Shown here in pieces: positions 1-64,000 of a stretch of 64,000 nt of DNA. The DNA comes from Candidatus Saccharimonadota bacterium. GTDB taxonomy: Bacteria; Patescibacteriota; Saccharimonadia; Saccharimonadales; Saccharimonadaceae. The translations under genes and the position numbers were made by a program. The DNA lies in contig JAFRAS010000007.1 in assembly GCA_017405265.1 (NCBI GenBank), positions 3,524 to 67,523 on the forward strand, read 5' to 3'. The notes beneath the pieces are model-generated. The model was given only the letters and a program-made list of their open reading frames with translations. It was not told where the DNA came from and did no database searches. How positions within the stretch are numbered: the first letter of the stretch is position 1; the number at the start of each line of letters is the position of its first letter.

Positions 1-416
1 ATACGATTGACCTCCCTTACGTCACCAAAAAGCTCAACGAAATCGCCGGGAAAAAGGTCGATTTGAAAAATCTCGCCGCCTTCCTCGCCGAACATCTCCA
101 CTATTCTTGCGTCGGTATCATCGTCGGCGGAAAACTCTACTCCTCCGACCCCACTCATTCTCTCGCTCGTCCCGAGCTCGAAGCTCTCCGCGCCCTCCCC
201 TCGCCGAAATCCGGCCTCTGGCAATCTCTTGATCCCGCGAAGCTCTCGCCCGTTTTTGAACAAGCCGGCCTGACCGCCGTCGCCGAGTTGAAAACTCCAG
301 ACGGTCGTCGCGTGGCACAACTTCTCGTGGGTACCCCCTTGTCGAAGAGAAAGTCCGAAAAAAACCTTGCCGACCTCGAAATGATTTTGAACCTGGTTAC
401 CGCCATCATAAAATAG
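1..416 (+). CDS. 3' part of an unknown protein, possibly a GAF-like C-terminal domain; 5'-truncated by the window
   Basis: Frame is open from position 3 to TAG at 416; codon usage matches neighbouring genes. Confidence 0.55.
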   Translation, partial: TIDLPYVTKKLNEIAGKKVDLKNLAAFLAEHLHYSCVGIIVGGKLYSSDPTHSLARPELEALRALPSPKSGLWQSLDPAKLSPVFEQAGLTAVAELKTPDGRRVAQLLVGTPLSKRKSEKNLADLEMILNLVTAIIK

Positions 417-425
417 GGAACGAAA

Positions 426-1400
426 ATGTCTGCCGCCATGCTCAAAAAAACTCGCCTGACCGTCCTCCTCTCTTTGAATGCAGCCGCGATTTTGATTGCC
501 GGCATCCTGATTGCCTCCGCCCTCGGCTTTAATATCGGTGAATTCCACGTCGTCGCCTCTCGCACCGACGAAGTTGACACCGAACTCATCGCCGACGGCG
601 CCGATCTCGAAGCCGCCTCGACTGACAAGTCCGCCATCCACGATTCCACTGGCAGCGGTGGCATTATCTCTTCTGACTTTTCCATTTCCTCCGGCACCCG
701 CACCTGGATTTCGACCGACCCCGTGAATTTCGGCGAACTCTGGAATGAAAATGAAGTGACGATTTACCGCTCCGCCGACATTGACCTCTGTGCCGGTGGC
801 GGTCTTTCGGGTCTTGGCGCCATGTATTGGCAATCGAGCAATCATTCCGTCATCTCGAATTTCTACTCCGGCGCCCGCACCTGGCTCGGCTTTAATAACG
901 AAACTTGTCGTTTCCCGATTGTCGAAAACGTAGGTGACACCGTCGTGACCGCCGGCACTTACGACGGTTCTCGTCGCGATTCCATCACCGTCCACGTCAT
1001 CGACATCCCCGTCGAGGAGTGGAAACGCGAGATTCTGACCCTGACGAACCAAATCCGCGTCGAAAACGGCCTCCCGACTCTCGTCTGGGGGACGACTTGC
1101 GAAAAAGCCGCCCAACTCCGCGCCGAAGAAATTGTCTCTGTCTATTCCCATACTCGCCCCGACGGCTCGCCCTGGTCCACTGTTTGCGAAATCCCCTCGA
1201 CCGGCGGCTCCTCCGGCGAGAACTTAATGGCAGGAAACGCCGCCCCCTCCCCCGAAACCGTCGTCGCCGCCTGGGTGAACTCGAAAGACCACCTCGAGAA
1301 TATCTTAAACCCCGACTTCACCCACCTCGCCGTCGGCCTCGTCTTCGACCCTTCCTCGAAACTGAAGATTTATTGGTCTGAGTTCTTCTCAACTTACTAA
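426..1400 (+). CDS. Membrane-anchored CAP/SCP-domain protein
   Basis: N-terminal TM helix; C-terminal CAP motifs LTNQIRVENGL, SHTRPDG, GENL, WVNSKDHLENIL. Confidence 0.85.
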   Translation: MSAAMLKKTRLTVLLSLNAAAILIAGILIASALGFNIGEFHVVASRTDEVDTELIADGADLEAASTDKSAIHDSTGSGGIISSDFSISSGTRTWISTDPVNFGELWNENEVTIYRSADIDLCAGGGLSGLGAMYWQSSNHSVISNFYSGARTWLGFNNETCRFPIVENVGDTVVTAGTYDGSRRDSITVHVIDIPVEEWKREILTLTNQIRVENGLPTLVWGTTCEKAAQLRAEEIVSVYSHTRPDGSPWSTVCEIPSTGGSSGENLMAGNAAPSPETVVAAWVNSKDHLENILNPDFTHLAVGLVFDPSSKLKIYWSEFFSTY

Positions 1401-1422
1401 TTTTATGATATAATGTGCCTAT

Positions 1423-1498
1423 GGGGTAGTAGCTCATCTGGTAGAGCGCAGCATTCGCATTGCTGAGGTGGGGAGTTCGAGTCTCCCCTACTCCACCA
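1423..1498 (+). tRNA. tRNA-Ala(CGC)
   Basis: Acceptor GGGGTAG/CTACTCC with G3:U70, anticodon arm CAGCA-TTCGCAT-TGCTG, TTCGA T-loop, encoded CCA; TGATATAAT upstream. Confidence 0.97.
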
Positions 1499-1507
1499 CA
1501 AACAACG

Positions 1508-1532
1508 GCGACGCTAACGCGTCGCGCTTTTT
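1508..1532 (+). terminator. Terminator-like hairpin after tRNA-Ala
   Basis: GCGACGC-TAAC-GCGTCGC followed by a T-run; same stem follows tRNA-Glu. Confidence 0.7.
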
Positions 1533-1578
1533 GTTTTCAACAAAAAGCGTGTTTCGCGAAGCGAAACACCGTTGTTTG

Positions 1579-1721
1579 TGGAAGGGCGCGAAGCGATACT
1601 TCTTTTCCTTCGGAAAAGAAGTTAGAGCGAGCGACCTACCACAAAATACTCAATTTTTTGGAAGGGCGCGAAGCGATACTTCTTTTCCTTCGGAAAAGAA
1701 GTTAGAGCGAGCGACCTACCA
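1579..1721. repeat. Two identical 63-bp structured direct repeats (1579-1641, 1659-1721), family D
   Basis: TGGAAGGGCGCGAAGCGATAC-hairpin-GTTAGAGCGAGCGACCTACCA, period 80 bp; third copy at 53583. Confidence 0.9.
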
Positions 1722-1729
1722 TGAAAAGG

Positions 1730-1764
1730 GAAGCTCCGAGAAAAAGTAGTTTTCTCTGCGCTTC
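1730..1764. repeat. Internally deleted remnant of palindrome family A
   Basis: GAAGCTCCGAGAAAA joined to AGTAGTTTTCTCTGCGCTTC matches the two ends of the 50227-50392 element. Confidence 0.7.
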
Positions 1765-1781
1765 TTTAAAAGGTCTCGCAA

Positions 1782-1947
1782 GGGAAGTTCTTAAAACTCG
1801 CTTTTCTGCAGTTATAAAAAATAATCATTTAAAAATTTCTTGAAACAGGTCGAGTACGTGATAGTCCACGGCGCAGACCTGCCTTGAAAGAAATTTTTAA
1901 ATAGATTATTTTTTATAGGCAAAGAAAAAGAGTTTTAAGAACTTCCC
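1782..1947. repeat. 166-bp imperfect palindrome, family A (MITE/REP-like)
   Basis: GGGAAGTTCTTAAAACTC...GAGTTTTAAGAACTTCCC with pairing continuing to the centre. Confidence 0.9.
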
Positions 1948-1960
1948 AAACAACACCTTA

Positions 1961-1989
1961 TTGACAAAATCTCTACTTTGTGCTATAAT
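1961..1989 (+). promoter_or_regulatory. Consensus sigma70 promoter
   Basis: TTGACA-17bp-TATAAT with extended TG. Confidence 0.85.
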
Positions 1990-2039
1990 AGAGACATATA
2001 TTGGTTCCCGAGTGAGCCCGCACCTTAAAGGAGGAAAAT

Positions 2040-2198
2040 ATGAAAACTATTTTAGAGACCCTCGCCAACATTCTTCTGTTCATTTTTATCTGTATTCTCT
2101 ACGTCATCATCTACCCGCTCAGCCTCATCGAAGACCTCATCTACAAGAAGAAATCCCGCGCATCCGAAAAAGCCGAATACTACCACCGCTATCTTTGA
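2040..2198 (+). CDS. 52-aa single-TM peptide (not in the ORF track), type I toxin-like
   Basis: MKTILETLANILLFIFICILYVIIYPLSLIEDLIYKKKSRASEKAEYYHRYL; own promoter, SD AAAGGAGG, terminator. Confidence 0.8.
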   Translation: MKTILETLANILLFIFICILYVIIYPLSLIEDLIYKKKSRASEKAEYYHRYL

Positions 2199-2208
2199 GT
2201 CCTCCTCT

Positions 2209-2231
2209 GCCCCGCCCCGGCGGGGCTTTTT
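2209..2231 (+). terminator. Intrinsic terminator
   Basis: GCCCCGC-CCCG-GCGGGGC-TTTTT. Confidence 0.8.
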
Positions 2232-2339
2232 ATTGCACCCAATAGTTGCTGGCGTTTTTCTCCCGCCGCGCCTATAATCGCGAAAGAAAGGAGGACGAAA
2301 AAATAGATTTACGTTATAATAATTTCAAGGAACTCATGT

Positions 2340-2936
2340 ATGAAATTCAAGGATAATCTCCGAAAAATCCGCACCGCCGCCCATTTTTCGCAAGAAAAAT
2401 TGGCCGAGAGAATGTCCGTATCTCGCCAAACCATCACCAAATGGGAGAACGGCGCGAGTCTTCCGAGCACGGAACACATCTTGAAGCTCGCCGAGGTTCT
2501 TTCTTGTACTTTTGACGAGCTCGTTCTCGGCGAAAAAGTAAGCAATATCAGTACAAAGAAGCCGCCTATGCTAAAAACGCTTTTTACGGCAACTGCTCTC
2601 ATCACGCTGAGTCTCATTTTTGCCTTCGGTCTATTCCGCCTAAGCTTTAATCGCGATAGTCTCGACCGCGCCAAATTGGCGACCTTTGGCGCCTTAGCCG
2701 AAGATTTTGTCGCGAGTACCGACCTTCTCCCCGAAACCGCCGAGAAGAAAATCGTCGGCTACGGTATCTCTGCCGAAGATGGCGCTTTTTACATCAAATG
2801 CGACCTGAAGGACGCCGACGGCCACTGCTCCGCCATCATCTATTTTTGCAAAAACGCCGACGGCTATTTTTACCGTTGCGAGCTCCTTACTGACCCCGAC
2901 TTTCGCCCGAGCGGCACTTATTATCAACTTGTCTAA
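2340..2936 (+). CDS. XRE/Cro-family HTH regulator with TM helix and C-terminal domain
   Basis: LRKIR..FSQEKLAERMSVSRQTITKWENG..P motif; hydrophobic segment ~aa 80-100. Confidence 0.88.
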   Translation: MKFKDNLRKIRTAAHFSQEKLAERMSVSRQTITKWENGASLPSTEHILKLAEVLSCTFDELVLGEKVSNISTKKPPMLKTLFTATALITLSLIFAFGLFRLSFNRDSLDRAKLATFGALAEDFVASTDLLPETAEKKIVGYGISAEDGAFYIKCDLKDADGHCSAIIYFCKNADGYFYRCELLTDPDFRPSGTYYQLV

Positions 2937-2945
2937 AGGAATTTT

Positions 2946-3596
2946 ATGAAAAAAGCCCTACTTGTTATAAGCATAATAATTTTTACGCTTACCGTTATAG
3001 CTTTAATCGCGAGCGCTCCGAAGCCAGACGAAAACTTTTCGGCCGACTCGATTATCGAAGCGTCGAGTAGAACCGGCAATCTCCCCGAAAAAATCATCGG
3101 CGACCCCGACCTTGCCACATTGATAATCTACGAATATGCCGATTATGCCTGCCCGCACTGCTCGGATTTCAACGACGAGATGAACGCTCTCCTTGAAAAA
3201 TATGGCGACCGCCTCGCCTTAGTTTTTCGTAGCTACGACCTCGGACTTTCCAAAAATAGCCAATCTGCCTCCCGCGCCGCCACCGCCGCCGAGATTCAAG
3301 GCTGTTGGAAGGAATATAAAGACCTGCTTTTCAAACACCAATCTGAATGGGTTTACGCCGACAATAAAACCCTGAACGAATTATTACTTAAATATTTCGA
3401 GCGTGCCTCGAGCGGCGCCGGCGACACCGAAAAATTCAAGAATGACATGAAAAGCTCCGAGGTGAAAAAGCGTGTAGATTTTGAACAAAAACTAGGTAAA
3501 AGCATAAACCTCAAAGGCACCCCCACCTTCCGCGCCAACGGCGAAGACTTGCCCCTCGAAACCCTCTCCTCTACCATCGAAAGCCTAATGAAATAG
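2946..3596 (+). CDS. DsbA-family thiol-disulfide oxidoreductase
   Basis: EYADYACPHC and GTPTF cis-Pro loop; N-terminal anchor. Confidence 0.92.
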   Translation: MKKALLVISIIIFTLTVIALIASAPKPDENFSADSIIEASSRTGNLPEKIIGDPDLATLIIYEYADYACPHCSDFNDEMNALLEKYGDRLALVFRSYDLGLSKNSQSASRAATAAEIQGCWKEYKDLLFKHQSEWVYADNKTLNELLLKYFERASSGAGDTEKFKNDMKSSEVKKRVDFEQKLGKSINLKGTPTFRANGEDLPLETLSSTIESLMK

Positions 3597-3612
3597 TGCG
3601 GATATTTTAGAT

Positions 3613-3641
3613 TTGATTTTGTCTCCTTAATGATATATAAT
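3613..3641 (+). promoter_or_regulatory. Sigma70 promoter
   Basis: TTGATT-17bp-TATAAT. Confidence 0.7.
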
Positions 3642-3646
3642 TAAAC

Positions 3647-3776
3647 TGTTCTGAATTTCAAATCTGTAAACGGGTCCGCCACTAATATGATTAGTTGCCC
3701 AAGGATTATGCCCCATGTGGAGCACTCGCTCCAGTAGGCATAAACCGCCCGTCTGCAGAAAATGAAGTTCAGAACA
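3647..3776 (+). ncRNA. Candidate structured RNA/leader upstream of nuclease gene
   Basis: 3647-3660 pairs with 3763-3776 and 3663-3674 with 3748-3759, enclosing two hairpins; G-U wobbles on the + strand. Confidence 0.6.
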
Positions 3777-3832
3777 CTCCATAGCGAGCGTTCCACTTGG
3801 TTTATGGGGCTATAAAATTAAGGAGGGATCCT

Positions 3833-5155
3833 ATGACCAACTGGGAAAAATTATGCGAGCTAATCACTAATGATAAAACTTTTGGTAAGGCGAAACGACG
3901 ATACGGTGGAGACGGAAAAGGGGAGAAAGAGAGAAGGTTCGAGGATCACTTCGCAGAATATTTATTTACGGTTTTCGATTGGGCATCGTCAGAGATTAAG
4001 CGACAGGCGAGTCTACCGGTCGGCAGCAATAATAGAGCTATTCTGGACATTATGCTCGTAAAGGATGAGGAACAACCGTTTATATTCGAATTAAAGAACT
4101 ATACAGTTTTTCCGGATAGTGCCGGGTATGCCGAGATACAATCGCAAATTAAACTGGCAAATACAAATTTCGGTATTTTTACCAATGGAATTACTTTGCA
4201 CTTATTGTATCGCACAAGTTTCGACAAAGACCCAGAAGAAATTTTTTGCGTATCATATCTGGACAGAACAAATGAGGAGGCGATTGAGCTATGTAATCTA
4301 CTAGATGGAAAATCATATTCTACGAAAAACTTGGTGGCTTTTTGCGAAAAGCTCAAGAAGGCAATTAAGACCGAGTATGAAAATAATCCAAGGCTATTTA
4401 TGATCTCGAGCCAGATGAACAAAGAGCGCGACGAGAAGATTCAACGGATGATAGCAAAATATATTAAATGGATAAATGACAATCCGAAAGAGTATGAGGC
4501 AGCTTTCTCATTTAAGAAAGAACGAAAATGGATACGCGATAATATCTTCGATACCGAGAAGTTGCGCACATTGCCGGATGACGAATATTCGCAGCTAATG
4601 CACGAAATCCCAAAACACACATTAGCAATTAATGGATATGCAATGATGATGTTGTATGGAGAAAAAAATGGGAAACCATTACCAGAAATGGGCATTATTG
4701 GAGACCGAAAGAAATTTATCAAATGCATAGAATATCTTAATTCAATCCCGAGAAAAGATGCGCGAGAGGCTTTAAAAAACTTTACGACTAATGGTTCGGA
4801 ATATAAGATATTGGGAGTTGGCAAGATGTTTTGGTCGGAGATGATCAGGTGCAAATTCGATAATATCCCATTGCAGAATAATAAGACGAACAAGTTTTTT
4901 AGAGCAATTGGCATCGAGTTGGGTTTTTCGCCAGAGCAAAAGAGCCAAAGCATAGTTTACTGCTACAATAGGTGGCTCTCCGAATGGAACAAAGACAAAA
5001 ATCATCTGCAGCTCGATTCTTCGGTTCTTAGCCACATGGAACATTTTGCTCTCGCGAGTGAGGAGGGCGAAAAATATCTAAGCCAAGAATTTGGTTATAC
5101 GCCGGAGGGCGAATCCGGCGACCAATCAAAATCATGGATACCGAAAAATCCATAA
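3833..5155 (+). CDS. Restriction-like nuclease: HsdR N-terminal-type PD-(D/E)xK domain plus unknown C-terminal domain
   Basis: LDIMLV...FIFELK, FGIFTNG; SD AAGGAGG before ATG 3833; AT-rich, atypical codon usage. Confidence 0.75.
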   Translation: MTNWEKLCELITNDKTFGKAKRRYGGDGKGEKERRFEDHFAEYLFTVFDWASSEIKRQASLPVGSNNRAILDIMLVKDEEQPFIFELKNYTVFPDSAGYAEIQSQIKLANTNFGIFTNGITLHLLYRTSFDKDPEEIFCVSYLDRTNEEAIELCNLLDGKSYSTKNLVAFCEKLKKAIKTEYENNPRLFMISSQMNKERDEKIQRMIAKYIKWINDNPKEYEAAFSFKKERKWIRDNIFDTEKLRTLPDDEYSQLMHEIPKHTLAINGYAMMMLYGEKNGKPLPEMGIIGDRKKFIKCIEYLNSIPRKDAREALKNFTTNGSEYKILGVGKMFWSEMIRCKFDNIPLQNNKTNKFFRAIGIELGFSPEQKSQSIVYCYNRWLSEWNKDKNHLQLDSSVLSHMEHFALASEEGEKYLSQEFGYTPEGESGDQSKSWIPKNP

Positions 5156-5429
5156 ATTAATCTCTTGATGTGATAAAATATAAGCGAACCCACTGCGCGG
5201 CGAGCATTCACCTACCGCAAAGGGTTCCCTTTTTATGTCAATATCGCTTTTCTGAAGAGGTACGAAAAACTACTTTTTATCTCTCAAAGAAGTCGCACTC
5301 GGGAAGTTTTTCAAAGCGCAAAGCATTTACTATTTCGAACAGTGTAAATTTTTTGCCTATTTCAATTTTTTCGCGGGACAGGTCAGGTATAGAAGCGCAG
5401 AGAAAACTGCTTTTCGCAGCATGAGCAGG

Positions 5430-5600
5430 GGGAAGCTCCTAAACTCTTTTCTTTACGGTATTCCGATTTGTTTTATGTAAAAAATACAGCAGACGCTACG
5501 TTTCAAAATTACGCAGTTTAAAAATTTTGAAACTAGCCCGGATGCTGTATTTTTTACAATAAAACAAGTCGCGTAAAGAAAAGAGCTTTAGGAACTTCCC
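5430..5600. repeat. 171-bp imperfect palindrome with family A-like ends
   Basis: GGGAAGCTCCTAAACTCTTTTCTTTACG...CGTAAAGAAAAGAGCTTTAGGAACTTCCC. Confidence 0.85.
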
Positions 5601-5668
5601 ATAATCTCCTTGACATTTCCCCCACAATAATGTATAATAATCCCAAATCTATCATTTGGGAGTTTTTA

Positions 5669-6085
5669 ATGAATCAAACTAACTATGCCAACCCTCGCCG
5701 CCGCGTGATTATCATTACCGCCATCGCGGGCATTTTGTTGCTTGGCCTTATTATCATCCTCGTCGCCACCATCGCCGGCGGCACCAAACGTCGCGCCTCG
5801 ACCGACCAAACCACCGTCGCGACCACCACTACCGAAACCAAATCCGCCACCGACACCAAAGTCGAGCCCGTCGACAACTCCAATCAGTCCGCCACTAGCT
5901 CAAAGCCCGCCGAAACCGCCACGGCCGTGAAAAACGAGACAAAAACCGAGGTAAAAACCGAAACGAGCACCTCGAACCTCCCGACCACCGGCCCCGAAGA
6001 TTCGCTTCTCCCCCTCGGCGCGATCTTAATCTCCCTCGCGATTTATCTGAACTCTGCGAAAACCGCCCGCCGGAATCTCGCCTAA
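5669..6085 (+). CDS. Small Thr-rich surface protein with LPxTG sorting signal
   Basis: N-terminal TM, LPTTG + hydrophobic + basic tail; TTGACA/TATAAT promoter at ~5609-5637. Confidence 0.8.
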   Translation: MNQTNYANPRRRVIIITAIAGILLLGLIIILVATIAGGTKRRASTDQTTVATTTTETKSATDTKVEPVDNSNQSATSSKPAETATAVKNETKTEVKTETSTSNLPTTGPEDSLLPLGAILISLAIYLNSAKTARRNLA

Positions 6086-6709
6086 CTCAAACTCTCCAAA
6101 TCTCAACCTCTTGAGCCTCTCAACCTCGTATCCCCTCGCGGCAAAAGTCCGCCGAATCTGGCGATTTCGCCCCTCATGCATCTCGACTTCATATTCTCTC
6201 ACCCCAATTTTTTTGAGTTTCAATTTTGAAATCCCGTCAAAAATCTCCACTCCCTCCTCGATTTTAGCAAAATCCTCTGGTAACAATTCTCTATCTAACG
6301 TCGCGTGGTAGATTTTCGTCTTCGAAAATTTCGGGTGCGTCATTCTGAACGCGAAATCTCCGTCATTCGTAAGCAAAATCAGCCCCTCACTATCCGCGTC
6401 GAGTCGCCCGACCGTCTTGAGCTCAAAAAACTCCTTCGGCAGAATCGAATAAATCGTCGGGTTTTCTCCCTGTTGCCGGCGCGAGCAGACGTATCCTCGC
6501 GGTTTATTAAATAAAAGATAAGTAAATTCCGTAAAAAACGGTATTATCTTACCATTATACCACACTTTGTCGTTTTTGTCAACCCTGTCCCCAATCTCGG
6601 CCCTTTTCTCGTTGATTTTCACCTTCCCAGTATCAATCAAAATATCCGCCTCGCGTCGCGAAACTCCGAGCCTCTCCGCTAAAAACTTATTTAATCTGAC
6701 TTTTTCCAT
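6026..6709 (-). CDS. RsuA/RluB-family rRNA pseudouridine synthase
   Basis: S4 domain RLNKFLA, GRLD catalytic motif, EGRNRQIRR. Confidence 0.93.
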   Translation of the reverse strand: MEKVRLNKFLAERLGVSRREADILIDTGKVKINEKRAEIGDRVDKNDKVWYNGKIIPFFTEFTYLLFNKPRGYVCSRRQQGENPTIYSILPKEFFELKTVGRLDADSEGLILLTNDGDFAFRMTHPKFSKTKIYHATLDRELLPEDFAKIEEGVEIFDGISKLKLKKIGVREYEVEMHEGRNRQIRRTFAARGYEVERLKRLRFGEFELGEIPAGGFRRVQINREGD

Positions 6710-7539
6710 TATTGCGCAGAGAAAATCCCGGGCACTGGTTCACTCGGTGTCGCCGGTTCGGCCGGTTTCGGTGCGGTCGGAGCTGCCGGGGCCGCTGTCA
6801 TTGGCGGCTGAGTTGGAATTGCTGACTGAGCAGGCGCCACTGGAGTCGCGGGCATTTCTGGCGCCACCGGAGCCACTGGAGCTTCTGGCACTGCCGGAGC
6901 CTCAGGTGCAGGCGCCGGAGCGACTGGTACAGGAGTCGGAACAGGAGCCGGTGCAGGCGCAGGCGTTGCAACTGGCGCAGGCGTTGGTGCGGGCGGAGTC
7001 ATTGGCGCGGGAGTCGGAGCTACTGGCGCGCCAGGCTGCGGAGACGGCAGTGGCTGCGACGATGGAGGAGTAGCAAAGGGAGCTGTATTTGACATACTGC
7101 TCCCGAGCAACGCATCTCCAGAGGAAGCAGGCGCCGCCGGATTTGCAGCCTGAGCCGCATCCGCAGTCTGGCGGTCATTCAAAACTTCATGAATAGTATT
7201 CACGACATCCTCAATCCCGACCTGGCTCTTCACGAGATATCTATCCGCCCCGAGCGCCTCACCCCGTGCTCTCTGGTCCTCCGACGACAACGCCGTCATC
7301 ATAATCACTTTCACATTCGCCGTCTCGGGCGTCGTCCGGAGAATATCGAGCATATCAAACCCCGAAATCTTCGGCATCATTACATCCGACAAAATCAAAG
7401 TCGGCTTTTCGCGCACCGCCACCGCAAGCGCCTCCTCGCCGTCCCCGGCGGAAACCACGGTATATCCCTCGGCTGTCAGTCGCACGGAATAAATCTCTCG
7501 AAGACTCGCGTCGTCCTCAACTACCATTACCTTTGTCAT
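6709..7539 (-). CDS. Response regulator receiver domain with Pro/Ala-rich tail
   Basis: VVEDD, SDVMMP, YLVK; no DNA-binding output domain. Confidence 0.9.
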   Translation of the reverse strand: MTKVMVVEDDASLREIYSVRLTAEGYTVVSAGDGEEALAVAVREKPTLILSDVMMPKISGFDMLDILRTTPETANVKVIMMTALSSEDQRARGEALGADRYLVKSQVGIEDVVNTIHEVLNDRQTADAAQAANPAAPASSGDALLGSSMSNTAPFATPPSSQPLPSPQPGAPVAPTPAPMTPPAPTPAPVATPAPAPAPVPTPVPVAPAPAPEAPAVPEAPVAPVAPEMPATPVAPAQSAIPTQPPMTAAPAAPTAPKPAEPATPSEPVPGIFSAQ

Positions 7540-7559
7540 ATTTTCCTCCGTTTTCTCTA

Positions 7560-9008
7560 TTATATATTATTATTCGGGTTTTGTATAGGTGGATTTTGCC
7601 TCATCTGCCCTGGCGGCGCCGTCGGCGCAATCGGAACGCTCGGCGCTCCCGGCACACCCGGAGCCATCACCTGAGGCGCCGTCGGCGCATTCACCATTCC
7701 CGCCGGCATCACCGGCACCGCCATCTGTTGCCCATTCGGCACCACCGGCTGCGCCATCACGTTCGTCGTTCTCGCTGCAATCGACTCAATCATATCTTGG
7801 CTCTGCTCCGCTACTCGCCGCTTTTCATATTCGTCCGGCGTCAGCCTCGGCAGGGAAAGATAGAACGTTGACCCCTCCCCGAGCATCGACTCCGCCCAAA
7901 CCTTCCCGCCCATCGACTCAGCTCGGAGTTTCACGATATACAGCCCGAGCCCCGTGCCCCCAATCGTCCGCGTGTCCGAATTGTCCGCGCGATAAAACTT
8001 CTGGAACACGTGCGCGAGGTCGTCCTGCGAAATCCCAATCCCCGAATCCGTCACGTTAATCAGCACCCTGTCCCCGTCCCCAAGCAAATTCACCCACACC
8101 GACCCCCCAGCCTTCGTGTATTTAATCGCATTCTCGATATAATTCGCCATAATTTCGGATAAAAAGTTCACGTCCACATTACTATATAATATCTGTTCCA
8201 CCCTCTGCCCCTTCCCACCGGCCCCGAACCCATACTTCAACCCCTTTTCTTCGCATTTATGCTGATAGCCGTCCGCAATCTGTTTCACTACCGTCGAAAT
8301 GTCTGTCGCGCGCATCTTCGGCTTCATCCGCCCGTCGCTCAGCTTCGTCGTATCGAGCAAATCCTGGAACAATTTCCCGAGATGTTGCGACGATTCGTGC
8401 GCCTGTGTAAGATATTTTCGCGCCCTGTCGTCAATCGTTGCCGTCTGCGGATTCATCGCGAGACCGAGGAACCCCTCAATCGACGCCACTGGCGTTCGCA
8501 TCTCGTGCGACGCCGTCGAAACAAACTCCGCCTGTTCATTTTCCTCCGCGAGCTCCCGCGTAATGTCCCGAAAAGTTACGATTTTATACCCATGCATCCC
8601 CTCTGTCGGGCTAATCACGAGCGCAATCGGCGTCCTCTTGTCCCCCGCCGAAACGAGCATCAGCGTCCGGTCTTGAATAATTTCATTCTGGTGCAAAGCC
8701 GCCTGAATCGGCGACTCCTCCGGGCTAATCGACTGCCCATTTTTATCCGCGAGTAGCACAATTCTCCACGCTTCCGCCCCAATCACCTCCTCCGGTCGAA
8801 AACCGGTGAGCGTCATCCCCGCCGGATTCATATAACGAATTATCCCGCGCCCGTCCATCATCATCACTCCCTCATGAATAGACTTCAGCGCCGTCATCGC
8901 CATCTCGGCGGCCTGGTCGCGCTCGGTCGGCTCGACAAACTCAATCCCCGACGCAATCACGCCTCCGTTATATCCGCTAACTTTTTGCTTACGTTTAAAT
9001 AGGCCCAT
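7560..9008 (-). CDS. PAS-domain sensor histidine kinase
   Basis: H-box ASHEMRTP, ENAIKYT, DSGIGI, GGTGLGL. Confidence 0.93.
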   Translation of the reverse strand: MGLFKRKQKVSGYNGGVIASGIEFVEPTERDQAAEMAMTALKSIHEGVMMMDGRGIIRYMNPAGMTLTGFRPEEVIGAEAWRIVLLADKNGQSISPEESPIQAALHQNEIIQDRTLMLVSAGDKRTPIALVISPTEGMHGYKIVTFRDITRELAEENEQAEFVSTASHEMRTPVASIEGFLGLAMNPQTATIDDRARKYLTQAHESSQHLGKLFQDLLDTTKLSDGRMKPKMRATDISTVVKQIADGYQHKCEEKGLKYGFGAGGKGQRVEQILYSNVDVNFLSEIMANYIENAIKYTKAGGSVWVNLLGDGDRVLINVTDSGIGISQDDLAHVFQKFYRADNSDTRTIGGTGLGLYIVKLRAESMGGKVWAESMLGEGSTFYLSLPRLTPDEYEKRRVAEQSQDMIESIAARTTNVMAQPVVPNGQQMAVPVMPAGMVNAPTAPQVMAPGVPGAPSVPIAPTAPPGQMRQNPPIQNPNNNI

Positions 9009-9084
9009 GCTTTTCCGTTTACATTTTTTCTAGCTTATGCTAAAATTGTATCACAAATTTTAAAACTTGTGGTAATATATTTGT

Positions 9085-10926
9085 ATGAATAAAGACGTTC
9101 TCTATGTAAAATCCGACGATGACATGCGTACTATCGCTGGAAAAATTCGCTCCCTCGCGAAAAAAGTCGTAGCCATCGTTCCTCCCGCCGCCTCCCCCGA
9201 ATTATTCTACTCTTCCGCCAACTTGAAAATGCTCATGCGCGTCGCCAACGCCGCCGACAAAATCGCCGTCGTCATCACCGAAGACCCCGCCATCATCCGC
9301 GCCGCCGTCTCCGCCCGCCTCCCCCTCTCCGCCTCCCTCCACTCAAAACCCTACCTCCCGACCTTAGACAACGTGGATGATCTGACTCGCGAAGAGAAAG
9401 GCCTCCCGAGACAACGCGGAGGTCACGACCGAGCATTAGCGCCGGACGCCCGTGACGACGGGCCGTCCGGACGCGTGTCGCGGGAGGCTCTTTCTCGTAG
9501 CGAGTCGGCACCAGACGCCGCTGACGCCTTCACTTCCGCCCCAGTCGCCGCCGAAGATATTTTCGAAAAACCCGAGAAAAAAATCGAAGTAAAAGAGGAA
9601 ACTTCCGAAGAGGAGCCCAACGAACCCGAAGAAGAAGATGATGAACCCGACGACGACCACCTCGAAGCCGCCGACAAAAAGGTTGACCGCGCCGAGAAAA
9701 AACTGAAAAGCGAAGACCGTCGCGAAGAAAAGAAACGTCGCAAAAAAATTATCCTGATTGCCCTCATCGCCGCCTCCATCGTCGGCCTTCTCGTCCTGCT
9801 CCTCGTCTGGGCCTTCGCCATCGCCCCCGCCGCCGACATTTCGATTACGATAAAAACCACTTCCGCGAACTTCGCCGAGAACGTCTCCTTCGTGAACGAA
9901 CTCTCTGCTGAAGACGCCGAAGCCGGGAAGTTCTACCTCGACCCTCTGACTTATTCCGAGACCAAAGAAGCCACCTTCGAAGCCACCGGAAAAAAAGACA
10001 TCGGTGACCGCGCCCGCGGCAGCCTCACTCTTTACTACACCTTCCGCGCCAACAGCGCCGGCGAATTCACCATCGGCACCACCGTCAGCATCCCCGCCGG
10101 CTCGACCTTCGCCCAGGACGGTAAAAATTACTACACCGACTCCGACGCCGAGATAAAACACGATGTCAGTATTTGCCCCGTCGATAACAACTTCCTCGCC
10201 AACGGCTGCACCCAATCCGTCACCGTCCGCATCTCCTCCGCCGACATTGGCGAAACTTACAACGCGAACGCTAACGCCGTCTGGACCTCCGGAGTCACCG
10301 GCATCACTGCGAAAAACCCCGAAGCCATCTCTGGCGGTTTCGCGAAAACCATCACCGTCCTCTCCCAGGCCGACGTTGATCGCGCCACCGCCGCCCTCAT
10401 CCCCTCCTCGAAGTCCGACATCCTTCCCCTCCTCGAGGACGGTATGAAAAAGAACTACATCTTAATCGACGATTCCTACTCTTACGAAGCTGGCGAGATC
10501 GAACTGAGTAAAACTCAAGACGAAGAAATCAAAGACGGCGAAAAAGTCACCGCAAAACGTAAATTCGACTACAAAATTAACACCCTGGACTCCTCCGCCC
10601 TCGAAAAATTCGTCATTTCCTCGGTGAAAAACCTCGGCGCCGACCAAAAAATCTACGCCGTCACTACCCCCTTCATCCAAAGATACATCGTCAGCGACTC
10701 CGGCATCACTGGCCGTCTCTCTGCCACTTATAAATACGGTCCCGAAGTCACCTCCGACCAAGTCCTCGAAATGGCCAAGGGCCAAAAAATCGGCGACCTC
10801 CGCTCCCGCCTGAAATCCGTCAACGGCGTCGATACCGTGACAATCAACCCCTCCTTCCCCTGGGTCACCGCCGTCCCGAACGATTCGAACAAAATAACCA
10901 TTAACATAGAGGTGAAAGAACAATGA
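9085..10926 (+). CDS. Bitopic membrane protein with baseplate-J-like extracellular region
   Basis: Acidic cytoplasmic linker, one TM, IPAGSTF..G..Y and ISGG motifs; contains a palindromic insert. Confidence 0.65.
   Translation: MNKDVLYVKSDDDMRTIAGKIRSLAKKVVAIVPPAASPELFYSSANLKMLMRVANAADKIAVVITEDPAIIRAAVSARLPLSASLHSKPYLPTLDNVDDLTREEKGLPRQRGGHDRALAPDARDDGPSGRVSREALSRSESAPDAADAFTSAPVAAEDIFEKPEKKIEVKEETSEEEPNEPEEEDDEPDDDHLEAADKKVDRAEKKLKSEDRREEKKRRKKIILIALIAASIVGLLVLLLVWAFAIAPAADISITIKTTSANFAENVSFVNELSAEDAEAGKFYLDPLTYSETKEATFEATGKKDIGDRARGSLTLYYTFRANSAGEFTIGTTVSIPAGSTFAQDGKNYYTDSDAEIKHDVSICPVDNNFLANGCTQSVTVRISSADIGETYNANANAVWTSGVTGITAKNPEAISGGFAKTITVLSQADVDRATAALIPSSKSDILPLLEDGMKKNYILIDDSYSYEAGEIELSKTQDEEIKDGEKVTAKRKFDYKINTLDSSALEKFVISSVKNLGADQKIYAVTTPFIQRYIVSDSGITGRLSATYKYGPEVTSDQVLEMAKGQKIGDLRSRLKSVNGVDTVTINPSFPWVTAVPNDSNKITINIEVKEQ
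9382..9508. repeat. Intragenic coding palindrome, family B
   Basis: Arms CTGACTCGC..GAGAAAGGCCTCCCGAGACA / TGTCGCGGGAGGCTCTTTCTC..GCGAGTCGG; core 61/70 identical to the gatA copy. Confidence 0.92.
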
Positions 10927-12416
10927 AACTCATCGCACTTGACGTCGGCGAAAAACGCATCGGCGTCGCCAAAGCCGACACATCAGTTTTAATCGCCGTC
11001 CCGGTCGGCACTTTCAATGTTGACGGCACCGAATTCGACCAAATCTCTCGCCTCTCCCGGGTTTATGGCTCCACTTTTTTCGTCATCGGCCTCCCTCGTA
11101 ACAGTAAAGGCGAAGAAACCGCCCAGTCCGCCTACTCCCGCAACTTCGCGAAACAACTGAAAGAAAAAATCCCCGGCGCGAAAGTCACCTTCGAAGACGA
11201 ATCTCTGACTTCCGTGATGGCCGAAGACCGCCTAAAAAACAGACCCCACAAAAAGGGCGACATTGACGCCGAAGCCGCGACGATTATTCTCCAGACTTTC
11301 CTTGAGCGCCTCGCGAAAAAAACCGGCACGAAAATCGACAACCCCGAGAATAAAAAACACATCGGAAAATTCTTCGTCGCTCTGATTTCAATTCTCTTAG
11401 TCCTCGGTGTGGCCGCGAGCGGCGCTTTTCTCTGGTATAACAGCTCCCTCTCTCCTGTTGACACTTCTTGTGGCGACGCCTGTAGTAAAGTTGAATTTAG
11501 TGTGAAAGACGGCGAATCGACCGCCGACATCGCGACGAACCTCGAATCCGCGAAACTCGTAAAATCCGCCCTCTCTTTCCGCATTTTGACCCACCTGAAA
11601 TTCTCTGGCGAAACCTATAAATCCGGCACTTATTATTTCTCCACCAACCAATCCCCCGAAGACATCGCGAAAGCCATGGTCGAGGGCGCCGACGCCACCA
11701 ACGTTTTCTGGTTTACTCTTCTTCCCGGTGGTACTATCATGGACGCGAAAAAGGCGTTCAAATCCGCCGGCTACTCCGACGAAGCCATTGAAAAAGGCTT
11801 CTCTGCTGACTTCTCCGGTCGCATGACCACCGAGGGAAAGCCCGAAAACTCCTCTCTCGAGGGCTATCTTTACGGCGAAACTTACCAATTCTACTCTGGC
11901 GAATCCGTCGAAAACATCCTCTCCTCTTATCTCGACGGTCTCGCCATCGTCGTCGCGAAAAATAACCTGAAAGAAAAATATGCGGAGCACGGCCTGAGCC
12001 TTTACGAGGGCATTGTCTTGGCCTCCATCGTCCAAAAAGAAGCCCACTCTGCCGATATGCCGACCGTCGCGAGCGTCTTCTTGAATCGCCTAAAATATGG
12101 CATCCCTCTGGGCTCCGACGTCACCGTAAAATACGCCCTCGACCTCGTCGACCCGAACCGCGAAGTTTACAACAACAACGCCGACGCTCTCGCTATCGAC
12201 TCCTGTTATAACACCCGAAGAAACACCGGTCTGCCTTGTGGCCCCATCTCGAGCCCCGGCCTTTCCGCTCTCCTCGCTGTCGCCTCCCCGGCCGACACTG
12301 ATTATCTCTATTTCCTGACCGGCGACGATGGCGCCATGTATTACGCCCACACCGAAGCCGAACATGAAGCGAACATCCGCGACCACTGCCAAGTTGCTTG
12401 TGCCGCTGCCTTGTGA
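10923..12416 (+). CDS. mltG: YqgF/RuvX fused to endolytic transglycosylase MltG
   Basis: N-terminal ALDVGEKRIGVA, DESLTS, IDAEAATIILQ; C-terminal LEGYLYGETY, LASIVQKEA, YNT..GLP.GPI. Confidence 0.9.
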   Translation: MKLIALDVGEKRIGVAKADTSVLIAVPVGTFNVDGTEFDQISRLSRVYGSTFFVIGLPRNSKGEETAQSAYSRNFAKQLKEKIPGAKVTFEDESLTSVMAEDRLKNRPHKKGDIDAEAATIILQTFLERLAKKTGTKIDNPENKKHIGKFFVALISILLVLGVAASGAFLWYNSSLSPVDTSCGDACSKVEFSVKDGESTADIATNLESAKLVKSALSFRILTHLKFSGETYKSGTYYFSTNQSPEDIAKAMVEGADATNVFWFTLLPGGTIMDAKKAFKSAGYSDEAIEKGFSADFSGRMTTEGKPENSSLEGYLYGETYQFYSGESVENILSSYLDGLAIVVAKNNLKEKYAEHGLSLYEGIVLASIVQKEAHSADMPTVASVFLNRLKYGIPLGSDVTVKYALDLVDPNREVYNNNADALAIDSCYNTRRNTGLPCGPISSPGLSALLAVASPADTDYLYFLTGDDGAMYYAHTEAEHEANIRDHCQVACAAAL

Positions 12417-12431
12417 TATAATAGATAAGTT

Positions 12432-13526
12432 ATGATGGCGAAAAAACGTCTGACAAAACACCTTTTTCTGCAAATTTTCACCTATCTTGCCGTCTCTGCA
12501 GTCGTCTTTTTGCTAATCTTCTTCGGCTCCCTTGAAAAACGCAACGCCACCTCTGTTTTGAACCTGAAAAAGAGCTCTTATGAGGACGTTTCCGTTGACG
12601 AAATCTCCGAACTTTACCTCGCCGCGACCGTCGCCGAGTCCGCCCGCCTCGACTCCGCCCCGACCATCAACACCGATTATTATTCCGCCATTTCCCAATA
12701 CAACATTAACCAGACCTCGAGTTCCCCCTCGAAAATCGAAAAACCGACCATCACTGACACCTCTTCCTATTCTCGCGGTGTCGTCCCCCACGTCGTCGCC
12801 GAGGGCGAAACTCTGGACTCGATTATCGCGAACTCCGGCGTCGCCGGACTCACCTCCGACCAAGTCCGCTGGTCGAACAACATGAAAAACTCGAATGTCA
12901 GCGTCGGCCAAACTCTCTACCTCCCCTCCGTCGCCGGCATCGTTTACACCGTGAAAGACGGCGACACTGTTGACTCTCTGGCGAGCAAATACGGCTCCGA
13001 CGCCTCCTCTATTGTCACCTATAACGACCTCGAAACCGACCAAACTCTCGAAAAAGGCCAAAGAATCATCATCGCCTCCGGCGTCCTCCCCGAAACCGAG
13101 CGCCCCGAATACGTCCCGCCCGCCCCGACCCCGAGATACAACTACTACGTCTCCTACTCCTCTGGTAACCCTTACCCCCGTGGCCAATGCACCTTCTGGT
13201 CCTGGCAATGGCGCAACGACAACATGGGTCCCCAATACGCCATCCCCTCGAACCTTGGCAACGCCCGCTACTGGGACGACAACACTCGCGGCTCTTACGT
13301 CGTCGATAAAAACCCGAGCTACGGCGCCGTCTTCGTCGACGAAGGCGGCTGGTACGGCCACGTCGGTATCGTCACCTCTGTGAACGCCGACGGCTCCATC
13401 GACACCTCCGAAATGAACGTTTATGTCGCCGGCTGTGGTTGGAACATCGTCTGCTCTCGCCACTTCGAGCAGAGCACCTGGTCCGCCTGGTCCTTCATCC
13501 ACCAAAAACAGGGAACCGACCCCTGA
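12432..13526 (+). CDS. LysM x2 + CHAP peptidoglycan hydrolase
   Basis: Two LysM repeats; NPYPRGQCT, GNARYW, YGHVGIV, SEMN. Confidence 0.92.
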   Translation: MMAKKRLTKHLFLQIFTYLAVSAVVFLLIFFGSLEKRNATSVLNLKKSSYEDVSVDEISELYLAATVAESARLDSAPTINTDYYSAISQYNINQTSSSPSKIEKPTITDTSSYSRGVVPHVVAEGETLDSIIANSGVAGLTSDQVRWSNNMKNSNVSVGQTLYLPSVAGIVYTVKDGDTVDSLASKYGSDASSIVTYNDLETDQTLEKGQRIIIASGVLPETERPEYVPPAPTPRYNYYVSYSSGNPYPRGQCTFWSWQWRNDNMGPQYAIPSNLGNARYWDDNTRGSYVVDKNPSYGAVFVDEGGWYGHVGIVTSVNADGSIDTSEMNVYVAGCGWNIVCSRHFEQSTWSAWSFIHQKQGTDP

Positions 13527-13569
13527 TACATCTTGACTTTTTGGCAGGTTTGTGCTATAATAGAGTATT

Positions 13570-14853
13570 ATGTTTATCGATCAGGCGAAAGTGTATGTAA
13601 AAGCAGGCAAAGGTGGCAACGGTGCCATCTCTTTTCGCCGTGAAATCTATATCCCGAAAGGCGGCCCGGACGGTGGCGACGGTGGCCGTGGTGGCTCGGT
13701 AATTTTCAAGGCTGACAACAATGCTGACACTCTGGAAGATTTCCGCTACAATCCGAAACTCATCGCCGAAGACGGTCGCCCCGGCTCCGGCACTCGCTCT
13801 TCTGGTCGCTCCGGCGCCGACCTGATCGTGAAAGTCCCCCTCGGTACCAGCGTTTTGAGAGACGGGAAACTCATCGCCGACCTCGTGAAAAACGGCGAAA
13901 CTGCCGTGATCGCGAAGGGCGGCTCCGGTGGCTACGGCAACGCCCATTTCAAGTCCTCAACCCGCCAGACCCCGACAATTGCCGAACTCGGCGAACCGGG
14001 CGAAGAATTCGAAGCGACTCTCGAATTGAAACTCATCGCCGACGTTGGTCTTGTCGGCCTCCCGAACGCCGGAAAATCCACTTTTCTCTCCGTTGTCTCT
14101 TCCGCCCGCCCGAAAATCGCGAATTACCCCTTCACCACTCTCGTCCCGATGCTCGGTGTCGCAAAAGTTGACGACCACGAGCTCTTAATCGCCGACATCC
14201 CCGGCCTCATCGAAGGCGCGAGCGAGGGAAAGGGCCTCGGCCACGATTTTCTCCGCCACGTTTCCCGTACCGCTGTCATTCTCCACCTCATCGACGTTTA
14301 TAACGACGACGCCGGCCAGGCCTACAAAACGATTAGAACCGAGCTGAAAAAATACGGCGACCTCGCCAAAAAGCCCGAAATTATCGCCCTGACGAAATGC
14401 GAAGGCCTCTCCGAGGATATTCTTGCCCTCCAGATTAAATCCATCAAAAAGCATGCGCGAAACGCCCGCATTTTCACTATCTCCTCCCCCGCCCACCAGG
14501 GAATCACCGAACTCCTCCGCGAATTATATACAACCGTTCGCGACGTTCGGGTCCTGCCTCCTGAAGATTCTCATGATGCCCGGGTGGTGTCGCCGGAGGG
14601 GTCCCAAAAATCGCCTCGCAATGCAATAGATGCTCGGGTGACTCCGTCGGAAAGGCTCCCAAAATCGGCCCGCAACGAAGTGAGGACACGATTTTGGGAA
14701 GGAGACGGAGGCAGGACCCGAGCATCGATATCTTTTTCGGGAGACGGAGGCAGGACCCGAACGCCAGAAAGCGCTTTGCCTACCATTTCTCTGAAGCCTG
14801 CCAAAAAACACCACCGCGAACGCTACTCACTTTACCCCGACGAAGACGAATAA
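13570..14853 (+). CDS. obgE: Obg/CgtA GTPase
   Basis: Gly-rich Obg fold, GLPNAGKST, YPFTT, DIPG; atypical C-terminal tail. Confidence 0.97.
   Translation: MFIDQAKVYVKAGKGGNGAISFRREIYIPKGGPDGGDGGRGGSVIFKADNNADTLEDFRYNPKLIAEDGRPGSGTRSSGRSGADLIVKVPLGTSVLRDGKLIADLVKNGETAVIAKGGSGGYGNAHFKSSTRQTPTIAELGEPGEEFEATLELKLIADVGLVGLPNAGKSTFLSVVSSARPKIANYPFTTLVPMLGVAKVDDHELLIADIPGLIEGASEGKGLGHDFLRHVSRTAVILHLIDVYNDDAGQAYKTIRTELKKYGDLAKKPEIIALTKCEGLSEDILALQIKSIKKHARNARIFTISSPAHQGITELLRELYTTVRDVRVLPPEDSHDARVVSPEGSQKSPRNAIDARVTPSERLPKSARNEVRTRFWEGDGGRTRASISFSGDGGRTRTPESALPTISLKPAKKHHRERYSLYPDEDE
14544..14763. repeat. Nested palindromic/direct-repeat insert in obg 3' end, family C
   Basis: 18-bp perfect IR 14544-14561/14746-14763; inner IR 14629-14639/14716-14726; 21-bp DR at 14701 and 14740. 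Confidence 0.9.
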
Positions 14854-14982
14854 TTTCCGGCGCTTACCCCTGTATTCCCGAACACTTCGGGAATATTTTT
14901 TGCTTTTGTCAACCCCAATCCCCGCCACAATTCCCGAAAAAGTCAATATTGACAATTATTTTGCTCGTGCTAAAATAGAGTT

Positions 14983-15072
14983 ACAATTTGAGCATGAACT
15001 GACGTTGAGAGATGCTCAAATTATGTGGAAAAGAAACAGAGATGGCGTGGGTAAACCGCGCCGTTTCATTTT
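14983..15072 (+). ncRNA. Candidate small RNA
   Basis: TTGACA(14949)-16bp-TAAAAT promoter, hairpin AATTTGAGCAT/ATGCTCAAATT, then a terminator-like hairpin; no credible ORF. Confidence 0.45.
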
Positions 15073-15102
15073 CCATTCAATCCCGCGTGATATAATATTT
15101 TT

Positions 15103-17775
15103 ATGAATAGATTAGACTCCTACCACGAATTTATCAAAAAATACCCCGATTTCACCTTCGAATCTTATTCTTACGACCTAAAAACCGACCATCTCGACCT
15201 CTCTTTTTGTTTTAAAATCGACAATCTCGCCGAATTTCGCCCCTCTTGGCGCTTTCCGCGTAGCAAAAACACCGAAATTGACGAAAAAGTCTTAAACCGC
15301 CTCGTCCTGAACCTCGGTCTCGCCGAGTCGATGTCCTACTGGAAAGCGACCTGCTCCCCGAATTTTCACGTCGAAGCCGGCCCCGTCGCCGACATTTCTT
15401 GGTGGTCTAAACAATTCAAAAACGGTCTCGCCGAATTTTTCTACCGAAACGGACTAATAAATAAGACAAAGCCCATCAATTTTATCGCCGACTCCGACAG
15501 CTCTCACCGCCCGTCCCCGAGCCGCAACCAAGATTCCGTCCTCGTCCCCGTCGGCGGAGGAAAAGATTCTGTCGTTTCTCTGGAGCTCCTAAAAACCACC
15601 AAAAAATCCATCCACCCCTTTGTTATTAACCCGAAAGACGTCCACGAAAACGTCCTGAGTATCGCCGGCCTCGAGAAAAACCTCCTTGCCGCCGAGCGCA
15701 AAATCGACCCGAAGCTCCTCGAGCTGAACGACCGAGGCTTCTTAAACGGCCACACTCCCTTCTCTCTCCTCGTCGCCTTCGCGAGCTCCCTCGCTGCTTA
15801 CCTTAACGGCATCGAAGACATCGCTCTCTCGAACGAGTCCTCCGCCAACGAAAAAACCGCCGAAATCGCCGGCCAAAGCGTCAACCACCAATATTCCAAA
15901 TCCCTCGAATTCGAAAAAGATTTCCGCGCGTACATCGGCTCCGCCACCGGCGCGACCGTGAACTATTTCTCACTCCTTCGCCCCCTCGAAGACACCGCCA
16001 TCGCCGCCCTCTTCGCCGAGCACAAGGAATATTTTGACGCTTTCCGCTCCTGCAACCTCGGCTCGAAAGAATCCCCCTGGGTCTGGTGCAAAAATTGCCC
16101 GAAATGCCTCTTTACGAACCTCATCTTGGCCCCCTTCACCACTCTCGAGGAAAGAAAACGCATCTTCGGTGCCGACCTCTTCGCCGACGCCTCGCTTCTG
16201 CCCATTTTCAAACAACTCATCGGTGACGCCCCCGAAAAGCCCTTCGAATGTGTCGGCACCGTCGCCGAGTCCTACCTCGCCGCCTACGCCGCCTTAAAAA
16301 AACACGAATATAAATCCCTCCCGCCCCTCCTCGAATATTTCGAAAAAACCCACACCGGCGAGGGTGACGACGAAAGAAAAATCCCCTACTTCGCCCTCCA
16401 CCTCTCCTCTTTCGCCCCCGAGCACAACCTCCCCTTTGAATACGAAAAACTGATGAACTCCGCCTACCCCACCCTCTTTCGCGCCTACTTAAAATACAAT
16501 ATCTCAGGCAAATCCGTCTGTGTCCTGGGTCTCGGTCGCGAGGGAAAATCCACTTTAAAAATGCTCGAATCTTTGAAAAATTATAAATCCCTGACCGTCG
16601 CCGACGACAATTTCCCGAAAGATTTCGACAAAAAGGCTTACAAAACCTGCGACATTAAAACCGCTTTAAAAAATCACTACGACCTCTACTTAAAATCCCC
16701 CGGCGTCGCCTCCGATTTCTGGACCAACTCCGAAACCAACCTTTTCCTCGAATTTTACCGCAAGCGCGTCATCGGCATCACCGGCACGAAAGGAAAATCC
16801 ACCACCGCCTCCCTGATGTATCACGTCTTAAAAGAAACGGGGAAAGACGTCGTCCTGGGCGGCAACATCGGCGTCCCTGTTTTCGACCTCGTCGATAAAA
16901 TCGACTCCGACACCATCATCGTCCTCGAACTCTCCTGTCACCAACTCGAATATCTCGACGCCTCCCCGAATATCGCCGTATTAACCAACCTCTATTCCGA
17001 CCACCTCGACCGCTACAAAACCGTCGAAAAATATCACGAAGTAAAAAGCCACATCTATAAATATCAAACCGAAGACAGCGGCTTTTTCATCACCGAAGAT
17101 GTTAACCGAAACGAGCTCGGCCCGAACGTTAACTACCTCCTGGTCCCCACTCCCCCGAAAGAAATCATGAAATACACGAAGCTGACCGGCGACCACTACC
17201 GCGCCGACCTCGGCCTCGTTGATGCCGTCGTTTCCGTCCTCGGCATTCCCATGAAAGAATGCCTAGACGCCTTCAAATCCTTCAAACCCCTCCCCCACCG
17301 CCTCGAGCACGTTTTGAAAAAAGACGGCGTCGATTATTACGACGACTCCATCTCCACCACCCCCGAAACTGCCATCGCCGCCTGCGAAGCCGTCGAATCC
17401 CGCAACTTGAAGTACCTTTTGGTCGGCGGTCTCGACCGCGGCATCGATTACGAGCCTCTCGAAGATTACCTCTTGAATCACTCCGAAGTCGAGCCGATTT
17501 TCTTCTCCGACGCCGGGCGGCGCATCTTTGAGGAAATGTACGAAAAAACCGGCAACATCTACGCTCACGCCGACAACCTCCCCGTCGCCCTCCGCATCGC
17601 CGTCGCCTCCGCCGGCCGCGGCTCCGCCGTCATCCTCTCCCCCGCCGCCGCCTCTTATAACGAATTCAAAAATTTCGAAGAACGCGGCGACTTCTTCCAA
17701 AAATTCGTCCGCGAAACCAACAAATCCGACCTCCCGCCCGACGAATATTCTCTGTCCTACGAACCTGAATTCTGA
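15103..17775 (+). CDS. murL-murD: Fusion of MurL-like UDP-MurNAc-L-Ala-L-Glu epimerase and MurD-type ligase
   Basis: N half: GGGKDS, NGHTPFS, SNESSANE, NHQYSKS, FRSCN, WCKNCPKC, KPFECVG; C half: GLGREG, GITGTKGKSTT, ELS, DHLDRY, HRLE, SPAAASYNEFKNFEERG. Confidence 0.88.
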   Translation: MNRLDSYHEFIKKYPDFTFESYSYDLKTDHLDLSFCFKIDNLAEFRPSWRFPRSKNTEIDEKVLNRLVLNLGLAESMSYWKATCSPNFHVEAGPVADISWWSKQFKNGLAEFFYRNGLINKTKPINFIADSDSSHRPSPSRNQDSVLVPVGGGKDSVVSLELLKTTKKSIHPFVINPKDVHENVLSIAGLEKNLLAAERKIDPKLLELNDRGFLNGHTPFSLLVAFASSLAAYLNGIEDIALSNESSANEKTAEIAGQSVNHQYSKSLEFEKDFRAYIGSATGATVNYFSLLRPLEDTAIAALFAEHKEYFDAFRSCNLGSKESPWVWCKNCPKCLFTNLILAPFTTLEERKRIFGADLFADASLLPIFKQLIGDAPEKPFECVGTVAESYLAAYAALKKHEYKSLPPLLEYFEKTHTGEGDDERKIPYFALHLSSFAPEHNLPFEYEKLMNSAYPTLFRAYLKYNISGKSVCVLGLGREGKSTLKMLESLKNYKSLTVADDNFPKDFDKKAYKTCDIKTALKNHYDLYLKSPGVASDFWTNSETNLFLEFYRKRVIGITGTKGKSTTASLMYHVLKETGKDVVLGGNIGVPVFDLVDKIDSDTIIVLELSCHQLEYLDASPNIAVLTNLYSDHLDRYKTVEKYHEVKSHIYKYQTEDSGFFITEDVNRNELGPNVNYLLVPTPPKEIMKYTKLTGDHYRADLGLVDAVVSVLGIPMKECLDAFKSFKPLPHRLEHVLKKDGVDYYDDSISTTPETAIAACEAVESRNLKYLLVGGLDRGIDYEPLEDYLLNHSEVEPIFFSDAGRRIFEEMYEKTGNIYAHADNLPVALRIAVASAGRGSAVILSPAAASYNEFKNFEERGDFFQKFVRETNKSDLPPDEYSLSYEPEF

Positions 17776-18197
17776 CAATAAACACAAATATCAAAATCCC
17801 CGACTTTGGTGTGTGAAAACCCGCTCCGAGGTATCTTCTCGCGAAGATAAGGAAGTACTCCCTCCTCCGTCCACTTCCCATACGCCTCCCTTTCGGTCCA
17901 CCACCGCGTGAACTGGAGCGCGTCTCGGGTCTCCGGGCAATATTTCCGCATGACCCGCTTTCTCATCTGTATTTTCTCCACATCCACCCCAATTTTTTCG
18001 CGCGCCACCGCCACTACCGTAAGCCCCGCAGAATGGCTAATACTAATAAAAGGCACTCCTCTCTGACCTAATACCGACTCCCCTCTCCTAATCAGCACCG
18101 GCGCCCCGTTTTTCTTATGCGAAAGCGAAAATCGCCCCCGAAAAATCCGCGCGACAATCTCCTCTGCGCTCCGAGAAAACGAATAAAATATCCTCAT
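17757..18197 (-). CDS. 4'-phosphopantetheinyl transferase (Sfp-like, short)
   Basis: SISHS, IGVDVE, WTEREAYGK. Confidence 0.88.
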   Translation of the reverse strand: MRIFYSFSRSAEEIVARIFRGRFSLSHKKNGAPVLIRRGESVLGQRGVPFISISHSAGLTVVAVAREKIGVDVEKIQMRKRVMRKYCPETRDALQFTRWWTEREAYGKWTEEGVLPYLREKIPRSGFSHTKVGDFDICVYCQNSGS

Positions 18198-18427
18198 TTT
18201 TTAAGATAATCGACAATATCCCCGACCGTCTGGAACTTTTTCACGTCGTTGTCCTCAATCTCGACCCCGAACGCCTCCTCGAACGCCGTGACGAGATCGA
18301 CCACGTCGAGCGACTCGAGCTCGAGGTCGTTCATGATATTCGAATCGAGTTTGATTTTCTTCTCCGGCACCTCCGCCGTCTCCGAAATAATTTTGACTAC
18401 TTTTTTCTCTAATTCATCTTCTTTCAT
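18194..18427 (-). CDS. acpP: Acyl carrier protein
   Basis: Acidic 77 aa, DLELESLDVVDL..EEAFGVEI..TVGDIVDYL. Confidence 0.92.
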   Translation of the reverse strand: MKEDELEKKVVKIISETAEVPEKKIKLDSNIMNDLELESLDVVDLVTAFEEAFGVEIEDNDVKKFQTVGDIVDYLKK

Positions 18428-20051
18428 AAAACTCCTTTATTGCTTCGCTTCTGACCACCTTCCGCGCCGAATTTTTCGGCAATTCCTCGCGCGTAAGGCG
18501 AGCCATCGCGACTTGTTGACTTTTTGCTACCCCTCTATTATACTCCAAAATCGCCCGATTAAAATGCTCAAAATCGTCCATAAACGCCTCCTCTGGGTAT
18601 ATCCCCGCGACAATCTGCTCCCCCTCCTGAAACACGATTACTTCGCTCACTCCCTCGATTCTCGCGAGTTTCATTTCGATCTCCTCTGGCGATACGTTCT
18701 CCCCGTTCGAGAGAATAATCAAATTCTTCGCTCTCCCCGTAATCCAAATAAACCCGTCACGGTCCACTCTTCCGAGGTCCCCCGTGTGAAGCCACCCGTC
18801 CCGGATTACTTCGTTCGTCGCCTTGGGATTTTTATAATACCCGAGCATAATATTCTTCCCCCTGGCACAAATCTCGCCCTCAATCGCCCGAACCTCGCAT
18901 CCTTTGACCGCGAGCCCCACCGACCCGTCCCTCCCGTATTCATTCCGGTTCACCGCGAGCACCGGCCCACCCTCCGTAATTCCGTATCCGTTCAAAATCT
19001 CCACCCCAATTTTCCGAAACCACTTCACATATTTCGGGTCGAGCGGCGCTCCGCCCGAAATCACGAACTTGAGATTTCCCCCGAACTCGCTCCGAACCGC
19101 CCGGAAAATCCGCTCCGACGCATCTACTCCGATTTTATTCAAAAATTCCTGCGCAGAAACCCCGAACCTGAGCATCCCCTCTCGCCCCTGTTTTCTCGCC
19201 CCTCGCCAAATCTGCCGATACAGCGTCTCGACCACCGCCGGCACCGCGAACGTGAGCTCCGGCTTCCCCTCTTTCATATCTTTCTGAATGTCCTTGAGGC
19301 TCGACGTGATAATCGTCGTTTTCTGATAATAAAACGGCATCAGCCCCGCCGTAATGAGCCCGAACCCGTGATGAAAGGGCAAAAACGCTTGCGCTGGCCC
19401 CTCACGGAGCTCAAAATTCCGCGTCGCATAACAAATATCCGCGAGCATATTTTCCTGCGAAAGCATCACCCCTTTCGGCTCCCCCGTCGTCCCCGACGTG
19501 AAGAAAATCGCGGATAGTTTTTTCGGAGACGTTAAGGGCGCTCCAATCGAATCTGACCCCTGTTTTTTCGAATTCCCGCCGACGCGTTTTTGGGCTTTTT
19601 CGTCCCAAAGTCCGAGCTCTAAAAACGCCGTCTCTGGCACCCCGCTTTTTCCCCGAAACTCTTTCAAATATTTCTCCGAGAAAAACACCTCGCGCGCCCC
19701 GACGCGCCTTAAGAGCTCGAGAATCTTCGCGAGCTCAAAATCCTTATCAATCGGCACCGCCACATTCCCCGAAACAATAATCGCAAAAAACAGCGCCAAA
19801 TATTCATAACAATTCTCCCCAATAATCGCGATTTTCTCTTCGCCCCGAGGGTATTTTCGCGAAAACTCCTCCGCGAACCGCGAGACATCCTGATAAAACT
19901 CCTCCCCGGACCTTCCCACCATTTTCCCCTCTTTGCGGCACAAAAACGCTACCGGAATCCCCCGCCCCCGCGCGAGGAGTTCGCGAAAATCCGCCAACTC
20001 CTCCTGCGGATAAAACGGATACGCCTTATTTCTCTTTTTTGCCCTTTTCAT
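18414..20051 (-). CDS. AMP-dependent long-chain acyl-CoA/acyl-ACP synthetase
   Basis: FTSGTTGEPKG, GYGITE, LHTGDLG, GRAKNLII.SNGENV.PEEIE. Confidence 0.92.
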   Translation of the reverse strand: MKRAKKRNKAYPFYPQEELADFRELLARGRGIPVAFLCRKEGKMVGRSGEEFYQDVSRFAEEFSRKYPRGEEKIAIIGENCYEYLALFFAIIVSGNVAVPIDKDFELAKILELLRRVGAREVFFSEKYLKEFRGKSGVPETAFLELGLWDEKAQKRVGGNSKKQGSDSIGAPLTSPKKLSAIFFTSGTTGEPKGVMLSQENMLADICYATRNFELREGPAQAFLPFHHGFGLITAGLMPFYYQKTTIITSSLKDIQKDMKEGKPELTFAVPAVVETLYRQIWRGARKQGREGMLRFGVSAQEFLNKIGVDASERIFRAVRSEFGGNLKFVISGGAPLDPKYVKWFRKIGVEILNGYGITEGGPVLAVNRNEYGRDGSVGLAVKGCEVRAIEGEICARGKNIMLGYYKNPKATNEVIRDGWLHTGDLGRVDRDGFIWITGRAKNLIILSNGENVSPEEIEMKLARIEGVSEVIVFQEGEQIVAGIYPEEAFMDDFEHFNRAILEYNRGVAKSQQVAMARLTREELPKNSARKVVRSEAIKEFYERR

Positions 20052-20691
20052 CTTTTTCGACTACTTCCGCCTCTTGAATTTTCTTCACGTCCTTCTTCGC
20101 GCCCGGCTTTTTCCGCATCCCCTTCGCCCACTTTTTCTGCTCCTCAAAGAAATTCGACAGCGTGTCCACGTCGCGCCTGAGCAACATCGCGTTCGCGAAA
20201 TCCGACAGCGCGTAAACAATCATCACCACCCCAATCACCACCACCATCGCGTCCGCGAACGCGAACGGCGCCGACAGCATAATAATCCCACACACCACCG
20301 ACAGCACCGCCGCGACAAATGGCATTTTCCACTGCTCCGAGGTGTTTTTGAGCGCATACGAATAGCGCACCTTGATCAGCCCCGAAACAATAAAATAAAT
20401 CCCGAGCGCCACCGGCACCATCGTTTTCACAATCCCCGGGTTCGCAAAAATCGCTATCCCGCCAATCACCGCAAGCACCGCGACACTCACCGACAGCGAG
20501 AATGTCAGCATACTCGACGAAAACGCCGAAAACAACCCGAACACCCCGAACGCAATAAACACTACCGCAATAATCCTCGAGACCACATCAAACGACGCCC
20601 CCGGCGCAATCACAAAACACAACCCGAGCACCACGAACGCCAGTGACGTCGCCATCGAGATATTCAAGAAATTTTTGATCATTTTTAGCAT
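20026..20691 (-). CDS. HdeD/DUF308-like membrane protein
   Basis: Six hydrophobic helices with the repeated G...P pattern. Confidence 0.75.
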   Translation of the reverse strand: MLKMIKNFLNISMATSLAFVVLGLCFVIAPGASFDVVSRIIAVVFIAFGVFGLFSAFSSSMLTFSLSVSVAVLAVIGGIAIFANPGIVKTMVPVALGIYFIVSGLIKVRYSYALKNTSEQWKMPFVAAVLSVVCGIIMLSAPFAFADAMVVVIGVVMIVYALSDFANAMLLRRDVDTLSNFFEEQKKWAKGMRKKPGAKKDVKKIQEAEVVEKDEKGKKEK

Positions 20692-20739
20692 AATTATTCC
20701 TTTCTATCTCCATTATAGCATATGTGATATAATGGTACC

Positions 20740-21750
20740 ATGAAAACAATTTTAACCGGCATCCGCGTCAACGGCGAAATGACTCTGGGCAACTTCCTCG
20801 GCGCCCTCCTCCCGATGGTTCGCCTCGCGAACGCCCACGCGAAAGATTATAACATCAATATTTTCGTCCCCGACCTCCACACGATCATCAGCGACGTCGA
20901 GGGAAATATTGCAGAAAATACCAAAAAATCCCTGAAATATTTCCTCGCCGCGGGCCTGACCCCGAGCGAAAATCTCCATTTTTATCGCCAGTCTCGCGTC
21001 CCCGCCCACTCCGAACTCTGCTGGATTTTGGACTGCGTCGCCTCTGTCGGCGAACTCTCCCGCATGACTCAATATAAAGAGAAGGGAAATAACCAGCCCT
21101 CCGTGAACGTCGGCATCTTTAACTACCCCGTCTTAATGGCCGCCGACATTCTCCTCTATTCCGCGACTTTTGTCCCCGTCGGCGAAGACCAGTTCCAACA
21201 CTTGGAACTCGCCCGCAACCTCGCCCTCCGCTTCAATAATAAATACGGCGAAGTTTTCACTCTCCCCGCCACCGGGAAAGACCAGGTCGCCTTCATGGGT
21301 GAGGACACCGCCGTCCGCATCCGCGACCTCATCCACCCCGAGAAAAAGATGAGCAAATCCGCCCTCGCCGACAACTCGAAGATTTTAATGTCCGACTCTC
21401 CTGAGCGTGCCGAGAAAAAAATCCTCTCCGCGACCACCGACTCCCTCTCCCGCATCAACTTCGACTTCTTCAACCAACCCGGCATCTCGAACCTCCTCGT
21501 CATCGACTCCCTCTTGACAAATTTACCACTCCATGATATAATAGGCACATGGGCCGGCGAGACCCACTACGGCGATTTGAAAAAATCCGTAGCCTCGCAC
21601 CTCTCGGCCTTCCTTTCCGATTTCCAGTCAAAACTTGAGAGTATCCCCGATTCTCTAATCGACGACCTCTTGGAACAAGGCGAAGCCTACGCTAACTCCG
21701 TCGCGAACTCGAAACTCCTCGAGGTCCAAAAAGCCATAGGTCTCCGATGA
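20740..21750 (+). CDS. trpS: Tryptophanyl-tRNA synthetase
   Basis: TLGN, YPVLMAADIL, VPVGEDQ, KMSKS. Confidence 0.97.
   Translation: MKTILTGIRVNGEMTLGNFLGALLPMVRLANAHAKDYNINIFVPDLHTIISDVEGNIAENTKKSLKYFLAAGLTPSENLHFYRQSRVPAHSELCWILDCVASVGELSRMTQYKEKGNNQPSVNVGIFNYPVLMAADILLYSATFVPVGEDQFQHLELARNLALRFNNKYGEVFTLPATGKDQVAFMGEDTAVRIRDLIHPEKKMSKSALADNSKILMSDSPERAEKKILSATTDSLSRINFDFFNQPGISNLLVIDSLLTNLPLHDIIGTWAGETHYGDLKKSVASHLSAFLSDFQSKLESIPDSLIDDLLEQGEAYANSVANSKLLEVQKAIGLR
21514..21542 (+). promoter_or_regulatory. Consensus promoter internal to trpS
   Basis: TTGACA-17bp-TATAAT with TG extension. Confidence 0.65.
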
Positions 21751-22622
21751 TTCGCACTGGCAAAAAGTTTTCGAAACTCGCCCTCTCCCGCGCCATCAAC
21801 GGCGATCTTTCCGTTGAAAAACCCGAAAACGCCCCCGACCTCATTCGCCTCGACCTCCTCGCCTCCGAACAATTCCCCTCCTACTCCCGCGCCACCCTGC
21901 AAAACTTTATTAAATCTGGCTTTATGAAGCCTTATTCTCGTCCTTCCACATTGGTTCCCAAAGATACTAAATTAAATCTAAACCTTCCCGCTCCAAAGCA
22001 GAAAAAACCGAAACTAAAAGTGATTTTCGAAAATGAATTTGTTTTGGTCGTGGAAAAGCCCGCCGGCCTGCTTTCCGTCGCGAAAGGCGACTACTGCCCT
22101 GAGCCGACCCTCGAGGACTTCGGCTTCATCGTCCATCGTCTCGACCGCGCCACCTCCGGCGTGATTATTCTAGCTAAAGACGAAAAAACCCAAAAATATT
22201 TGCGCTCCCAGTTCCAGAACCGCAAGACGAAGAAAATTTATTTCGCCGTCGTCTCCGGCACCCCGAAATTGCACGACGCGAGAATCGACCTGCCCCTCGC
22301 GCGCAACTTGAAACGCCCGACCACTTTCCTCGTCTCCCCGAACGGCAAGCCCTCCGAAACCGAATACCATACAATAAAATCGAACGGAAAATACTCCCTC
22401 TTAGAGCTCCACCCCTTGACCGGCCGCACCCACCAACTCCGCGTTCACCTGAAATACCTCGGCACGCCGATTTTGGGCGACGACGTGTACGGAGAAGACG
22501 AGAAAGGTCGTCTCTATCTCCACGCCTACTCGCTCGAAATCACGATTCCGACCGCGAATGGTCGCGAACGCAAAATCTTCACCTCGCGTGTCCCCGACGC
22601 CTTTACTAAAATCGTCGAATAG
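21747..22622 (+). CDS. RluA/RluD-family pseudouridine synthase
   Basis: KPAGL, VHRLDRATSG, TGRTHQLRVH, ILGD. Confidence 0.93.
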   Translation: MIRTGKKFSKLALSRAINGDLSVEKPENAPDLIRLDLLASEQFPSYSRATLQNFIKSGFMKPYSRPSTLVPKDTKLNLNLPAPKQKKPKLKVIFENEFVLVVEKPAGLLSVAKGDYCPEPTLEDFGFIVHRLDRATSGVIILAKDEKTQKYLRSQFQNRKTKKIYFAVVSGTPKLHDARIDLPLARNLKRPTTFLVSPNGKPSETEYHTIKSNGKYSLLELHPLTGRTHQLRVHLKYLGTPILGDDVYGEDEKGRLYLHAYSLEITIPTANGRERKIFTSRVPDAFTKIVE

Positions 22623-22637
22623 ATTATAATTACTCCC

Positions 22638-24521
22638 ATGAACTCCAACGATATTCGCGAAAAATTTTTGCGTTTCGAGGAAGAAAAGGGCCACACGAGA
22701 ATCGCTCCCGCCCCTCTCGTCCTCGAGAACGACCCGACCACTCTTTTTACCGGCTCCGGTATGCAACCGCTCTTGCCCTACCTCCTCGGAAAAACGCACC
22801 CCGCTGGCACTCGCCTGACCGACTCCCAGCCCTCCCTCCGTCTCCAAGACATCGAAGACGTCGGCGACCCGCGTCATACCACCGTTTTCGAAATGCTTGG
22901 GAACTGGTCCCTCGGCGACTATTTTAAACGCGAACAAATCGAGAACTTCTTTGAATTTTTGACGAAGGTCGTCCACCTCGACCCCGAAAAAATCTACGTT
23001 ACCTGTTTCATCGGTAGCGAAAAATACGGCATCCCTCGCGACGACGAAAGTGCGAAAATCTGGCAAGACGTCTTTAAGAGTGTCGGCATCGACGCGAAAA
23101 TCGCCGAAATCGGCTCGGCCGAAAATGGTAATCGGCGCGGCGTGCAACCCGGCGAGCGCATTTTCTTCTACGACGACCACGAAAACTGGTGGTCCCGCGG
23201 CGGCGGTCTCGACTCGACCCCAATTGGCGACCCCTGTGGTCCCGATTCCGAAGTTTTCTATGATTTCGGCGAAGATAAACAAGATGTCGAAAAATACGGA
23301 AAAAGTCACCCGGCCTCGGACGGCGCCCGCTTCATGGAAATCGGCAACCAAGTTTTCATGCAATATCGCCGCGAAAAGGACGGGAGTTTTAAAGAACTCG
23401 AGAAAAAGAACGTCGATTTCGGCGCTGGCCTCGAGCGCATCACCGCCGCCTCGATTGACTCCTTCGACGTTTTTAAAATCTCCTCCATTTACCCCCTGAT
23501 CGAAAAAATCGAATCTCTCTCCGGCCAAAAATACGAAAACAACACCGACGAGATGCGAATTATCTCGGACCACCTCCGCGGCGCTTACCTCCTCGCGGCC
23601 GAAGGTCTCACCCCGAGCAACAAGGCCCAAGGTTACGCCATGCGTCGCCTCGTTCGCCGCGCGATTTTGAAAGCCCTCGATCTCGGCATTTCTCAGAATT
23701 TCTTAAAAGAGCTCATCCCTCTCGTCGCCGAAAACTACCGCACTCTCCCCGACTCGATGCTCGTCGCCCGCGACTCCGCCGTCTCCGTCCTCGAAAAAGA
23801 AGAAGATGCCTTCCGAAAGACTTTGAATAAAGGCCTAAGAGAAATGAAAAACTTGACAAAACGCCAGAATAATGTTCTGAATGGAAAAGACCTCTTCAAG
23901 CTCCAGGACACCTTCGGCTTCCCCCTCGAAATCTCGACCGAAGAAGCCTTCAAAGAGGGCATCACTCTCTCCGAAAACTACCGTAAAGAATTTGACGATG
24001 CTCTCGCTGAACAGCGCGAACGCAGTAAAACCGCGAGTAAAGGCATGTTCAAAGGCGGCCTCGAAGACCACGGCGAAATGACCACGAAATACCACACCGC
24101 GACCCATCTCCTCCTCGCCGCCCTCCAATCTCTCGTTGATAAAAATATTGTTCAAAAGGGTAGCAACATCACCGCCGACCGCCTCCGCCTCGATTTTAAT
24201 TTCGATAAGAAACTCGACCCCGAAACTCTGAAAAAAGTTGAAAGTAGAGTGAATGAATGGATAGAAAAAGACCTCCCCGTCGTCTTTTCCGAATATGATA
24301 AATCTTACGCAAAAGATGTTCTGAAAGCCCACGGTCAATTCTGGGACAAATACCCCGAAAAACTGAAAGTTTACACCATCGGCGACTTCGACGCCCCAGT
24401 CTCTCGCGAAGTTTGCGGTGGCCCCCACGTCGAACACACTGGCGTCCTCGGCCACTTCAAAATCGCAAAAGAAGAATCCTCCTCCGCCGGCGTCCGCCGT
24501 ATAAAGGCCATTTTGGAATAA
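22638..24521 (+). CDS. alaS: Alanyl-tRNA synthetase, short form lacking the C-Ala domain
   Basis: FTGSGMQP, FEMLGNWSLGDYFK, HTATHLL, EVCGGPHV; ends at GVRRIKA. Confidence 0.96.
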   Translation: MNSNDIREKFLRFEEEKGHTRIAPAPLVLENDPTTLFTGSGMQPLLPYLLGKTHPAGTRLTDSQPSLRLQDIEDVGDPRHTTVFEMLGNWSLGDYFKREQIENFFEFLTKVVHLDPEKIYVTCFIGSEKYGIPRDDESAKIWQDVFKSVGIDAKIAEIGSAENGNRRGVQPGERIFFYDDHENWWSRGGGLDSTPIGDPCGPDSEVFYDFGEDKQDVEKYGKSHPASDGARFMEIGNQVFMQYRREKDGSFKELEKKNVDFGAGLERITAASIDSFDVFKISSIYPLIEKIESLSGQKYENNTDEMRIISDHLRGAYLLAAEGLTPSNKAQGYAMRRLVRRAILKALDLGISQNFLKELIPLVAENYRTLPDSMLVARDSAVSVLEKEEDAFRKTLNKGLREMKNLTKRQNNVLNGKDLFKLQDTFGFPLEISTEEAFKEGITLSENYRKEFDDALAEQRERSKTASKGMFKGGLEDHGEMTTKYHTATHLLLAALQSLVDKNIVQKGSNITADRLRLDFNFDKKLDPETLKKVESRVNEWIEKDLPVVFSEYDKSYAKDVLKAHGQFWDKYPEKLKVYTIGDFDAPVSREVCGGPHVEHTGVLGHFKIAKEESSSAGVRRIKAILE

Positions 24522-24557
24522 TTTCCCACATTTTTATATTTGTGCTATAATTTGCTT

Positions 24558-25562
24558 ATGATTCTTTTCGACTCCGTTTCGAAATTCTATCCGGGCGACC
24601 AGCACCCCGCTCTTTTCGATGTCTCTCTCCACATCGCACCGAACGAGTTCGTTTTCTTGGTCGGGAAGTCCGGTGCCGGAAAATCGACCTTAATGAAACT
24701 GATTACGAAAGAAGAGCGCCAAAGCTCCGGCAAAATCATCATCGGCGGCATCGACCTCGACTACGTCAAAAAGCGCAACATCCCCCACTACCGCCGTCGC
24801 CTCGGCGTCGTGTTTCAGGATTTCAAACTTCTCCCCCGTCGCACCGTTTTCGAAAACGTCTCCTTCGCCTTAGAGATCGCCGGGATGAGCGGCCGCGAAA
24901 TTCGCCGCACCGTCCCGAAAGTCCTCGACCTCGTGGGACTCTTAGAACAAGCCAACAAATACCCTGACCAACTCTCCGGTGGCCAACAGCAGCGCGTCTC
25001 AATTGCCCGCTCCGTCGCCCGCCAGCCGAAAATCCTGATTGCCGACGAGCCGACCGGAAATTTGGATAAGCTGACCCGCCGCGAGATCGTCGACCTCTTG
25101 AAACGCATCAACGATTTCGGCACCACCGTCCTCGTCACGACCCACGACGAAAACATCGTGAACCTGTTGCAAAAACGCGTCATCACGATTAAAGACGGCC
25201 GCGTCGTCTCGGATCAAAAAGAAAACGGTGTCTATCGCCTCGGCACCGAGCCGAAAATCCAGCCCGTCGGCATTAACTTCTCGAGCAAGACGGGGAAGAA
25301 AACTGGCGAAAAAGCCGACCTCGACAAAGAACCGATAAAGTCCTATAACCCCGCTCGCCCGAACCCCTTCGCCATCCGCGACCGCGCCCGCGTGACAAAA
25401 GTCCCGAAACACGACGTAAAAAATACCACCGACGGCATGATTCCGCGTCGCGCTCCGCGCCCGCTGAAAGTCGCCGAAGAAACTCCAGTAAAGCCCGCCG
25501 CCGCCTTCTTCAACCGTCGCCACGCCCCCGCGAAGAAAAAGGAGATGAAGAATGGCAAATAA
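24558..25562 (+). CDS. ftsE: Cell division ATPase FtsE with C-terminal extension
   Basis: GKSGAGKST, VVFQDFKLL, LSGGQQQR, ADEPTGNLD; adjacent to ftsX. Confidence 0.94.
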   Translation: MILFDSVSKFYPGDQHPALFDVSLHIAPNEFVFLVGKSGAGKSTLMKLITKEERQSSGKIIIGGIDLDYVKKRNIPHYRRRLGVVFQDFKLLPRRTVFENVSFALEIAGMSGREIRRTVPKVLDLVGLLEQANKYPDQLSGGQQQRVSIARSVARQPKILIADEPTGNLDKLTRREIVDLLKRINDFGTTVLVTTHDENIVNLLQKRVITIKDGRVVSDQKENGVYRLGTEPKIQPVGINFSSKTGKKTGEKADLDKEPIKSYNPARPNPFAIRDRARVTKVPKHDVKNTTDGMIPRRAPRPLKVAEETPVKPAAAFFNRRHAPAKKKEMKNGK

Positions 25563-26568
25563 CGAAAACCGCCAAACCTCGAAAAGAAACATCCGTCGCA
25601 TGGCCCAGTCCGAGGGCAGCCATGTCCTCCGCGATTCCGCTCGCGTTTTGAAATACGGCACCGCGAACTTCGCCCGCAACTTCTGGCTCTCCGCCGCCGC
25701 CACTGCCGTGATGACGATTACTCTCATCCTCCTCTTTCTGACCGCCGCCGCGACCATCGTCCTCTCCGAGACTGCCGACTCGATGCGCGAAAAAATCGAC
25801 ATCACAATTTTCTTAAAACCGGGAACAAAAGATGCCACTCTCGGCCAGCTCACCGAAATTATCTCTGAAGATAAGAATGTGAAATCCGTCGTCGTCGCGA
25901 ACTCCGAACAAGAATTCGCCGCCTTCCTCGAGGAGAATAAGGACAACGCCGCCCTGATGGAGACTTTGGAAGACGAGGAAATGAAAGAAATAATGCTAAA
26001 AACCATGCAATCGACCATGCGCCTCAAAGTTTATAACGTCGAAGATCTGACCTCAATTAAGTCTATCGTCGAATCCGACCCTCTCTTCGTGACCAACCTC
26101 GACGAAAAAAAGGAACCGACCTACGACGTGAACGCCAGCGAAATCGCGACGATAACCTCCTGGGCCAACATCGCGAAAAACGGTGGCCTCGTCCTCTCCG
26201 CCATTTTCCTCACCGTCTCGATTTTGATTATCTTTAATACGATTCGCATGGCGATTTTCTCCCGTCGCGAAGAAATCTATATGGAAAAACTCATCGGCGC
26301 CTCGACCGGCTTCATCCGCGGCCCCTTCATCGTCGAAGCCCGAATTTACGGCATCATTGCTGGCCTGATTTCCGCCACTCTCTGCTACTTCGCCTTCCAC
26401 TTCGCCTCCCCCGCCCTGAACGGCTACGGGATTAACACTGGAACCATCGAAAAATACCTCGAATCCTCCTACCTTATCCTCTTCTATCTCGCCATGGTCG
26501 CCCTCGGGATGCTCATCGGCTCCCTCTCCGCCCACCTCGCCCTCCACCGCTACCTGAAAAAAGCCTAA
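25552..26568 (+). CDS. ftsX: Cell division permease FtsX
   Basis: RNFWLS, IFNTIRMAIFSRREEI..KLIGA..FIRGPF. Confidence 0.94.
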   Translation: MANNENRQTSKRNIRRMAQSEGSHVLRDSARVLKYGTANFARNFWLSAAATAVMTITLILLFLTAAATIVLSETADSMREKIDITIFLKPGTKDATLGQLTEIISEDKNVKSVVVANSEQEFAAFLEENKDNAALMETLEDEEMKEIMLKTMQSTMRLKVYNVEDLTSIKSIVESDPLFVTNLDEKKEPTYDVNASEIATITSWANIAKNGGLVLSAIFLTVSILIIFNTIRMAIFSRREEIYMEKLIGASTGFIRGPFIVEARIYGIIAGLISATLCYFAFHFASPALNGYGINTGTIEKYLESSYLILFYLAMVALGMLIGSLSAHLALHRYLKKA

Positions 26569-26580
26569 AAAGAACGAATC

Positions 26581-26624
26581 TGTGCGCACAATGTGTTGAC
26601 ATTGTTTTGCGCACGTGCTATAAT
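26581..26624 (+). promoter_or_regulatory. TA promoter with overlapping inverted-repeat operator
   Basis: TTGACA(26596)-17bp-TATAAT; GTGCGCA-CAATGT..ACATTG..TGCGCAC spans the -35. Confidence 0.8.
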
Positions 26625-26644
26625 GGATTTAGAAAGGAATTATT

Positions 26645-26953
26645 ATGCGTGAAGCCATGACCGCGAATATCAACGTTCGCACCACCCCAAAGCTCAAGGC
26701 AAAAAGCCAGAAACTTTTTGAGGATTGGGGGCTCGACACCTCCACGGCCATCAATATGTTTTTAAAAGATTGTGTCCGCGAAAAATCCTTGCCTTTCCGC
26801 TTCACTCGGGAAGAAGCTCGTTATGTTCCGAACGCTGAGACGGTCGAGGCACTTAAAGAAGCCAAAGAAATTTCGAAAGACAAAAACGCGGTGGGCTATA
26901 CTAATATGAAAGATTTTGTGAGTGCCCTCCATGACGAAGTTAAAAAAGCCTAA
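26645..26953 (+). CDS. dinJ: RelB/DinJ antitoxin
   Basis: INVR..LK....F...GLD.STAINMFL.......LPF, PNAETVEALKE. Confidence 0.9.
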   Translation: MREAMTANINVRTTPKLKAKSQKLFEDWGLDTSTAINMFLKDCVREKSLPFRFTREEARYVPNAETVEALKEAKEISKDKNAVGYTNMKDFVSALHDEVKKA

Positions 26954-27254
26954 TTTTTTCGACGCATCAGACCTAAAATACGAAATTAGACCTACAAAGC
27001 AATTCATAAAGGACTATAAAAAGGCTCTCCTCCGCGGAAAGAAAGAGAAGAAAATACTCGATGTAATTTTTACACTCGCCAAGGGCGAAAAATTACCTCT
27101 GAAATTTCGCGAGCATAAGCTCGCTGGTGAGTATAGCGATTATTTCGAGTGTCACATCGAACCGGACTGGCTGTTGGTCTATTATCTCGAGGAAAATCAC
27201 CTCGTTCTCGTGCTCGCCCGCACCGGCTCCCATTCCGACCTTTTTGGAAAGTAG
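26922..27254 (+). CDS. yafQ: YafQ-family mRNA interferase toxin (start could be ATG 26931)
   Basis: F.KDYK, EHKLAG, ECHIEPDWLLVY, RTGSHSDLF. Confidence 0.93.
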   Translation: MPSMTKLKKPNFFDASDLKYEIRPTKQFIKDYKKALLRGKKEKKILDVIFTLAKGEKLPLKFREHKLAGEYSDYFECHIEPDWLLVYYLEENHLVLVLARTGSHSDLFGK

Positions 27255-27287
27255 CTCGACTTTTCCCTGCATTTGGAGTATAATAGA

Positions 27288-27339
27288 TATATTCGGGAAT
27301 ACCCGCACCGCCCTGGTCAAAAGACCAGGGAATACTTTT
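27288..27339 (+). ncRNA. Candidate three-way-junction small RNA, copy 1
   Basis: TCGACT-17bp-TATAAT then TATATTC-GGG AATA CCC-GCACCG-CCCTGGTC AAAA GACCAGGG-AATAC-TTTT. Confidence 0.65.
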
Positions 27340-27401
27340 CCACAGCCAACGATTTTTAATTTCCTCTCCACATTTCATTCTGCTCATGTTATAATCATTT
27401 C

Positions 27402-30400
27402 ATGATGGTCAAAAAGAAACACGGCTTTTCTTTCAAAACGAAATTTTTGTTGAGTCTCTTTGCTGTTTTTCTTTCTGTCTCCGTTTTTGTCATGAACAAC
27501 CGCTCTGTCTTCGCTGCCGGCGAAGGCGACTGCTATGCTTCCGGCGGTACCTGGCGCGATGGCACTTGTGACTGCGGCTCCGGCCGCACCGTTGGCGCCG
27601 ATGGTCGTTGCGTTCCTTCCGATACGATAATTGACCAAATACAAGGCGGGTCAACCAATGCGATTTACAAAAAATCGTTATTTCTTGGCGCGTATGAATG
27701 TTATACTAATCACGCTAAGATCGGCAACGAATTCACCGCCGGTAGCACCAGATTTGGCAGCAACACCTTTTTTAACGACAATGACATAATTTACCTACCC
27801 ACTGGATTCGAAAATTCACTACATTCATCCAGGGAACACTGCGAATATGTTATGAGCGGTTTTCACGGGAATGACGATAATAATAGCCGAGGAAACGATT
27901 ATTCCACGGGTCTTTTGGAAGAGTTCAACAAAAGTCGCTGGAAACCAAATGCAATAGGCGAAGAGGGCATGCAAAATCTTGGCCTAATTGAACAAGCCGG
28001 TGGCAATAATAAAAAATACGTGCTTAAATTTCAGCTTACTCCCGCCGGAGGTCAGACCACAGAATATACTATAACATACGAGAATCATTCCGCTACTATT
28101 ACTCCTGCCGCTGAAGGCGAAAATTTATGCAATACTACATCCGGACCATGGGGCTCGGCAGACCCCTTTGCTATATGTACGGCTGGAGGATACAGAGTCG
28201 GATGGGCTCATATCGGTAATAACTGGGCTACTTTTGATATGCATAATAGATTTGCGCTGGTAGATAGTAGTAATAGTGTATTAGACGCACAGGGCACGGG
28301 CGGATGGCTATATATATGCAACGACAAAACGCATTTTTCTAGAGAAATTAGCGGCGGCATAATTAGTATGGATTGTGGCGGTACCTATGAGACCACTATT
28401 AATTATGATAATAATGCTCCTACACTTACGGCGATGACTTATGTCGAGGAATCGTCTGAAGGTAGCGGCAAGTATAAGTTCTCCGATCCCCCAGCTGGTA
28501 GTTTTTGGAATATGGTAAAATCCATTACCGGCAAAAATGTCGCCGAGAACATATCCCAGTTTTATTTGACCCCAGACGAGCAAAAAACTTTATATATGAC
28601 CTATATTAACGGCGTCATACATAATAGCGACCTTAAATTCTCTTCTACATGTTACGCTCAGGGTTCAAGCGAATTCCAGGCCGCGAGAACTAATGGAAAC
28701 TATATGGCCATTAATAATGGGCAATGGTGTCTCCTTGAGGGCATGGACTCATTGAATCAGAATAGCGCATGGGATAACATGAAACTAAATGGAAGCGGGA
28801 GCAAAGTGATTAGTCGGGAGGGAAAATTTGCCGTTGTAACTGCCCAGGACGCATCGAAAAATGGCACTAAGCTCGGAGCGACACAAGATAGTTATATTGA
28901 TGCGTTGCGAGAAGTTATAAGATTATTAATGGCTCTCGACGAATTTATTGATGCCGGACAAGAGATACCTACGGTAACACCGACGTCTTCCTCTGAGGAC
29001 TCCGTCTGTCTCAAAGAAAACGCCGCGGGCGCGGTGAGCTGGGCGATTTGTCCAACCATGGAAGGTCTCGCCGAAGGCTCAGACGGCATCTATGCTCTAA
29101 TCAAAGACTATCTAAGGATCGACGCCGACCTTCTCAAAATCGGTGATGGTCACGACGGCACTTATCAAGTCTGGCAATATTTCGTCGGCTTCGCCAATGT
29201 CTTCGCCGTGATTTTTCTCCTCTTTATCGTCTTCTCCCAAGTCACCGGTTACGGAATTAACAACTACGGCGTGAAAAAAGCCCTCCCGAAGCTCCTCGTG
29301 ATGGTGCTTTTAATCAATCTCTCCTTCCTCATCTGTCAGCTCGCCGTTGACCTTTCGAACGTCATCGGCCAGAGCCTGAGTTTGCTTTTAAACTCGGTCG
29401 CTAAGACTGCAATAGGCAATGTCTCCAATCTCACCGTCAGTGCCGCCGGTGTCGGCGAAGTGAATTGGATCCAGGGTTTTGCTATTGGTGGCGCTACTAT
29501 GGGAAGCCTTGTTCCGACCATTATTACAGTTCTTATGTCCACCACTGGTTGGATTGCGGTAATTCTCATTATCTTTGCCGTCCTTGCCATGTTTATCGCT
29601 GTCCTCGCAGTCTTCGTGATGCTCGCCGCTCGCGAAATTTTGGTCGTTGCTCTCGTTGCGCTCTCTCCGCTCGCCTTCGCTTGTAACATTTTCCCCGGTA
29701 CTGAAAAAATCTTTAAGCGCTGGTTTGATATTTTTAAAGGCATGCTTCTTATCTTCCCAATCGCCAGCGGCCTCTACGGCGTCGGTTGCATCATTCAGGC
29801 TATTATTATCTCGTCCCAAGGCGGGCATCTTCAAGTCTGGGAAAGTATCATTGCCGCCCTCGCCCCGATGGCTCCCTTCGTCGCTCTCCCCGGCCTCCTC
29901 CGCTCCTCTCTGAACGCCGTCGGCAACATCGGCACCACAATCCAAGGCCTCGGCAACCGCGCCCGCGGCGGTTTGAACAATGCCTCCCGCGCCGTCCAAA
30001 ACTCCGAACGTGGCCGCGAAGCTCAGCGCCAGCGCCAGATGAACCGCGACGAGCGCATCGTGAACCGTCTCCGCCAACGCGAAGCGAACGGTGCCACCCT
30101 TAGCGACTATAACCGTCGTCGTCTGAATCGCCACGCCGCTTCTTTTAATGCTGCTACGCGCGAGGATATTGCAGCTCAAAACGCCAACCCTGAACTTCTT
30201 GTTGCCGGTACCGCCGCCTACGAAGCTATGGCTGCCGGCGTCCAAAATAAAGAACGCGAAAGCCGCATTGGCGATCGGGTAATGTTATTACAAAACAATA
30301 ATCCCGATAACAACACTCTCTTTACTATGTATCAAGATGCAATTAATTCTGGCGATAATGAGCAGGCCGTCGCGATTGCTCGCTACGCCGGTCGCAGTAA

Positions 30401-31169
30401 GCCGACCGCTAATCAATTTGCTGATTATATCAGAACAAACGGCGGGGTCATGAATCGCGAAGTTGCTCGCGAAATTATGACTGGTGCCAGCGCCGGAACC
30501 TATAAGGCCGCCACCGGCACCCTCTATGAATATGCCTCCCAAATTCATACCAATGACACAGATCATCAAGTTTTCGATGGTGGTGGCAATATTAGAGACT
30601 ACGCCGACTGGGCCACTGCCGATCTCGTCGACGCGCATACTGGCGAACACTATTCGAACATTTCTCTTGCTGTCGAACATAATATGTCGAAGCCCGAGGA
30701 GCTCGCTGGCCAAGGCCGCAGTACTTTGAGCGAAGTCGAGCACGCCAAAAATGGCGTCGCCCACTCCTATACTTCCGGGGCTAACACTAGAAATGTCAAC
30801 TTTACTGCTGGTCGCACCTTTACCGCCGCTGGCAACCAAGCCCTCGAGCGCAACGCCGCCGGCGCCCTCGCTCTCGAAAACGTCGACAACACGAAAGAGC
30901 AAAACTACCGCAATATCGCCAACGGTCGCGGCACCATCGCGCAAGAAAACGCCGCCGCTGCCGCCGATATTGCTGCCGCTCGTCAATCCGACACTCTCGC
31001 CGGCACTTATCGCGACGGCGCTGGTAACATCCGCCGCGTCGTTCGCAACGCCGACGGCACTTATAGCCTCTTCGACGGTAGTAATGTTCAGGTCCACATC
31101 CGTCGTGGTCCTACCAACGCCAACGATGTCGACAGTAATCTTCGTGGCGGTGGCTATACTAAAATCTAG
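27402..31169 (+). CDS. Large polytopic membrane protein with VirB6/TrbL-like core
   Basis: Signal peptide, Cys-containing extracellular region, TM block with LPKL..LLINLSF.ICQLAVDLSN and SPLAFAC..FPGT. Confidence 0.7.
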   Translation: MMVKKKHGFSFKTKFLLSLFAVFLSVSVFVMNNRSVFAAGEGDCYASGGTWRDGTCDCGSGRTVGADGRCVPSDTIIDQIQGGSTNAIYKKSLFLGAYECYTNHAKIGNEFTAGSTRFGSNTFFNDNDIIYLPTGFENSLHSSREHCEYVMSGFHGNDDNNSRGNDYSTGLLEEFNKSRWKPNAIGEEGMQNLGLIEQAGGNNKKYVLKFQLTPAGGQTTEYTITYENHSATITPAAEGENLCNTTSGPWGSADPFAICTAGGYRVGWAHIGNNWATFDMHNRFALVDSSNSVLDAQGTGGWLYICNDKTHFSREISGGIISMDCGGTYETTINYDNNAPTLTAMTYVEESSEGSGKYKFSDPPAGSFWNMVKSITGKNVAENISQFYLTPDEQKTLYMTYINGVIHNSDLKFSSTCYAQGSSEFQAARTNGNYMAINNGQWCLLEGMDSLNQNSAWDNMKLNGSGSKVISREGKFAVVTAQDASKNGTKLGATQDSYIDALREVIRLLMALDEFIDAGQEIPTVTPTSSSEDSVCLKENAAGAVSWAICPTMEGLAEGSDGIYALIKDYLRIDADLLKIGDGHDGTYQVWQYFVGFANVFAVIFLLFIVFSQVTGYGINNYGVKKALPKLLVMVLLINLSFLICQLAVDLSNVIGQSLSLLLNSVAKTAIGNVSNLTVSAAGVGEVNWIQGFAIGGATMGSLVPTIITVLMSTTGWIAVILIIFAVLAMFIAVLAVFVMLAAREILVVALVALSPLAFACNIFPGTEKIFKRWFDIFKGMLLIFPIASGLYGVGCIIQAIIISSQGGHLQVWESIIAALAPMAPFVALPGLLRSSLNAVGNIGTTIQGLGNRARGGLNNASRAVQNSERGREAQRQRQMNRDERIVNRLRQREANGATLSDYNRRRLNRHAASFNAATREDIAAQNANPELLVAGTAAYEAMAAGVQNKERESRIGDRVMLLQNNNPDNNTLFTMYQDAINSGDNEQAVAIARYAGRSKPTANQFADYIRTNGGVMNREVAREIMTGASAGTYKAATGTLYEYASQIHTNDTDHQVFDGGGNIRDYADWATADLVDAHTGEHYSNISLAVEHNMSKPEELAGQGRSTLSEVEHAKNGVAHSYTSGANTRNVNFTAGRTFTAAGNQALERNAAGALALENVDNTKEQNYRNIANGRGTIAQENAAAAADIAAARQSDTLAGTYRDGAGNIRRVVRNADGTYSLFDGSNVQVHIRRGPTNANDVDSNLRGGGYTKI

Positions 31170-31208
31170 CCCCTATAAATTCCTCCCCGCTCGTGCTATA
31201 ATATCCTC

Positions 31209-32303
31209 ATGAAAGTAGCAATAGTTCACGATTGGCTCACCAACATGGGTGGCGCAGAACAGGTCGTCCTGAATCTCCACCGCCTTTTTCCCGATGCGCC
31301 AATCTTCACCACCTTTTTTACTCCCGAAAATCTCCCCTCGGAGTTTAAAAATCTGAAAGTAAAAACCTCCTTTCTTCAAAAAAAGAAACCGGTAACGGAC
31401 CACAAAAAATACTTCCCCCTGATGCCTCTCGCCTTCAAAAAGTTTAACAAAGAGCTCGAAAATTATGATCTCGTGATTTCAATTTCCACCTGTTGCGCAA
31501 AATCCGTAAAGGCAAAAAACGGCGCCCATATTTGCTATTGCAACACCCCAATGCGCTACGCTTGGGACTTCCGTGAAGAATATTTGAAAGACATGAATCC
31601 CGTGAAACGCTTTCTTGCTCGTCTTTTCCTTATTTATATGCGCCACTGGGACAAAAAAACCGCAAAAAATGTCGATTTTTACATCGCCAACTCGAACGAA
31701 ATCAAGTCTCGCATCAAGCGTTGCTATGGTCGCGACTCAGTTGTCGTGAATCCGCCTGTTCGCTGCGACGTTTTTAAGCCGACCTCCGACGAGCCAGGCG
31801 ACTACTATCTCTTCGTTTCGCGCCTTGTCGAATATAAGCGCGCCGATCTCGCGATTAAGGCCTGCGAAAAACTCGAAAAAAATCTGATTGTTATCGGCGA
31901 CGGCCCCGAGCGCGAAAAACTCGAAAAGCTCGCCGCCTCCCACACCACCTTCCTCGGTCGTCTGAGTGACAAAGAAATCGAAAAATATCTCGCGCACGCG
32001 AAAGCCCTCATCTTCCCGGCCTTCGAGGACGCCGGCATCGTCCCCGTCGAGGCCATGTCCGCCGGTCGCCCCGTCATCGCCTTCGGCAAAGGCGGCGCCC
32101 TCGACACCGTAATCGACGGAAAAACCGGCGTTTTCTTCCCGCACCAAACCGTGAAATCCCTGATGAACGCCATAAAAAAGTCCGAAAAAATAAAATTCGA
32201 CCCGAAATTCATCCGAAATCACGCCAAAGCCTTTGACGAGCCCGAGTTTCGTGTTAAAATAATGAAATACGTTAAACAAAATTTACCTAATGAAAAGTTT
32301 TAA
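31209..32303 (+). CDS. GT4 glycosyltransferase
   Basis: VHDWLTNMGGAE, EDAGIVPVEAM. Confidence 0.92.
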   Translation: MKVAIVHDWLTNMGGAEQVVLNLHRLFPDAPIFTTFFTPENLPSEFKNLKVKTSFLQKKKPVTDHKKYFPLMPLAFKKFNKELENYDLVISISTCCAKSVKAKNGAHICYCNTPMRYAWDFREEYLKDMNPVKRFLARLFLIYMRHWDKKTAKNVDFYIANSNEIKSRIKRCYGRDSVVVNPPVRCDVFKPTSDEPGDYYLFVSRLVEYKRADLAIKACEKLEKNLIVIGDGPEREKLEKLAASHTTFLGRLSDKEIEKYLAHAKALIFPAFEDAGIVPVEAMSAGRPVIAFGKGGALDTVIDGKTGVFFPHQTVKSLMNAIKKSEKIKFDPKFIRNHAKAFDEPEFRVKIMKYVKQNLPNEKF

Positions 32304-34719
32304 TCTGAAACGCACTATTCTTCTGGCCTTAATTTTTGCGATTTTCTTAACTTCCTCCTTCGATGTCGCCCTGACTCTCGAACTCTTCGGCTTCACCTTC
32401 CGCCTGACCCAACTTCTGTCAATTGTTTTAATGTTAATAATTGGAATTCAAATTATTATCAAACGTCGCGTCGAAAAGCCTCTGGGTCTAAGATATCTTA
32501 TTTTCTGGATAATCCTATTATTACTCTTTACGTTTAATACAATTTTACCGAAAACGAACTTAGCTTACGACGCCTGGGCAGTTTTCAACGTTGCCCTCGT
32601 CTTCGCCTTCGTGAACCTCCCGCGCGAAAAACTCCTTTTCCACGAAGTTTTGCGTCTCTATATCTTCTCCTTCCTCGTCATGGCGCTTTTTGGCATCCTC
32701 GAATTCATCTTGGGTGCTGCCGGCACCAACTTCCCCTACATTACTCAGTGGTGGAGCGCGACCCTCCCCCGCGTGAACGGCCTCTGTTTTGAGCCGTCCT
32801 ATTTCTCGTCTTACATGCTGATCGGCTGGGCGCTGACTCGCTACCTGATTCACAAAAAATACCCCTTCGCCCGCCACCCCTATCTCATTCTTGTCGCTAT
32901 CGTCCTCTCACTCGCCCTCTCTTCTTCTCGGATGGGTCTTCTCGTGATGACTATTTTTGAACTCATCTTCGGTGTTGTCTCTGTCATCCGCACGAAAAAA
33001 CCGCTCCTCCCGCTTGCGAGTTTCGTCATAACCGTCGCCCTCGCCTTCGGTCTGCCTTACCTTAACGCACGTATCTTCACACCTTCTGGCGGCGAATCCG
33101 CCGAGGAATCTTTCTCTCGCATCATGGACGGCACTGGCATCGGCGGCACCTCCTCGCACTCCTCCGCCGAGCGTATCGACTCCCTGAAGGACACCCTCGC
33201 CGTCTTCCTCGACTCCCCGATTTTGGGTCGCGGTTTTGGCGGCACTTTCGTCGAAATTGCCAAAAAACACGACCTCGACCCCGCGAAAATCTCTCTGCAG
33301 GATGAAGCAGGCAGTATGAACATCACCGCCGAAATTCTCGCCGCCACCGGCATTTTCGGCTTTATCGCCCTTCTTTTCTATCTCGCCGCTCTCTATTCCT
33401 CTCCTCGTCGCCTTTCCGCCGCGCATAAAACCGCCAGCAATTCTCTCGCTCCTTTGAAAGGTCTCCTCTTCGCCCTCCTCATCACCCTCATCATGTTCCA
33501 ACTGAACCAGAACCCCCTCCGTCCCTACATCTGGCTACTTATTGCGATGGTTTCCTACGCTTACGCGACTTTGAATGCCACTCTCCCCCCGAAAAAACAC
33601 CCGAAAATCGCCGTTGACGCCCGAATGCTAAAAATGTCCGGCATCGGCACCTATCTTAAAAATCTCGTTAAAAATGGTTGTTACGACCTCACTCTCGGCG
33701 CCCCCGAGCCGACCGGACTAAAAAACATCCCCTATAACGCTAATATATACGGCATAAAAGAACAGCTAAAATTCCCATATCTTAAACTCTGGCGCGAAAA
33801 CCCCGCCCTCCTCCACTGCCCGCACTACAACATTCCGCTTTTCTACTCCGGAACTCTCGTCACGACCGTCCACGACCTGACCCACCTAAAATACCCCGAA
33901 TTTTTACCTAACAAATTCGGCTACCTCTACGCCCGTTTCATGCTCGGCCGCGCCGTAAAAAAATCCACTCTCGTCCTCACCGTCTCCGAGAACACGAAAA
34001 AAGATATTCTCGAGTATTACCACGTCAACCCTGACAAGATTATTGTGATTCCGAACGGCGTCTCGATAGATTTTAAGCGCTTGCGCAAGGAAGGAACTTT
34101 TGCGACAACGTGCGACGACGTGGAGCACATTAGCGACGAGCCGCGTAACGACGCGCGCGAGGAGCATGTCGCAAAAGTTTCTTCCTTGGGTAGCAAGCGC
34201 GTATTATTGTATGTCGGGAATCTGAAGCCGCACAAGAATCTCAAAAATCTCTTGAAGGCCTTCGCAAAACTCGAAAACCGCGACGATTTGACCTTGCGTC
34301 TCGTCGGCAAATCTTTCGATAATTACAACATTCTCGACAAATTGCCAAAAAAGTTAGGAATTGAGAAAAATCTCGAAATCCTGGGCGAAAAATCCTCCGA
34401 CGAACTCGTAAAAATCTATAATGAAGCCGACCTCTTCATCTTCCCGTCTCTCTACGAAGGCTTCGGCCTCCCCATTCTCGAATCTCTCCGCTGCGGCACT
34501 CCCGTCGTCTGCTCGAACACTTCCTCCCTTCCCGAAGTCGGCGCTGACCTCGTCTCCTACTTCGACCCCACCTCCCCCTCCGACATGGCGCGCGTCATCT
34601 CCGCCCACCTCGACGACAAACTCACCTTCGACTACCAAAAAGCCAAAAAACACTGCGACGCCTTCTCTTGGAAATCTTCCGTTGAGAAAACAAAATCTGC
34701 TTTTAGAGAAGCGCTTTAG
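32290..34719 (+). CDS. O-antigen ligase/polymerase-like membrane domain fused to GT4 glycosyltransferase
   Basis: About 12 TM with R.NGL.FEPS, SSR.G, PILGRGFG; then DARM..SGIGTY, PHKN, YEGFGLPILE. Confidence 0.85.
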   Translation: MKSFNLKRTILLALIFAIFLTSSFDVALTLELFGFTFRLTQLLSIVLMLIIGIQIIIKRRVEKPLGLRYLIFWIILLLLFTFNTILPKTNLAYDAWAVFNVALVFAFVNLPREKLLFHEVLRLYIFSFLVMALFGILEFILGAAGTNFPYITQWWSATLPRVNGLCFEPSYFSSYMLIGWALTRYLIHKKYPFARHPYLILVAIVLSLALSSSRMGLLVMTIFELIFGVVSVIRTKKPLLPLASFVITVALAFGLPYLNARIFTPSGGESAEESFSRIMDGTGIGGTSSHSSAERIDSLKDTLAVFLDSPILGRGFGGTFVEIAKKHDLDPAKISLQDEAGSMNITAEILAATGIFGFIALLFYLAALYSSPRRLSAAHKTASNSLAPLKGLLFALLITLIMFQLNQNPLRPYIWLLIAMVSYAYATLNATLPPKKHPKIAVDARMLKMSGIGTYLKNLVKNGCYDLTLGAPEPTGLKNIPYNANIYGIKEQLKFPYLKLWRENPALLHCPHYNIPLFYSGTLVTTVHDLTHLKYPEFLPNKFGYLYARFMLGRAVKKSTLVLTVSENTKKDILEYYHVNPDKIIVIPNGVSIDFKRLRKEGTFATTCDDVEHISDEPRNDAREEHVAKVSSLGSKRVLLYVGNLKPHKNLKNLLKAFAKLENRDDLTLRLVGKSFDNYNILDKLPKKLGIEKNLEILGEKSSDELVKIYNEADLFIFPSLYEGFGLPILESLRCGTPVVCSNTSSLPEVGADLVSYFDPTSPSDMARVISAHLDDKLTFDYQKAKKHCDAFSWKSSVEKTKSAFREAL
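34077..34200. repeat. Intragenic coding palindrome, divergent family B copy
   Basis: CAAGGAAGGAACTTTTGCGACA / TGTCGCAAAAGTTTCTTCCTTG arms; core GACAACG..CATTAGCG..CGT(A/G)ACGACG..TGTC. Confidence 0.85.
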
Positions 34720-34882
34720 AGGAGAGGACTTCTTTCGAGTCTCGCTCTTTAAGATTCGCGACGGGAAAATGTATATTCCTGACGGACCCGACAGGTTCGT
34801 CCCGAAGGGACGGTTCTGTCGGCGTCCCAGCGTATGACATTTTCCCGAGCGAGTCGCGTAGCGAGAGAGAAGTCCTCTCCTC
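34719..34882. repeat. 164-bp intergenic imperfect palindrome
   Basis: GAGGAGAGGACTTCT/AGAAGTCCTCTCCTC, CGGGAAAATGT/ACATTTTCCCG, apex CGTCCC-GAA-GGGACG. Confidence 0.88.
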
Positions 34883-34911
34883 AAACAGAAGTGTGTTATA
34901 ATAAAGGTATT

Positions 34912-36213
34912 ATGTTACCAGAAGATTTAAAACAGCGCCTCGTCGCATCCCCCGAAAAAATCGTCCACATCGTCGTCATCGGCACGAAACCCGATATTAT
35001 AAAACAAGCCCCCCTGATCCACGAACTCTCCCGCGAGAACAAACTCTTCCTCGTCTGCCACACTGGCCAACATTACGATTACGCTTCTTCCGAAGGTGCC
35101 CTGAATGAATTTGATTTAAAGGTCGACATTAATCTCGAGATAAAAGCCGACACTCTCCCCGAGAAATTGGCCGGCATCGCCGAAAAATTCGGCGCGCTGA
35201 TCTCCGAAATCGTCGCGCTCGGCAAAACCCCGGTGCCCTACGTCCACGGTGACACTCTGACCGCCTCCGCCGCCGCCCTCGGCTCTGCCTATTCTCGCGT
35301 CCCCCTGGCGCACGTCGAAGCGGGCCTTCGCACTCTCTCCCCGCGCTCCGAAATCTTCAAAAAACATCTTCTCGATTTTAACTCCGGTGCCTTTTCTTTC
35401 GAAAACTACTGTGCCGACCTAAAAAACCGCGACAACTACGAAATCGGCTCCTTCGAGCCTTACCCGGAACAAATCGACACTCGCCTCGTTGATCAAATCT
35501 CCGGCTTCAAATTCGCTCCCGTCGAGCTGAATCGTGACATGCTGATTAACGAGCAGCAGGGAAGCGACAAAAATATTTACGTCGTCGGGAACACTATCGC
35601 CGACGCCGTCGCCGAGTCTCTGGCCCGCGGCTCCGACCTTACCGTCCCCTTTGACGATTATCTCCTCTTCTCTGTCCACCGTCGCGAAACCTGCGAAGAC
35701 GAAACCCGTTTCCGAATGATTTACGACGCGATTCAAAACTTGACAAATTCGGGAAACCGTGCTATAATTATTAAATTAGCTATGTTTGTCCAGGCCATGG
35801 ACAAATTCCTCTCCGAGGCGGAGAAAAACGAGCTTAAAAACAACAAAAACATCCTCCTCCTGGACCCACTCGCTCGCCACTCTGACTTCCTGAAACTGAT
35901 GCAAAACGCCCGCCTCGTCGTCGCCGACTCCGGCGGCATCCAAGAAGAAGCGACCGTGATGGGCGTGAAACAGGTTACCCTCCGCTTCGGCTCCGACCGC
36001 CCCGAAACCCTCTTCTCCGGCCACAACATCTTGGCGCCTCTGATCGGTAAAGATTTCATCCGCACGATTATCGAGAATTCTCTCACCGTCGAAAACCCGA
36101 AAGCCCCCCTCTACGGCGAAAATGTCTCCGCGAAGATGCTCGCCCTCGTCGACGCTCACTTCGCCCCCTCCCGCATCTTTCTCTCCGAAGAACAAAAATT
36201 CTTCGGCGCCTAA
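34912..36213 (+). CDS. wecB: UDP-N-acetylglucosamine 2-epimerase
   Basis: GTKPDIIK, HTGQHYD, VHGDT, HVEAGLR, DSGGIQEEA; start placed at ATG after TGTTATAAT. Confidence 0.92.
   Translation: MLPEDLKQRLVASPEKIVHIVVIGTKPDIIKQAPLIHELSRENKLFLVCHTGQHYDYASSEGALNEFDLKVDINLEIKADTLPEKLAGIAEKFGALISEIVALGKTPVPYVHGDTLTASAAALGSAYSRVPLAHVEAGLRTLSPRSEIFKKHLLDFNSGAFSFENYCADLKNRDNYEIGSFEPYPEQIDTRLVDQISGFKFAPVELNRDMLINEQQGSDKNIYVVGNTIADAVAESLARGSDLTVPFDDYLLFSVHRRETCEDETRFRMIYDAIQNLTNSGNRAIIIKLAMFVQAMDKFLSEAEKNELKNNKNILLLDPLARHSDFLKLMQNARLVVADSGGIQEEATVMGVKQVTLRFGSDRPETLFSGHNILAPLIGKDFIRTIIENSLTVENPKAPLYGENVSAKMLALVDAHFAPSRIFLSEEQKFFGA
35740..35768 (+). promoter_or_regulatory. Consensus promoter internal to wecB
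   Basis: TTGACA-17bp-TATAAT with TG extension. Confidence 0.6.
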
Positions 36214-36216
36214 AAA

Positions 36217-36309
36217 AGTTTTTTCAGGTTTTTCCTCCAAAAACCCGAAAAACTTCCCATTTTCACCCACTTTTTCAGGTTTTTGCTTAATAAGCCCGAA
36301 AAACTTTTT
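36217..36309. terminator. Duplicated hairpins between convergent genes
   Basis: TTTTTCAGGTTTTT...CCCGAAAAAC occurs twice. Confidence 0.55.
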
Positions 36310-37222
36310 CCAAAGTTTTCTCAATCGGCGTTCCCGGGAAAAACTCCGCCACCGAACTGTTATCTGCGCAAATGAACGGTGTGTCCGCGGGGCGCATCTT
36401 CGCGGGATCCGTTTCTACGCGAATTTCTTTCTCTGAAAACGAAAGCAGAATATTTAAAATCTCGCGAATTTGATACGCTTTTCCCGACCCCACATTATAA
36501 ATCGGCTGCGCATTTTCCGTCTCGAGTAATTTTCGATAAACATGCACAACGTCCGAAACGTCCGAAAAATCACGATACGCCTCGAGATTCCCGACCCGAA
36601 GAACCGGCTCTCTCTCGCCCCTTTCGATTTCCGCAATCTGTTTCGCAAAACTCGGCACTACAAAATTCTCGGACTGCCCCACTCCAATATGATTAAATGA
36701 CCTTGTCAAAACGATTTTGAGTCCATATTTTTCAGCATAAAGTTTTGCAAAATTCTCCTGCGCAATCTTCGAAATGCCATAAGGATTATTCGAATCGACC
36801 GGGTCAGATTCTTTCAGTTTCAGATTTTCCGGAATTTCGCCTCGCACTACCGCCGCGAGTTCCTCTTCACTCGGCATTTTCGCGCGATATTCCTCGGACG
36901 AGCCGACAAAAAGCGACTTCGTCTCCGGCGAATATTTTCGAATCGCCTCGAGCAAGTTCAACGTTCCGCCGACATTCACGCTCATCGTTTTTGCCGGAAT
37001 CTGCCACGAAACTCCGACCGACGCAATCGCCGCGAGATTAACCAAAAAATCCGGCCGCGTCTCGCGAATTAACTTCTCTGCTACCTCGGCGTCCGTCACA
37101 TCAACCGACCGCGGGAACTGCTCCCCGAGGTCGCAGGGAATCACTTCGTAATCCCCCGAAAATTCTTCGATCAAATGCTTCCCGACAAACCCACCCGCTC
37201 CGAGAATTAGAACCTTTCGCAT
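36287..37222 (-). CDS. rmd: GDP-4-keto-6-deoxy-D-mannose reductase-like SDR
   Basis: GAGGFVG, SSEEY, YGISK, RSFNHIG.GQ, RDFSDV; adjacent to gmd. Confidence 0.8.
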   Translation of the reverse strand: MRKVLILGAGGFVGKHLIEEFSGDYEVIPCDLGEQFPRSVDVTDAEVAEKLIRETRPDFLVNLAAIASVGVSWQIPAKTMSVNVGGTLNLLEAIRKYSPETKSLFVGSSEEYRAKMPSEEELAAVVRGEIPENLKLKESDPVDSNNPYGISKIAQENFAKLYAEKYGLKIVLTRSFNHIGVGQSENFVVPSFAKQIAEIERGEREPVLRVGNLEAYRDFSDVSDVVHVYRKLLETENAQPIYNVGSGKAYQIREILNILLSFSEKEIRVETDPAKMRPADTPFICADNSSVAEFFPGTPIEKTLEKVFRAY

Positions 37223-37225
37223 TCC

Positions 37226-38266
<1,041 letters not shown>

Positions 38267-38279
38267 TTACTATTATACT

Positions 38280-39320
38280 TTATTCCGGCCGAAAATCACG
38301 AATTTTCCCCGCCGACTCCTTTTTGCACACCACGATTTCATTCTCCCCCTCAATCACATATAAATCCTCGACATCGACTAATATCACTCGTTTTTTCTCA
38401 CCGTAAACCACGCAATCTTTCGCCTCCGAGACTTCCACCTCGCCCTTTTTAATATTCCCGTCCTCGTCCGGTTTTACGTAGCGCAAAATCGACGCCCAAG
38501 TCCCAATGTCATCCCACCCGACATCAATCGGGTGGACAAACACTTCGTCTGATGTTTCGAGAATTGCATAATCAACCGAAATATTTTCACATTTATCATA
38601 ATTTTCCGCGAGTTTTGCCATAAAATCGGGAGAAGCCGCATTTGGCAACCCCATAATCACTTCGTGCGTCCGCCTCTGAAACTTAGAAAACGCCGAAATC
38701 ATATAATCCGTGTCAAAAATAAACATGCCGGCATTCCAGAGGTATCTCCCCGACGCGAGATATCCCTTCGCCGTCTCCTCGTCCGGTTTTTCGACAAATT
38801 TCTCAACTCTCCGAATTCCGCTCTCGACATCTTCGCCTGTCCGAATATATCCATACCCCGTTTCCGGTCGGTTCGGCTCAATCCCGAGCGTGCAAATCCC
38901 CGTTTTATGCATAAGCATAAAATTGACAGATTGTCCAATATCTTCTATAAACTTATCTTCATTCACAATCAGCTGGTCGCTCGGCAGTACCACCACCGTC
39001 GCTGGTCCCTTGAGGTCGCTAATATATTTCGACGCGAGTAGAATGCATGGCGCCGTGTTTCTCCCCGTCGGCTCCGCAACGATATTCTTGACCGGGAGAC
39101 TCGGTAACTGCTCCTTCACGAGGTCAATATACTTCGCCCCCGTCCCGACAAAAATATTTTTCTCCGGCAAAATTTTCCGACACCTGTCGTAAGTCTCCTG
39201 AAGCATCGTTTTTTCCGAAATCAACGCCAAAAACTGTTTCGGCTTCTCCTCTGTTGACTTCGGCCAAAACCGCGTCCCTCTCCCCCCCGCCATAATCAAA
39301 ATATAAAAATCTTCTCTCAT
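38280..39320 (-). CDS. manC: Mannose-1-phosphate guanylyltransferase
   Basis: MAGGRGTRFWP, PKQF, ETGYGYI, FVEKP, WNAGMF. Confidence 0.95.
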   Translation of the reverse strand: MREDFYILIMAGGRGTRFWPKSTEEKPKQFLALISEKTMLQETYDRCRKILPEKNIFVGTGAKYIDLVKEQLPSLPVKNIVAEPTGRNTAPCILLASKYISDLKGPATVVVLPSDQLIVNEDKFIEDIGQSVNFMLMHKTGICTLGIEPNRPETGYGYIRTGEDVESGIRRVEKFVEKPDEETAKGYLASGRYLWNAGMFIFDTDYMISAFSKFQRRTHEVIMGLPNAASPDFMAKLAENYDKCENISVDYAILETSDEVFVHPIDVGWDDIGTWASILRYVKPDEDGNIKKGEVEVSEAKDCVVYGEKKRVILVDVEDLYVIEGENEIVVCKKESAGKIRDFRPE

Positions 39321-39391
39321 AAAAACTCCACTATTTTCCCATTATATCACGCCCGTTTCTAATTTTTAAAAAATAATGTATAATAGATTTT

Positions 39392-40540
39392 ATGCGCATA
39401 GGAATTGACATTAACCCCCTGACCGAAACCCGCACTGGAGTCGGCAACTATCTTTACGAAATCCTACTTTGGCTAAACGAAAATGCCAAACACCACGAAT
39501 TTTTTCTCTATTCGCCCGCTTCCGATTATCTTGAGCTCCCGAAGCTCGGCAAAAATTTTCATTTAACGAAGCTTCAGTCCAAGCACCGCAACATCGCGAA
39601 TCAAACCGAGCTCCCGAAACTCTTGAAAAACGACCAAATCGAAGTTTTTTGGGGCTCCGCTTTCCATCTCCCCGCTCGCAATCGCTACACTAAAAACATC
39701 CGTTTCGTTCTCACTATTCATGACCTCTGGGCCGAATTCTCACCTCTCGCCCCGAAAAGCCTGAAACTCAACTTAATCGCCCACTTAATGCGTCGCGACG
39801 CCAAAAACGCCGACACGATTATCGCTATCTCTGAATACACCAAACGTGAAATCCGTCGTCACTACGGCATCCCAGCGAAAAAAATCCCCGTAACTTATCT
39901 CGCTCCCTCGACTTTTGACCAAAAAACTCCCACCCGCGCCGAAGAAACCAAAATCCTGAAAAAATACCACCTCGTAGACGACGACGGAAACCTAATCGAC
40001 TACCTTTTCTTCCTCTCCACTATCCAACCTCGTAAAAATCTCGACACCGCAATCAAAGCCTTTAATCTCTACAAATCCGAGCACGAAGGTTCGAATCTGA
40101 AATTCATCGTCGCCGGCAACCGTGGTTGGGGCTCGGACCAGACCTTCGAACTAATGGAAAACTCCCCCTATAAATCCGATATCATCCGCCCCGGCTACAT
40201 CACCACCGAAAAATCCGTTTTTTATCGCAACGCTCGTGCCTTCGTCTATCCCTCTCTTTGCGAAGGCTTCGGCCTCCCTGTTCTTGAGGCCTTCGCCTAT
40301 AATTGCCCCGTGATTACCGCGAAAAACTCCTCTCTCCCTGAAGTTGGCGGTGACGCCGCCTTTTACATCAACAAAGCCACCGACGAAAAATCCCTCGCTG
40401 CCCTAATCGAGACAGTCGTGAACCAGTCCGCTCTCTCTCGAGAAAAACGTATTTTGATGGGCAAAAAACAACTCTCGAAATTCTCTTGGGAAAAATGTGC
40501 TCGTGAAACTCTCGAAATTATAGAAGGGAATAAGAAATGA
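39392..40540 (+). CDS. GT4 glycosyltransferase
   Basis: TGVGNY, TIHDL, PRKN, EGFGLPVLEA. Confidence 0.92.
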   Translation: MRIGIDINPLTETRTGVGNYLYEILLWLNENAKHHEFFLYSPASDYLELPKLGKNFHLTKLQSKHRNIANQTELPKLLKNDQIEVFWGSAFHLPARNRYTKNIRFVLTIHDLWAEFSPLAPKSLKLNLIAHLMRRDAKNADTIIAISEYTKREIRRHYGIPAKKIPVTYLAPSTFDQKTPTRAEETKILKKYHLVDDDGNLIDYLFFLSTIQPRKNLDTAIKAFNLYKSEHEGSNLKFIVAGNRGWGSDQTFELMENSPYKSDIIRPGYITTEKSVFYRNARAFVYPSLCEGFGLPVLEAFAYNCPVITAKNSSLPEVGGDAAFYINKATDEKSLAALIETVVNQSALSREKRILMGKKQLSKFSWEKCARETLEIIEGNKK

Positions 40541-41616
40541 AGCTCGCTATCGACGCTCGCTTTGTCGGCAAAACCGGCATCGGCACTTATACCGCCAATC
40601 TCTTGAGGTCCGACCTCTATTCCGTCGCTCTCGGCGACCCGAAAATTTTAAAAGAATTTGGCAAAAAAGTCATCCCATTTACCGAAAAAGTCTATCATTT
40701 GGGCGAGCAAACTCATTTTCCGAAAAAGACCCTCGTCTCTGAAAAAATCGACCTGCTCCACGTCCCGCACTATAATATCCCTCTCTTTTACCGCGCCCCT
40801 CTCGCTGTCACTATTCACGACGTCACCCCAATCGCCTTTAGTCCCTATCATCGCTCAAAGCTCTATCCCTATACCATCTTTATGATAAAAGAGAGTCTGA
40901 AAAAAGCCGAAATTGTCTTCGCTCCCTCAAAATACAGCAAATCTGACCTCTTAAAATACTTCCCGAAGACGGACTCCGACAAAATTCACGTCATCTATAA
41001 CTCCGTTGACGACCGTTTCCGCCACAAATCCGCCAAAGAAGTTGCTTATTTATACCAAAAATACCCCAAAATTTCGCGCGACAAGGCCCTTCTGCTTTTT
41101 GTCGGCCTCCAGGCGGCTCACAAAAATTTGCCGATGCTTCTCGAGGCATTTAGAGCCCTCCCGCGCGACAAATATCAGCTTATCATCATCGGTGGCGGCA
41201 CTAAGGCCGAAATGGACGCCGTCGCCACCTCTGTTTCCTCCTCCGGGACTAAAAACGGCGTCGTTTTTACCGGTCATCTCACGCCGGACAAGATAATCGA
41301 CTTTTATAATCTCGTCGACCTCTTCGTCTTCCCCTCTCTGTACGAAGGCTTCGGCCTCCCCGTTCTCGAGGCTTTGAAATGTGGCACTCCTGTCGTTTCC
41401 TCGAATCTCACCTCTCTCCCCGAAGTTGGCGGGAAATTCGTCACTTATTGCGACCCGACCGACTCCTCCGACATTGCCGAAAAAATCAAAGAAACCGTGG
41501 GTAAACCCCTAAAATCAGGCCTCGACGCCTGGCTTTCCCAATTTTCCATCGAAGCCCAAGTCTCCGCCATGCAAAAAGTCTATCAAAAATACTCCAGGGA
41601 ACAACAAAATGCCTAA
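40537..41616 (+). CDS. GT4 glycosyltransferase
   Basis: DARF..TGIGTY, HKN, YEGFGLPVLEA. Confidence 0.92.
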   Translation: MKLAIDARFVGKTGIGTYTANLLRSDLYSVALGDPKILKEFGKKVIPFTEKVYHLGEQTHFPKKTLVSEKIDLLHVPHYNIPLFYRAPLAVTIHDVTPIAFSPYHRSKLYPYTIFMIKESLKKAEIVFAPSKYSKSDLLKYFPKTDSDKIHVIYNSVDDRFRHKSAKEVAYLYQKYPKISRDKALLLFVGLQAAHKNLPMLLEAFRALPRDKYQLIIIGGGTKAEMDAVATSVSSSGTKNGVVFTGHLTPDKIIDFYNLVDLFVFPSLYEGFGLPVLEALKCGTPVVSSNLTSLPEVGGKFVTYCDPTDSSDIAEKIKETVGKPLKSGLDAWLSQFSIEAQVSAMQKVYQKYSREQQNA

Positions 41617-42622
41617 AAAACTCCTCACCATTTCCATCGCCGCCTATAACGTCGAAAAAACCATCATAGAAACACTCGAGTCTCTCTTGATAAAAAATCT
41701 CGACCTCCTTGACGTTATAATCGTTAACGACGGCTCGACCGATTCAACGAAAGAATTGGTCGAAAATTTCATCAAAGAGCATCCCGGGTCTTTCCGCCTC
41801 ATTAATCAGAAAAACGGTGGCTACGGCTCCACTATAAACGCCTCCATCAAAAACGCCACCGGCAAATATTTCCGCCCTCTCGACGGCGACGACTGGGCCG
41901 ACTCTAAAAAGTTGGATAAATTTTGCGAAATATTAAAAGACGAAGATGGCGACCTTATTATTACTCCATTCAAAACCATTAACGAATCGACCGGCCAATC
42001 TTTTATCACTAATTTCGCCCACTCGTCTTTTTCGAACAAAAAAATCGACGCCGCTATTTCGGAGCTTGAGTCCTACGTCCCGATGCACTGCGTTACTTAT
42101 AAAACCTCACTCCTTCAAAAAAATCAAATTGCGCTCACCAGGCATTGTTTTTATACTGACACGGAATATGTTTTATTACCATTCAAATATGCGAAAACTG
42201 TATCCGCCTACAATCTCGCCATCTATCTCTACCGTTTTGGCACCGCCGAACAATCCGTCAGTCCCAAAAGCCGCGCCCGCCATTATGAAGATATGATTAC
42301 TGTAACCAAAAGATTCATCAATGATTTCTCCTCGTCACTTCGTCGCACGGAATCCGAATCATATATTAACGACTTCGTTATTGAACTTTGCGCCCGATGC
42401 TTCCTTAGTTTCCTTTTTATCTTAAAACCGACCAAAGCGCATTATACCGCTATTAAAAAATACCTAAAATTCATAGACGAAACTGACCCCAGTATCTTGC
42501 GTGTGCTCGAGAATAAATTCAGAACAGTTAGAACCGTCAATAAGGGAGGATATTTTTCCTATCTCATTGTTTTTCTTGTTACCAAATTTAAACAAATTAA
42601 ACACCGAGGGAACGCAAGATGA
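41609..42622 (+). CDS. GT2 glycosyltransferase
   Basis: AYNVE, VNDGSTD, NGGYG, LDGDD. Confidence 0.93.
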   Translation: MPKKLLTISIAAYNVEKTIIETLESLLIKNLDLLDVIIVNDGSTDSTKELVENFIKEHPGSFRLINQKNGGYGSTINASIKNATGKYFRPLDGDDWADSKKLDKFCEILKDEDGDLIITPFKTINESTGQSFITNFAHSSFSNKKIDAAISELESYVPMHCVTYKTSLLQKNQIALTRHCFYTDTEYVLLPFKYAKTVSAYNLAIYLYRFGTAEQSVSPKSRARHYEDMITVTKRFINDFSSSLRRTESESYINDFVIELCARCFLSFLFILKPTKAHYTAIKKYLKFIDETDPSILRVLENKFRTVRTVNKGGYFSYLIVFLVTKFKQIKHRGNAR

Positions 42623-44085
42623 CGAAGTCTATCAAAAAGAACTATCTCTATAATTTAATTTTCCAAATCCTCTCAGTTATTCTTCCGCTCATTACGACAC
42701 CGTATCTGTCTCACGTCCTGGGCTCCGAGCAGATAGGCGTTTACGGATTCACTCTTTCAATCGTAACTTATTTTGTGCTCGCCGGCTCACTTGGGGTTTC
42801 AATGTATGGTCAGCGCGAAATCGCACGTCTCCAAAACGACCCCAAAAAACGCACCCGCGCTTTTTGGCAAATCAACATTTTAAAATGGATTGCGACCGGA
42901 CTGTCTTTGATAATTTACTATTTCGCGTGTATTCAAAACACCGACTACGGCTTCTACTATAAGATTTTCACTCTCGAATTATTCGCAAACGCCATTGATA
43001 TCTCTTGGTTCTACCAAGGTATCGAGGAATTCCGCATCACCGTCATTCGCAACATCATTATAAAACTGCTAAGCCTAGTTTGTATCTTTATTTTTGTAAA
43101 AACGCCCAGCGACACGGGCATCTATATATTAATCTATTGCCTCTCGAACTTAATCAGCAACGGCTACCTCTGGATTATTCTCCCGAGATTTATAAAAAGA
43201 GTTCCGCTCCGTCTAAAAACCGCAAAAAAGCACTTAATGCCGATTTTTCTGATGTTTCTGCCCCAGGTCGCCGTCCAGATTTACACCGTTCTCGACCGCA
43301 CGATGCTCGGCGCTATCACCGGCGACATGCACGAAGTCGGCATATACGAACAATCCAATAAAATTAACCGCGCCGCCCAAACATTTGTCACTGCTCTCGG
43401 CGTAGTGATGCTGTCCCGCGTAGCCAGCTTATCTGTCAGTAAAAAAATAGACGAAATCCGCGCCATTATTAGCAAGGCCTTTCATTTGGTATGGCTTCTT
43501 GCACTGCCCATGGTGGCCGGCATTATCGCGGTCGCCCCGAATCTCGTCCCCTGGTTTTTGGGAGACGACTTTTTGAATGCTACTCAGGTTCTTCAAATTG
43601 GCTCGCTCTTGATTCTCGCCGTCGGTCTCAATAACGTATCTGGCATTCAATATCTGGTTGCTACCGGAAAGCAAAATCTCTTCACTATTAGCGTTATCGC
43701 CGGCGCTTTGGTTAATGCCATAGGAAATTTACTCCTCATCCCCACCCTCGGTGCCAAGGGAGCCATCATTTTCTCCGTCGTCGCCGAATTCACAATTTTG
43801 CTCATCCAGCTTATTATGATCCGAAAAACAGTTCGCTTAAGAGACGTTTTTGGGCGCTGCTGGCCGAATTTCCTAGCGAGCGCACTGATGTTTATAATCG
43901 TCTTTTTGCTCGGGCAAAAGTTATCTCCGAGCATCCCGCACACGATAATAATGGTTGCCGTAGGAGCGGCCATCTACGCCATCGTATTATTTACGACAAA
44001 AGACGAGCTGGTGTTTTCGGTACTATCCTCGATAAAAAATAAAATCATCACCCCACCCAATAAAAACAAAGGAACCTCAAAATGA
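42619..44085 (+). CDS. wzx: Wzx flippase
   Basis: SIKKNYLYNL..PLITTPYLS; 12-14 TM; LDRTMLG. Confidence 0.92.
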   Translation: MTKSIKKNYLYNLIFQILSVILPLITTPYLSHVLGSEQIGVYGFTLSIVTYFVLAGSLGVSMYGQREIARLQNDPKKRTRAFWQINILKWIATGLSLIIYYFACIQNTDYGFYYKIFTLELFANAIDISWFYQGIEEFRITVIRNIIIKLLSLVCIFIFVKTPSDTGIYILIYCLSNLISNGYLWIILPRFIKRVPLRLKTAKKHLMPIFLMFLPQVAVQIYTVLDRTMLGAITGDMHEVGIYEQSNKINRAAQTFVTALGVVMLSRVASLSVSKKIDEIRAIISKAFHLVWLLALPMVAGIIAVAPNLVPWFLGDDFLNATQVLQIGSLLILAVGLNNVSGIQYLVATGKQNLFTISVIAGALVNAIGNLLLIPTLGAKGAIIFSVVAEFTILLIQLIMIRKTVRLRDVFGRCWPNFLASALMFIIVFLLGQKLSPSIPHTIIMVAVGAAIYAIVLFTTKDELVFSVLSSIKNKIITPPNKNKGTSK

Positions 44086-46058
44086 ATGTAAAAGCGACTA
44101 TAAAGAAAATTATCCCAAGCTACATATTTTATAAACATCACGAACGAAAATATAAGAATGAACTGCAAGAGCGTTTTTCGAGCAACCATGTCCCAAATTC
44201 CGACGCCACAAGACTGAAAATCATTCGTTCCAAAGACGACTATTCTTCTCTAAAGAAATTAATGAAAACTGTACAGATAAATAGCAACACTTATTACTTT
44301 TACAGTCTGGACTATTTTACGCATATTTTTTCCCAGGGCGCCATTACCGACAACTTGACCATCGACTACAGTCTGGCCATGTTGCCACTTTCAGAGATAG
44401 AAAAAAATAATCAAAAACTGCGCAATTCCGATTCGATTTTCGAAGCCATCCGCGTTTACATTTCACGCGCCACAGAATATCTCCGCCAACATCCGAGTTC
44501 TCGCAACGACTTGCTCTGCTCGTATTTAGAAAACATCCTCGATTCCTCGCCGAAGTCATTTGACGAAGCCCTGCAACGTATTCTTTTTTACAATCAGCTC
44601 CTCTGGCAAACAGGCCACCGCTTGATGGGGCTTGGGCGTCTTGATTTAATTCTCTATCCTTATTACGAAAACGACATTAAATCCGGCCTTATTGATTCCA
44701 AAAAGGCCGCCTTTATGGTGTCCGAATTCATGAAAACCCTGCACAAAGACTATGTCTTCAAAAGCAATGCGCTCCTTGGTGACACCGGCCAACTCATTAT
44801 TCTCGGCGGCTACGACAAAAAGGGTCGAACCGTATCGAACGCTTTGACTAAAATTTTTATCACCGTAGCAGGCGAACTTCAGCTCCCAGATCCGAAGATT
44901 TTGTTGCGTGTCACAAAAGATACAAATCGCGAGATTTTTTCGCTATCTCTTAAAAGTATTCAATCCGGTCTCGGTTTTCCTCTTTTTGCCAACGACGAGG
45001 TCATAATTCCAAGCCTCATTTCTTCTGGATTTGACAAAGAAGACGTTTGGAACTACGCTACCTCCGCCTGTTGGGAACCAATCATCCCGTCCAAAAGCAC
45101 CGACCATAACAACTATAGCAATATAATCTTATTAGAGCCACTGCATCGTATTTTAGACGAAGAAGATTTGTCAAAAATCGACGACTTTTCTTCACTATTA
45201 TCAATATATAAAAAATGCCTAAAAAATTATGTCACAGACATGATGGAGGAAAGTATGGGGCTCCGCCTCGCGTTCGACCCGCTTTTATCTATTTTTACCT
45301 CTGGCGGCAAAAAGCATAAAGATATTGCCGAGGGCGGCGCCAAATATAACAATATTGGCTACCTCAGCCTTTCTTTTGGAAATCTAATAAACTCCTTACT
45401 TATCATAAAAAAATATGTCTTTGAAGATAAAAAATACACGCTGGCGGAATTAGACGAGCTTCGCAAAAAAGAAAAGATGCCGACTCTTCCGGTTTTCCCA
45501 GAATTCGGTTGCGATGATGCCGAAATTATTAACCTAACCAACTCGATTATGGCGGTAATTTCTGAAACTTTGAAGGGGAGAAAAAATAGTCTGGGAGGAT
45601 TTTACAAAGTCGGCTACAGCTCCCCATCTTACATCTCGGCCTCCAGCCAAACCTCAGCGTCTTTTGACGGTCGCAAAAATGGCGACCCTTTCATGGTCCA
45701 CATTTCTACTAATGCCGCGCTCTCTTACACCGAGCTGATGTCTTTTGCCGGCAAACTAAAATATTCAAACTCGGTGTGTAACGGCAACGTCCTGGATTTT
45801 ATCGTGTCGCGCGACTTTATTGATAATAACTTTGACAAATTTGTTGACTTTTTAATGTTTAGCACCGAAAGTGGCTATTTCGAAACGCAAATGAACGTGA
45901 CGAGCTCGAAGCTCCTCATTGAAGCCAAGAAAAATCCCAAAAAGTTCCCCAATCTCATCGTTCGCGTTTGGGGCTTTTCCGCCTACTTTAATGATCTGCC
46001 GGAAGAATATAAAAATGTGCTCATCGAGCGCGCCCTAAAAAGCGAAGGTAAAAAATGA
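44082..46058 (+). CDS. Glycyl radical enzyme (PFL superfamily), unassigned subclass
   Basis: GRLDLILYPYY, single-Cys loop SACWEP, C-terminal LIVRVWGFSAYF. Confidence 0.9.
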   Translation: MNVKATIKKIIPSYIFYKHHERKYKNELQERFSSNHVPNSDATRLKIIRSKDDYSSLKKLMKTVQINSNTYYFYSLDYFTHIFSQGAITDNLTIDYSLAMLPLSEIEKNNQKLRNSDSIFEAIRVYISRATEYLRQHPSSRNDLLCSYLENILDSSPKSFDEALQRILFYNQLLWQTGHRLMGLGRLDLILYPYYENDIKSGLIDSKKAAFMVSEFMKTLHKDYVFKSNALLGDTGQLIILGGYDKKGRTVSNALTKIFITVAGELQLPDPKILLRVTKDTNREIFSLSLKSIQSGLGFPLFANDEVIIPSLISSGFDKEDVWNYATSACWEPIIPSKSTDHNNYSNIILLEPLHRILDEEDLSKIDDFSSLLSIYKKCLKNYVTDMMEESMGLRLAFDPLLSIFTSGGKKHKDIAEGGAKYNNIGYLSLSFGNLINSLLIIKKYVFEDKKYTLAELDELRKKEKMPTLPVFPEFGCDDAEIINLTNSIMAVISETLKGRKNSLGGFYKVGYSSPSYISASSQTSASFDGRKNGDPFMVHISTNAALSYTELMSFAGKLKYSNSVCNGNVLDFIVSRDFIDNNFDKFVDFLMFSTESGYFETQMNVTSSKLLIEAKKNPKKFPNLIVRVWGFSAYFNDLPEEYKNVLIERALKSEGKK

Positions 46059-46795
46059 TAATCACTAACATCCAGAGATTCTGTCTCCAAGACGGCCCCG
46101 GAATTAGAACCACGGTTTTCTTGAAAGGTTGCCATTTGCGCTGCCCATGGTGTTCGAATCCCGAGACTCAGGAGCGCGAAATCCAGACATCCATAGACGG
46201 CGATCAAATTTTTGGAAAAGAATATTCAGCGGACGAAGTTTTCGAGATTATAAAAAAAGACAAGACTTATTACAAAAACGGCGGCGGCGTTACTTTTTCT
46301 GGCGGCGAGCCAATTTGGTGGATCGACGAACTAATCCCGCTTTTTGAAAAAATTCATAAAATCGGAGCAACTATCGCCGTCGAAACCACCGGCAGCGTCC
46401 CGCGTCCTTTTTACGAAAAAGCGCTACCATATATCGACTATTATCTCGTCGATTTAAAAATTCTCGTCTCAAAAGATGCCGAAAAAATCCGCCTCGACCC
46501 AAACGTGTACCAAAAAAACATCAAATGGCTGCTCTCGAAAAAATGCAAGCTCAATTTTCGCACCCCGCTCGTCCCCGGCTTCACTTTCACAAAAGAAAAT
46601 ATCAAACTGATTAAAAAATTTTTATCCGAAAACAATATTACGGAACTCGAAGTTTTTGAAACGCACGAATTTGGCAAGCAAAAATATGAACTCCTCGGCC
46701 GAAAGATGCAACATTTTTCAAATCTCACCAAAGAAGATTATAATTTTCTGGAAAAAACTCTCTCTCCGATAAAAGTGAAATATCTAAAGTGGTAG
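46055..46795 (+). CDS. GRE-activating radical SAM enzyme
   Basis: DGPGIRTTVFLKGCHLRCPWCSNPE, GGVTFSGGEP. Confidence 0.94.
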   Translation: MIITNIQRFCLQDGPGIRTTVFLKGCHLRCPWCSNPETQEREIQTSIDGDQIFGKEYSADEVFEIIKKDKTYYKNGGGVTFSGGEPIWWIDELIPLFEKIHKIGATIAVETTGSVPRPFYEKALPYIDYYLVDLKILVSKDAEKIRLDPNVYQKNIKWLLSKKCKLNFRTPLVPGFTFTKENIKLIKKFLSENNITELEVFETHEFGKQKYELLGRKMQHFSNLTKEDYNFLEKTLSPIKVKYLKW

Positions 46796-46814
46796 TTCGT
46801 GTTATAATTATCTC

Positions 46815-47942
46815 ATGGACAAATATGACTTCCTCATCATCGGCTCTGGCATCTTCGGTGCTACTGTTGCCGAGCGCCTGAAATCCGCCGGAAAAAAAGT
46901 TCTCGTCATCGACCGCCGCGCCCACCTCGCCGGCAATATTTACTCCTATATGGACGAAAAAACCGGCATCGAAGTCCACGCCTACGGCTCCCATATTTTC
47001 CACACTGAATCTGACGAAGTCTGGGATTATATCACTAAGTTCGCCGATTTTAACGATTACGTCCACACTGTCCACACTCGCCACGACGGCAAGCTCTACC
47101 CCATGCCCATCAACCTCGACACAATTAATCTGTTCTATGGCACGAATTTATCCGCCGCCGAGGCCGAAAAATTCATTAAACAAAAAGCCGAAAAAATCGA
47201 CCGCCCGAAAAACTTCGCCGAACAAGCCAAATCTCTCGTCGGCACCGAACTTTTCGAAGCTTTCTTAAAAAACTACACCGAAAAACAGTGGCGCGACTCC
47301 GCCGAACATCTCCCCGCCGCCCTCCTCTCGCGCATCCCCGTCCGCTTCTCCTCCGACGCCCGCTATTTTATGTCCGCGAAGCATCAGGGCATCCCGAAAA
47401 ACGGCTACACGAACCTTATCAAAAACCTCTTAAAAGGCATTGATTATAAATTAAATACCAGCTTCAAAGACCTCGAGCCGAGCCTAAAAAACCAAACTAT
47501 AATCTACACCGGCGCCATCGACGAGCTCATGGACTACGAATTTGGCGCTCTCCCCTATCGCTCCCTCCGTTTCGAAACCGAAACCGTCGAAAACTCGGCA
47601 CAAAAAGAAGCCGTGATTAACGAGGCCGACGCCGACGTCCCCTACACCCGCACCCACTCTTATAAATACTACCAAATCCACTCCCCCGAAATCATCAACC
47701 AACCTCTCTCGGTCATCTCCCGCGAATACCCCGCCGACTTCAAAATCGGTGCCGAAGCCTACTACCCTGTAAACAACGAAGATTCCGAGGCTCTGTATCA
47801 AAAATATTTGAGTGCCGCGCGCGAAAAATACCCGAACATGTACTTCGGCGGCCGTCTTGGCGCCTTCCGCTACTGGGACATGGACATCGCCGTAAAAAAC
47901 GCCCTTGACCTGTCAGAAAAAATTTTAAAGGAGACGAAATGA
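46815..47942 (+). CDS. glf: UDP-galactopyranose mutase
   Basis: GSGIFG, HAYGSHIFHT, YTEKQW, LPYRSL, YYPVN, GRLG. Confidence 0.95.
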   Translation: MDKYDFLIIGSGIFGATVAERLKSAGKKVLVIDRRAHLAGNIYSYMDEKTGIEVHAYGSHIFHTESDEVWDYITKFADFNDYVHTVHTRHDGKLYPMPINLDTINLFYGTNLSAAEAEKFIKQKAEKIDRPKNFAEQAKSLVGTELFEAFLKNYTEKQWRDSAEHLPAALLSRIPVRFSSDARYFMSAKHQGIPKNGYTNLIKNLLKGIDYKLNTSFKDLEPSLKNQTIIYTGAIDELMDYEFGALPYRSLRFETETVENSAQKEAVINEADADVPYTRTHSYKYYQIHSPEIINQPLSVISREYPADFKIGAEAYYPVNNEDSEALYQKYLSAAREKYPNMYFGGRLGAFRYWDMDIAVKNALDLSEKILKETK

Positions 47943-48964
47943 ATATCCTCTTGACCGGCGGCACCGGCTATATCGGTTCCCACGCCGCCGTCGAACTTTT
48001 GAACCTCAGCCACGACCTTACTCTGCTCGACAATCTGAGCAATAGTAAGCCAACTGTCGTCGAAAAAATCGCCGAAATCACCAAAAAATCCCCCGAATTT
48101 ATAAAAATCGACCTGCTCGACGAGCCGAGCCTTAATGATTTTTTCCAAAATCACTCTTTCGACCTCGTCATCCACTTCGCCGGCAAAAAGGCCGTCGGTG
48201 AATCCGTCGAAAAACCGCTCGAATACTACGAAAACAACGTAAAAGGCTCGATTAACCTCTTCAAAGCCATGTCGAGACACGGCATAAAGAAGCTCATTTT
48301 TTCCTCCTCTGCCACCGTTTATGGCATGCGTGATGTCGAAAAATTCACTGAAGACATGGAAACCGGCATGAATATCAGCTCCCCCTACGGCCGCTCGAAA
48401 TTCATGATTGAAGAAATTTTGAAAGACCTCGCCGCCTCCGACCCGGACTGGCAAATTTCACTCCTGAGATATTTTAACCCAATAGGGAACCATCCCTCCG
48501 GTCTCATCGGCGAAGACCCGAACGGCACCCCGAATAACTTAATGCCGATTATTATGAAAGTCGCAAAGGGCGAAATCCCCGAGCTGAAGATTTATGGCAC
48601 CGATTACGACACCGAAGATGGCACCTGTCTTCGCGATTATATCCACGTCGTCGACCTTGCGAAAGGCCACGTCGCCGCGATGAACTACCTCTCGCCTGGC
48701 GTCTCGATTTATAACCTCGGCTCCGGCGTCGGCACCTCGGTGAAAGAAATGGTCGAGGCTTTCGAATTCGCCTCGGGAAAACCTCTCCCCCACTCTTTCG
48801 CTCCCCGTCGCCCCGGCGACATCGCCCGCATCATTGCCGACCCGGCGAAAGCCAACCGTGAGCTAAACTGGCGTACTACCCTCTCAGTCAAAGACGCCAT
48901 GAAAGACACGCTTACTTTTCTCAAAAAATCCCCCGCGAGCAGGGAGAACAACTATATACCCTAA
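47939..48964 (+). CDS. galE: UDP-glucose 4-epimerase
   Basis: GGTGYIGSH, KAVGESV, RYFNPIG, RDYIHVVDLA. Confidence 0.96.
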   Translation: MNILLTGGTGYIGSHAAVELLNLSHDLTLLDNLSNSKPTVVEKIAEITKKSPEFIKIDLLDEPSLNDFFQNHSFDLVIHFAGKKAVGESVEKPLEYYENNVKGSINLFKAMSRHGIKKLIFSSSATVYGMRDVEKFTEDMETGMNISSPYGRSKFMIEEILKDLAASDPDWQISLLRYFNPIGNHPSGLIGEDPNGTPNNLMPIIMKVAKGEIPELKIYGTDYDTEDGTCLRDYIHVVDLAKGHVAAMNYLSPGVSIYNLGSGVGTSVKEMVEAFEFASGKPLPHSFAPRRPGDIARIIADPAKANRELNWRTTLSVKDAMKDTLTFLKKSPASRENNYIP

Positions 48965-49011
48965 TTATACCACACTTTCCATTTTTTGTCAACTGATGCT
49001 ATAATTTTCTT

Positions 49012-49713
49012 ATGAAATCTAAAGAAGAGCCCACCTCCCGCCACCAGGATGCTACGGTCCCCGCAGACTACCCCTATAACAAGCGCCCGAACCCCCTCGA
49101 GAGACTAATTTACTTCCTCCTCTTCCTCTACGCGAAATTTCACCTAAAATTCATCTTGAAAACCACTGTAAAAAACAAGAAAATCCTCCCGAAAAACTCC
49201 CCCTTCTTCCTCTACGCGAACCACACCCAACCCCTCGGCGACCCCTTCCTCGCCGTCACTCTGTTCTACCCGAACACCCCCCGCGTCCTCGTCTCCCCGG
49301 CGAACCTCGGGATTCCTTTCATCGGCCGCTTTCTCCACCTCGCCGCCCTCCCCATCCCGAGCGACTTGAAAACCCTGAAGCGCTTCAATCGCGCTTTGAA
49401 AGACGCTTACGAAACCAATCACCCCATCATCATCTTCCCCGAGGCCCACGTCCTCCCTTATTGCCCGATCATCCGCGAAATCTCCGAAAAATCCTTCCGC
49501 CCCGCCGCGAAACTCCGCTCCGACGTTTACGTCATGACCACGACCTACAAAAAGCCCAAATTCGGCAAAAAACCGAGAATTATCGTCCACCTCGACGGCC
49601 CCCTCTCCCCCGACCCTGCCAAAACCGCCTCTGAAAACGCCTCCTTCCTCTGCACCACTACCCTCAAAACCCTCCACTCTCGCACCAAAAACAATTACAT
49701 CTATTACCCATGA
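49012..49713 (+). CDS. PlsC-like glycerolipid acyltransferase
   Basis: ANHTQPLGD and IFPE blocks. Confidence 0.78.
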   Translation: MKSKEEPTSRHQDATVPADYPYNKRPNPLERLIYFLLFLYAKFHLKFILKTTVKNKKILPKNSPFFLYANHTQPLGDPFLAVTLFYPNTPRVLVSPANLGIPFIGRFLHLAALPIPSDLKTLKRFNRALKDAYETNHPIIIFPEAHVLPYCPIIREISEKSFRPAAKLRSDVYVMTTTYKKPKFGKKPRIIVHLDGPLSPDPAKTASENASFLCTTTLKTLHSRTKNNYIYYP

Positions 49714-49737
49714 CGTTTTTATGGTATAATAACAGAT

Positions 49738-50127
49738 ATGGAAGAAAAACGCTTCAGGGAGTGGATTGAATTAAAGGAAAGAATTCATTTTAGCAATTCC
49801 TTGCCAAAAATCAAAGAGGACGACATTTGGTGGTGTAGCTTTGGCGAGAATGTCGGCATAGAAATTAACGGTAAAAATAAGCTCTTTTCTCGCCCAGTTT
49901 TCATCTACAAAAAGCTCAGCCGCTTCGGTTTTATAGGCATACCACTGACTTCGCAGGACAAGACCGGCTCGTGGTATGTGAAATTCGATTTCCAAAACAA
50001 GCCCCAAACCGCCGTATTGTCCCAGATTAGAACCTTCAGTGTTTCTCGGCTTTCGAGCCGCATGGGGAGACTAGACAAAAGCGACGCAAGGAAGATTAGG
50101 AACGCAGCCAGAGCATTTTTTAGCTAA
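49738..50127 (+). CDS. Orphan PemK/MazF-family toxin
   Basis: DIWWCSFGENVGIEINGK..FSRPV..IPLTS..QIRT. Confidence 0.88.
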   Translation: MEEKRFREWIELKERIHFSNSLPKIKEDDIWWCSFGENVGIEINGKNKLFSRPVFIYKKLSRFGFIGIPLTSQDKTGSWYVKFDFQNKPQTAVLSQIRTFSVSRLSSRMGRLDKSDARKIRNAARAFFS

Positions 50128-50176
50128 AAAATATTCCCAACTCTTTCGAGTTGGGCCGCGGCTATTGCCGAATATA
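50126..50176 (-). ncRNA. Candidate three-way-junction small RNA, copy 2, convergent with pemK
   Basis: Minus-strand TTGACA(50210)-17bp-TATAAT then TATATTC-GGC AATA GCC-GCGG-CCCAACTC GAAA GAGTTGGG-AATA-TTTTT. Confidence 0.7.
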
Positions 50177-50226
50177 CCCTCATTATATCAAACATTAAGC
50201 GCTTTGTCAATAGTCAAGGCCAAAAG

Positions 50227-50392
50227 AAGCTCCGAGAAAACTGCTTTTTCGCTGTTATGAAAAAACTCTCTATTTTGAAATTTTTGCGAAACAAGCCGAG
50301 TACGCGACAGTCCGCGACGCAGGCTTGACTTGAGCAAAAATTTCAAAGAGAGATTTTTTCATAGGCGAGAAAAAGTAGTTTTCTCGGAGCTT
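50227..50392. repeat. 166-bp imperfect palindrome, family A
   Basis: AAGCTCCGAGAAAAC...GTTTTCTCGGAGCTT; core alignable to 1782-1947. Confidence 0.9.
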
Positions 50393-50416
50393 TTACAAAT
50401 GTGCTATAATAAACTT

Positions 50417-51610
50417 ATGTTTATCCGCCGAAACCACAAAAACCGCGAAAACCTCGAAACTCGCAAAAAACACCTAAAAGGTGACACTTTAGTCGAAGTC
50501 ATGCTCGCCATGGCCGTCTTCGGCGCGGTGATTATTTCGACCGTCAGCATCATGAACCACGGCCTCCAATCCGCCGAAGCCACCCTCGAGGACTCCATGG
50601 CCCGAAACGCCATCGACGTCCAAGCCGAATCCCTCCGTTTCGTCGCCGAAGTTTACACCGCCGAAATCCGCGTTGACCCGACGAAATACGAATACGCCGC
50701 CGTCTGGAAATACATCACCGACCACGCCGTCGCCCCCGCCGAATTCGAAGCAAAATACCGCTACGGCTCCCTGACCTGCACCGATTATTACGACGACTCC
50801 GAGCTAAACTCCGAATCCTCGAAGGTCAAGGCCGGCGAAAGCTTCGTCCTGAACCCCCACAAACTCGATAAAACCTCCGCCCACGACGCCATCTCTTACT
50901 TCTCCACCGGCGCCGACGAGTCAAAAGTCAAAAAAATCGTCATTCCATCGAAAGACAACGACAATTTTATCCCCGCCGACACCTACCCTCGCCTCATTTT
51001 CGACTCCGATTTGAACGCCAACTTGATCGACGAGGGAACAAGAGAATCCGTGAGCCAGGTCGCCGGCCTCTGGGTCACCGCCGTCTGCGACAGCACCGGC
51101 GTCGTCGGCAACCGTTGCAACGCTTACAATGTCACCAACGCCCCAAAATACTACGATTTCTACATCCGCACCTGTTGGACCCCGCCCGGCTCCGACTTTG
51201 CCACCACCATCGGCACCACCATCCGCCTGAAAAACCCTGCCATCACCGCCAGCACCACCGGCTCCGGCGTCGTCACCCCGACCGTTTACAACATCACCTA
51301 CGATTTCAACGGCGGCCGCTTTGAGACTGAACTCGAAACCACCTTCTCCGACATCGCCTCCACTCTCGCCGGCGGCTCTCTGAATGTCCGTGCTCTCTCC
51401 GACCTCACCTACCGCGCCCACCTCTCTCTGAACTACTGGACGACGAACGCCGACGGCTCCGGCACCCGTTACTACCCTGGCTCCTCTATTACCCCGCCCG
51501 ACAACATGACCCTCTACGCCCAGTGGCGCGACGTTACCTGCGCCGACTACCGCGCCGACCCCTCCCTTACCCTCCCCGACGGCCTAACTTGCGACGAGGA
51601 GGACTCCTAA
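50417..51610 (+). CDS. Type IV pilin-like protein with C-terminal InlB B-type repeat
   Basis: KG|DTLVEVMLAMAVFG prepilin motif; ITYDFNGG..WTTNADGSGT.Y..G....N.TLYAQW. Confidence 0.85.
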   Translation: MFIRRNHKNRENLETRKKHLKGDTLVEVMLAMAVFGAVIISTVSIMNHGLQSAEATLEDSMARNAIDVQAESLRFVAEVYTAEIRVDPTKYEYAAVWKYITDHAVAPAEFEAKYRYGSLTCTDYYDDSELNSESSKVKAGESFVLNPHKLDKTSAHDAISYFSTGADESKVKKIVIPSKDNDNFIPADTYPRLIFDSDLNANLIDEGTRESVSQVAGLWVTAVCDSTGVVGNRCNAYNVTNAPKYYDFYIRTCWTPPGSDFATTIGTTIRLKNPAITASTTGSGVVTPTVYNITYDFNGGRFETELETTFSDIASTLAGGSLNVRALSDLTYRAHLSLNYWTTNADGSGTRYYPGSSITPPDNMTLYAQWRDVTCADYRADPSLTLPDGLTCDEEDS

Positions 51611-52092
51611 TGTTCCTCGAATCCTCCACCTCACTCCAAAAATCCCGCCGCCGCGCGAAAAAATCCGACCGTTCCTTCTCTGATTTCGCCCGCATTATCG
51701 CCGCCGCCGTCATCGTCATCTCTGTCCTCACCCTCGCCGTCAACGTCGCCATGAACGAAATTTTCCGCGAAGACCGCGTCGCCGAGCGCGCCCTCGCCTC
51801 CCTCGCGAAGGATTACTACGAAAATTACTATTTCGACCATTTCAAAGAAACCACCTCCGACCCCACCGACACCTTAAAAAAATACTCCGAAATCGGCTTC
51901 CCCTCCGTCTCTCTCCGCCAGCTCCTCCTCGTGGACAACCGCCGTTTCGCCCCTTATGCCTCCTCCTTTAAAAACTCCCGCTATGCCTGTAACCAGGAAC
52001 TCACCACCATAAAAATCTACCCGAAAGAGCCTTACGGAAAAACTGACTACGACGTAAAGCTCAATCTCTCCTGCTCCTGGCTAAATTCGTGA
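51610..52092 (+). CDS. Hypothetical single-TM protein
   Basis: ATG overlaps the upstream stop; one TM; native codon usage. Confidence 0.7.
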   Translation: MFLESSTSLQKSRRRAKKSDRSFSDFARIIAAAVIVISVLTLAVNVAMNEIFREDRVAERALASLAKDYYENYYFDHFKETTSDPTDTLKKYSEIGFPSVSLRQLLLVDNRRFAPYASSFKNSRYACNQELTTIKIYPKEPYGKTDYDVKLNLSCSWLNS

Positions 52093-52104
52093 TATAATTA
52101 CCTT

Positions 52105-53406
52105 ATGAAAAAGTTCAACACCTCCCCCGTCTCTGGCACCGAGGAGTTTCTCCCCGCGACCCAGCGCATTTTTGACGCTTACCTCGAGAAAATCCGCGAG
52201 GTTTACCACAAAAACGCTTACCAGAATCTCGAGACTCCCCTGATTGAACGCACCGAAGTTCTGTTGAAAAAAGCCGGTGGCGACACCGAAAAACAGATTT
52301 ACAAACTAATAAAAACCTCCGAAGACCCCTCGGATTCCTCCGAAGCTCTCCGTTTCGACCACACTGTCCCCCTCGCCCGCTACGTCGTCGAACACGAAAG
52401 CTCCCTCGCTTTCCCCCTGAAAGTCGCCCAAATCGGCCCCTCTTTCCGCGGCGAGCGCGCCCAGCGCGGTCGTTTCCGCGAATTCATCCAAGCCGACATT
52501 GACATCTTAGGCCGCGGCTCCCTCGACGAATTCTACGATTTCGACGTCATTTCGACCCTTTATTCCGCCCTCTCCTCCCTTGACGTCCCCGGCGTTTTCG
52601 TTCGCATCTCCTCCCGCCGCCTCTGGAATGCCCTCTTTTCCGCCCTGGACATCACCGAAAAATCCGCCGAAATTCTCGGTATTATCGACCACGCCGAAAA
52701 AGTCCCCGAAGAAAAAACCCTCGCCTCTCTGAACTCTCTCGGCCTCCCCGAGGGCTCCGTCGAGGTTCTCTTGAAAGCCCTCTCTGTTCACGGTTCTCTC
52801 GACGCCGTTTCCGCCCCCCTCTTCTCTTTGGCCGAATCCCTCTCTTATCACGATTTTTCTGCCTCCCTCGGCTCTCTTCTTGCCCTCGCCTACTCTCTGG
52901 AATCCGCCGGCGTCGCCTCCGAGGTTGACCTCCGCATCGTCCGCGGTCTCGATTATTACACCGGCACTGTTTTCGAGTTCGGTCTAAAAGACTTCCCCGA
53001 AGTCGGCTCCATCGCCGGTGGCGGAAGATACGAGAATTTGACCTCCTATTTCTCCGACCAAAAATTCGAAGGCGTTGGTGGCTCGATTGGCTTCTCTCGC
53101 CTCTTCTTCGCCCTCCGCGAGAAAAACCTCCTCCCTGCCCCCTCTCTCCCCGTTGACTACCTTTTCATCCCCATCACCCCCGACGACCGCCTCTATTCCG
53201 CCTCTCTGGCCCAAAAAACGCGAGAGTACGGCCTTGTCGCCGACACCCTTTATATGACGAAGCCTCTCTCCGATCGCCTCTCTTACGCCTCAAAAATCGC
53301 GAAATACGCCGTAATAATCGGCGAATCCGAGCGCCAGGGCGGCGAAATCACGAAAAAAGACCTCGAATCCGGCGAAAAATCCCTTTTCAGCCTTGAAAAT
53401 CTTTAA
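52105..53406 (+). CDS. hisS: Histidyl-tRNA synthetase
   Basis: LRFDHTVPLARY, FRGERAQRGRFREF, VRGLDYYTG, GGGRY. Confidence 0.97.
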   Translation: MKKFNTSPVSGTEEFLPATQRIFDAYLEKIREVYHKNAYQNLETPLIERTEVLLKKAGGDTEKQIYKLIKTSEDPSDSSEALRFDHTVPLARYVVEHESSLAFPLKVAQIGPSFRGERAQRGRFREFIQADIDILGRGSLDEFYDFDVISTLYSALSSLDVPGVFVRISSRRLWNALFSALDITEKSAEILGIIDHAEKVPEEKTLASLNSLGLPEGSVEVLLKALSVHGSLDAVSAPLFSLAESLSYHDFSASLGSLLALAYSLESAGVASEVDLRIVRGLDYYTGTVFEFGLKDFPEVGSIAGGGRYENLTSYFSDQKFEGVGGSIGFSRLFFALREKNLLPAPSLPVDYLFIPITPDDRLYSASLAQKTREYGLVADTLYMTKPLSDRLSYASKIAKYAVIIGESERQGGEITKKDLESGEKSLFSLENL

Positions 53407-53429
53407 TTTTTGTGCTAAACTGTCCCTAA

Positions 53430-53504
53430 GGTCTCGTAGTATAGCGGTTAGTACATCGGGTTTTCATCCCGACAATGCGGGTTCGACTCCCGCCGAGATC
53501 ACCA
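53430..53504 (+). tRNA. tRNA-Glu(TTC)
   Basis: GGTCTCG/CGAGATC acceptor, TCGGG-TTTTCAT-CCCGA arm, TTCGA loop, CCA. Confidence 0.97.
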
Positions 53505-53582
53505 CGAAATTAGCGACGCTTTGGCGTCGCGTTTTTTACGAAGTAAAAAACGGGCTTTTGCCCCGCAGAAGCCCTAATTTCG

Positions 53583-53645
53583 TGGAAGGGCGCGAAGCGA
53601 TACATCTTTTTCGAAGAAAAAGATGTTAGAGCGAGCGACCTACCA
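53583..53645. repeat. 63-bp family D repeat
   Basis: Flanks identical to the 1579/1659 copies; central hairpin ACATCTTTTTC-GAA-GAAAAAGATGT. Confidence 0.9.
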
Positions 53646-53716
53646 AGAGGGAAGCGACCTCAAAAGCGCTTATTTTAAAACATTCTAAACACAACCGCAA
53701 TAAAATGCTAAAGGTA

Positions 53717-53745
53717 TTGACTTTTTCGCCAATGTGTGCTATAAT
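53717..53745 (+). promoter_or_regulatory. Sigma70 promoter ahead of a ~180-nt leader
   Basis: TTGACT-17bp-TATAAT. Confidence 0.75.
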
Positions 53746-53932
53746 TAAACCATTCTGAGGCTTTTCGAAGAGTTTGAGTCTTAGAAGCCCATTAAAATCG
53801 AATCATCCCAGATACAAATCTATCTGTATCTGGAATGTGCTAACGCGCATTTTTCTTCTTTATCTCGGTTAAAAACCGTTTCATATATATGTAACCCGTT
53901 TCCCAATCGACTTTAGAGGAGGAGAATGTAAA

Positions 53933-54352
53933 ATGAATTTCTTCGGTTGGATGTTCGTCATCATCACCTTCCTGACCGGCACTGCTTCGGTCGGGACTTT
54001 CGTGGAATCCGCCCTGGATTACCACGGATGGAAACCCTGGGTCATCGGCCTCGCTGGCGGCTTAGTCTTCGGCCTGCTCGACGTCATCGTCGTGTCTGGC
54101 GGACAAGGCTGGCTGGCTCTGGCACTGGTGGTCCTGGTCGCTGCTAGCGAAATCGTGTTTGCCAACAAACCCGCTCGCTGGCTCGGCACCGCACTCGCGA
54201 GTTCGTATGTCTATGCGTTCTCGCTGTCTCTGGGCTACAACCCCCGCGCCCTGAGCGCTTGGGCTGGCGCCCTTATCCTGGCGCTCATCTCCATCGCAGC
54301 CGTTTGGATCTGCTACGGAGTGAGCAAATACATTGACAACCATAGGAGGTGA
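53933..54352 (+). CDS. Small multi-TM membrane protein
   Basis: SD GAGGAGG; 4-5 hydrophobic helices. Confidence 0.75.
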   Translation: MNFFGWMFVIITFLTGTASVGTFVESALDYHGWKPWVIGLAGGLVFGLLDVIVVSGGQGWLALALVVLVAASEIVFANKPARWLGTALASSYVYAFSLSLGYNPRALSAWAGALILALISIAAVWICYGVSKYIDNHRR

Positions 54353-55884
54353 AGGTCATGAGAATCTTCTCGCGCATCGTTGCTATTCTGACGGCGTTGG
54401 TCATCGCGGCCTTCGCCGTCTCGGCTATCTGGCCTGACACCTGGGCCGCGGTCGAAAACTGGTGGAACACCACCTTTGCTCGTCGCCCCCCGGAACAGCC
54501 CGAACAGCCAGAAGAACCTGAGGAACCCGAAGAACCGGACGAACCGGAGACAACTCTGATTCCCATCACGGAACCGGAAGTAACTCTGATTCCGATTTCT
54601 GAGGCGACCGCCACTCCTGGGCCTGCCCTGGCCTGGAATGGCTTACCTTACGACTACTTCTACTTCAACGGCAATTCCGCCGCTGAAAACCCCGTTTACT
54701 TCGGTAAACTGGGAAGTGAGAGCAACGGTCCGGACCAGCTCGCGATTCAAAATTACGAGCGGGGAAGAATCAATGCTTCTGTGGTCCCCACTAACCCGAA
54801 GAAATGGTCGAACGCCGAAAAGACCGACCGCATCGCCTGGGATAAATCCGCGATTTATCGCGTCGGATTTTATCAGGCTGAAGCTCTGAGCGAATGGGTG
54901 GCTCGCGCCCCCAAAACTCTCATGCCCGCCGGTCTGAAAAGCATGGACGACACCGCGTTTGATGAGTTGCTGTCTTTCGATAGCAACGGCCCTGCCTGGC
55001 GCACTGAGGCTCTGACGAAGCTCTATAATGCTCTGAACAGCCCCAAGACAACCTGGCAGTATGCCATTAAAACCGGCACGGTCCGTTGCATGTATTGGGA
55101 CGGTCGCTCTGAAAAGCGCCCCGAGTATCTCACCTTGAGTTCGGAGAGTGTAAAAAACGAATTGTTCGTGATTATCACCTTCGAAAACGGCGAGAAACTC
55201 ACGCTGGACGTCCAGAGGAGTTACGAGCCTCTGATGGGGAAAAAGCAGCCGACGGTGACTGAGGAAATCACCCCCGTAGTCACTCTGAAGCCTACTCCGA
55301 CCCCGACGCCCGTCGTCACGGAGACTCCCACAGAGAAACCCACGGAAACCCCGACCGAGAAACCTACGGAAACTCCCACGGAAAAACCCACGGAGACTCC
55401 GACTGAAAAGCCGACAGAGACTCCCACGGAGAAACCTACGGAGACTCCAACAGAGAAGCCGACGGAAACGCCGACTGAGAAGCCGACGGTCACCCCGGCA
55501 CCGGTCACCCCGACCCCGATTCCTTCAAAGAATCCGGACGGTGGCCCCCAGGGCCAGACGGAGGGTGAAGACCTCCCTTTTTCGGGGGGCACTAATCCTC
55601 CGATTGGTGCCGACGAAACTCCGGAACCCGAGCCGAAGCCTCAGCCGACCGAATATGTCGCGCCGACCGTGGTAGTAACTACTCCCACCCCGGCGCCGGT
55701 GGTCGTAACGGAAGCTCCCGCTCCGACCAATCCCCCGGCCGAGGCCACGCCGACGCCGAAGATTGACGAAGGAGAGGAACACAAAACGGATTTGAGCGAA
55801 CAGCATCAAAATCCGCCCGAACCGGAGCCTGGTCTCGAGGTTGAGCCTGAAGGCTACAGTGAGGACCCGGCGCCCCCGCGTTAA
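54349..55884 (+). CDS. Membrane-anchored Pro/Thr/Glu-rich surface protein
   Basis: N-terminal TM, PEE repeats, globular middle, (ETPTEKPT)7 stalk. Confidence 0.8.
   Translation: MKVMRIFSRIVAILTALVIAAFAVSAIWPDTWAAVENWWNTTFARRPPEQPEQPEEPEEPEEPDEPETTLIPITEPEVTLIPISEATATPGPALAWNGLPYDYFYFNGNSAAENPVYFGKLGSESNGPDQLAIQNYERGRINASVVPTNPKKWSNAEKTDRIAWDKSAIYRVGFYQAEALSEWVARAPKTLMPAGLKSMDDTAFDELLSFDSNGPAWRTEALTKLYNALNSPKTTWQYAIKTGTVRCMYWDGRSEKRPEYLTLSSESVKNELFVIITFENGEKLTLDVQRSYEPLMGKKQPTVTEEITPVVTLKPTPTPTPVVTETPTEKPTETPTEKPTETPTEKPTETPTEKPTETPTEKPTETPTEKPTETPTEKPTVTPAPVTPTPIPSKNPDGGPQGQTEGEDLPFSGGTNPPIGADETPEPEPKPQPTEYVAPTVVVTTPTPAPVVVTEAPAPTNPPAEATPTPKIDEGEEHKTDLSEQHQNPPEPEPGLEVEPEGYSEDPAPPR
55321..55488 (+). 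repeat. Seven 24-bp coding tandem repeats (ETPTEKPT)
   Basis: Identical peptide, seven different DNA versions. Confidence 0.95.
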
Positions 55885-56016
55885 GCACACGCACTTTATC
55901 GTCCCCCGGGGTCGCCCCCGGGGGGCAATCCCAAATTTGTTTCTGAGACGATTCGATTTTAATTTAACAATTAGGCTTGTAACACTTCGATAATACTCAA
56001 TTAACGAAAGGATTTT

Positions 56017-57252
56017 ATGAATAAATCTCTTAAATCTGGCGCTCTTCTCGCTTCGGCCGCTGCCGTCGCGTTCCTGAGCGTCCCGACCTTCGCCTATGGT
56101 CCCGCTCGTGCTGAGTTCACGATGGAGACCCCGGCGACCTACGTCACCTTCAACTCGATCGTTGACAACAACAAAGAAGTTGGGAACGAGTTTAACTTCT
56201 TCTCCACTTCTCTTTACACTGGCAATTATGCCGACAACTCGTGGAAAGACGAGATCACCGTCGAAGACGGTAAAGAATACATCCTTCGGATGTATGTCCA
56301 CAACAACGCTTACTCTGGTTCCGGCCTTGTCGCCGAAGACACCACGGCTTACGTGATTCTTCCGACTACCAGCGCCTCTGAGCTTACCGTTTCTGGTAAA
56401 ATCTACTCGAGTAATGCCAACCCCCAGAAAGTCTGGGACTCTGCCACTTTCAAATCGAAAAATGGCGAAAAATTCAACCTTGCCTACGTTGACGGCACGG
56501 CTGAATACTACAACACGAAAAACGGTGAACTCAGAAAGTTCACCCTGGGCAAGGAATTGCTCTCCTCTACCGGCGCCCTCTTGGGTTACGACACGATGGA
56601 CGGCAAAATCCCCGGCTGTATCGAATATTCCGGTTATGTTACGCTCCGCGTGAAAGCTCAATTCGAGCAGACCGCTGACCTCGACATTACCCAGGAAGTC
56701 CGCGTCAAAGGTTCCGACACTTGGGCCGAATCGACGGCCGCGAACTGTGGTGACACGGTTGAATACCGCATCCACTACAAAAACACCGGTACCGCCATCC
56801 AAAAAGACGTGTTGATTCGCGAGACTCTGCCCTCTGGTCAGACTCTCGTCCCCGGCACTACCCAGGTTTATAACCAGGGTAACGACGGCGTCATCGTTTC
56901 CGACAACATTACCAGCGAATCTGGTATCAATATTGGTAACTACGCCGCTGGTGGTGGCGCTTGGATCTACTTCGAAGCTACCGTAAACAGTGATGTTTGC
57001 GAATGTGGCGATGCCGATGTGATTCAGCGCGCCAAAGTCGAAGCCAACGGTGGTTATCAAACCGAGTCCGATGAGACTGATGTCAATATCGACATCAAGG
57101 CCTGCGAAACTCCGGTAACCCCTGTTGACCCGACTCCCGAAAAGATGCCGACGACCGGCCCTGCCGACGTCGTCACTGGCGTCGTTGCCGCGACGGCTCT
57201 CACTACCGCCACTGGCTACTTCGTTGCAAGCCGCAAAAAACTCAATCGGTAA
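56017..57252 (+). CDS. Secreted DUF11/pilin-like Ig-domain protein with sortase-type signal
   Basis: Signal peptide, GDTVEYRIHYKNTG..ETLPSG, MPTTG + TM + RKK. Confidence 0.82.
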   Translation: MNKSLKSGALLASAAAVAFLSVPTFAYGPARAEFTMETPATYVTFNSIVDNNKEVGNEFNFFSTSLYTGNYADNSWKDEITVEDGKEYILRMYVHNNAYSGSGLVAEDTTAYVILPTTSASELTVSGKIYSSNANPQKVWDSATFKSKNGEKFNLAYVDGTAEYYNTKNGELRKFTLGKELLSSTGALLGYDTMDGKIPGCIEYSGYVTLRVKAQFEQTADLDITQEVRVKGSDTWAESTAANCGDTVEYRIHYKNTGTAIQKDVLIRETLPSGQTLVPGTTQVYNQGNDGVIVSDNITSESGINIGNYAAGGGAWIYFEATVNSDVCECGDADVIQRAKVEANGGYQTESDETDVNIDIKACETPVTPVDPTPEKMPTTGPADVVTGVVAATALTTATGYFVASRKKLNR

Positions 57253-57285
57253 ATAGTTTATCCGCTACTTACTGACAAAGAAGGA

Positions 57286-57360
57286 CCCCCGCTTGAAAAG
57301 CGGGGGGACTTTTTTGTATGTATATACAAGAAAAGCCTCCGTGAAAAGCGGAGGCTTTTT
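57286..57360 (+). terminator. Tandem intrinsic terminators
   Basis: CCCCCGCTT-GAA-AAGCGGGGG then T-run; AAAAGCCTCCG...CGGAGGCTTTT. Confidence 0.8.
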
Positions 57361-57386
57361 GACTTTTGTGCTATAATAATATTATT

Positions 57387-60300
57387 ATGGCAGACGACTA
57401 CGATGATGAAAATCTTGAGCAGGAGGACGGCGAGGGGCGCTCGAATCTTTATAATGCCGCTCAGTCCGAGTGGCTGGCCGAAGCGACCGGAAAAAAGTCC
57501 GCTTCGCGTGAGCTGACCGCCGGCGCGAACCCCGAGAACGAGAATAAAAAATCCCTCGCGAGCCGCGACGCTCGTGACACTTTTCTCAATGCCGAAAAAT
57601 CCGCCGAGAGGGGCGGTCGCCTGAAAAAAACCGCCGAACGTGCCGAAACTGCCACGTCCTACGTCTCGAATGTGAAGGGCAAGGGCGCCACCGAAACCGC
57701 CACCGTGAACGGTAAAAAGGGCAAAAACGGCAAAAAGAAAGCCGGCCTGAGAGGCAAAAAGGGCGTCCTCGTCGTCATTGTGATTTTGCTCGTAGTTTTC
57801 GCTGGCACCTCTTTTATCTCTCAGTCTTTCCAGGGTTTCTCCTTCTCTCAAAACGTGATTTTAAAAAAGGACACTTCCTCCGCCGTCATCGAAGACCGGC
57901 TGAAAGACATTTTGGCCTACCAGCTTAACCCCTCCGACGAAGCTATCGCGATGGAACAAGAAATGGGAACGAGAAACTACGAACTCTCCGACTATATGCT
58001 CGAGCTTTTCGCCGAGCATAACCTCGTTGTTATTCCGACTACGCTTGCCGACGGCACTACCGTTCGCGTTTTGGCCTATCAAGAACCCTCGACGAACACC
58101 ATCGCCGCCGTGACGAAAACCACCGCCGACCGCGCCGAGCTGATGACCGCGCTCGCCGCCCAAACCGGCTCAAGTGTCGTCTCTCTCGACACGAATTTGA
58201 ACGTTTTCGGCGTCGCGGACGCCTCCGCCGCCACCTCGCTCGAAGATTCTTATTTCGAAGTTGCCCGCATCATCGCGAACTCCTCCTGGCACGACGCTAC
58301 TTCCGACGCCTATGTGAAGCGCCTGGGCCAAGACCGCACGAAATACAACGCTGACGCCTACGACGCCGACAAAACCGCGATTCAAAAATCTGAACAGAAT
58401 AAACGCCTGACCGAACAGGGGACCATGTCGAGCGATTCTAACTCTTCCGACGAATGCGAACAAACAATAGTTCATTATGGCACTCAAGTTCAAGTTGGCA
58501 CCGACGAAGAGACCGGAGAGCCTATTTACGAAACAGAAGAAACTGGTACCCAGACTACTAAAGTCTGTAAAAAAATTAACAAAAAAACCGGCGAAGAAAC
58601 TGTAGAAGAAACAGTTACTCCTGAAACCCCGCCCCCTGGCTCTCCCATTCCAGGCCGCACTGAACACTCAAAAGTCCCCGAAAGTCTCTTCGACGAAGAC
58701 CTCGTTAAAGAGCGCGAACAATATGAGGGCACAGAATACACCACCTACGTCGAGGACGCCTTAATTGAGCGTCTGACCAAGGTTGCCGCCCAAAACCAGA
58801 ACATCGGAACCTGGGTCACCGTTTTACTCACCGGCAACATCGATAGGGACTGCGCCGCCGCGAAAGCTGCCACTTCGACTAACGCTGTAGTTTATTCTAT
58901 TCGTCGTGCTCAATCCGTCAACGCCGCTTCTTCTTATCTCATCGCGATTCAAAAGGCTCAAGCCGGCGACGGTGGCACCGAAATGAACTATTACCAAAAC
59001 CTCGCGAACATTCCCGTAACCCAAACCGATGATTCGGGCAACACGACTAAAAAGGCTATGACTGAGTCCGACGCCTTTAATACTTATTTTTCCGACGACT
59101 ATTTCGTCTCCGAGGACGACCCCTTTGTTTATGACTACTCTACCGAAAAAACTCTCCATACTGCTTTCGACTCTGGCGCCACCTCTGCGGATGCTTATAA
59201 ATACTGCACGAATGAAAATAAACAGGCCATTCATTATACTGATATTGCTGGTCTTCTTTCCTCTTCCCAAAAATCTGACTTCACTGAGGAATTCGAATCC
59301 GCAGGCAAAGCATCTGATTTTACTGCCGATATCTGGGCGGCCATCCGCGATGCCATTGGTTGGAATGACACTGTAAAGCGCGTAATCGATAACGCCTCTC
59401 CCGAAATTAACAAAGCTCTCCAAAACGATCCTTTGACCGACTTTGGCGGCGAGAATACCGCCGTCGCGATTAATAACGGCATCGATTTCTATGTCGCCGG
59501 CCAACTCCGCCAAACTTCCGGCACCTTCGGTAACGAATCCGAAGTCATCGCGACCTATACGAAAGTGAATGAGCGCATCGCTCGCACCGCGACCTACGAC
59601 CAACGTAACCTTTCGCCTTTCGACACTTCCTCGAATTACACTTTCCTCGGCTCTCTCTTGACCACTCTGACTCCCGTCGCTTCGCATCTTCACTCCTTCT
59701 CCTCCTTCCTTTCCTCTGCCGCCTCGACCGTTTCCTCTTCTTTCTTTAATATTATCCCCTCCGCCTCTGCCCTCACTGCCGACCAAACCGCGAAACTTGC
59801 CGCCACTTTGAAACATGATTGTTATTTCTCTGCTGACGATAGTGTCGATATGGTTGCTACTGTTGAGTGCGTTAATATTCCGGCTCACAACATGACTCAT
59901 ATCAATACCCCCTACGAAGAAATTGTCACCAAAATGAAAGACGGCGGTTATATTACCGACGATCTGAAGCCTGTCGCCGAAAGCGAATATGATTACTGGC
60001 TTCATTATTGCACTCAATCCGAATCGGCTATAAACAATTACGATTTTTCCTTTATGGAGCCAACCAAGAACAATCTTAACAAAGTTGACGAAGACTATGG
60101 TTTTCTTCGCACCAAGAAATCTTGTGGCGGCAACCACGAGAAAACTGATCTCTACGCCCTCTTCTCCCAATTCACCCTCGACAACCGCATCATCGCCCTC
60201 GCGAACGGCACCGGCTACTCCACCGTCGCCGCCTACTTAAACGACTATTACGTAGAGCATCCCATCGACGAGTCCTACGAAGGCCTCATCTCTCGCTACT

Positions 60301-60527
60301 CCGGCCTCCCGAAAGAAGAAGTCGTCGCCTATCTTGAGACTGCGAAATATTGGGACGAAATCGCGAGCTACGACCCGACCACTCGCTACCAATTCGACGA
60401 AGCCCCGACTCCCGCCGCCATCTTCTTCGAATCGACCTCCCTCATCGCCGACCTCGAGCCCGAATTTGCTAAAAAGTTGAAAGAAGTCGTTTACCAAGAG
60501 ACGCGTTATCGCAATTTTGCCGCCTAA
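57387..60527 (+). CDS. Large hypothetical membrane-anchored protein
   Basis: About 1046 aa, charged N-terminus, TM near aa 125-145; start after TGCTATAAT. Confidence 0.75.
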   Translation: MADDYDDENLEQEDGEGRSNLYNAAQSEWLAEATGKKSASRELTAGANPENENKKSLASRDARDTFLNAEKSAERGGRLKKTAERAETATSYVSNVKGKGATETATVNGKKGKNGKKKAGLRGKKGVLVVIVILLVVFAGTSFISQSFQGFSFSQNVILKKDTSSAVIEDRLKDILAYQLNPSDEAIAMEQEMGTRNYELSDYMLELFAEHNLVVIPTTLADGTTVRVLAYQEPSTNTIAAVTKTTADRAELMTALAAQTGSSVVSLDTNLNVFGVADASAATSLEDSYFEVARIIANSSWHDATSDAYVKRLGQDRTKYNADAYDADKTAIQKSEQNKRLTEQGTMSSDSNSSDECEQTIVHYGTQVQVGTDEETGEPIYETEETGTQTTKVCKKINKKTGEETVEETVTPETPPPGSPIPGRTEHSKVPESLFDEDLVKEREQYEGTEYTTYVEDALIERLTKVAAQNQNIGTWVTVLLTGNIDRDCAAAKAATSTNAVVYSIRRAQSVNAASSYLIAIQKAQAGDGGTEMNYYQNLANIPVTQTDDSGNTTKKAMTESDAFNTYFSDDYFVSEDDPFVYDYSTEKTLHTAFDSGATSADAYKYCTNENKQAIHYTDIAGLLSSSQKSDFTEEFESAGKASDFTADIWAAIRDAIGWNDTVKRVIDNASPEINKALQNDPLTDFGGENTAVAINNGIDFYVAGQLRQTSGTFGNESEVIATYTKVNERIARTATYDQRNLSPFDTSSNYTFLGSLLTTLTPVASHLHSFSSFLSSAASTVSSSFFNIIPSASALTADQTAKLAATLKHDCYFSADDSVDMVATVECVNIPAHNMTHINTPYEEIVTKMKDGGYITDDLKPVAESEYDYWLHYCTQSESAINNYDFSFMEPTKNNLNKVDEDYGFLRTKKSCGGNHEKTDLYALFSQFTLDNRIIALANGTGYSTVAAYLNDYYVEHPIDESYEGLISRYSGLPKEEVVAYLETAKYWDEIASYDPTTRYQFDEAPTPAAIFFESTSLIADLEPEFAKKLKEVVYQETRYRNFAA

Positions 60528-60545
60528 TTGTGGTATAATAGAACA

Positions 60546-60833
60546 ATGAAAATCACGCGCGAGGATATTGACCATCTTGCCGAACTCTCGAATTTTTCGC
60601 TCGAAGACGCCGAAAAAGAGAGTCTAAAAGGCGATTTGGAAAATATAATACAATATATTTCAGAATTGTCAAACTTAGATACCGACGGCATCTCTCCCAC
60701 TTTCCAAGTTTTTGAAATGGAAAATGTCTGGCGCGACGACGAAATTCTGGCGCAAGATGCCGACCGCGAATCTCTTCTCGCCTTGACAAAGGAAGAAGAG
60801 GATCACCAAATTAAAATCCCGAAGGTGCTCTGA
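60546..60833 (+). CDS. gatC: Asp/Glu-tRNA amidotransferase subunit C
   Basis: ITREDIDHLAELS, NVWRDD, KIPKVL; precedes gatA. Confidence 0.93.
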   Translation: MKITREDIDHLAELSNFSLEDAEKESLKGDLENIIQYISELSNLDTDGISPTFQVFEMENVWRDDEILAQDADRESLLALTKEEEDHQIKIPKVL

Positions 60834-60834
60834 T

Positions 60835-62273
<1,439 letters not shown>

Positions 62274-62277
<4 letters not shown>

Positions 62278-62693
62278 ACATCCAGCCTTTCGTTTTTGGC
62301 ATCGCCGTCGTAATTATTGGCGTTTTAGTTTTTCTCGCCATCCTCGCGACCTCTCGTCGCCCACACAAATTCAACCGCGAAAAATACCAGTCCGACTTCC
62401 TCGCCATCGAAACCTCCCTCGAAAAGGACAACCGTGCCTCTTACAATATGGCGCTCATCTCGGCCGACAAACTCCTCGACCGCGCCCTTTTCGAAACTGG
62501 CGTGAACGGAAAGACTATGGGCGACCGCCTGAAAAAATCCGGCGAAAAATTCACTGAATTGAACTCTGTCTGGTACGCCCACAAACTCCGAAATCGCATC
62601 GCCCACGAGCCAGGTTTTTCGATTGAATATTCCGCCGCCCGCCACGCCCTCGCCGTTTATAAACAAGCATTACAAGATTTAGGAGCGATCTAA
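62274..62693 (+). CDS. Hypothetical single-TM protein between gatA and gatB
   Basis: ADKLLD.AL, GKTMGDRLK, AHKLRNRIAHE; translationally coupled on both sides. Confidence 0.75.
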
Positions 62694-64000
62694 TGAAAAA
62701 ATACGAAATCACCATCGGCATCGAATGCCACGTCCAACTCGCGACTAAAACGAAGTTATTCTCCGAGGTCGATAACGACGCCCGCGGAAAGTCCCCGAAC
62801 TCTTGCGTCTCCCCTGTCGATTACGCCCTCCCCGGCATGCTCCCGCGTTTGAATAAAGCCGCCGTCGAAATGGCCGTGACCGCCGGTCTCGCCCTGAACT
62901 CGACCATTAACTTAAAATCCCGCTTCGACCGGAAGCACTATTTCTATCCCGACCTCCCGAAAGGCTACCAAATCACCCAGCTCTACTCTCCGATTATCGG
63001 TCCGGGTTACGTCGAACTCCCCTCCGGCACGAAAGTCCGCATCGAGCACGCCCATCTCGAAGAAGACGCTGGAAAACTCACTCACTTCGACACTTATTCT
63101 CTCGTGGACTTAAACCGCGCCGGTACTCCTCTAATCGAAATCGTCTCGATGCCCGACATCCACTCCGCCGAAGACGCCCGCGACTACTGCAAAGAACTCT
63201 GGCGCCTCATGACCTATTCCGGCGTCTGTCTTGGCGACCTCTATAACGGCAACATGCGCTTCGACGTCAACATCTCCCTCGCCGAACCGGGCGCCGAAAA
63301 ACTCGGCACTCGCGCCGAGATAAAGAACCTGAACTCTTTCCGCTCCGTCGAGCACGCTGTCGCCTACGAATACGAACGCCAGTCGAAACTCCTCGACCGT
63401 GGCGAAAAAGTGAAACAAGAAACCCGCGGCTTCTCCGACGCCACCGGAAAAACCACCTCCCAGCGCTCAAAAGAGGAGTCTCAGGATTACCGCTACATGC
63501 CCGAGCCCGACCTCCCGCCCCTGAACCTCCCCGAGTCCCTTGTCGAAGAAAAGAAAAAGTCTCTCCCGCTCTTGCCAAGTGACTATCGTCGTATGTTCGG
63601 AGGTCTTATCCCGGAGAACATTCTCGAGATTCTCTTAGATTACCCTTCGCTCATGCAAAAACTCGCCGAAGTTGACAAAAAATTTGCGACAAAAGTCGCG
63701 AACCTCTTCTCCTCTGTCCTCCTTGCCGAAGAAAACGCGAGCCTCTTAAACGACCCTCTCCCGAGCAAAGACCAACTCGAGGATTTGATTTCTATGCAAG
63801 AAAACGGCGACCTCTCTTCGACCGCCGTAAAATCCGTTTTCTTAAAATTCTTTGACAAAGAAATGCATTTTAAGTCCACCGAAACTATTGCGAAAGAACT
63901 GAACCTAATCCAAGAAAACGACACTGATACTCTCGAAAAAATCGTCGAAGACGTCGTGAGCGACCCCGCCTGCGAAAAAGCCGTCGCCGACTTCAAGTCC
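62693..64000 (+). CDS. gatB: Asp/Glu-tRNA amidotransferase subunit B, 3'-truncated by the window
   Basis: MKKYEITIGIECHVQL.TKTKLFS, FDRKHYFYPDLPKGYQITQ, DYRYMPEPDLP read directly from the DNA. Confidence 0.96.
   Translation, partial: MKKYEITIGIECHVQLATKTKLFSEVDNDARGKSPNSCVSPVDYALPGMLPRLNKAAVEMAVTAGLALNSTINLKSRFDRKHYFYPDLPKGYQITQLYSPIIGPGYVELPSGTKVRIEHAHLEEDAGKLTHFDTYSLVDLNRAGTPLIEIVSMPDIHSAEDARDYCKELWRLMTYSGVCLGDLYNGNMRFDVNISLAEPGAEKLGTRAEIKNLNSFRSVEHAVAYEYERQSKLLDRGEKVKQETRGFSDATGKTTSQRSKEESQDYRYMPEPDLPPLNLPESLVEEKKKSLPLLPSDYRRMFGGLIPENILEILLDYPSLMQKLAEVDKKFATKVANLFSSVLLAEENASLLNDPLPSKDQLEDLISMQENGDLSSTAVKSVFLKFFDKEMHFKSTETIAKELNLIQENDTDTLEKIVEDVVSDPACEKAVADFKS

Follow-up and report, generated by a model that had tools for sequence, protein, structure and literature searches.

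The genomes of Saccharibacteria are among the smallest and most compact of any bacteria, yet one genus accommodates 166-bp palindromes by the dozen, and even essential genes contain some of them. Two such palindromes lie in a 64,000-nt stretch of a Candidatus Saccharimonadota genome (assembly GCA_017405265.1, contig JAFRAS010000007.1, positions 3,524 to 67,523), which we refer to as the window. Their paired bases differ and their unpaired bases are the same, and they raise the question of what has been maintained: an RNA structure, a signal that is useful to the host, or a DNA element that multiplies for its own sake. We examined the source genome (G000; Ca. Nanosyncoccus, Saccharibacteria; 519 kb in 8 contigs, completeness 85.6%) together with a sample of 150 genomes of the same genus and an outgroup sample of 149 genomes that represent 119 further genera of the order. 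All coordinates given below are those of the window unless a contig is named.

Results

Anatomy of the family A hairpin

The two complete window copies of the repeat, which we call family A, were delimited by arm-against-arm alignment, and this analysis confirmed the positions, the common length of 166 nt and the core sequences reported in a first-pass annotation of the window. Copy 1 (1782-1947, + strand) is an imperfect hairpin that scored 99.4 bits with covariance model R1 and consists of outer arms, a mid-stem loop, inner AT-rich arms and an apical core. The core (1846-1881, +) reads CAGGTC / GAGTA / CGTG / loop ATAGTC / CACG / GCGCA / GACCTG. Copy 2 (50227-50392, +) has stems unlike those of copy 1 and identical unpaired motifs; its core (50292-50327, +) reads CAAGCC / GAGTA / CGCG / ACAGTC / CGCG / ACGCA / GGCTTG.

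Folding predicted that each family A copy forms one long hairpin. The tip is a 6-nt loop, AYRGTC in G000, and below it are a 4-bp stem, a symmetric 5x5 internal loop in which GAGYA lies opposite GCGCA, and a 6-bp stem. This stem is followed by a two-base bulge, two base pairs and tandem G·A / A·G pairs. The lower part of the hairpin comprises an AT-rich stem of ~30 bp, an asymmetric mid-stem loop and an outer stem of ~25 bp. The median length of 59 distinct elements was 168 nt, with an interquartile range of 160-176 nt.

Two further long hairpins of the window, unrelated to family A in their central sequence or throughout, are close to it in length (~166-170 nt), and both are single-copy in G000. 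The 5430 element (5428-5597, ~170 nt) has the terminal arms of copy 1 (GGGAAGYTCYTAAA..CTC..TTTTC) around an unrelated centre, and the 34719 element (34719-34884, 166 nt) has a different, GC-rich sequence. Abutting the 5430 element is the truncated left half of a short-stem family A variant (TTTTTGCCTATTTCAATTTTTTCGCGGGACAGGTC...; 5350-5420, +) followed by a solo outer-arm segment.

Copy number and distribution

Copies in G000 were identified by combining BLAST, a motif scan and covariance model R1. The family A core was present 11 times, dispersed over five contigs in both orientations, and every copy was intergenic. Seven copies were full-length and collinear (alignment A1) and one was cut by a contig end. 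Three identical copies represented a variant with different stems; all three were at contig ends, evidently because the repeat broke the assembly. Outer and inner stem types were recombined among the G000 copies.

We then determined how widely the family occurs. When the genus sample was scanned with R1, the core was found in 27 of the 150 genomes (~18%) at 1-9 copies each, so that most sampled genomes of the genus were without family A and G000 exceeded all of them. The covariance-model scan suggested by the first-pass annotation thus yielded additional copies both within the genome and beyond it. In the outgroup sample R1 found the core in 0 of 149 genomes. A strict exact pattern searched over 185,579 species matched 52 stretches, 51 of which were from Saccharibacteria / Nanosyncoccus metagenome-assembled genomes; those with a named sample came from the gut of goat, sheep, roe deer and yak. 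A loose core pattern run over all species genomes gave chance matches only, in GC-rich genomes, and was dropped. The Rfam search returned no family at the gathering threshold other than the two tRNAs of the window, and at E values of up to 10 it returned just long hairpins resembling miRNA precursors, far below their thresholds. Full-text literature searches did not turn up any publication on repeats of this kind in Saccharibacteria. We conclude that the window palindromes belong to a genuine, previously undescribed family of DNA repeats of ruminant-gut Saccharibacteria that form hairpins.

Covariation and conserved motifs

The first-pass annotation had claimed that the unpaired bases are kept and that the paired ones swap together. 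We found this to be the case well beyond the two window copies. In nine distinct G000 copies, 98.4% of the cells were paired and 16 of the 28 pairs had changed on both sides. None of 500 shuffles reached these pairing and two-sided values, and slid controls were 33-54% paired. In 44 copies from relatives, 95.9% of the cells were paired and 25 of the 28 pairs had changed on both sides; the stems varied at nearly every position, and one-sided changes were almost absent. The unpaired motif C-GA-G-Y-A-C / G-G-C-G-C-A-G was invariant or nearly so in these 44 copies, which at the level of single positions applied to G36, A37, G38, C41 and G96-G102. Gene conversion between the two arms, which had been raised as a possible explanation of the covariation, cannot by itself explain the conserved asymmetric loops.

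Many relatives carried a second motif in the mid-stem loop; its left side reads ATTGAGCGAaCCC and its right side G(a/g)CG(t/c)GA(a/g)GCGAAGC. Among 16 elements that were scorable with an overly strict regular expression, the tip and mid-stem motifs were in direct orientation in 15 and flipped in 1.

Filled and empty sites

Comparison of orthologous loci, which had been proposed as a check, identified filled and empty sites at valS, an sbcB-like gene and the rpmA-FBA spacer. The valS gene of relative G020 encodes 61 extra residues, 56 of which are specified by a 169-nt hairpin; the same site is also occupied by a copy in relatives G019 and G134, and the valS gene of G000 is without the segment. 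Both arms of the insert belong to the DNA that is extra relative to the empty ortholog, and therefore neither arm was copied from the target. The possibility of target-derived arms was rejected on this basis. The sbcB-like gene of G020 also contains a copy that is absent from G000. With a third gene, gatA, relatives thus carry copies in frame inside valS, the sbcB-like gene and gatA, and one further copy is antisense within another open reading frame.

At the gatA site, G020 has a hairpin with the family A core (L013), and G000 has a different coding hairpin, designated family B (61544-61656). Both tips contain CGAGCA...GGCGC, and the two families may therefore form a superfamily or have a hotspot in common. 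ARAGORN called a tRNA-SeC in the same region (61313-61405, - strand), 139 nt upstream of the coding hairpin; this call had no Rfam support and is probably a false positive.

The spacer from rpmA to FBA is 195 nt in G000 and filled by the element. Relatives G030 and G032 have a spacer of 57-75 nt that is occupied by a standard intrinsic terminator and a promoter, and in G022 only a plain terminator lies directly 3' of rpmA.

Evidence for dispersal came from relative G169, which contained 9 near-identical copies with different flanks (including L207, L211, L217, L148 and L169). These copies also share an extra, non-palindromic left segment of 45 nt (ATACATACGAAAGCGGATACCGACGGGAAAAGGGGAAG...), and therefore the unit that multiplied in G169 is ~212 nt long and asymmetric. 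Metagenome contigs of the same species as G000 carried identical copies at the two window sites, with no presence/absence polymorphism, and therefore movement has not been recent here. One apparent strain difference among these contigs was a scaffold gap inside another copy.

Promoters, terminators and a possible role for the host

Each of the long palindromes had been described as lying just upstream of a promoter, and this held for all four window elements. The consensus promoter of a downstream 52-aa gene (1961-1989, +; TTGACA-17-TATAAT, 12/12, with TG before the -10 box) starts 14 nt after copy 1. Copy 2 is flanked by two divergent promoters: a leftward consensus promoter (50182-50210, -; 12/12) is 17 nt from its left end, and TGTGCTATAAT occurs ~6 nt beyond the copy on the other side. 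The 5430 element ends 13 nt before a -35 box and the 34719 element ~12 nt before a -10 box. The strong promoters are all outside the repeat, and the only match inside an element arm was a weak one of 9/12.

The description did not hold as a general rule. One G000 copy is situated between convergent genes (the dnaK side and ackA), and in relatives 10 of 22 intergenic copies were between convergent genes compared with a background of 17.7% (p = 0.002, or 0.008 when likely orthologues were collapsed); in a second sample the count was 11 of 35. Median spacers were 15 nt for tandem, 40 nt for convergent and 96 nt for divergent genes, and with spacers this small any tolerated insertion lands beside a promoter. 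Promoter adjacency is therefore a local effect that holds in the window. A better generalization is that the copies are at the 3' ends of genes, where they often replace the terminator.

This arrangement would be expected if the hairpin were useful to the host, whatever its origin, as an orientation-independent terminator, an insulator or a stabilizer of mRNA 3' ends comparable to SPRITE or ERIC. The rpmA-FBA element is exactly at the position of the intrinsic terminator of relatives, the rplK stop codon is within an element arm with the metK promoter directly after it, and at both the rpmA and rplK copies no other terminator is left. The enrichment between convergent genes fits such a role, as does the restriction of the stems to Watson-Crick pairs, which is expected if both transcripts must fold. 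However, there was no T-run after the stem on either strand, and a terminator scan that did flag the tRNA-Ala terminator and other hairpins flagged neither window copy of family A. Moreover, the in-frame copies in valS, sbcB and gatA cannot be terminators, the family is missing from most genomes of the genus, and termination leaves the invariant asymmetric loops unexplained, as well as the orientation with respect to replication that is described below. A host function as the reason for the family is thus rather unlikely, whereas a secondary role as a terminator substitute at some sites is plausible.

DNA or RNA hairpin

An RNA helix tolerates G·U pairs and does not tolerate A·C pairs. We therefore compared the two types of mismatch in unbiased arm-against-arm alignments; minimum-energy folds were dropped as a basis for the count because they ran into the flanks and because the energy model favours G·U. 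The alignments contained 77 G·T plus T·G and 90 A·C plus C·A mismatches. In the model alignment the corresponding values were 18 (1.6%) and 14 (1.2%), with 1075 Watson-Crick cells. In neither kind of alignment were wobble pairs overrepresented on one strand or the other.

Orientation of the elements provided a second line of evidence. We take the strand that bears the conserved motifs as the sense strand. In a first sample it was the C-rich one for 27 of 31 copies, and in a second for 44 of 52, or for 33 of 36 where |skew| >= 0.1. With respect to transcription of the flanking or enclosing genes, 11 elements had the same sense and 14 the opposite one. All 14 of the latter still had a C-rich sense strand, 4 of them with |skew| <= 0.1, so that the strand polarity of family A is separable from transcription. 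Within G000 just 6-7 of the 11 copies fit the strand rule, and the exceptions were all at contig ends.

GC skew in G000 is exceptionally strong (|0.2-0.3|), uniform along contigs C2-C7 and independent of the local gene strand. It is inverted relative to the usual G-rich leading strand, in that the S10 ribosomal operon and most genes are on the C-rich strand. There was no switch in skew at dnaA (contig C2, ~51 kb), and the origin could not be placed from this gene. Because the S10 operon and most genes are on the C-rich strand, that strand is probably the leading-strand sequence and hence the lagging-strand template. Judged by gene orientation, the sense strand of family A is thus probably the lagging-strand template. 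The predicted DNA hairpin of the sense strand was slightly but consistently more stable than that of its complement (42 of 59 elements, p = 2e-5).

Taken together, the mismatch spectrum, the orientation by skew and the in-frame coding copies argue for DNA rather than RNA as the level at which the hairpin acts, and a DNA hairpin with templated arm-to-arm correction fits the data better than an RNA structure. The claim that the structure is under selection was consequently upheld in part. The loops are the only portion of family A with clear sequence selection. In the stems, what is kept is Watson-Crick complementarity, with no wobble excess and with orientation that follows skew instead of transcription.

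These results bear directly on the possibility that family A is a structured non-coding RNA, either a small RNA or a cis-regulatory element, whose loops bind a protein or ligand and whose stems are selected at the RNA level. The very strong covariation and the invariant unpaired motifs are what such an RNA would display, RNA motifs typically contain tandem G·A pairs and internal loops rich in purines, and of 44 copies 25 had U·G and 17 had C-G at the pair Y34:G50. In contrast, wobble pairs were as rare as A·C mismatches, Rfam contained no match, with generic miRNA models of long hairpins far below threshold, and no promoter drives the element. The mixture of senses relative to flanking genes, the presence of in-frame copies in reading frames on either strand and the tracking of GC skew are likewise contrary to an RNA family. 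We regard this explanation as improbable and a dedicated RNA function as unlikely, although the transcribed hairpin may have some RNA-level role, for example in termination or RNase III processing.

Trans-acting enzymes

A gene encoding an HUH transposase, TnpA or a reverse transcriptase had been suggested as a potential trans-acting factor. We carried out six-frame searches of five element-rich genomes (G000, G169, G128, G089 and G161), whose assemblies are 78-99% complete, three of them 98-99%. No Y1_Tnp (RAYT / IS200), TnpB, DDE_Tnp_1 (IS4-type), rve or DDE_3 (IS630-type) domain was found in any of the five. For Y1_Tnp (PF01797) the control genomes gave matches. The annotation's statement that the window contains no transposase therefore extends to the whole genome for the families searched. 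Xer-like recombinases, at one or two per genome, were the sole type of recombinase found. A search for SbcD gave no match at the family cut-off, which would help explain how long palindromes survive.

Reverse transcriptases were present, including two in G000 on contig C8 (L206; 86-3081 and 13723-17157), a contig almost without GC skew. Both are near proteins with Fib_succ_major domains, the usual layout of diversity-generating retroelements. These two loci are probably such retroelements, and reverse transcriptases were rejected as the trans factor for that reason.

The transposase searches are most relevant to the explanation that family A is an ordinary MITE mobilized in trans; the transposase would then be absent from the assemblies, be carried by a phage or plasmid, or be of a family other than those searched. 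The entire 166-nt unit is an inverted repeat and, like a MITE, has terminal inverted repeats and a size below ~300 bp, as any such palindrome trivially would. Dispersed copies, a patchy distribution among species, the 9 near-identical copies of G169 and an insertion into another element are all consistent with this explanation, and G000 is only 85.6% complete. It is disfavoured by the failure to find a parent transposase domain in the five genomes, by conservation that is at the tip and loops instead of the termini, and by the lack of target-site duplications at the ends of the G000 copies, whose boundaries are fuzzy by a few bases. In addition, neither of two core patterns was found in IMG/VR viral contigs. 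On balance a conventional MITE has only a small probability, similar to that of an RNA family.

Palindromes generated passively by local fold-back errors of replication, with no transfer of sequence between sites, would account for stems that differ between sites and for the failure to find a transposase, but they are very improbable given ~14 identical unpaired letters and a length of ~166 nt at dozens of unrelated loci, two extra arms at valS and 9 near-identical full copies in G169.

Discussion

The explanation that we favour is that family A consists of lineage-specific, non-autonomous palindromic DNA repeats that are probably selfish, resemble the palindromic elements of Rickettsia (RPEs) and act through the folding of one replication strand into a single-stranded DNA hairpin. 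The stems are almost free to change in sequence so long as the arms stay Watson-Crick complementary, and the features kept on one strand are a few unpaired, purine-rich motifs: the apical 5x5 loop (C-GAGYA-C / G-GCGCA-G), the tandem G·A pairs below it and the mid-stem loop. The whole hairpin is gained as a block and, according to this model, persists where the harm is slight, namely at gene 3' ends where it replaces terminators, in convergent spacers, upstream of promoters and in frame in variable protein linkers. The sense strand would fold when it becomes single-stranded at the replication fork, and the conserved tip would either be recognized by a host factor or nucleate the fold. The arms would stay complementary because template switching or repair inside the hairpin corrects them, as opposed to slow compensatory mutation.

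A bolder version of the model, which we consider possible though unlikely, is that the hairpin multiplies via the replication fork and has no transposase at all: it would fold on the lagging-strand template, a host protein of replication or repair would recognize its invariant purine-rich tip, and its arms would be rewritten by copying within the hairpin. If true, this version would explain the hypervariable yet paired stems, the length of ~166 nt and the orientation set by replication. In a related reading, the host would have co-opted the polar hairpins as replication-linked signals.

Among known systems the RPEs are the closest analogue of family A. RPE-1 to RPE-10 are palindromic repeats of ~150 bp in the reduced genome of an obligately host-dependent bacterium; they are found in intergenic positions and in frame in unrelated housekeeping genes, with no known transposase and no obvious target duplications (PMC10969869). 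Family A is of similar length, likewise belongs to a reduced genome of an obligately host-dependent bacterium, and shares the combination of in-frame and intergenic placement and the lack of a known transposase and of visible target duplications, a likeness of behaviour only. The two lineages are unrelated, and so, probably, are the sequences; family A may also differ in its hypervariable stems, its conserved tip and internal loops and its replication-strand orientation. Furthermore, the copies of G000 are purely intergenic, and the in-frame copies are those of relatives. Since family A was confined in our samples to one genus of Saccharibacteria, common descent with the RPEs is unlikely.

Correia elements of Neisseria, ERIC and SPRITE are small palindromic repeats that lie by promoters or gene 3' ends and whose transcripts fold into long hairpins, and some of them function as a promoter, as an RNase III site or in a terminator-like manner (PMC10969869). 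Promoter boxes and an IHF site are part of the Correia element itself, and SPRITE carries a terminator-like sequence (PMC10969869). Family A is likewise a small palindromic repeat beside promoters or gene 3' ends whose transcript would fold into a long hairpin. In contrast to Correia elements, family A has its strong promoters outside the repeat and no target duplication was seen; unlike in SPRITE, no terminator-like sequence was detected.

REP and REPIN sequences are extragenic hairpin repeats, the latter doublets of REPs of 20-40 nt, that are moved by RAYT (Y1 HUH) transposases. They are thought to act as single-stranded DNA hairpins and are often at gene 3' ends and between convergent genes. 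Family A resembles them in forming hairpins, in its preference for gene 3' ends and convergent spacers and in the proposed single-stranded DNA hairpin, but it is a single hairpin of 166 nt with no conserved GTAG-type 5' motif and has in-frame copies, and we found no Y1_Tnp domain in five genomes that carry it.

Integron attC sites provide a further parallel. In these sites structure is conserved over sequence, particular unpaired bases are kept, and one functional strand folds as single-stranded DNA; they form same-oriented arrays next to intI and have R''/L''-L'/R' boxes and a variable tip. Family A likewise combines conserved structure and unpaired bases with one strand that is proposed to be functional. 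Unlike attC sites, its copies are single, dispersed and in both orientations, the tip is conserved, and there is no consensus of R or L boxes.

The data set assembled here comprises >60 copies in which the stems are saturated with paired changes and ~14 unpaired bases are nearly invariant. It offers a way to test how palindromic repeats that lack a transposase, for instance the RPEs, come about and proliferate and what keeps their two arms matched. The repeats also have practical consequences, as they break assemblies, can pass for structured RNAs when covariation is screened and insert additional peptide segments into conserved proteins.

Minor repeats

Several smaller repeats were noted during this work. 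A short hairpin at 1728-1765 contains outer-arm sequence of family A only (GGGAAGCTCCGAGAAAA-AGTAG-TTTTCTCTGCGCTTC); it has either arisen by deletion from a longer copy or is a small repeat in its own right. Solo outer-arm hairpins with perfect stems of 14-15 bp (GAAGCTCCGAGAAAA-loop-TTTTCTCGGAGCTTC) are present on contig C2 of G000 at 26952-26984 and 60488-60520. One of these is between two divergent promoters, and both are possible target sites or deletion remnants.

Repeat family D7 (24522-24561, 48976-49015, 50381-50420 and others) has the form TGTGCTATAAT-N6-ATG, which corresponds to an extended -10 promoter. With a promoter so near the start codon, many genes are probably leaderless.

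Inspection of the tRNA genes revealed an 80-nt unit that follows tRNA-Ala as two tandem copies and tRNA-Glu as one copy (1542-1721 and 53546-53645) and that also occurs at ~1860-1935 of contig C1 of G000. The unit has the form GGCGCGAAGCGA ... GAGCGAGCGA around a small covarying hairpin, and these motifs are the mid-stem loop motifs of the family A copies of relatives in reversed order. The number of units varied between metagenome contigs of the same species.

What the first reader, a model, noticed from the sequence alone, without database searches (positions are those of the whole stretch)
3613..5155. 130-nt folded RNA starting at the predicted TSS of a stand-alone restriction-like nuclease
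The predicted start (~3647) coincides with the first base of a 14-bp + 12-bp stem enclosing two hairpins. Mismatches are mostly G-U on the + strand, favouring RNA structure. A further hairpin precedes the SD. The protein has a PD-(D/E)xK HsdR-N domain with no methylase, helicase or RT nearby. End-to-end pairing recalls retron and Abi-associated ncRNAs. Inference: RNA-regulated defence nuclease.
Basis: partly seen in the sequence, partly recalled or inferred. Interest (0 to 1): 0.72.

Follow-up and report, generated by a model that had tools for sequence, protein, structure and literature searches.

The report
Pseudoknotted terminator-switch leader RNA, Saccharibacteria
The folded RNA is real, but it is not a private partner of this nuclease: it is one copy of an uncatalogued leader RNA that tiny gut bacteria (Saccharibacteria) place before dozens of unrelated accessory genes, built like an on/off switch for transcription, and here it heads a probable anti-phage nuclease of a recently described kind.

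Summary
The fold at 3647-3776 is real (z -9.6), begins 5 nt after a -10 box, is not the genome's dispersed palindrome and has no Rfam match. It belongs to a covarying family found at over 100 Saccharimonadales loci, before 65 unrelated protein clusters. Best reading: a cis-acting transcription attenuator, trigger unknown, nothing shown experimentally. The protein is PD-(D/E)xK plus an inactive EndoIII/OGG-like (HhH) domain, the END-nuclease layout (PMC12191111), which needs no methylase or RNA antidote. Leader and nuclease did not co-evolve, and a 69%-identical nuclease lacks the leader. The retron/Abi-RNA idea is not supported. This scan has reported the same RNA family before on other genomes (e.g. 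e1-2744205).

The parts
3613..3641 (+). sigma-70-type promoter (-35 3613-3618, -10 3636-3641); predicted start at 3647-3648
   Evidence: -10 box 5-6 nt before P1 in nearly all relatives
3647..3660 (+). P1 5' strand (pairs with 3763-3776); 14 bp, closes the folded domain and hides the 5' end
   Evidence: 8 of 14 pairs change on both sides
3663..3759 (+). P2 (3663-3675 with 3747-3759), variable hairpin P3 (3678-3698) and P4 stem (3703-3712 with 3737-3746) at a three-way junction
   Evidence: P2 7 of 9, P4 9 of 9 pairs change on both sides; P3 not alignable
3713..3730 (+). segment a, in the P4 loop; pairs with segment b as a long pseudoknot helix. A small local hairpin P4a (3718-3733) exists only in the near subfamily
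   Evidence: (I11)
3772..3793 (+). intrinsic-terminator-type hairpin T (3772-3779 with 3786-3793); its 5' strand is the end of P1, its 3' strand is segment b; one A-C mismatch in this copy (C3789, U in most relatives)
3783..3800 (+). segment b, the switch strand: partner of a (pseudoknot), of the P1 3' strand (terminator) or of c
3797..3805 (+). U-rich tract after b (5 U in 8 here; canonical U runs in distant members)
3777..3809 (+). alternative hairpin P5 (b region with segment c, 3802-3809), can form only after read-through; not followed by U
3820..3827 (+). Shine-Dalgarno sequence; not gated by the leader in this copy by calculation
3833..5155 (+). 440-aa END-like nuclease: N-terminal PD-(D/E)xK/HSDR_N_2 domain (D72, E86, K88) and C-terminal HhH-GPD (EndoIII/OGG-like) domain, residues about 190-425, with the usual catalytic Lys/Asp positions replaced
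   Evidence: PMC12191111

Best explanation
The region is a portable promoter-plus-leader unit. Transcription starts at the first base of P1. The nascent RNA folds P1-P2-P3-P4 and displays segment a in the P4 loop. When segment b emerges, it either invades the base of P1 to form terminator hairpin T in front of the U-rich tract (transcription stops, about 150-nt RNA, gene off), or it is captured by a as a pseudoknot while P1 holds the other terminator strand (read-through, gene on). After read-through b can also pair with c; in about a fifth of members c otherwise covers the SD, a second layer that this copy lacks. Shown here: the helices, their covariation, their mutual exclusion, and the near-equal energy of T and intact P1. 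Inferred: that termination happens, which state reads through, and any trigger (most likely folding kinetics or a trans-acting RNA or protein that blocks a; a small ligand is less likely). The cargo here is a modification-dependent END-like anti-phage nuclease whose level the leader limits or times; this copy has a weakened terminator, so it is probably leaky.
For: T present in 82 of 84 members tested, 99% of cells paired, with a T-specific covarying pair (columns 142:154) and a four-way change linking P1, T and the pseudoknot (columns 4, 137, 159, 80). T vs intact P1 differ by only +1.6 (near) and +0.8 (far) kcal/mol on average, pseudoknot not counted. a:b helix averages 17 bp and beats all of 100 shuffles in 56 of 59; it is present in all 43 hits of a model that does not contain those pairs, about 30 of them not in the training set, and in a copy with unrelated sequence (L144). 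At least 5 U of 8 follow the core of b in 57 of 59, but follow hairpin P5 in only 3 of 59. Always sense and 5' to a gene, start codon mostly 35-90 nt after P1. 131 cargo proteins form 65 clusters. Nuclease; PMC12191111.
Against: In the near subfamily, including this copy, 3 nt separate T from an imperfect U tract, and this copy's T is only -6.1 kcal/mol. The search pattern contained both strands of T, so T's presence in the near set is partly selected. The pseudoknot extends into the U tract, pairs that can form only after the decision point. An 18-bp helix inside a 23-nt loop cannot all form with P4 closed (inference). No trigger found: no antisense partner for a in the genome.
Confidence: 0.6

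Rival explanations
1. The a:b helix itself acts as the terminator stem (or clamps the released 3' end), so the default product is a compact, stable 150-nt RNA and the leader is mainly a fixed damper, with T as a backup. The small RNA may have its own job.
For: a:b ends directly at the U-rich tract and extends into it with covarying pairs (columns 73:166, 19 double changes), like the A-tract extension of ordinary terminators; a:b is far stronger than T (-21 vs -6 kcal/mol in this copy); 5' end is paired from the first base. That pairing to nascent RNA next to a U tract can release polymerase is my own recollection, not tested.
Against: A separate local hairpin T is kept with its own covariation, which this model does not need; a bulky pseudoknot is a poor fit for the exit channel (inference); the element is nearly always 5' to a gene.
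Confidence: 0.15
2. Control is after transcription: full-length mRNA is stored with b locked by a and c covering the SD; cleavage of the leader or a trans RNA frees b to take c and opens the SD (logic of type I toxin mRNAs, repBA pseudoknot, phage P4 CI and P1 C4 RNAs).
For: c covers the SD better than shuffled c in 16 of 73 members (3.7 expected, p 4e-7; 11 of 28 distant ones); b:c hairpin is common; real b leaves the SD more open than shuffled b, 35 vs 9.
Against: Not general: freeing b opens the SD in 22 and closes it in 17 (p 0.23); no effect in this copy (1.5 vs 1.3 kcal/mol); does not explain T and the U tract.
Confidence: 0.12
3. One reading: a non-coding RNA dedicated to the nuclease (antitoxin, guide or retron-like partner).
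For: 6 of 11 nuclease homologues with upstream DNA carry a leader of the family, down to 32% protein identity; end-to-end pairing.
Against: 65 unrelated cargo clusters; leaders of nuclease homologues rejected as a clade; a 69%-identical nuclease starts about 30 nt after a tRNA 3' end with no leader (L010) and four more lack it; no RT nearby; END-type sensor explains self-tolerance.
Confidence: 0.04
4. A DNA-level element: dispersed palindrome, or recombination anchor at which cargo genes are exchanged.
For: Near-identical leaders with the same upstream DNA carry different cargo, identity ending at about segment c (L017/L075, L029/L043/L036, L002/L024); several copies per genome.
Against: G-U pairs and one-sided changes favour the sense RNA; model scores 85-165 bits sense, at most 32 antisense; fixed distance to the -10 box; unrelated to the genome's palindromes; never tandem within 8 kb. 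Cargo exchange may be a by-product of a conserved leader.
Confidence: 0.05

Closest known systems
Transcriptional ON riboswitches whose pseudoknot or kissing loop competes with the terminator: guanidine-IV (PMC11611296), ZTP/pfl (10.1101/521930), fluoride (PMC11077080)
   Same: 5' leader starting at the promoter; long-range loop pairing mutually exclusive with an intrinsic terminator; strand displacement decides the outcome.
   Different: No Rfam match; the long-range helix is 11-18 bp, takes the terminator's loop and 3' strand, and varies freely in sequence; few invariant unpaired bases; cargo genes share no pathway; no ligand known.
Antisense-controlled leaders of mobile elements: phage P4 CI RNA (seqA/B/C), P1 C4 RNA, repBA/repZ pseudoknot (from my own knowledge)
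   Same: One segment with several alternative complementary partners in the same leader; controls accessory or toxic genes of mobile DNA.
   Different: No Rfam match; no processed trans-acting form or antisense gene shown; pairing works in cis here.
END nucleases, PD-DExK-iEndoIII form END-Mag (Yee et al. 2025, PMC12191111)
   Same: Single gene, no methylase; PD-(D/E)xK nuclease fused to a C-terminal EndoIII/OGG-like domain lacking catalytic residues; the same domain also found on an McrB-like GTPase (P0149).
   Different: HsdR_N-type rather than NucS-like nuclease by Pfam; sequence homology to END-Mag not tested; activity not tested; no leader RNA described for END nucleases in the sections read.
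Retron msr-msd, AbiF/type III antitoxin RNAs (from my own knowledge)
   Same: End-to-end paired RNA upstream of a defence gene.
   Different: No RT, no repeats, no co-evolution with the protein, many unrelated cargo genes.

Membership tests
Any Rfam 15 family (riboswitches, C4, 6S, SRP, lysM-TM7 and others) | Match to the covariance model | tested here: not met
   No hit over 3640-3830 at E<=10; none for 16 other member loci at E<=1 except tRNAs.
Transcription attenuator / riboswitch expression platform | Located between promoter and start codon on the sense strand | tested here: met
Transcription attenuator / riboswitch expression platform | Terminator hairpin plus U tract, mutually exclusive with a conserved alternative structure | tested here: met
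   U tract imperfect and hairpin weakened in this copy
Transcription attenuator / riboswitch expression platform | Premature termination observed and switchable | not testable with these tools
Metabolite-binding riboswitch | Downstream genes share a pathway that points to a ligand | tested here: not met
   Pfam/PHROG scans give unrelated single hits: Dcm, epimerase, YbjQ, Ltp/Sie, DUF4352, NUDIX, Fic
Metabolite-binding riboswitch | Invariant unpaired ligand-pocket nucleotides | tested here: inconclusive
   Invariant bases lie mostly in P1/T/b; a CAG-like motif 3' in the P4 loop and an A-rich internal loop recur
Retron ncRNA | Adjacent reverse transcriptase | tested here: not met
   Neighbours are XRE-HTH, DsbA, pseudouridine-synthase-like and others; cargo scans show no RT
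Protein-dedicated RNA antitoxin or guide (AbiF, type III) | RNA confined to, and co-evolving with, one protein family | tested here: not met
Dispersed palindromic repeat of this genome | Many near-identical copies, strand-symmetric | tested here: not met
   One close copy and one very distant one; strongly strand-biased
END nucleases | Nuclease domain fused to an EndoIII/OGG (HhH-GPD) fold | tested here: met
   HSDR_N_2; C-terminal model pLDDT 92, best match OGG 3n0u Z 8.2, rmsd 4.3, 166 aligned, then DrEndoIII Z 7.1; most top rows are HhH glycosylases. Z is moderate.
END nucleases | Glycosylase catalytic residues absent | tested here: inconclusive
   By motif reading only: Met where bifunctional enzymes have Lys after the HhH turn (G328 region), invariant Asn349 where they have Asp; no residue-level structural alignment inspected
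END nucleases | No cognate methyltransferase | tested here: met
END nucleases | Restricts phages with hypermodified DNA | not testable with these tools
   needs plaque assays

The most novel reading that the evidence does not exclude
The family is a new class of signal-responsive RNA switch that puts a scattered set of defence, surface and possibly secreted genes of Saccharibacteria under one cue (phage attack, host contact, or an unknown small molecule bound where P4 meets the pseudoknot), making it the first regulon-level RNA sensor of these epibionts, and here it arms an END nuclease on demand.
Probability: 0.12. Interest if true: 0.85.

Novelty: new variant of a known kind. Interest (0 to 1): 0.58.

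Why it matters
Saccharibacteria have few known regulators. A covarying, uncatalogued leader family in about 40% of genomes of this genus and at least 13 other families of the order gives a directly testable handle on how these epibionts control accessory and defence genes. Its layout, in which both terminator strands are clamped (one by the closing stem, one by a long pseudoknot), differs from described riboswitches. The cargo extends END-type modified-DNA restriction to Patescibacteria and hints at phages with modified DNA. The bolder idea of an RNA-partnered nuclease falls.

Tried and rejected
Rfam: no match. PADLOC and PHROGs for the nuclease: none. PDB by sequence and Foldseek: nothing significant; only the wide structural search placed the C-terminal domain. 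Viral contigs: four patterns gave only chance hits; GenBank phages none, so I could not confirm earlier notes that the family occurs in phages. General SD gating by b: not supported. P5 as the terminator: rejected, no U tract follows. P4a as a universal switch partner: rejected, no double changes and absent in distant members. tRNA-like 3' CCA after P1: not conserved. Antisense partner elsewhere in the genome: none convincing. tRNA proximity 34 of 83 loci vs 29% background, inflated by near-identical loci: inconclusive. My first reading took the pseudoknot as the terminator stem; earlier scan notes led me to test and find hairpin T. Literature searches found no description of the family; the library is incomplete. 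No complex prediction was run.

Full report
Setting. The window lies in a 519-kb, 86% complete genome of Candidatus Nanosyncoccaceae-type Saccharibacteria, judged from the names of its relatives. The flagged unit sits between an XRE-HTH/DsbA gene pair and a dispersed palindrome; it is AT-richer than its flanks (37-42% vs about 50% G+C), and relatives that keep the DsbA gene carry other genes at this spot, so it is accessory DNA.

Observation. The promoter-like site, the 14-bp and 12-bp stems, the two enclosed hairpins, the extra hairpin and the HSDR_N_2 domain are all present. The fold is far beyond chance (z -9.64). It has one close copy in the genome, whereas the palindrome at 5430-5600 is a repeat. 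No Rfam family matches.

The family. A DNA search found a 75%-identical copy in the same genus in front of an unrelated 236-aa gene. A pattern scan of 185,000 genomes gave 75 true copies, nearly all labelled Saccharibacteria. Covariance models then found distant members in 12 of 150 genomes of the family, 39 of 100 of the genus with up to six matches each and 14 of 150 of the order in at least 13 other families. In 150 genomes drawn across the phylum there was one weak, unchecked hit outside the order. A second, very distant copy lies on contig C6 of this genome. In 43 non-redundant copies P1, P2 and P4 covary strongly, well above shuffled and slid controls; these controls do not remove relatedness. 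The -10 box lies 5 or 6 nt before P1 almost without exception, although neither search used it.

Segment b (3783-3800), just 3' of P1, has three alternative partners. First, segment a in the P4 loop (3713-3730): a helix of 17 bp on average, above all 100 shuffles in 56 of 59 members, with double changes at 7 of 15 pairs, present in all 43 hits of a model that lacks these pairs and in a copy of unrelated sequence. Second, the last bases of P1 (3772-3779): a local hairpin T followed by a U-rich tract, found in 82 of 84 members, 99% paired, with its own covarying pair. In distant members T is a textbook intrinsic terminator. Third, segment c after the tract (hairpin P5), which is not followed by U. 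T and intact P1 are close in energy, so the pseudoknot can tip the balance. I first read the pseudoknot as the terminator stem; earlier scan notes on other genomes prompted the test for T, which I then confirmed myself. In this copy C3789 replaces a U, weakening T from -10.0 to -6.1 and a:b from -25 to -21 kcal/mol. In a subset, c covers the SD (16 of 73, p 4e-7), but not here.

Not tied to the nuclease. 131 downstream proteins fall into 65 clusters: small membrane and surface proteins, superinfection-exclusion lipoproteins, a Dcm methylase, a second HsdR_N protein, an epimerase, NUDIX and many unknowns. The window's leader is sister (100/100) to one that heads an unrelated 450-aa gene, and the leaders of nuclease homologues are rejected as a clade (AU p 0.008). 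Of 11 nuclease homologues with upstream DNA, six have a leader and five do not, among them a 69%-identical one. So the nuclease often rides behind this leader but does not need it.

The protein. Residues 38-124 are a PD-(D/E)xK domain (D72, E86, K88 conserved). Residues 190-425 fold confidently (pLDDT 92) and match HhH-GPD glycosylases (OGG Z 8.2, rmsd 4.3, 166 aligned; EndoIII Z 7.1). The usual catalytic Lys and Asp appear replaced (motif reading), and the same domain sits on an McrB-like GTPase with an EVE domain. This is the layout described for END nucleases, including a PD-DExK form and an McrB fusion, which restrict hypermodified phage DNA without a methylase (PMC12191111). Membership rests on fold and architecture, not on activity or sequence homology.

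Mechanism. Most likely a cis-acting attenuator: P1 plus pseudoknot gives read-through, T gives a 150-nt terminated RNA (0.6). The helices and their competition are shown; termination, polarity and trigger are inferred. Rivals: the pseudoknot helix is itself the stop signal (0.15); control at translation after processing (0.12); a DNA element (0.05); a dedicated RNA partner of the nuclease (0.04). It works like the guanidine-IV, ZTP and fluoride switches but is not a member of any catalogued family.

Verdict. A real, uncatalogued regulatory RNA family: a new variant of terminator-based leader switches, here heading a probable new END nuclease. I found no paper describing it. The scan has noted the family before on other DNA; one note shares all index words with my member L130. 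Interest 0.58.

Noticed in passing
window 5168-5235 (+): Right after the nuclease stop: a -10-like box, a 55-nt hairpin and five U; either the gene's terminator or a small separately transcribed RNA. No homologue in the loci held.
   Followed up: partly
window 5430-5600 and about 1780-1950: Long AT-rich palindromes of a dispersed repeat family with many copies in the genome, several at contig ends.
   Followed up: partly
L027, L044, L048, L049, L051, L054, L055, L066, L070, L073, L024/L076/L084, L202 (cargo N-termini): About a dozen otherwise unrelated cargo proteins begin with a polar tail and a short motif of the form W-x-x-(M/L)-(A/S)-(E/D)-E-x-P-x-F; could be a secretion signal (for example for the type IV secretion system). 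Untested.
   Followed up: no
L185 (G000:C6:8072-8246 +): Second, very distant copy of the leader in this genome, before an ORF cut by the contig end that looks by eye like the start of an adenine methylase (no Pfam hit).
   Followed up: partly
L017 vs L075; L029/L043/L036; L003 group vs L063 group: Same upstream DNA and leader but different first gene; in L075 a new gene sits between the leader and the gene that follows it directly in L017. The leader seems to head small variable gene arrays.
   Followed up: partly
L010 1-77: The 69%-identical nuclease starts about 30 nt after a tRNA 3' end, as if inserted at a tRNA site without its leader.
   Followed up: partly
P0044, P0054, P0109, P0131, P0149: The HhH-like domain also occurs without a nuclease and at the N-terminus of an McrB-like GTPase with an EVE domain; it has no Pfam model.
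   Followed up: partly
G000:C3:64836-64928 (window about 61313-61405, -): ARAGORN calls a tRNA-SeC here; it lies near an in-gene palindrome noted by the scan and may be a false call.
   Followed up: no

Follow-up and report, generated by a model that had tools for sequence, protein, structure and literature searches.

The hairpin at positions 9382-9508 of the window, the whole 64,000-nt stretch of Saccharibacteria DNA that we analyzed, is an inserted copy of a repeat family, and its outer stem is apparently built from the sequence of the gene in which it sits. Across the family, outer stems are private to their sites, the two arms of a stem change in a coupled manner in orthologous copies, and the orientation of copies follows GC skew; the copy described here lies in a disordered protein segment. 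We consider it probable, at roughly 0.7, that these copies belong to a genus-restricted selfish repeat resembling the Rickettsia palindromic elements (RPEs), with a stem that has grown by arm-to-arm copying, likely through template switching.

Results

A stable hairpin with one open reading frame

Three inverted repeats nest within 9382-9508 to give one long hairpin of 125 nt: an outer pair of arms (9384-9400/9490-9506; 17 nt, 88%), an inner stem (9401-9413/9476-9488; 13 nt, 92%), and a shorter repeat inside the core (9442-9451/9461-9470; 10 nt, 90%). The RNA fold of 9375-9515 has a predicted energy of -87.1 kcal/mol, compared with a mean of -54.7 +/- 4.1 for 200 dinucleotide shuffles (z = -7.92), none of which was as stable. 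The hairpin is far above chance expectation, and the palindrome that a first-pass annotation had placed here is borne out by both the nested repeats and the fold. Delimiting the ends of the hairpin by MFE was tried and rejected, as this yielded spurious pairs with the flanks. Coordinates of the hairpin, its parts, its two sister copies in the window, and the host gene are collected in Table 1.

Table 1 Features of the hairpin copy, its sister copies, and the host gene (positions are those of the window).
Feature	Positions	Strand	Remarks
Whole hairpin repeat copy	9382-9508	+	residues 100-141 of P0001 (LTREEKGLPRQRGGHDRALAPDARDDGPSGRVSREALSRSES)
Outer 5' arm, private to site	9384-9400	+	codons LTREEK, end of helix 94-105; pairs with 9490-9506
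Inner stem, 5' half GCCTCCCGAGACA	9401-9413	+	family-level, common to the gatA copy
Conserved core	9414-9475	+	alignment and consensus fold
Small hairpin inside core	9421-9430	+	
Joiner GAGCATTAGCG inside core	9431-9441	+	out-of-frame TAG 9437-9439
GC-rich hairpin inside core	9442-9470	+	loop GTGACGAC at 9452-9459, out-of-frame TGA 9453-9455
Inner stem, 3' half TGTCGCGGGAGGC	9476-9488	+	
Outer 3' arm, inverted copy of 9384-9400	9490-9506	+	15/17 bases pair; codes LSRSES
Sister copy in gatA	61540-61660	+	BLASTN, R1; same orientation and frame
Divergent sister copy in glycosyltransferase gene	34079-34198	+	R1 77.3 bits
Host gene P0001, 613 aa	9085-10926	+	ORF list, translation, AlphaFold2, Foldseek
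P0001 layout			N-domain 1-105, disordered linker 106-210, helix about 212-246, baseplate-wedge-like ectodomain 250-613 (AlphaFold2)

The frame of the host ORF (9085-10926) stays open across the hairpin, and the peptide GGHDRALAPDAR forms a stretch of the predicted read-through product. The other two sense frames are closed by the TAG within ATTAGCG and the TGA within the loop GTGACGAC; exactly one sense frame is open in 23 of 36 family copies. As the first-pass annotation had stated, this copy and the one in gatA share orientation and frame: both lie on the + strand, and 22 of 40 peptide residues are common to the two. Because there is selection against stops, the frame in common with the gatA copy is largely imposed by the stop codons and carries little weight.

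The host gene encodes a baseplate-like surface protein

An AlphaFold2 model of P0001 (56 homologues as input; mean pLDDT 81) contains a confident N-domain whose last helix spans residues 94-105, a segment with pLDDT below 50 (residues 106-210), and a long helix that includes the hydrophobic stretch 222-246, followed by a β-rich C-domain. The element peptide (residues 100-141) falls at the beginning of the low-confidence segment. The 57 residues that follow it (142-198) carry a net charge of -19, and a K/R-rich stretch (199-221) lies directly N-terminal to the hydrophobic helix. The pLDDT and charge values agree with the disordered acidic linker proposed at the outset, and by the positive-inside rule this linker would lie on the cytoplasmic side. 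The database model of the same ORF begins at residue 131, truncated at the element.

The best Foldseek matches of P0001 are baseplate wedge proteins of the phages XM1, phi812, A-1(L), and Mu, and of diffocin. E values for these phage and tailocin baseplate matches range from 1.6e-7 to 1e-5, with TM-scores that are low because the proteins are multi-domain. P0001 itself has no significant Pfam match; among its distant homologues, PF04865 is found in several and the name "baseplate J/gp47" in one. The earlier description of the gene as baseplate-J-like is thereby supported. Homologues of P0001 are named "Candidatus Saccharibacteria bacterium." P0001 is a fast-evolving, non-housekeeping surface protein.

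The hairpin belongs to a family confined to one genus

The core had been described as common to gatA, and BLASTN aligns it to 61565-61640 with 87% identity; besides gatA, the core occurs four more times in the 519-kb assembly (genome G000). We built a covariance model, R1, from seven copies of this genome. With the linker copy itself among the training sequences, R1 scores that copy at 118.9 bits (E 3.7e-36, model positions 1-123) and the gatA copy at 112.6 bits, both on the + strand. Against a 36-copy profile the linker copy has an E value of 5.8e-22 (nhmmer). R1 finds exactly seven copies in G000. Within the genus, 128 of the 151 genomes sampled have matches, which number more than 1300 as a lower bound because counting was capped per genome; there were none in 119 genomes from 97 other genera of the order. 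The family is restricted to one genus of tiny gut Saccharibacteria.

In the consensus structure of the seven copies (RNAalifold), a long outer stem closes a three-way core, and 15 of 33 pairs are compensated. The unit shared by the family is about 90 nt long and consists of a 13-bp inner stem, which closes the three-way core with its two conserved unpaired motifs. These motifs, GAGNATTAGCG and a loop GTRRMGAC, are present in the linker copy at 9431-9441 and 9452-9459, respectively. The inner stem, GCCTCCCGAGACA paired with TGTCGCGGGAGGC, recurs in variant forms throughout the family.

At gathering score, Rfam 15 has no match in the window beyond two tRNAs; at E values up to 10 it returns only a chance miRNA match (19 bits, against a gathering score of 89). 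A full-text search, which misses most subscription journals, gave no report of palindromic or MITE-like repeats in Saccharibacteria or Patescibacteria, and the present family, which is of the RPE or MITE kind, appears to be undescribed in the literature.

The linker copy is an insertion

Orthologues of P0001 are present in 60 of 61 relatives, with identities within the genus of only 33-38%. None of 34 orthologous loci, each searched with 1.5 kb of flank, holds a copy of the family, and the element peptide stands opposite a gap in all 29 aligned orthologues. The closest relative in the protein database, P0002 (591 aa, 81% identical), also lacks the core peptide. P0002 is 22 aa shorter than P0001, rather than about 30, and the linker must therefore contain other indels. 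Absence from the orthologues shows that the hairpin copy is an insertion and not ancestral sequence. The first-pass annotation had named the lack of any empty allele, together with protein-level conservation of the peptide, as evidence against its reading; what we found were 34 empty loci and P0002. A search for a close relative of P0002 across 369 genomes of the genus returned only G000, and a search for related loci in metagenome contigs and genome contigs returned nothing.

Contigs from public runs of two other studies represent strains 97-99% identical to ours, all with the element at the linker site. One (X7, 235 nt) covers 9318-9552 with three differences; another (X8, 795 nt) shows 13 differences over 8900-9421 and breaks off within the core. 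In the four runs examined that contain part of the locus, no contig joining across the element was seen, as an empty allele would produce; low or absent depth elsewhere carries no weight. The insertion is fixed in the strains sampled, which come from three studies.

Comparison with empty alleles had been proposed as a way to define the exact ends and any target-site duplication. It did supply empty orthologues; because these are at least 19% diverged in protein, they do not fix the exact ends or a duplication. Target-site duplications were sought at 9382-9508 and at the gatA copy, and neither is bordered by a direct repeat. Conversion between the arms could have erased a former duplication.

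Outer stems are site-private, with one arm apparently native to the host gene

We compared the arms of 36 copies, seven from G000 and 29 best matches of other genomes. Within a copy, the outer 26 nt of the two arms are 84% complementary. Between copies, similarity at these positions falls to 44% for the 5' arms and 41% for the 3' arms, in comparison with 25% for shuffled sequence and 75% for the core. The initial description of a conserved core with locus-specific arms thus stands for the outer 17 bp, which are private, but not for the inner 13-bp stem, which is common to the gatA copy.

At the linker site the 5' arm is, with moderate confidence, the ancestral one and the 3' arm its inverted copy. 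That the 5' arm would predate the insertion is suggested by three comparisons: P0002 has DDATEEE opposite DDLTREE of P0001, where the LTREEK codons form the 5' outer arm; an xxEE motif occupies the aligned place in most orthologues of the genus; and the residues of the 5' arm fall in the final N-domain helix of the AlphaFold2 model. The match amounts to three of six identical residues plus the neighboring DD, and EE is frequent in this acidic linker. The residues LSRSES of the 3' arm have no counterpart in the orthologues.

In gatA, gatB, pcrA, and lepA as well, residues of the empty orthologue line up with one of the two outer arms. The native arm in gatA of G021 adjoins the conserved LRIG codons, with its complement on the other side. 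In gatB of three genomes (G021, G028, and G324), the arm encoding xLxLVANLF aligns with the native FATKVANLF of the empty gatB of G000. A fixed polarity, in which the native arm would always lie 5' of the core, had been suggested by gatA and gatB and was rejected: in pcrA (L043) and lepA (L044) the native arm is the 3' arm, on the opposite side of the core. Arm copying is without fixed direction, and which of the two arms is native varies among sites.

Lengths give a second view of the same relationship. Relative to their empty counterparts in G000, filled genes are longer by 25-33 aa (mean 29.6 aa = 89 nt, n = 7), whereas the hairpins they contain are 118-129 nt long, so that a portion of every stem lies on positions that the gene already had. 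The outer stem is apparently built from the gene's own sequence.

Orthologous gatB copies from three species show how the arms evolve. They differ at paired positions only, with no difference in the loops; four to nine pairs have changed on both sides and all of these still pair, and five to six have changed on one side. The coupled changes in gatB and the host-matching arms support the suggestion, made from the first inspection, that arms are generated or homogenized at each site. One feature recurs inside the otherwise private sequence: in about 17 of 26 alignable copies the 5' arm is longer by a single base, which sits 12-14 nt beyond the inner stem.

Orientation follows GC skew rather than gene direction

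Of the 36 copies, 22 lie inside long ORFs, 10 with the direction of the gene and 12 against it. Host genes checked with Pfam encode ArgRS, PcrA, LepA, GatA, GatB, LigA, Obg, and a methyltransferase. The same strand of the element falls on the locally C-rich strand in 29 of the 36 copies (binomial p = 3e-4, a somewhat generous value since a few of the copies are orthologous). GC skew in G000 is a contig-wide property (-0.28 to +0.24), and its sign is the same in genes of either direction. The leading strand of bacterial replication is usually G-rich; in G000, opposite to this rule, most genes and coding bases lie on the C-rich strand. Because gene orientation is balanced (10 versus 12) while the element strand follows the skew, these data point to a replication-linked process on single-stranded DNA rather than to a function in the transcript.

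Insertion by a transposase is the alternative that we take most seriously, and we think it unlikely. On that account the family would be a non-autonomous transposon (MITE), with the inner stem as its terminal inverted repeat, a transposase elsewhere or lost, and the outer stem as a later by-product. Such an element would explain why the unit common to the copies measures about 90 nt and has a conserved inverted repeat at its ends, the many dispersed copies, and a net gain at filled sites of about 89 nt. It would also be expected to leave direct target duplications, and neither the linker copy nor the gatA copy has one. Five genomes (MAGs) were searched for five transposase Pfam families: Y1_Tnp, DDE_Tnp_1, IS110, and TnpB-type domains were absent from all five, four of which have high copy numbers, and an rve domain was present in one. 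This absence weighs little, since MAGs often lose IS copies; for PF01797 (Y1/RAYT), found in none of the five, the controls were positive. The orientation by GC skew is predicted by no transposase other than those that act on single strands, which were not found in the five genomes.

The compensated base pairs, the very stable fold, and the conservation of unpaired motifs could also reflect selection on a structured RNA acting in the transcript, such as a regulatory hairpin, an RNase target, or a ribozyme. We regard this as improbable. The copies within ORFs lie in both orientations with respect to transcription; the host genes are unrelated; orientation tracks a skew of replication scale; and the chance miRNA match aside, no Rfam family is recovered even at the permissive cutoff.

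Reverse transcriptases can prime synthesis by snap-back, and RVT_1 proteins were present in all five genomes first tested, which raised a further candidate: a retro-mobile element, with the core copied through RNA by a reverse transcriptase of the genus and the flank inverted by snap-back synthesis. The link was rejected on the phyletic pattern across 151 genomes. Reverse transcriptases occur in 98 of these and do not co-occur with the element: six genomes with 14-22 copies have no reverse transcriptase (G010, G011, G012, G161, G169, and G247), and six others have a reverse transcriptase and no copy (G032, G033, G062, G213, G243, and G301). The reverse transcriptases of G000 lie beside genes with a Fib_succ_major domain, as in diversity-generating retroelements. 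We give the retro-mobile account very little credence. Equally hard to credit is a host-beneficial module of 40 residues recruited for linker function and conserved as protein: the residues shared with the gatA insert and fixation in strains from three studies would fit, but at other sites this DNA is read antisense or in different frames, the peptide is missing from all orthologues, the segment is predicted to be disordered, and substitutions follow base pairing rather than codons.

Discussion

The reading that we favor is the RPE-like selfish repeat with a stem extended by arm-to-arm copying. At the linker site, the shared unit of about 90 nt would have entered the variable linker of the membrane protein P0001. 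The copy would be tolerated since its length keeps the frame and its only stop-free sense frame is the one in use, and the 40-odd added residues would be tolerated in a disordered segment. The element would not have brought the outer 17-bp stem with it: one arm would be host sequence and the other an inverted copy of that arm. Template switching at the hairpin during replication is the likely source of the inverted copy, and the same switching could keep both arms matched as they drift. We infer template switching as the cause, and the hairpin copy presumably brings the host no gain.

Two features go beyond what passive copying explains: the constant spacing of the single added base within the 5' arm, and the strict conservation of the loop motifs. 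The invariant loops and the extra base suggest that the folded core is recognized by something. A more far-reaching proposal, which we put forward tentatively and would not yet bet on, is that the family represents an undescribed kind of mobile DNA, in which a folded core of about 90 nt spreads in a replication-strand-specific manner without a transposase and draws neighboring gene sequence into its stem. If so, each insertion would both add to and rewrite a stretch of an essential protein, and the one-base bulge and the invariant loops would be marks for a recognition factor.

The RPE-like reading extends the paradigm of selfish DNA inside protein genes to Saccharibacteria, ultra-small gut episymbionts with reduced genomes. 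The combination of a shared core with a site-private stem, made partly of host coding sequence, is a feature undescribed for bacterial repeats, and it would expose template switching at hairpins as a process that continually supplies essential proteins with new peptide segments. What the linker copy adds is a fast-evolving surface protein as host, a clearly disordered setting, and one of the better hints as to which arm is ancestral. There are practical consequences too: gene callers truncate genes at the element, short-read contigs break within its core, and protein alignments of genomes from this genus contain inserts of 30-40 residues that are non-homologous between sites.

Comparison with known systems

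The closest parallel is with the Rickettsia palindromic elements RPE-1 to RPE-10 (Ogata et al. 2000/2002), summarized as ten families of 100-150 bp, often in frame in unrelated genes (PMC10969869). Like the RPEs, which are read through as additional peptide, the family described here is a hairpin repeat of a reduced genome, found in frame in unrelated and often essential genes, with no transposase known. The linker copy has the properties that define the RPE type, namely a 125-nt hairpin and an open frame through the ORF, with translation being a prediction. Compared by description only, the two differ in host, which here is Saccharibacteria, and in the private outer stem, partly of host sequence, and the GC-skew orientation of the present family.

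Bacterial MITEs within genes include ERIC, BOX, Correia/NEMIS, and QMITE (PMC10969869). They resemble our family in being short non-coding repeats with inverted-repeat ends that occasionally lie in frame in ORFs (PMC10969869). MITEs have family-wide terminal inverted repeats and direct target duplications, whereas the termini here differ at every copy and no duplication was seen.

Quasipalindromes are corrected by template switching in which the nascent strand serves as template, with a strand bias (PMC7202029), and in yeast template switching is reported to homogenize and expand the arms of inverted repeats (PMC8604942, PMC13100816). The changes described here resemble quasipalindrome mutagenesis as in the Ripley model and the reporters of the Lovett laboratory: arm-to-arm copying that makes an inverted repeat longer and more perfect, is linked to replication, is strand-biased, and can rewrite coding sequence. 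Such mutagenesis is known at single sites and not in the life cycle of a dispersed repeat, and it leaves the spread of the core unexplained.

The palindromes of REP/BIME and those derived from IS200/IS605 are recognized as single-stranded hairpins. REP/BIME with RAYT (Y1) and IS200/IS605-derived elements share with our family hairpin DNA and an orientation tied to the replication strand. REPs are shorter (20-40 nt) and mostly extragenic, unlike the copies described here, and no Y1 transposase was found in the five genomes searched. Integron attC sites are likewise defined by a folded single-strand structure with extrahelical bases, and these bases are comparable to the recurrent one-base bulge of the hairpin family. 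In attC the ends are conserved and the center is variable; in the hairpin family the arrangement is the reverse.

Gene models and variation around the hairpin

The hairpin repeat copy at window 9382-9508 lies in frame within the ORF encoding P0001 (613 amino acids), and gene callers cut this gene short at the element, with loss of the N-terminal domain. In the protein database, the ORF is represented only by P0003, a 483-amino acid model whose GTG start codon falls within the hairpin (window 9475; P0001 residue 131). The acidic linker of the same gene is indel-rich among strains. In a relative on contigs X6 and X8, from goat-gut sequencing runs, several short insertions, among them TTCTT, GA, and CC, interrupt this linker downstream of the element, at window 9590-9610.

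In approximately 17 of the 26 alignable family copies (L041-L069), the 5′ arm contains a single additional base that is unpaired and lies 12 to 14 nt outside the conserved inner stem in stem sequence that is otherwise private to each site. The copy at window 9382-9508 has its extra base in the 3′ arm instead.

Family copies in gatB and gatA

Within gatB of genome G324 (L066), a partial second copy, consisting of the outer arm and the start of the core, precedes the full copy by ~60 nt. An extra segment is found at the same place in gatB of genome G028, and it differs from that in G324. These extra segments suggest local duplication at the hairpin. In GatA, family copies occupy the variable loop immediately before the [KR][KR][IV]G motif in four genomes, on the plus strand in G000 (the source genome of the window) and G015 and on the minus strand in G021 and G100. 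Most GatA orthologs have no family copy in this loop. The loop either acts as a hot spot for insertion or is uniquely tolerant of it.

Locations of GatA-loop repeat copies and of features on contig C8 of the source genome
Feature	Location	Strand
GatA-loop copy	window 61540-61660	+
GatA-loop copies, other loci	L071, L072, L053	
RVT_1 reverse transcriptase	L100, 1744-3081	-
RVT_1 reverse transcriptase	L100, 14753-15937	+
DUF3800 protein	L100, 12144-13055	
Candidate cassette region	L100, 86-3081	
Candidate cassette region	L100, 13723-17157	

GC skew and reverse-transcriptase genes in the source genome

GC skew in G000 is very strong and contig-wide (C2, −0.28; C3, −0.21; C4, +0.24; C7, −0.18), reaching −0.41 in 5-kb windows on these contigs, and does not depend on gene direction. 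The C-rich strand carries the majority of coding bases, with 51.6 kb versus 9.3 kb on C3, the contig containing the window, and 113 kb versus 57 kb on C4. Assuming a preference of genes for the leading strand, that strand would be C-rich in G000, the opposite of the usual rule.

On contig C8 (locus L100), a Fib_succ_major/FISUMP-domain protein is encoded near each of the two RVT_1 genes, and the pair looks like two diversity-generating-retroelement-like cassettes.

What the first reader, a model, noticed from the sequence alone, without database searches (positions are those of the whole stretch)
14544..14763. Obg C-terminal tail built from nested palindromic elements
After the G domain, about 73 codons consist of an 18-bp perfect inverted repeat enclosing a second hairpin, a degenerate duplicate (14576-14621 vs 14629-14675) and a 21-bp direct repeat. 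This looks like repeated insertion of a further element family into itself with the frame of an essential GTPase kept open.
Basis: partly seen in the sequence, partly recalled or inferred. Interest (0 to 1): 0.75.

Follow-up and report, generated by a model that had tools for sequence, protein, structure and literature searches.

The report
Hairpin repeats nested inside Obg linker
The odd tail of this essential GTPase gene is one whole and several partial copies of a selfish DNA hairpin repeat that tiny gut Saccharibacteria carry inside many housekeeping genes; it is read through as a floppy peptide and differs by whole repeat arms between strains sampled today.

Summary

**What it is**
- The middle hairpin (14628-14727) is a full-length member of a hairpin repeat family that I defined only from other genomes.
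- The family is about 85-95 nt long, with invariant CGGGTG...CAGGACCCG cores, conserved bulges and covarying stems.
- It occurs in 62 of 151 genomes of the genus, with weaker relatives across the order.
- About half of the copies examined lie in frame inside housekeeping genes: ArgS, IleS, PriA, TyrS, YchF, MnmA, ExoI, TopA.
- Around the complete copy sit an orphan left arm, a duplicated right arm and an inverted right-arm fragment. The last two form the 18-bp perfect palindrome.
- This is the only family copy in this genome.

**Context**
- The "tail" is really the hypervariable linker after the G domain.
- This clade's Obg has lost its C-terminal OCT domain and keeps only a short conserved end.
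- Three natural alleles differ by -39 and -42 nt, all in frame.
- No transposase was found.

**Verdict**
It is an RPE-like selfish repeat, read through as a disordered peptide. I found no paper describing such repeats in Saccharibacteria in the held library. Earlier agents of this scan reported other in-frame hairpin families in this genus, but not this one.

The parts
13570..14853 (+). obg gene (427 aa). It has the GTP1/OBG fold and the G domain, then a linker and a short conserved end, and no OCT domain.
   Evidence: ORF. Pfam PF01018 and PF01926 match. PF09269 is absent from the protein (domain column) and from the whole genome.
14541..14766 (+). Composite hairpin-repeat insert filling the linker (about residues 325-399), read in frame.
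   Evidence: Repeats, folds. The linker is 83 aa here, against 17-21 aa outside the genus and 22 to about 36 aa in the closest OCT-less relatives.
14544..14561 (-). 'La': inverted fragment of a right arm, and the left arm of the 18-bp perfect palindrome.
   Evidence: The right-arm HMM matches 14548-14559 on the minus strand (E 0.02 within the locus). It is 100% complementary to 14746-14763, including the bases that are an unpaired bulge in normal copies.
14575..14621 (+). 'Lb': orphan left arm. Its core, 14582-14601, is GGGTGGTGTCGCCGGAGGGG, the subfamily-1 consensus. No partner with a matching helix 2 is present.
   Evidence: Left-arm HMM E 1e-4. The 20-mer GGGTGGTGTCGCCGGAGGGG (14582-14601) matches copies in G086, G047, G123, G044 and G107 exactly; BLAST matches over 14581-14610 to copies in other genomes are 88-100% identical.
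14628..14727 (+). 'Lc-Ra': the one complete family copy (subfamily 2, GGGTGAC...GGCAGGACCC). Helix 3 is 14657-14667 / 14689-14699.
   Evidence: CM R1 full-length hit, 54.7 bits, E 3.5e-10, with no non-canonical pairs flagged. It is the only hit in the genome.
14668..14688 (+). Apical loop carrying the module CCGCAACGAAGTGAGGA, shared with a copy inside topA of another species (G166).
   Evidence: G166:C55, 81% over 52 nt, E 1.3e-5. Aligned rows. The host gene is topA by TIGR01051.
14740..14763 (+). 'Rb': second right arm. It is a 21-nt exact direct copy of 14701-14721 and the right arm of the 18-bp palindrome.
   Evidence: Right-arm HMM E 0.0023. Its helix-2 half, GACGGAG, is the same as in Ra.
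14722..14760 (+). 39-nt unit missing in natural allele B (the 414-aa Obg, which lacks ASISFSGDGGRTR). It equals one repeat period.
   Evidence: P0123 compared with P0121.
14727..14774 (+). 48 nt replaced by 6 nt (AGTCGA) in allele C, seen in a strain about 92% identical. That allele lacks Rb and stays in frame.
   Evidence: X7 contig joint 14726 to 14775 (tables 5, 5c and 8).
14776..14850 (+). Conserved short C-terminal end, LPTISLKPAKKHHRERYSLYPDEDE, which replaces the OCT domain in this clade.
   Evidence: P0002 and P0003 share ...ISLKP..K.HR.RY.LYPD... In other species LP.I.L is the start of the OCT domain.
14873..14901 (+). Terminator-like hairpin plus T run after the obg stop codon.
   Evidence: Inverted repeat I5, followed by TTTTTT in the sequence. 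Inference only.

Best explanation
The region is selfish or neutral repeat DNA, not a purpose-built part of Obg.

**Setting.** In this lineage of small-genome Saccharibacteria, Obg has lost its C-terminal OCT domain. It keeps a hypervariable linker followed by a short conserved end.

**What filled the linker.** A copy of a dispersed, structure-conserved hairpin repeat landed in that linker. The repeat is about 85-95 nt, with invariant CGGGTG / CAGGACCCG helix ends, conserved unpaired GGAGGGGG, AGGAG and (A/G)CAGG, and a free-varying but always paired helix 2. I call it family C here.

**Later growth.** The locus then grew by further arm-level events:
- an orphan left arm, either a remnant of a second copy that the complete copy now sits inside or an old local duplicate;
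- a recent direct duplication of the right arm;
- a recent inverted copy of the same right-arm core, which makes the perfect 18-bp palindrome and is best explained by template switching on the hairpin.

**Reading and turnover.** The whole composite is translated as about 78 residues predicted to be disordered. Selection keeps only the frame, so that the conserved end is made. Arms are still being lost, and probably gained, by recombination or slippage between the direct repeats, which gives in-frame alleles in living populations.

**Shown:** family membership, arm inventory, uniqueness in this genome, allele series, OCT loss, low-confidence (disordered-looking) prediction for the tail.
**Inferred:** order of events, the template-switch origin of the palindrome, nesting, neutrality. 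How the family moves is unknown.
For: **The family is real and was defined independently of this locus.**
- 19 copies from 13 other genomes align, with 13 of 23 pairs showing compensatory changes.
- On 49 distinct copies, 97.2% of cells are paired and 231 cells show double changes, against 70 in shuffles; slid controls reach 34-53% pairing.
- The model hits 14628-14727 full length at 54.7 bits, the only hit in G000.
- 62 of 151 genus genomes carry 1-25 copies. Full-length but weaker relatives occur in other genera of the order.

**It behaves as DNA, not as a peptide or RNA module.**
- 27 of 49 copies are spanned by long ORFs, in both orientations and several phases.
- Hosts checked by NCBIfam are ArgS, IleS, PriA, TyrS, YchF, MnmA, ExoI and TopA.
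- Most copies are stop-free in 4-5 of the 6 frames.

**Spread between genes and species.**
- This copy shares a rare loop module with a topA copy in G166, and near-identical translated arms with an argS copy in G013.

**Arm inventory at the locus:**

**The insert is lineage-specific.**
- The closest OCT-less Obgs have linkers of 22 and about 36 aa, against 83 aa here.
- No relative's Obg locus holds family C.

**Assembly is sound.**
- The identical protein is seen on 21 contigs from several sources.
- Logan contigs of two samples span 14300-15000 with 0 differences.

**Allele series:** -39 nt in P0123 and -42 nt net in X7, both in frame.

**Disorder:** residues 328-427 have pLDDT 27-43 and no secondary structure.
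Against: - No copy of the family other than this one exists in this 85.6%-complete genome, so insertion here is inferred from other genomes, not seen.
- No empty-site DNA from a close relative could be fetched, so the insertion boundaries and any target duplication are unknown.
- The orphan left arm shares its unusual outer stem (GATGCyC) and loop start with the complete copy. That fits local duplication at least as well as a second insertion.
- The AlphaFold model rests on only 30 sequences (mean pLDDT 54), so disorder is suggested, not shown.
- Neutrality is an inference. An R/G/S/P-rich tail on a ribosome-associated GTPase that has lost its OCT domain could have gained a role.
- Only contigs were laid on the region, not raw reads.
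Confidence: 0.8

Rival explanations
1. Purely local origin. The whole structure arose in place by slippage and fold-back (quasipalindrome) copying of the gene's own linker, with no mobile repeat involved.
For: - Other species' Obg linkers form long rods whose outer stems use the conserved coding flanks REL.. / ..(V/I)PTI, and these are not family C.
- The motif is unique in this genome.
- The 18-bp palindrome itself looks like a template-switch product.
Against: - The central hairpin matches, over its full length and with all pairs kept, a model built from 13 other genomes.
- It shares a 17-nt loop module with a topA copy elsewhere.
- Independent local origin of the same 85 positions is not credible.
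Confidence: 0.04
2. Adaptive protein feature. After OCT loss, the repeat-encoded R/G/S/P-rich peptide was co-opted as a new functional Obg tail, for example for RNA or ribosome contact, and is kept by selection on the peptide.
For: - The frame is preserved in three alleles.
- The tail is basic and low in complexity.
- The clade has lost the OCT domain, which in other bacteria is part of Obg.
Against: - The closest OCT-less relatives lack this peptide and have unrelated linkers.
- Alleles drop 13-14 residues freely.
- Single-residue variants hit conserved repeat positions (P0001 F>C, P0122 R>W).
- The same DNA is read in other frames and on the other strand in other genes.
- Frame preservation is explained by the conserved end downstream.
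Confidence: 0.08
3. Functional nucleic-acid structure. The roughly -117 kcal/mol fold near the 3' end of the obg mRNA (or the DNA cruciform) regulates obg expression, mRNA stability or replication.
For: - Very stable fold.
- Family-wide conservation of unpaired motifs and of pairing shows that something reads the structure.
Against: - Copies sit in both orientations relative to host genes and also between genes, so no single RNA strand is conserved.
- Alleles lacking a whole arm coexist.
- Relatives' obg genes lack it.
- No Rfam match.
Confidence: 0.06
4. Assembly artefact: a chimeric or collapsed repeat created by the assembler.
For: Repeats and palindromes can mislead short-read assemblers. 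Only contigs, not raw reads, were available.
Against: - All repeats are shorter than usual assembly k-mers (21 nt or less for exact repeats).
- The identical protein is on 21 contigs from NCBI, Logan and ENA.
- Two samples' Logan contigs (18.5 and 14.4 kb) match 701 nt with 0 differences.
- Two further in-frame alleles exist in other assemblies.
Confidence: 0.02

Closest known systems
Rickettsia palindromic elements (RPE-1 to RPE-10; Ogata et al., as summarised in PMC10969869)
   Same: - Dispersed palindromic repeats of about 100-150 bp in a reduced genome.
- About half lie in frame inside unrelated housekeeping genes.
- They are tolerated as extra peptide segments.
- No transposase of their own is known.
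   Different: - Different phylum and no sequence relation tested or expected.
- RPEs are reported to encode a conserved peptide. Family C is read in several frames and on both strands.
- Family C has invariant helix ends and bulges but a free-varying helix 2.
- This locus is a pile-up of arms, with an allele series in living populations.
REP / BIME clusters and REPINs mobilised by RAYT (TnpA-REP, Y1 transposases); established knowledge
   Same: - Short structure-conserved hairpins with conserved asymmetry.
- They often occur in clusters of several units in direct or inverted order.
   Different: - REPs are about 20-40 nt and extragenic.
- They depend on a RAYT gene. PF01797 is present in only 6 of 151 genus genomes, none of which is among the 62 that carry family C.
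MITEs that fuse in frame or nest (ERIC, Correia/NEMIS, BOX; PMC10969869)
   Same: - Small non-autonomous repeats that can lie inside ORFs and form composite or nested arrays.
   Different: - MITEs are defined by terminal inverted repeats plus target-site duplications and a parent IS.
- None of these was seen here. The hairpin is the whole element and no parent element is known.
Quasipalindrome correction / intramolecular template switching (Ripley; Lovett; from E. coli and phage T4 genetics, my own knowledge)
   Same: - Converts an imperfect hairpin into a perfect one by copying one arm from the other.
- This fits the 18-bp perfect palindrome, whose left arm is the exact complement of the right arm through the normally unpaired bulge.
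   Different: - It explains only the youngest layer of the locus, not the dispersed family.
- It was not demonstrated here.
Other in-frame hairpin families reported by earlier agents of this scan in the same genus ('family B' in gatA, GT4 and a baseplate-J-like gene of this window; e1-5456813, e1-5456814, e1-5456815; e1-5257376 on another genome)
   Same: - Same genus.
- Same habit of sitting in frame in the linkers of conserved genes.
- No transposase found.
   Different: - Different sequence family. Model R1 does not hit the family B copies of this window.
- Family C has conserved termini (ACAT.. / ..AGAG) and invariant cores, rather than long site-private outer stems.

Membership tests
Family C hairpin repeat (defined here: CM R1, alignment A1/A2) | Full-length match to a covariance model built without the candidate | tested here: met
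   14628-14727 (+): 54.7 bits, E 3.5e-10, model positions 1-85, no non-canonical pairs flagged. Other members score 65-99 bits.
Family C hairpin repeat (defined here: CM R1, alignment A1/A2) | Invariant CGGGTG ... (A/G)CAGGACCCG helix-1 ends, with unpaired GGA.GG and AGGAG motifs | tested here: met
   CGGGTGAC...GGAAAGG...AAGGAG...GGCAGGACCCG appear in the aligned row. The central G-run is weakened (GGAAAGGC against GGAGGGGG).
Family C hairpin repeat (defined here: CM R1, alignment A1/A2) | Extra arms at the locus are also family arms | tested here: met
   Arm HMMs within the locus: Lb E 1e-4, Lc 0.0085, Ra 7e-5, Rb 0.0023, and La on the minus strand 0.02. La is weak and is supported mainly by exact identity to Rb.
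Rickettsia palindromic elements (RPE) | Dispersed palindromic repeat inserted in frame into unrelated housekeeping ORFs | tested here: met
   This shows that it works like an RPE.
Rickettsia palindromic elements (RPE) | Sequence homology to RPE-1..10, and a conserved encoded peptide read in one frame | tested here: not met
   Copies are read in at least four frame/strand combinations, giving different peptides. Homology to RPE sequences was not tested because no RPE sequence was at hand. The lineage is Saccharibacteria, not Rickettsia.
REP / REPIN with RAYT | Cognate Y1 (RAYT) transposase gene in carrier genomes | tested here: not met
   PF01797 is present in 6 of 151 genus genomes (G023, G053, G067, G070, G076, G094). 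None of these is among the 62 family C carriers, and G000 has none.
MITE | Terminal inverted repeats with target-site duplication, and a parent IS | tested here: inconclusive
The ArgS comparison is too diverged to place boundaries. No parent element was seen.
Integron attC site | Adjacent integron integrase and cassette array; R/L box consensus | not tested
   It resembles attC only in being a hairpin with conserved extrahelical bases. Its location inside housekeeping ORFs argues against membership.
Obg/CgtA GTPase | N-terminal GTP1/OBG fold plus G domain | tested here: met
   PF01018 at 198 bits and PF01926 at 85 bits.
Obg/CgtA GTPase | C-terminal OCT domain (PF09269), as in all other Saccharibacteria Obg proteins examined | tested here: not met
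   PF09269 is absent from this protein and from P0002 and P0003. There is no PF09269 hit anywhere in G000 and no tblastn remnant.
Known RNA families (Rfam 15) | Match to any curated covariance model | tested here: not met
   No hit at E up to 1 on the locus or on eight loci holding family copies, apart from tRNAs and chance matches elsewhere in those loci.

The most novel reading that the evidence does not exclude
Family C is a structure-specific hairpin element, without a transposase of its own, that is conserved across a whole order of Saccharibacteria. Some still-unknown host or mobile enzyme would recognise it through its invariant helix ends and bulges. It would prefer to land in, or be copied next to, its own hairpins and in the disordered linkers of essential genes. 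On this reading, the Obg locus, with three coexisting alleles that differ by whole arms, is a live snapshot of that copying and collapsing process. Neither the enzyme nor the chemistry is known.
Probability: 0.3. Interest if true: 0.75.

Novelty: new variant of a known kind. Interest (0 to 1): 0.6.

Why it matters
- **Reach of the phenomenon.** In-frame palindromic repeats inside essential genes are best known from Rickettsia. Here a comparable family occurs in reduced-genome Saccharibacteria, with relatives across the order and with constraints that point to recognition by an unknown factor: invariant helix ends and bulges, and a free-varying paired helix.
- **A place to measure rates.** At the Obg locus, arm loss, arm duplication and palindrome perfection can be read from natural alleles. 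That makes the rates and mechanism measurable in public rumen and gut metagenomes.
- **Annotation.** Hypervariable 'tails' and linkers of conserved proteins in these genomes are often repeat DNA, not lineage-specific domains.
- **Obg biology.** A clade of Obg proteins without the OCT domain bears on what that domain is needed for.

Tried and rejected
- **Search of 368 genus species representatives with P0003** found no close relative besides G000.
- **The single metagenome scan** returned only an ordinary OCT-bearing Obg of another species.
- **Two viral-contig pattern scans** found nothing.
- **Rfam** gave no match.
- **RAYT hypothesis rejected**.
- **Relation to the window's 'family B' hairpins rejected.** R1 does not hit them and their cores look unlike family C.
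- **A split-off OCT domain or a remnant downstream was rejected**.
- **Genome-wide arm HMM searches** had too little power: E was only 0.09-3. They were informative only when restricted to the locus.
- **ArgS filled-versus-empty comparison** was too diverged to reveal target duplications.
- **Runs X5 and X7.** X5 covered only the 3' flank. X7 is an RNA-seq library, but one 269-nt contig at depth 4 is not evidence of transcription.
- **SbcCD.** It was not detected over cut-off in G000. This fits tolerance of long palindromes, but the genome is only 85.6% complete, so I do not build on it.

Full report
**Observation**

The Obg ORF runs from 13570 to 14853 (+) and encodes 427 aa. Pfam places the GTP1/OBG fold at residues 3-155 and the G domain from residue 158 to about 318.

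- an 18-nt perfect inverted repeat at 14544-14561 / 14746-14763;
- an inner 11-nt hairpin at 14657-14667 / 14689-14699;
- a 47-nt degenerate direct repeat at 14575-14621 and 14629-14675 (72% identity);
- a 21-nt exact direct repeat at 14701-14721 and 14740-14760.

The stretch folds much better than shuffles, with z -5.5 and -6.9 on the two strands. A perfect inverted repeat of this size within 250 nt never arose in 100 simulated windows. The open frame alone is weak evidence, because all three minus-strand frames are open here too.

**The 'tail' is a linker, and this Obg has lost its OCT domain**

- In 17 other genera of the order, Obg is about 420 aa. A 17-21 aa linker joins the G domain to an OCT domain that starts LP.I.L.
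- Within the genus the linker is hypervariable, at 25-69 aa.
- Here the linker is 83 aa. After LPTISL the protein ends with KPAKKHHRERYSLYPDEDE.
- The two closest proteins in 5.8 billion clusters are P0002 (371 aa) and P0003 (380 aa). They also lack PF09269 and share the motif ...ISLKP..K.HR.RY.LYPD... Their linkers are unrelated and only 22 and about 36 aa long.
- No OCT domain or remnant exists anywhere in this 85.6%-complete genome.

So OCT loss is a trait of the clade, the short end is conserved, and roughly 170 nt of the linker is peculiar to this species.

**The element family**

The 15-mer core occurs three times at this locus and nowhere else in the genome. A DNA search of 200 genomes of the genus, however, matched pieces of the locus at 88-100% identity.

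Those places hold an 81-95 nt hairpin. Its consensus is ACATsGrC GGGTG.. helix 2 .. GGAGGGGG.CCCC [loop] GGGGGAGGAG .. helix 2' .. (A/G)CAGGACCC GyCsAGAG.

- Nineteen copies from 13 other genomes gave a consensus structure of 23 pairs, 13 of them with compensatory changes.
- On 49 distinct copies, 97.2% of cells pair and 231 cells show double changes, against 70 in shuffles. Slid controls pair at 34-53%. That alignment is fitted to the model.
- Helix 2 varies freely but always pairs, while the helix-1 and helix-3 ends and the bulges are invariant.
- No Rfam family matches.
- The covariance model (R1), built without this locus, hits 14628-14727 (+) over its full length at 54.7 bits, E 3.5e-10. 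This is the only hit in the genome.
- 62 of 151 genus genomes carry 1-25 copies.
- Six genomes of other genera in the order carry weaker full-length relatives with the same CGGGTG...CAGGACCCG ends.

I know the organism only as a Saccharibacterium, from names that sources give to homologous Obg proteins. The genus name Candidatus Nanosyncoccus comes from earlier notes of this scan and I did not verify it.

**Behaviour of the family**

- Of 49 distinct copies in the loci I held, 27 are spanned by long ORFs, in both orientations and in several phases. They give different peptides.
- Ten hosts were checked and all pass NCBIfam cut-offs: ArgS, IleS (two sites, in two species), PriA (two species), TyrS, YchF, MnmA, exodeoxyribonuclease I and TopA.
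- Most copies are free of stop codons in four or five of the six frames.
- The remaining copies lie between genes, close to gene ends.
- In ArgS the copy sits in a linker where other species carry other, unrelated inserts.
- The Obg linkers of seven other species also fold as long rods (z -4 to -9). Their outer stems use the conserved coding flanks, but they are not family C.

Linkers of conserved proteins in this genus are therefore recurrent landing or growth sites for several hairpin families. This agrees with earlier notes of this scan on other families.

**Anatomy of the Obg composite**

Arm-specific profile HMMs, searched within the locus, find five arms:
- left arms at 14581-14601 (Lb, E 1e-4) and 14635-14651 (Lc, E 0.0085);
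- right arms at 14696-14720 (Ra, E 7e-5) and 14741-14759 (Rb, E 0.0023);
- a right-arm core on the minus strand at 14548-14559 (La, E 0.02).

The layout is therefore inverted-R, L, (L...R), R.

| Arm | What it is | Key evidence |
|---|---|---|
| Lc-Ra | The complete copy, subfamily 2 | Perfectly paired private helix 2, CTCCGTC/GACGGAG |
| Rb | A local duplicate of Ra | Same helix-2 half and 21 identical bases |
| La | Inverted right-arm fragment | Exact complement of Rb, including the bases that form an unpaired bulge in every normal copy |
| Lb | Orphan left arm, subfamily 1 | Exact subfamily-1 consensus; its helix-2 partner is absent |

The state of La is what copying one arm from the other (template switching) would give. 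This inverted right-arm pair is the only one among all loci I held.

Lb shares the unusual outer stem GATGCyC and the loop start with Lc. This leaves two possibilities for Lb:
- **Nesting (about 55%).** Lb is the left half of an older copy, with the complete copy nested in its loop. The arm spacings of 54 and 39 nt fit this. So do the LLR and LLLR pile-ups in PriA of three species and the observed collapse of right arms.
- **Old local duplicate (about 45%).**

The complete copy shares a 17-nt loop module with a topA copy in G166. Its translated arms are close to those of an argS copy in G013. This ties it to a mobile sub-lineage and argues against a local origin.

**Reality and dynamics**

- The exact window protein (P0121) is recorded on 21 contigs from NCBI, Logan and ENA.
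- Logan contigs of two samples cover 14300-15000 with no difference. Both samples belong to one study, which may be the source of this genome.
- Cluster member P0123 (414 aa) lacks exactly ASISFSGDGGRTR, which is 39 nt or one repeat period.
- A 269-nt contig from another study, about 92% identical, joins 14726 to 14775 through 6 other letters. It therefore lacks Rb, a net change of -42 nt.
- All three alleles keep the frame, as expected if the conserved end must be made.
- Two single-residue variants fall in conserved repeat positions.
- An AlphaFold model from a 30-sequence alignment gives pLDDT 27-43 and no secondary structure for residues 328-427. This is suggestive only, because the mean pLDDT of the model is 54.

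**Mechanism of spread**

This remains unknown.
- Y1/RAYT transposases occur in only 6 of 151 genus genomes, and none of those carries the family.
- No copy was found on viral contigs with two patterns.
- SbcC and SbcD were not detected over cut-off in this genome. This would fit tolerance of long palindromes but is not conclusive.

**Comparison and verdict**

The nearest published analogue is the Rickettsia palindromic elements, which also sit in frame in housekeeping genes (PMC10969869). Family C works like them but is not one of them:
- it is in a different phylum;
- it has no single conserved peptide;
- it has invariant structural motifs with a free-varying helix;
- it forms arm-level pile-ups.

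I found no paper on such elements in Saccharibacteria in the held library.

Its reading is partly supported: a further element family, self-association and a preserved frame all hold. Three points need correction. The 18-bp palindrome and the 21-bp repeat are local arm copies and not element termini. The motif is unique in this genome. The 'tail' is the linker of an OCT-less Obg.

Noticed in passing
window 14776-14850; proteins P0002, P0003: A small clade of Saccharibacteria Obg proteins has lost the whole OCT domain (PF09269). It keeps instead a conserved basic-then-acidic end, ...ISLKP..K.HR.RY.LYPD(D/E).. . No OCT domain is present elsewhere in the genome.
   Followed up: partly
L009, L010, L011, L014, L016, L017, L020 (Obg linkers of other species of the genus): The whole G-domain/OCT linker folds as one long rod (z -4 to -9). 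Its outer stem is made from the conserved coding flanks (codons of REL.. pairing with codons of ..(V/I)PTI, seeded by the natural GGAATT/AATTCC palindrome). These are not family C.
   Followed up: partly
G004, G011, G012, G013, G015, G035 Obg genes: In six species the Obg match is split at query residue about 97-100 by an extra 25-40 aa inside the N-terminal OBG fold. This may be another insertion hot spot.
   Followed up: no
L122-L135 (argS of 14 species): The ArgS linker between ..AVRAKKIL and ER.L.KK.LEY carries at least four unrelated inserts in different species. ArgS open frames range from 544 to 748 aa across the genus.
   Followed up: partly
L040 (G215) and L104 (G068), ileS: Two family C copies sit at the same two positions of IleS in two species. 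They are either inherited or re-inserted at the same sites.
   Followed up: no
L039/L045 (G173:C17), positions about 1133-1225 and 1494-1586: Two nearly identical family C copies in direct order bracket a small gene of about 66 aa, rich in K/G/A, beside two tRNA genes. The upstream copy lies between a TTGACA..TATAAT promoter-like site and the start codon.
   Followed up: no
L064 (G123:C19) and L070 (G123:C42): Two copies at different loci of one genome are almost identical, including the loop and helix 2. This suggests recent copying within a genome.
   Followed up: no
window 15103-17775: An 890-aa ORF just downstream of obg has a Mur-ligase middle and C-terminal domain in its second half. Its first roughly 450 aa have no Pfam match.
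   Followed up: no
window 63216-63300 (-), 8414-8499 (-): Weak full-length matches to model R1 (18 and 16 bits, E 0.07 and 0.19). They may be decayed relatives or chance matches.
   Followed up: no
G000 whole genome: No SbcC or SbcD homologue over the NCBIfam cut-offs. If truly absent, that would help explain why so many long palindromes persist.
   Followed up: partly
window 14673-14978, run X7: A poly(A)-selected RNA-seq library of a gut sample from another study holds a 269-nt contig of a strain about 92% identical, covering the hairpin and the obg 3' end. This is too thin to call transcription.
   Followed up: no
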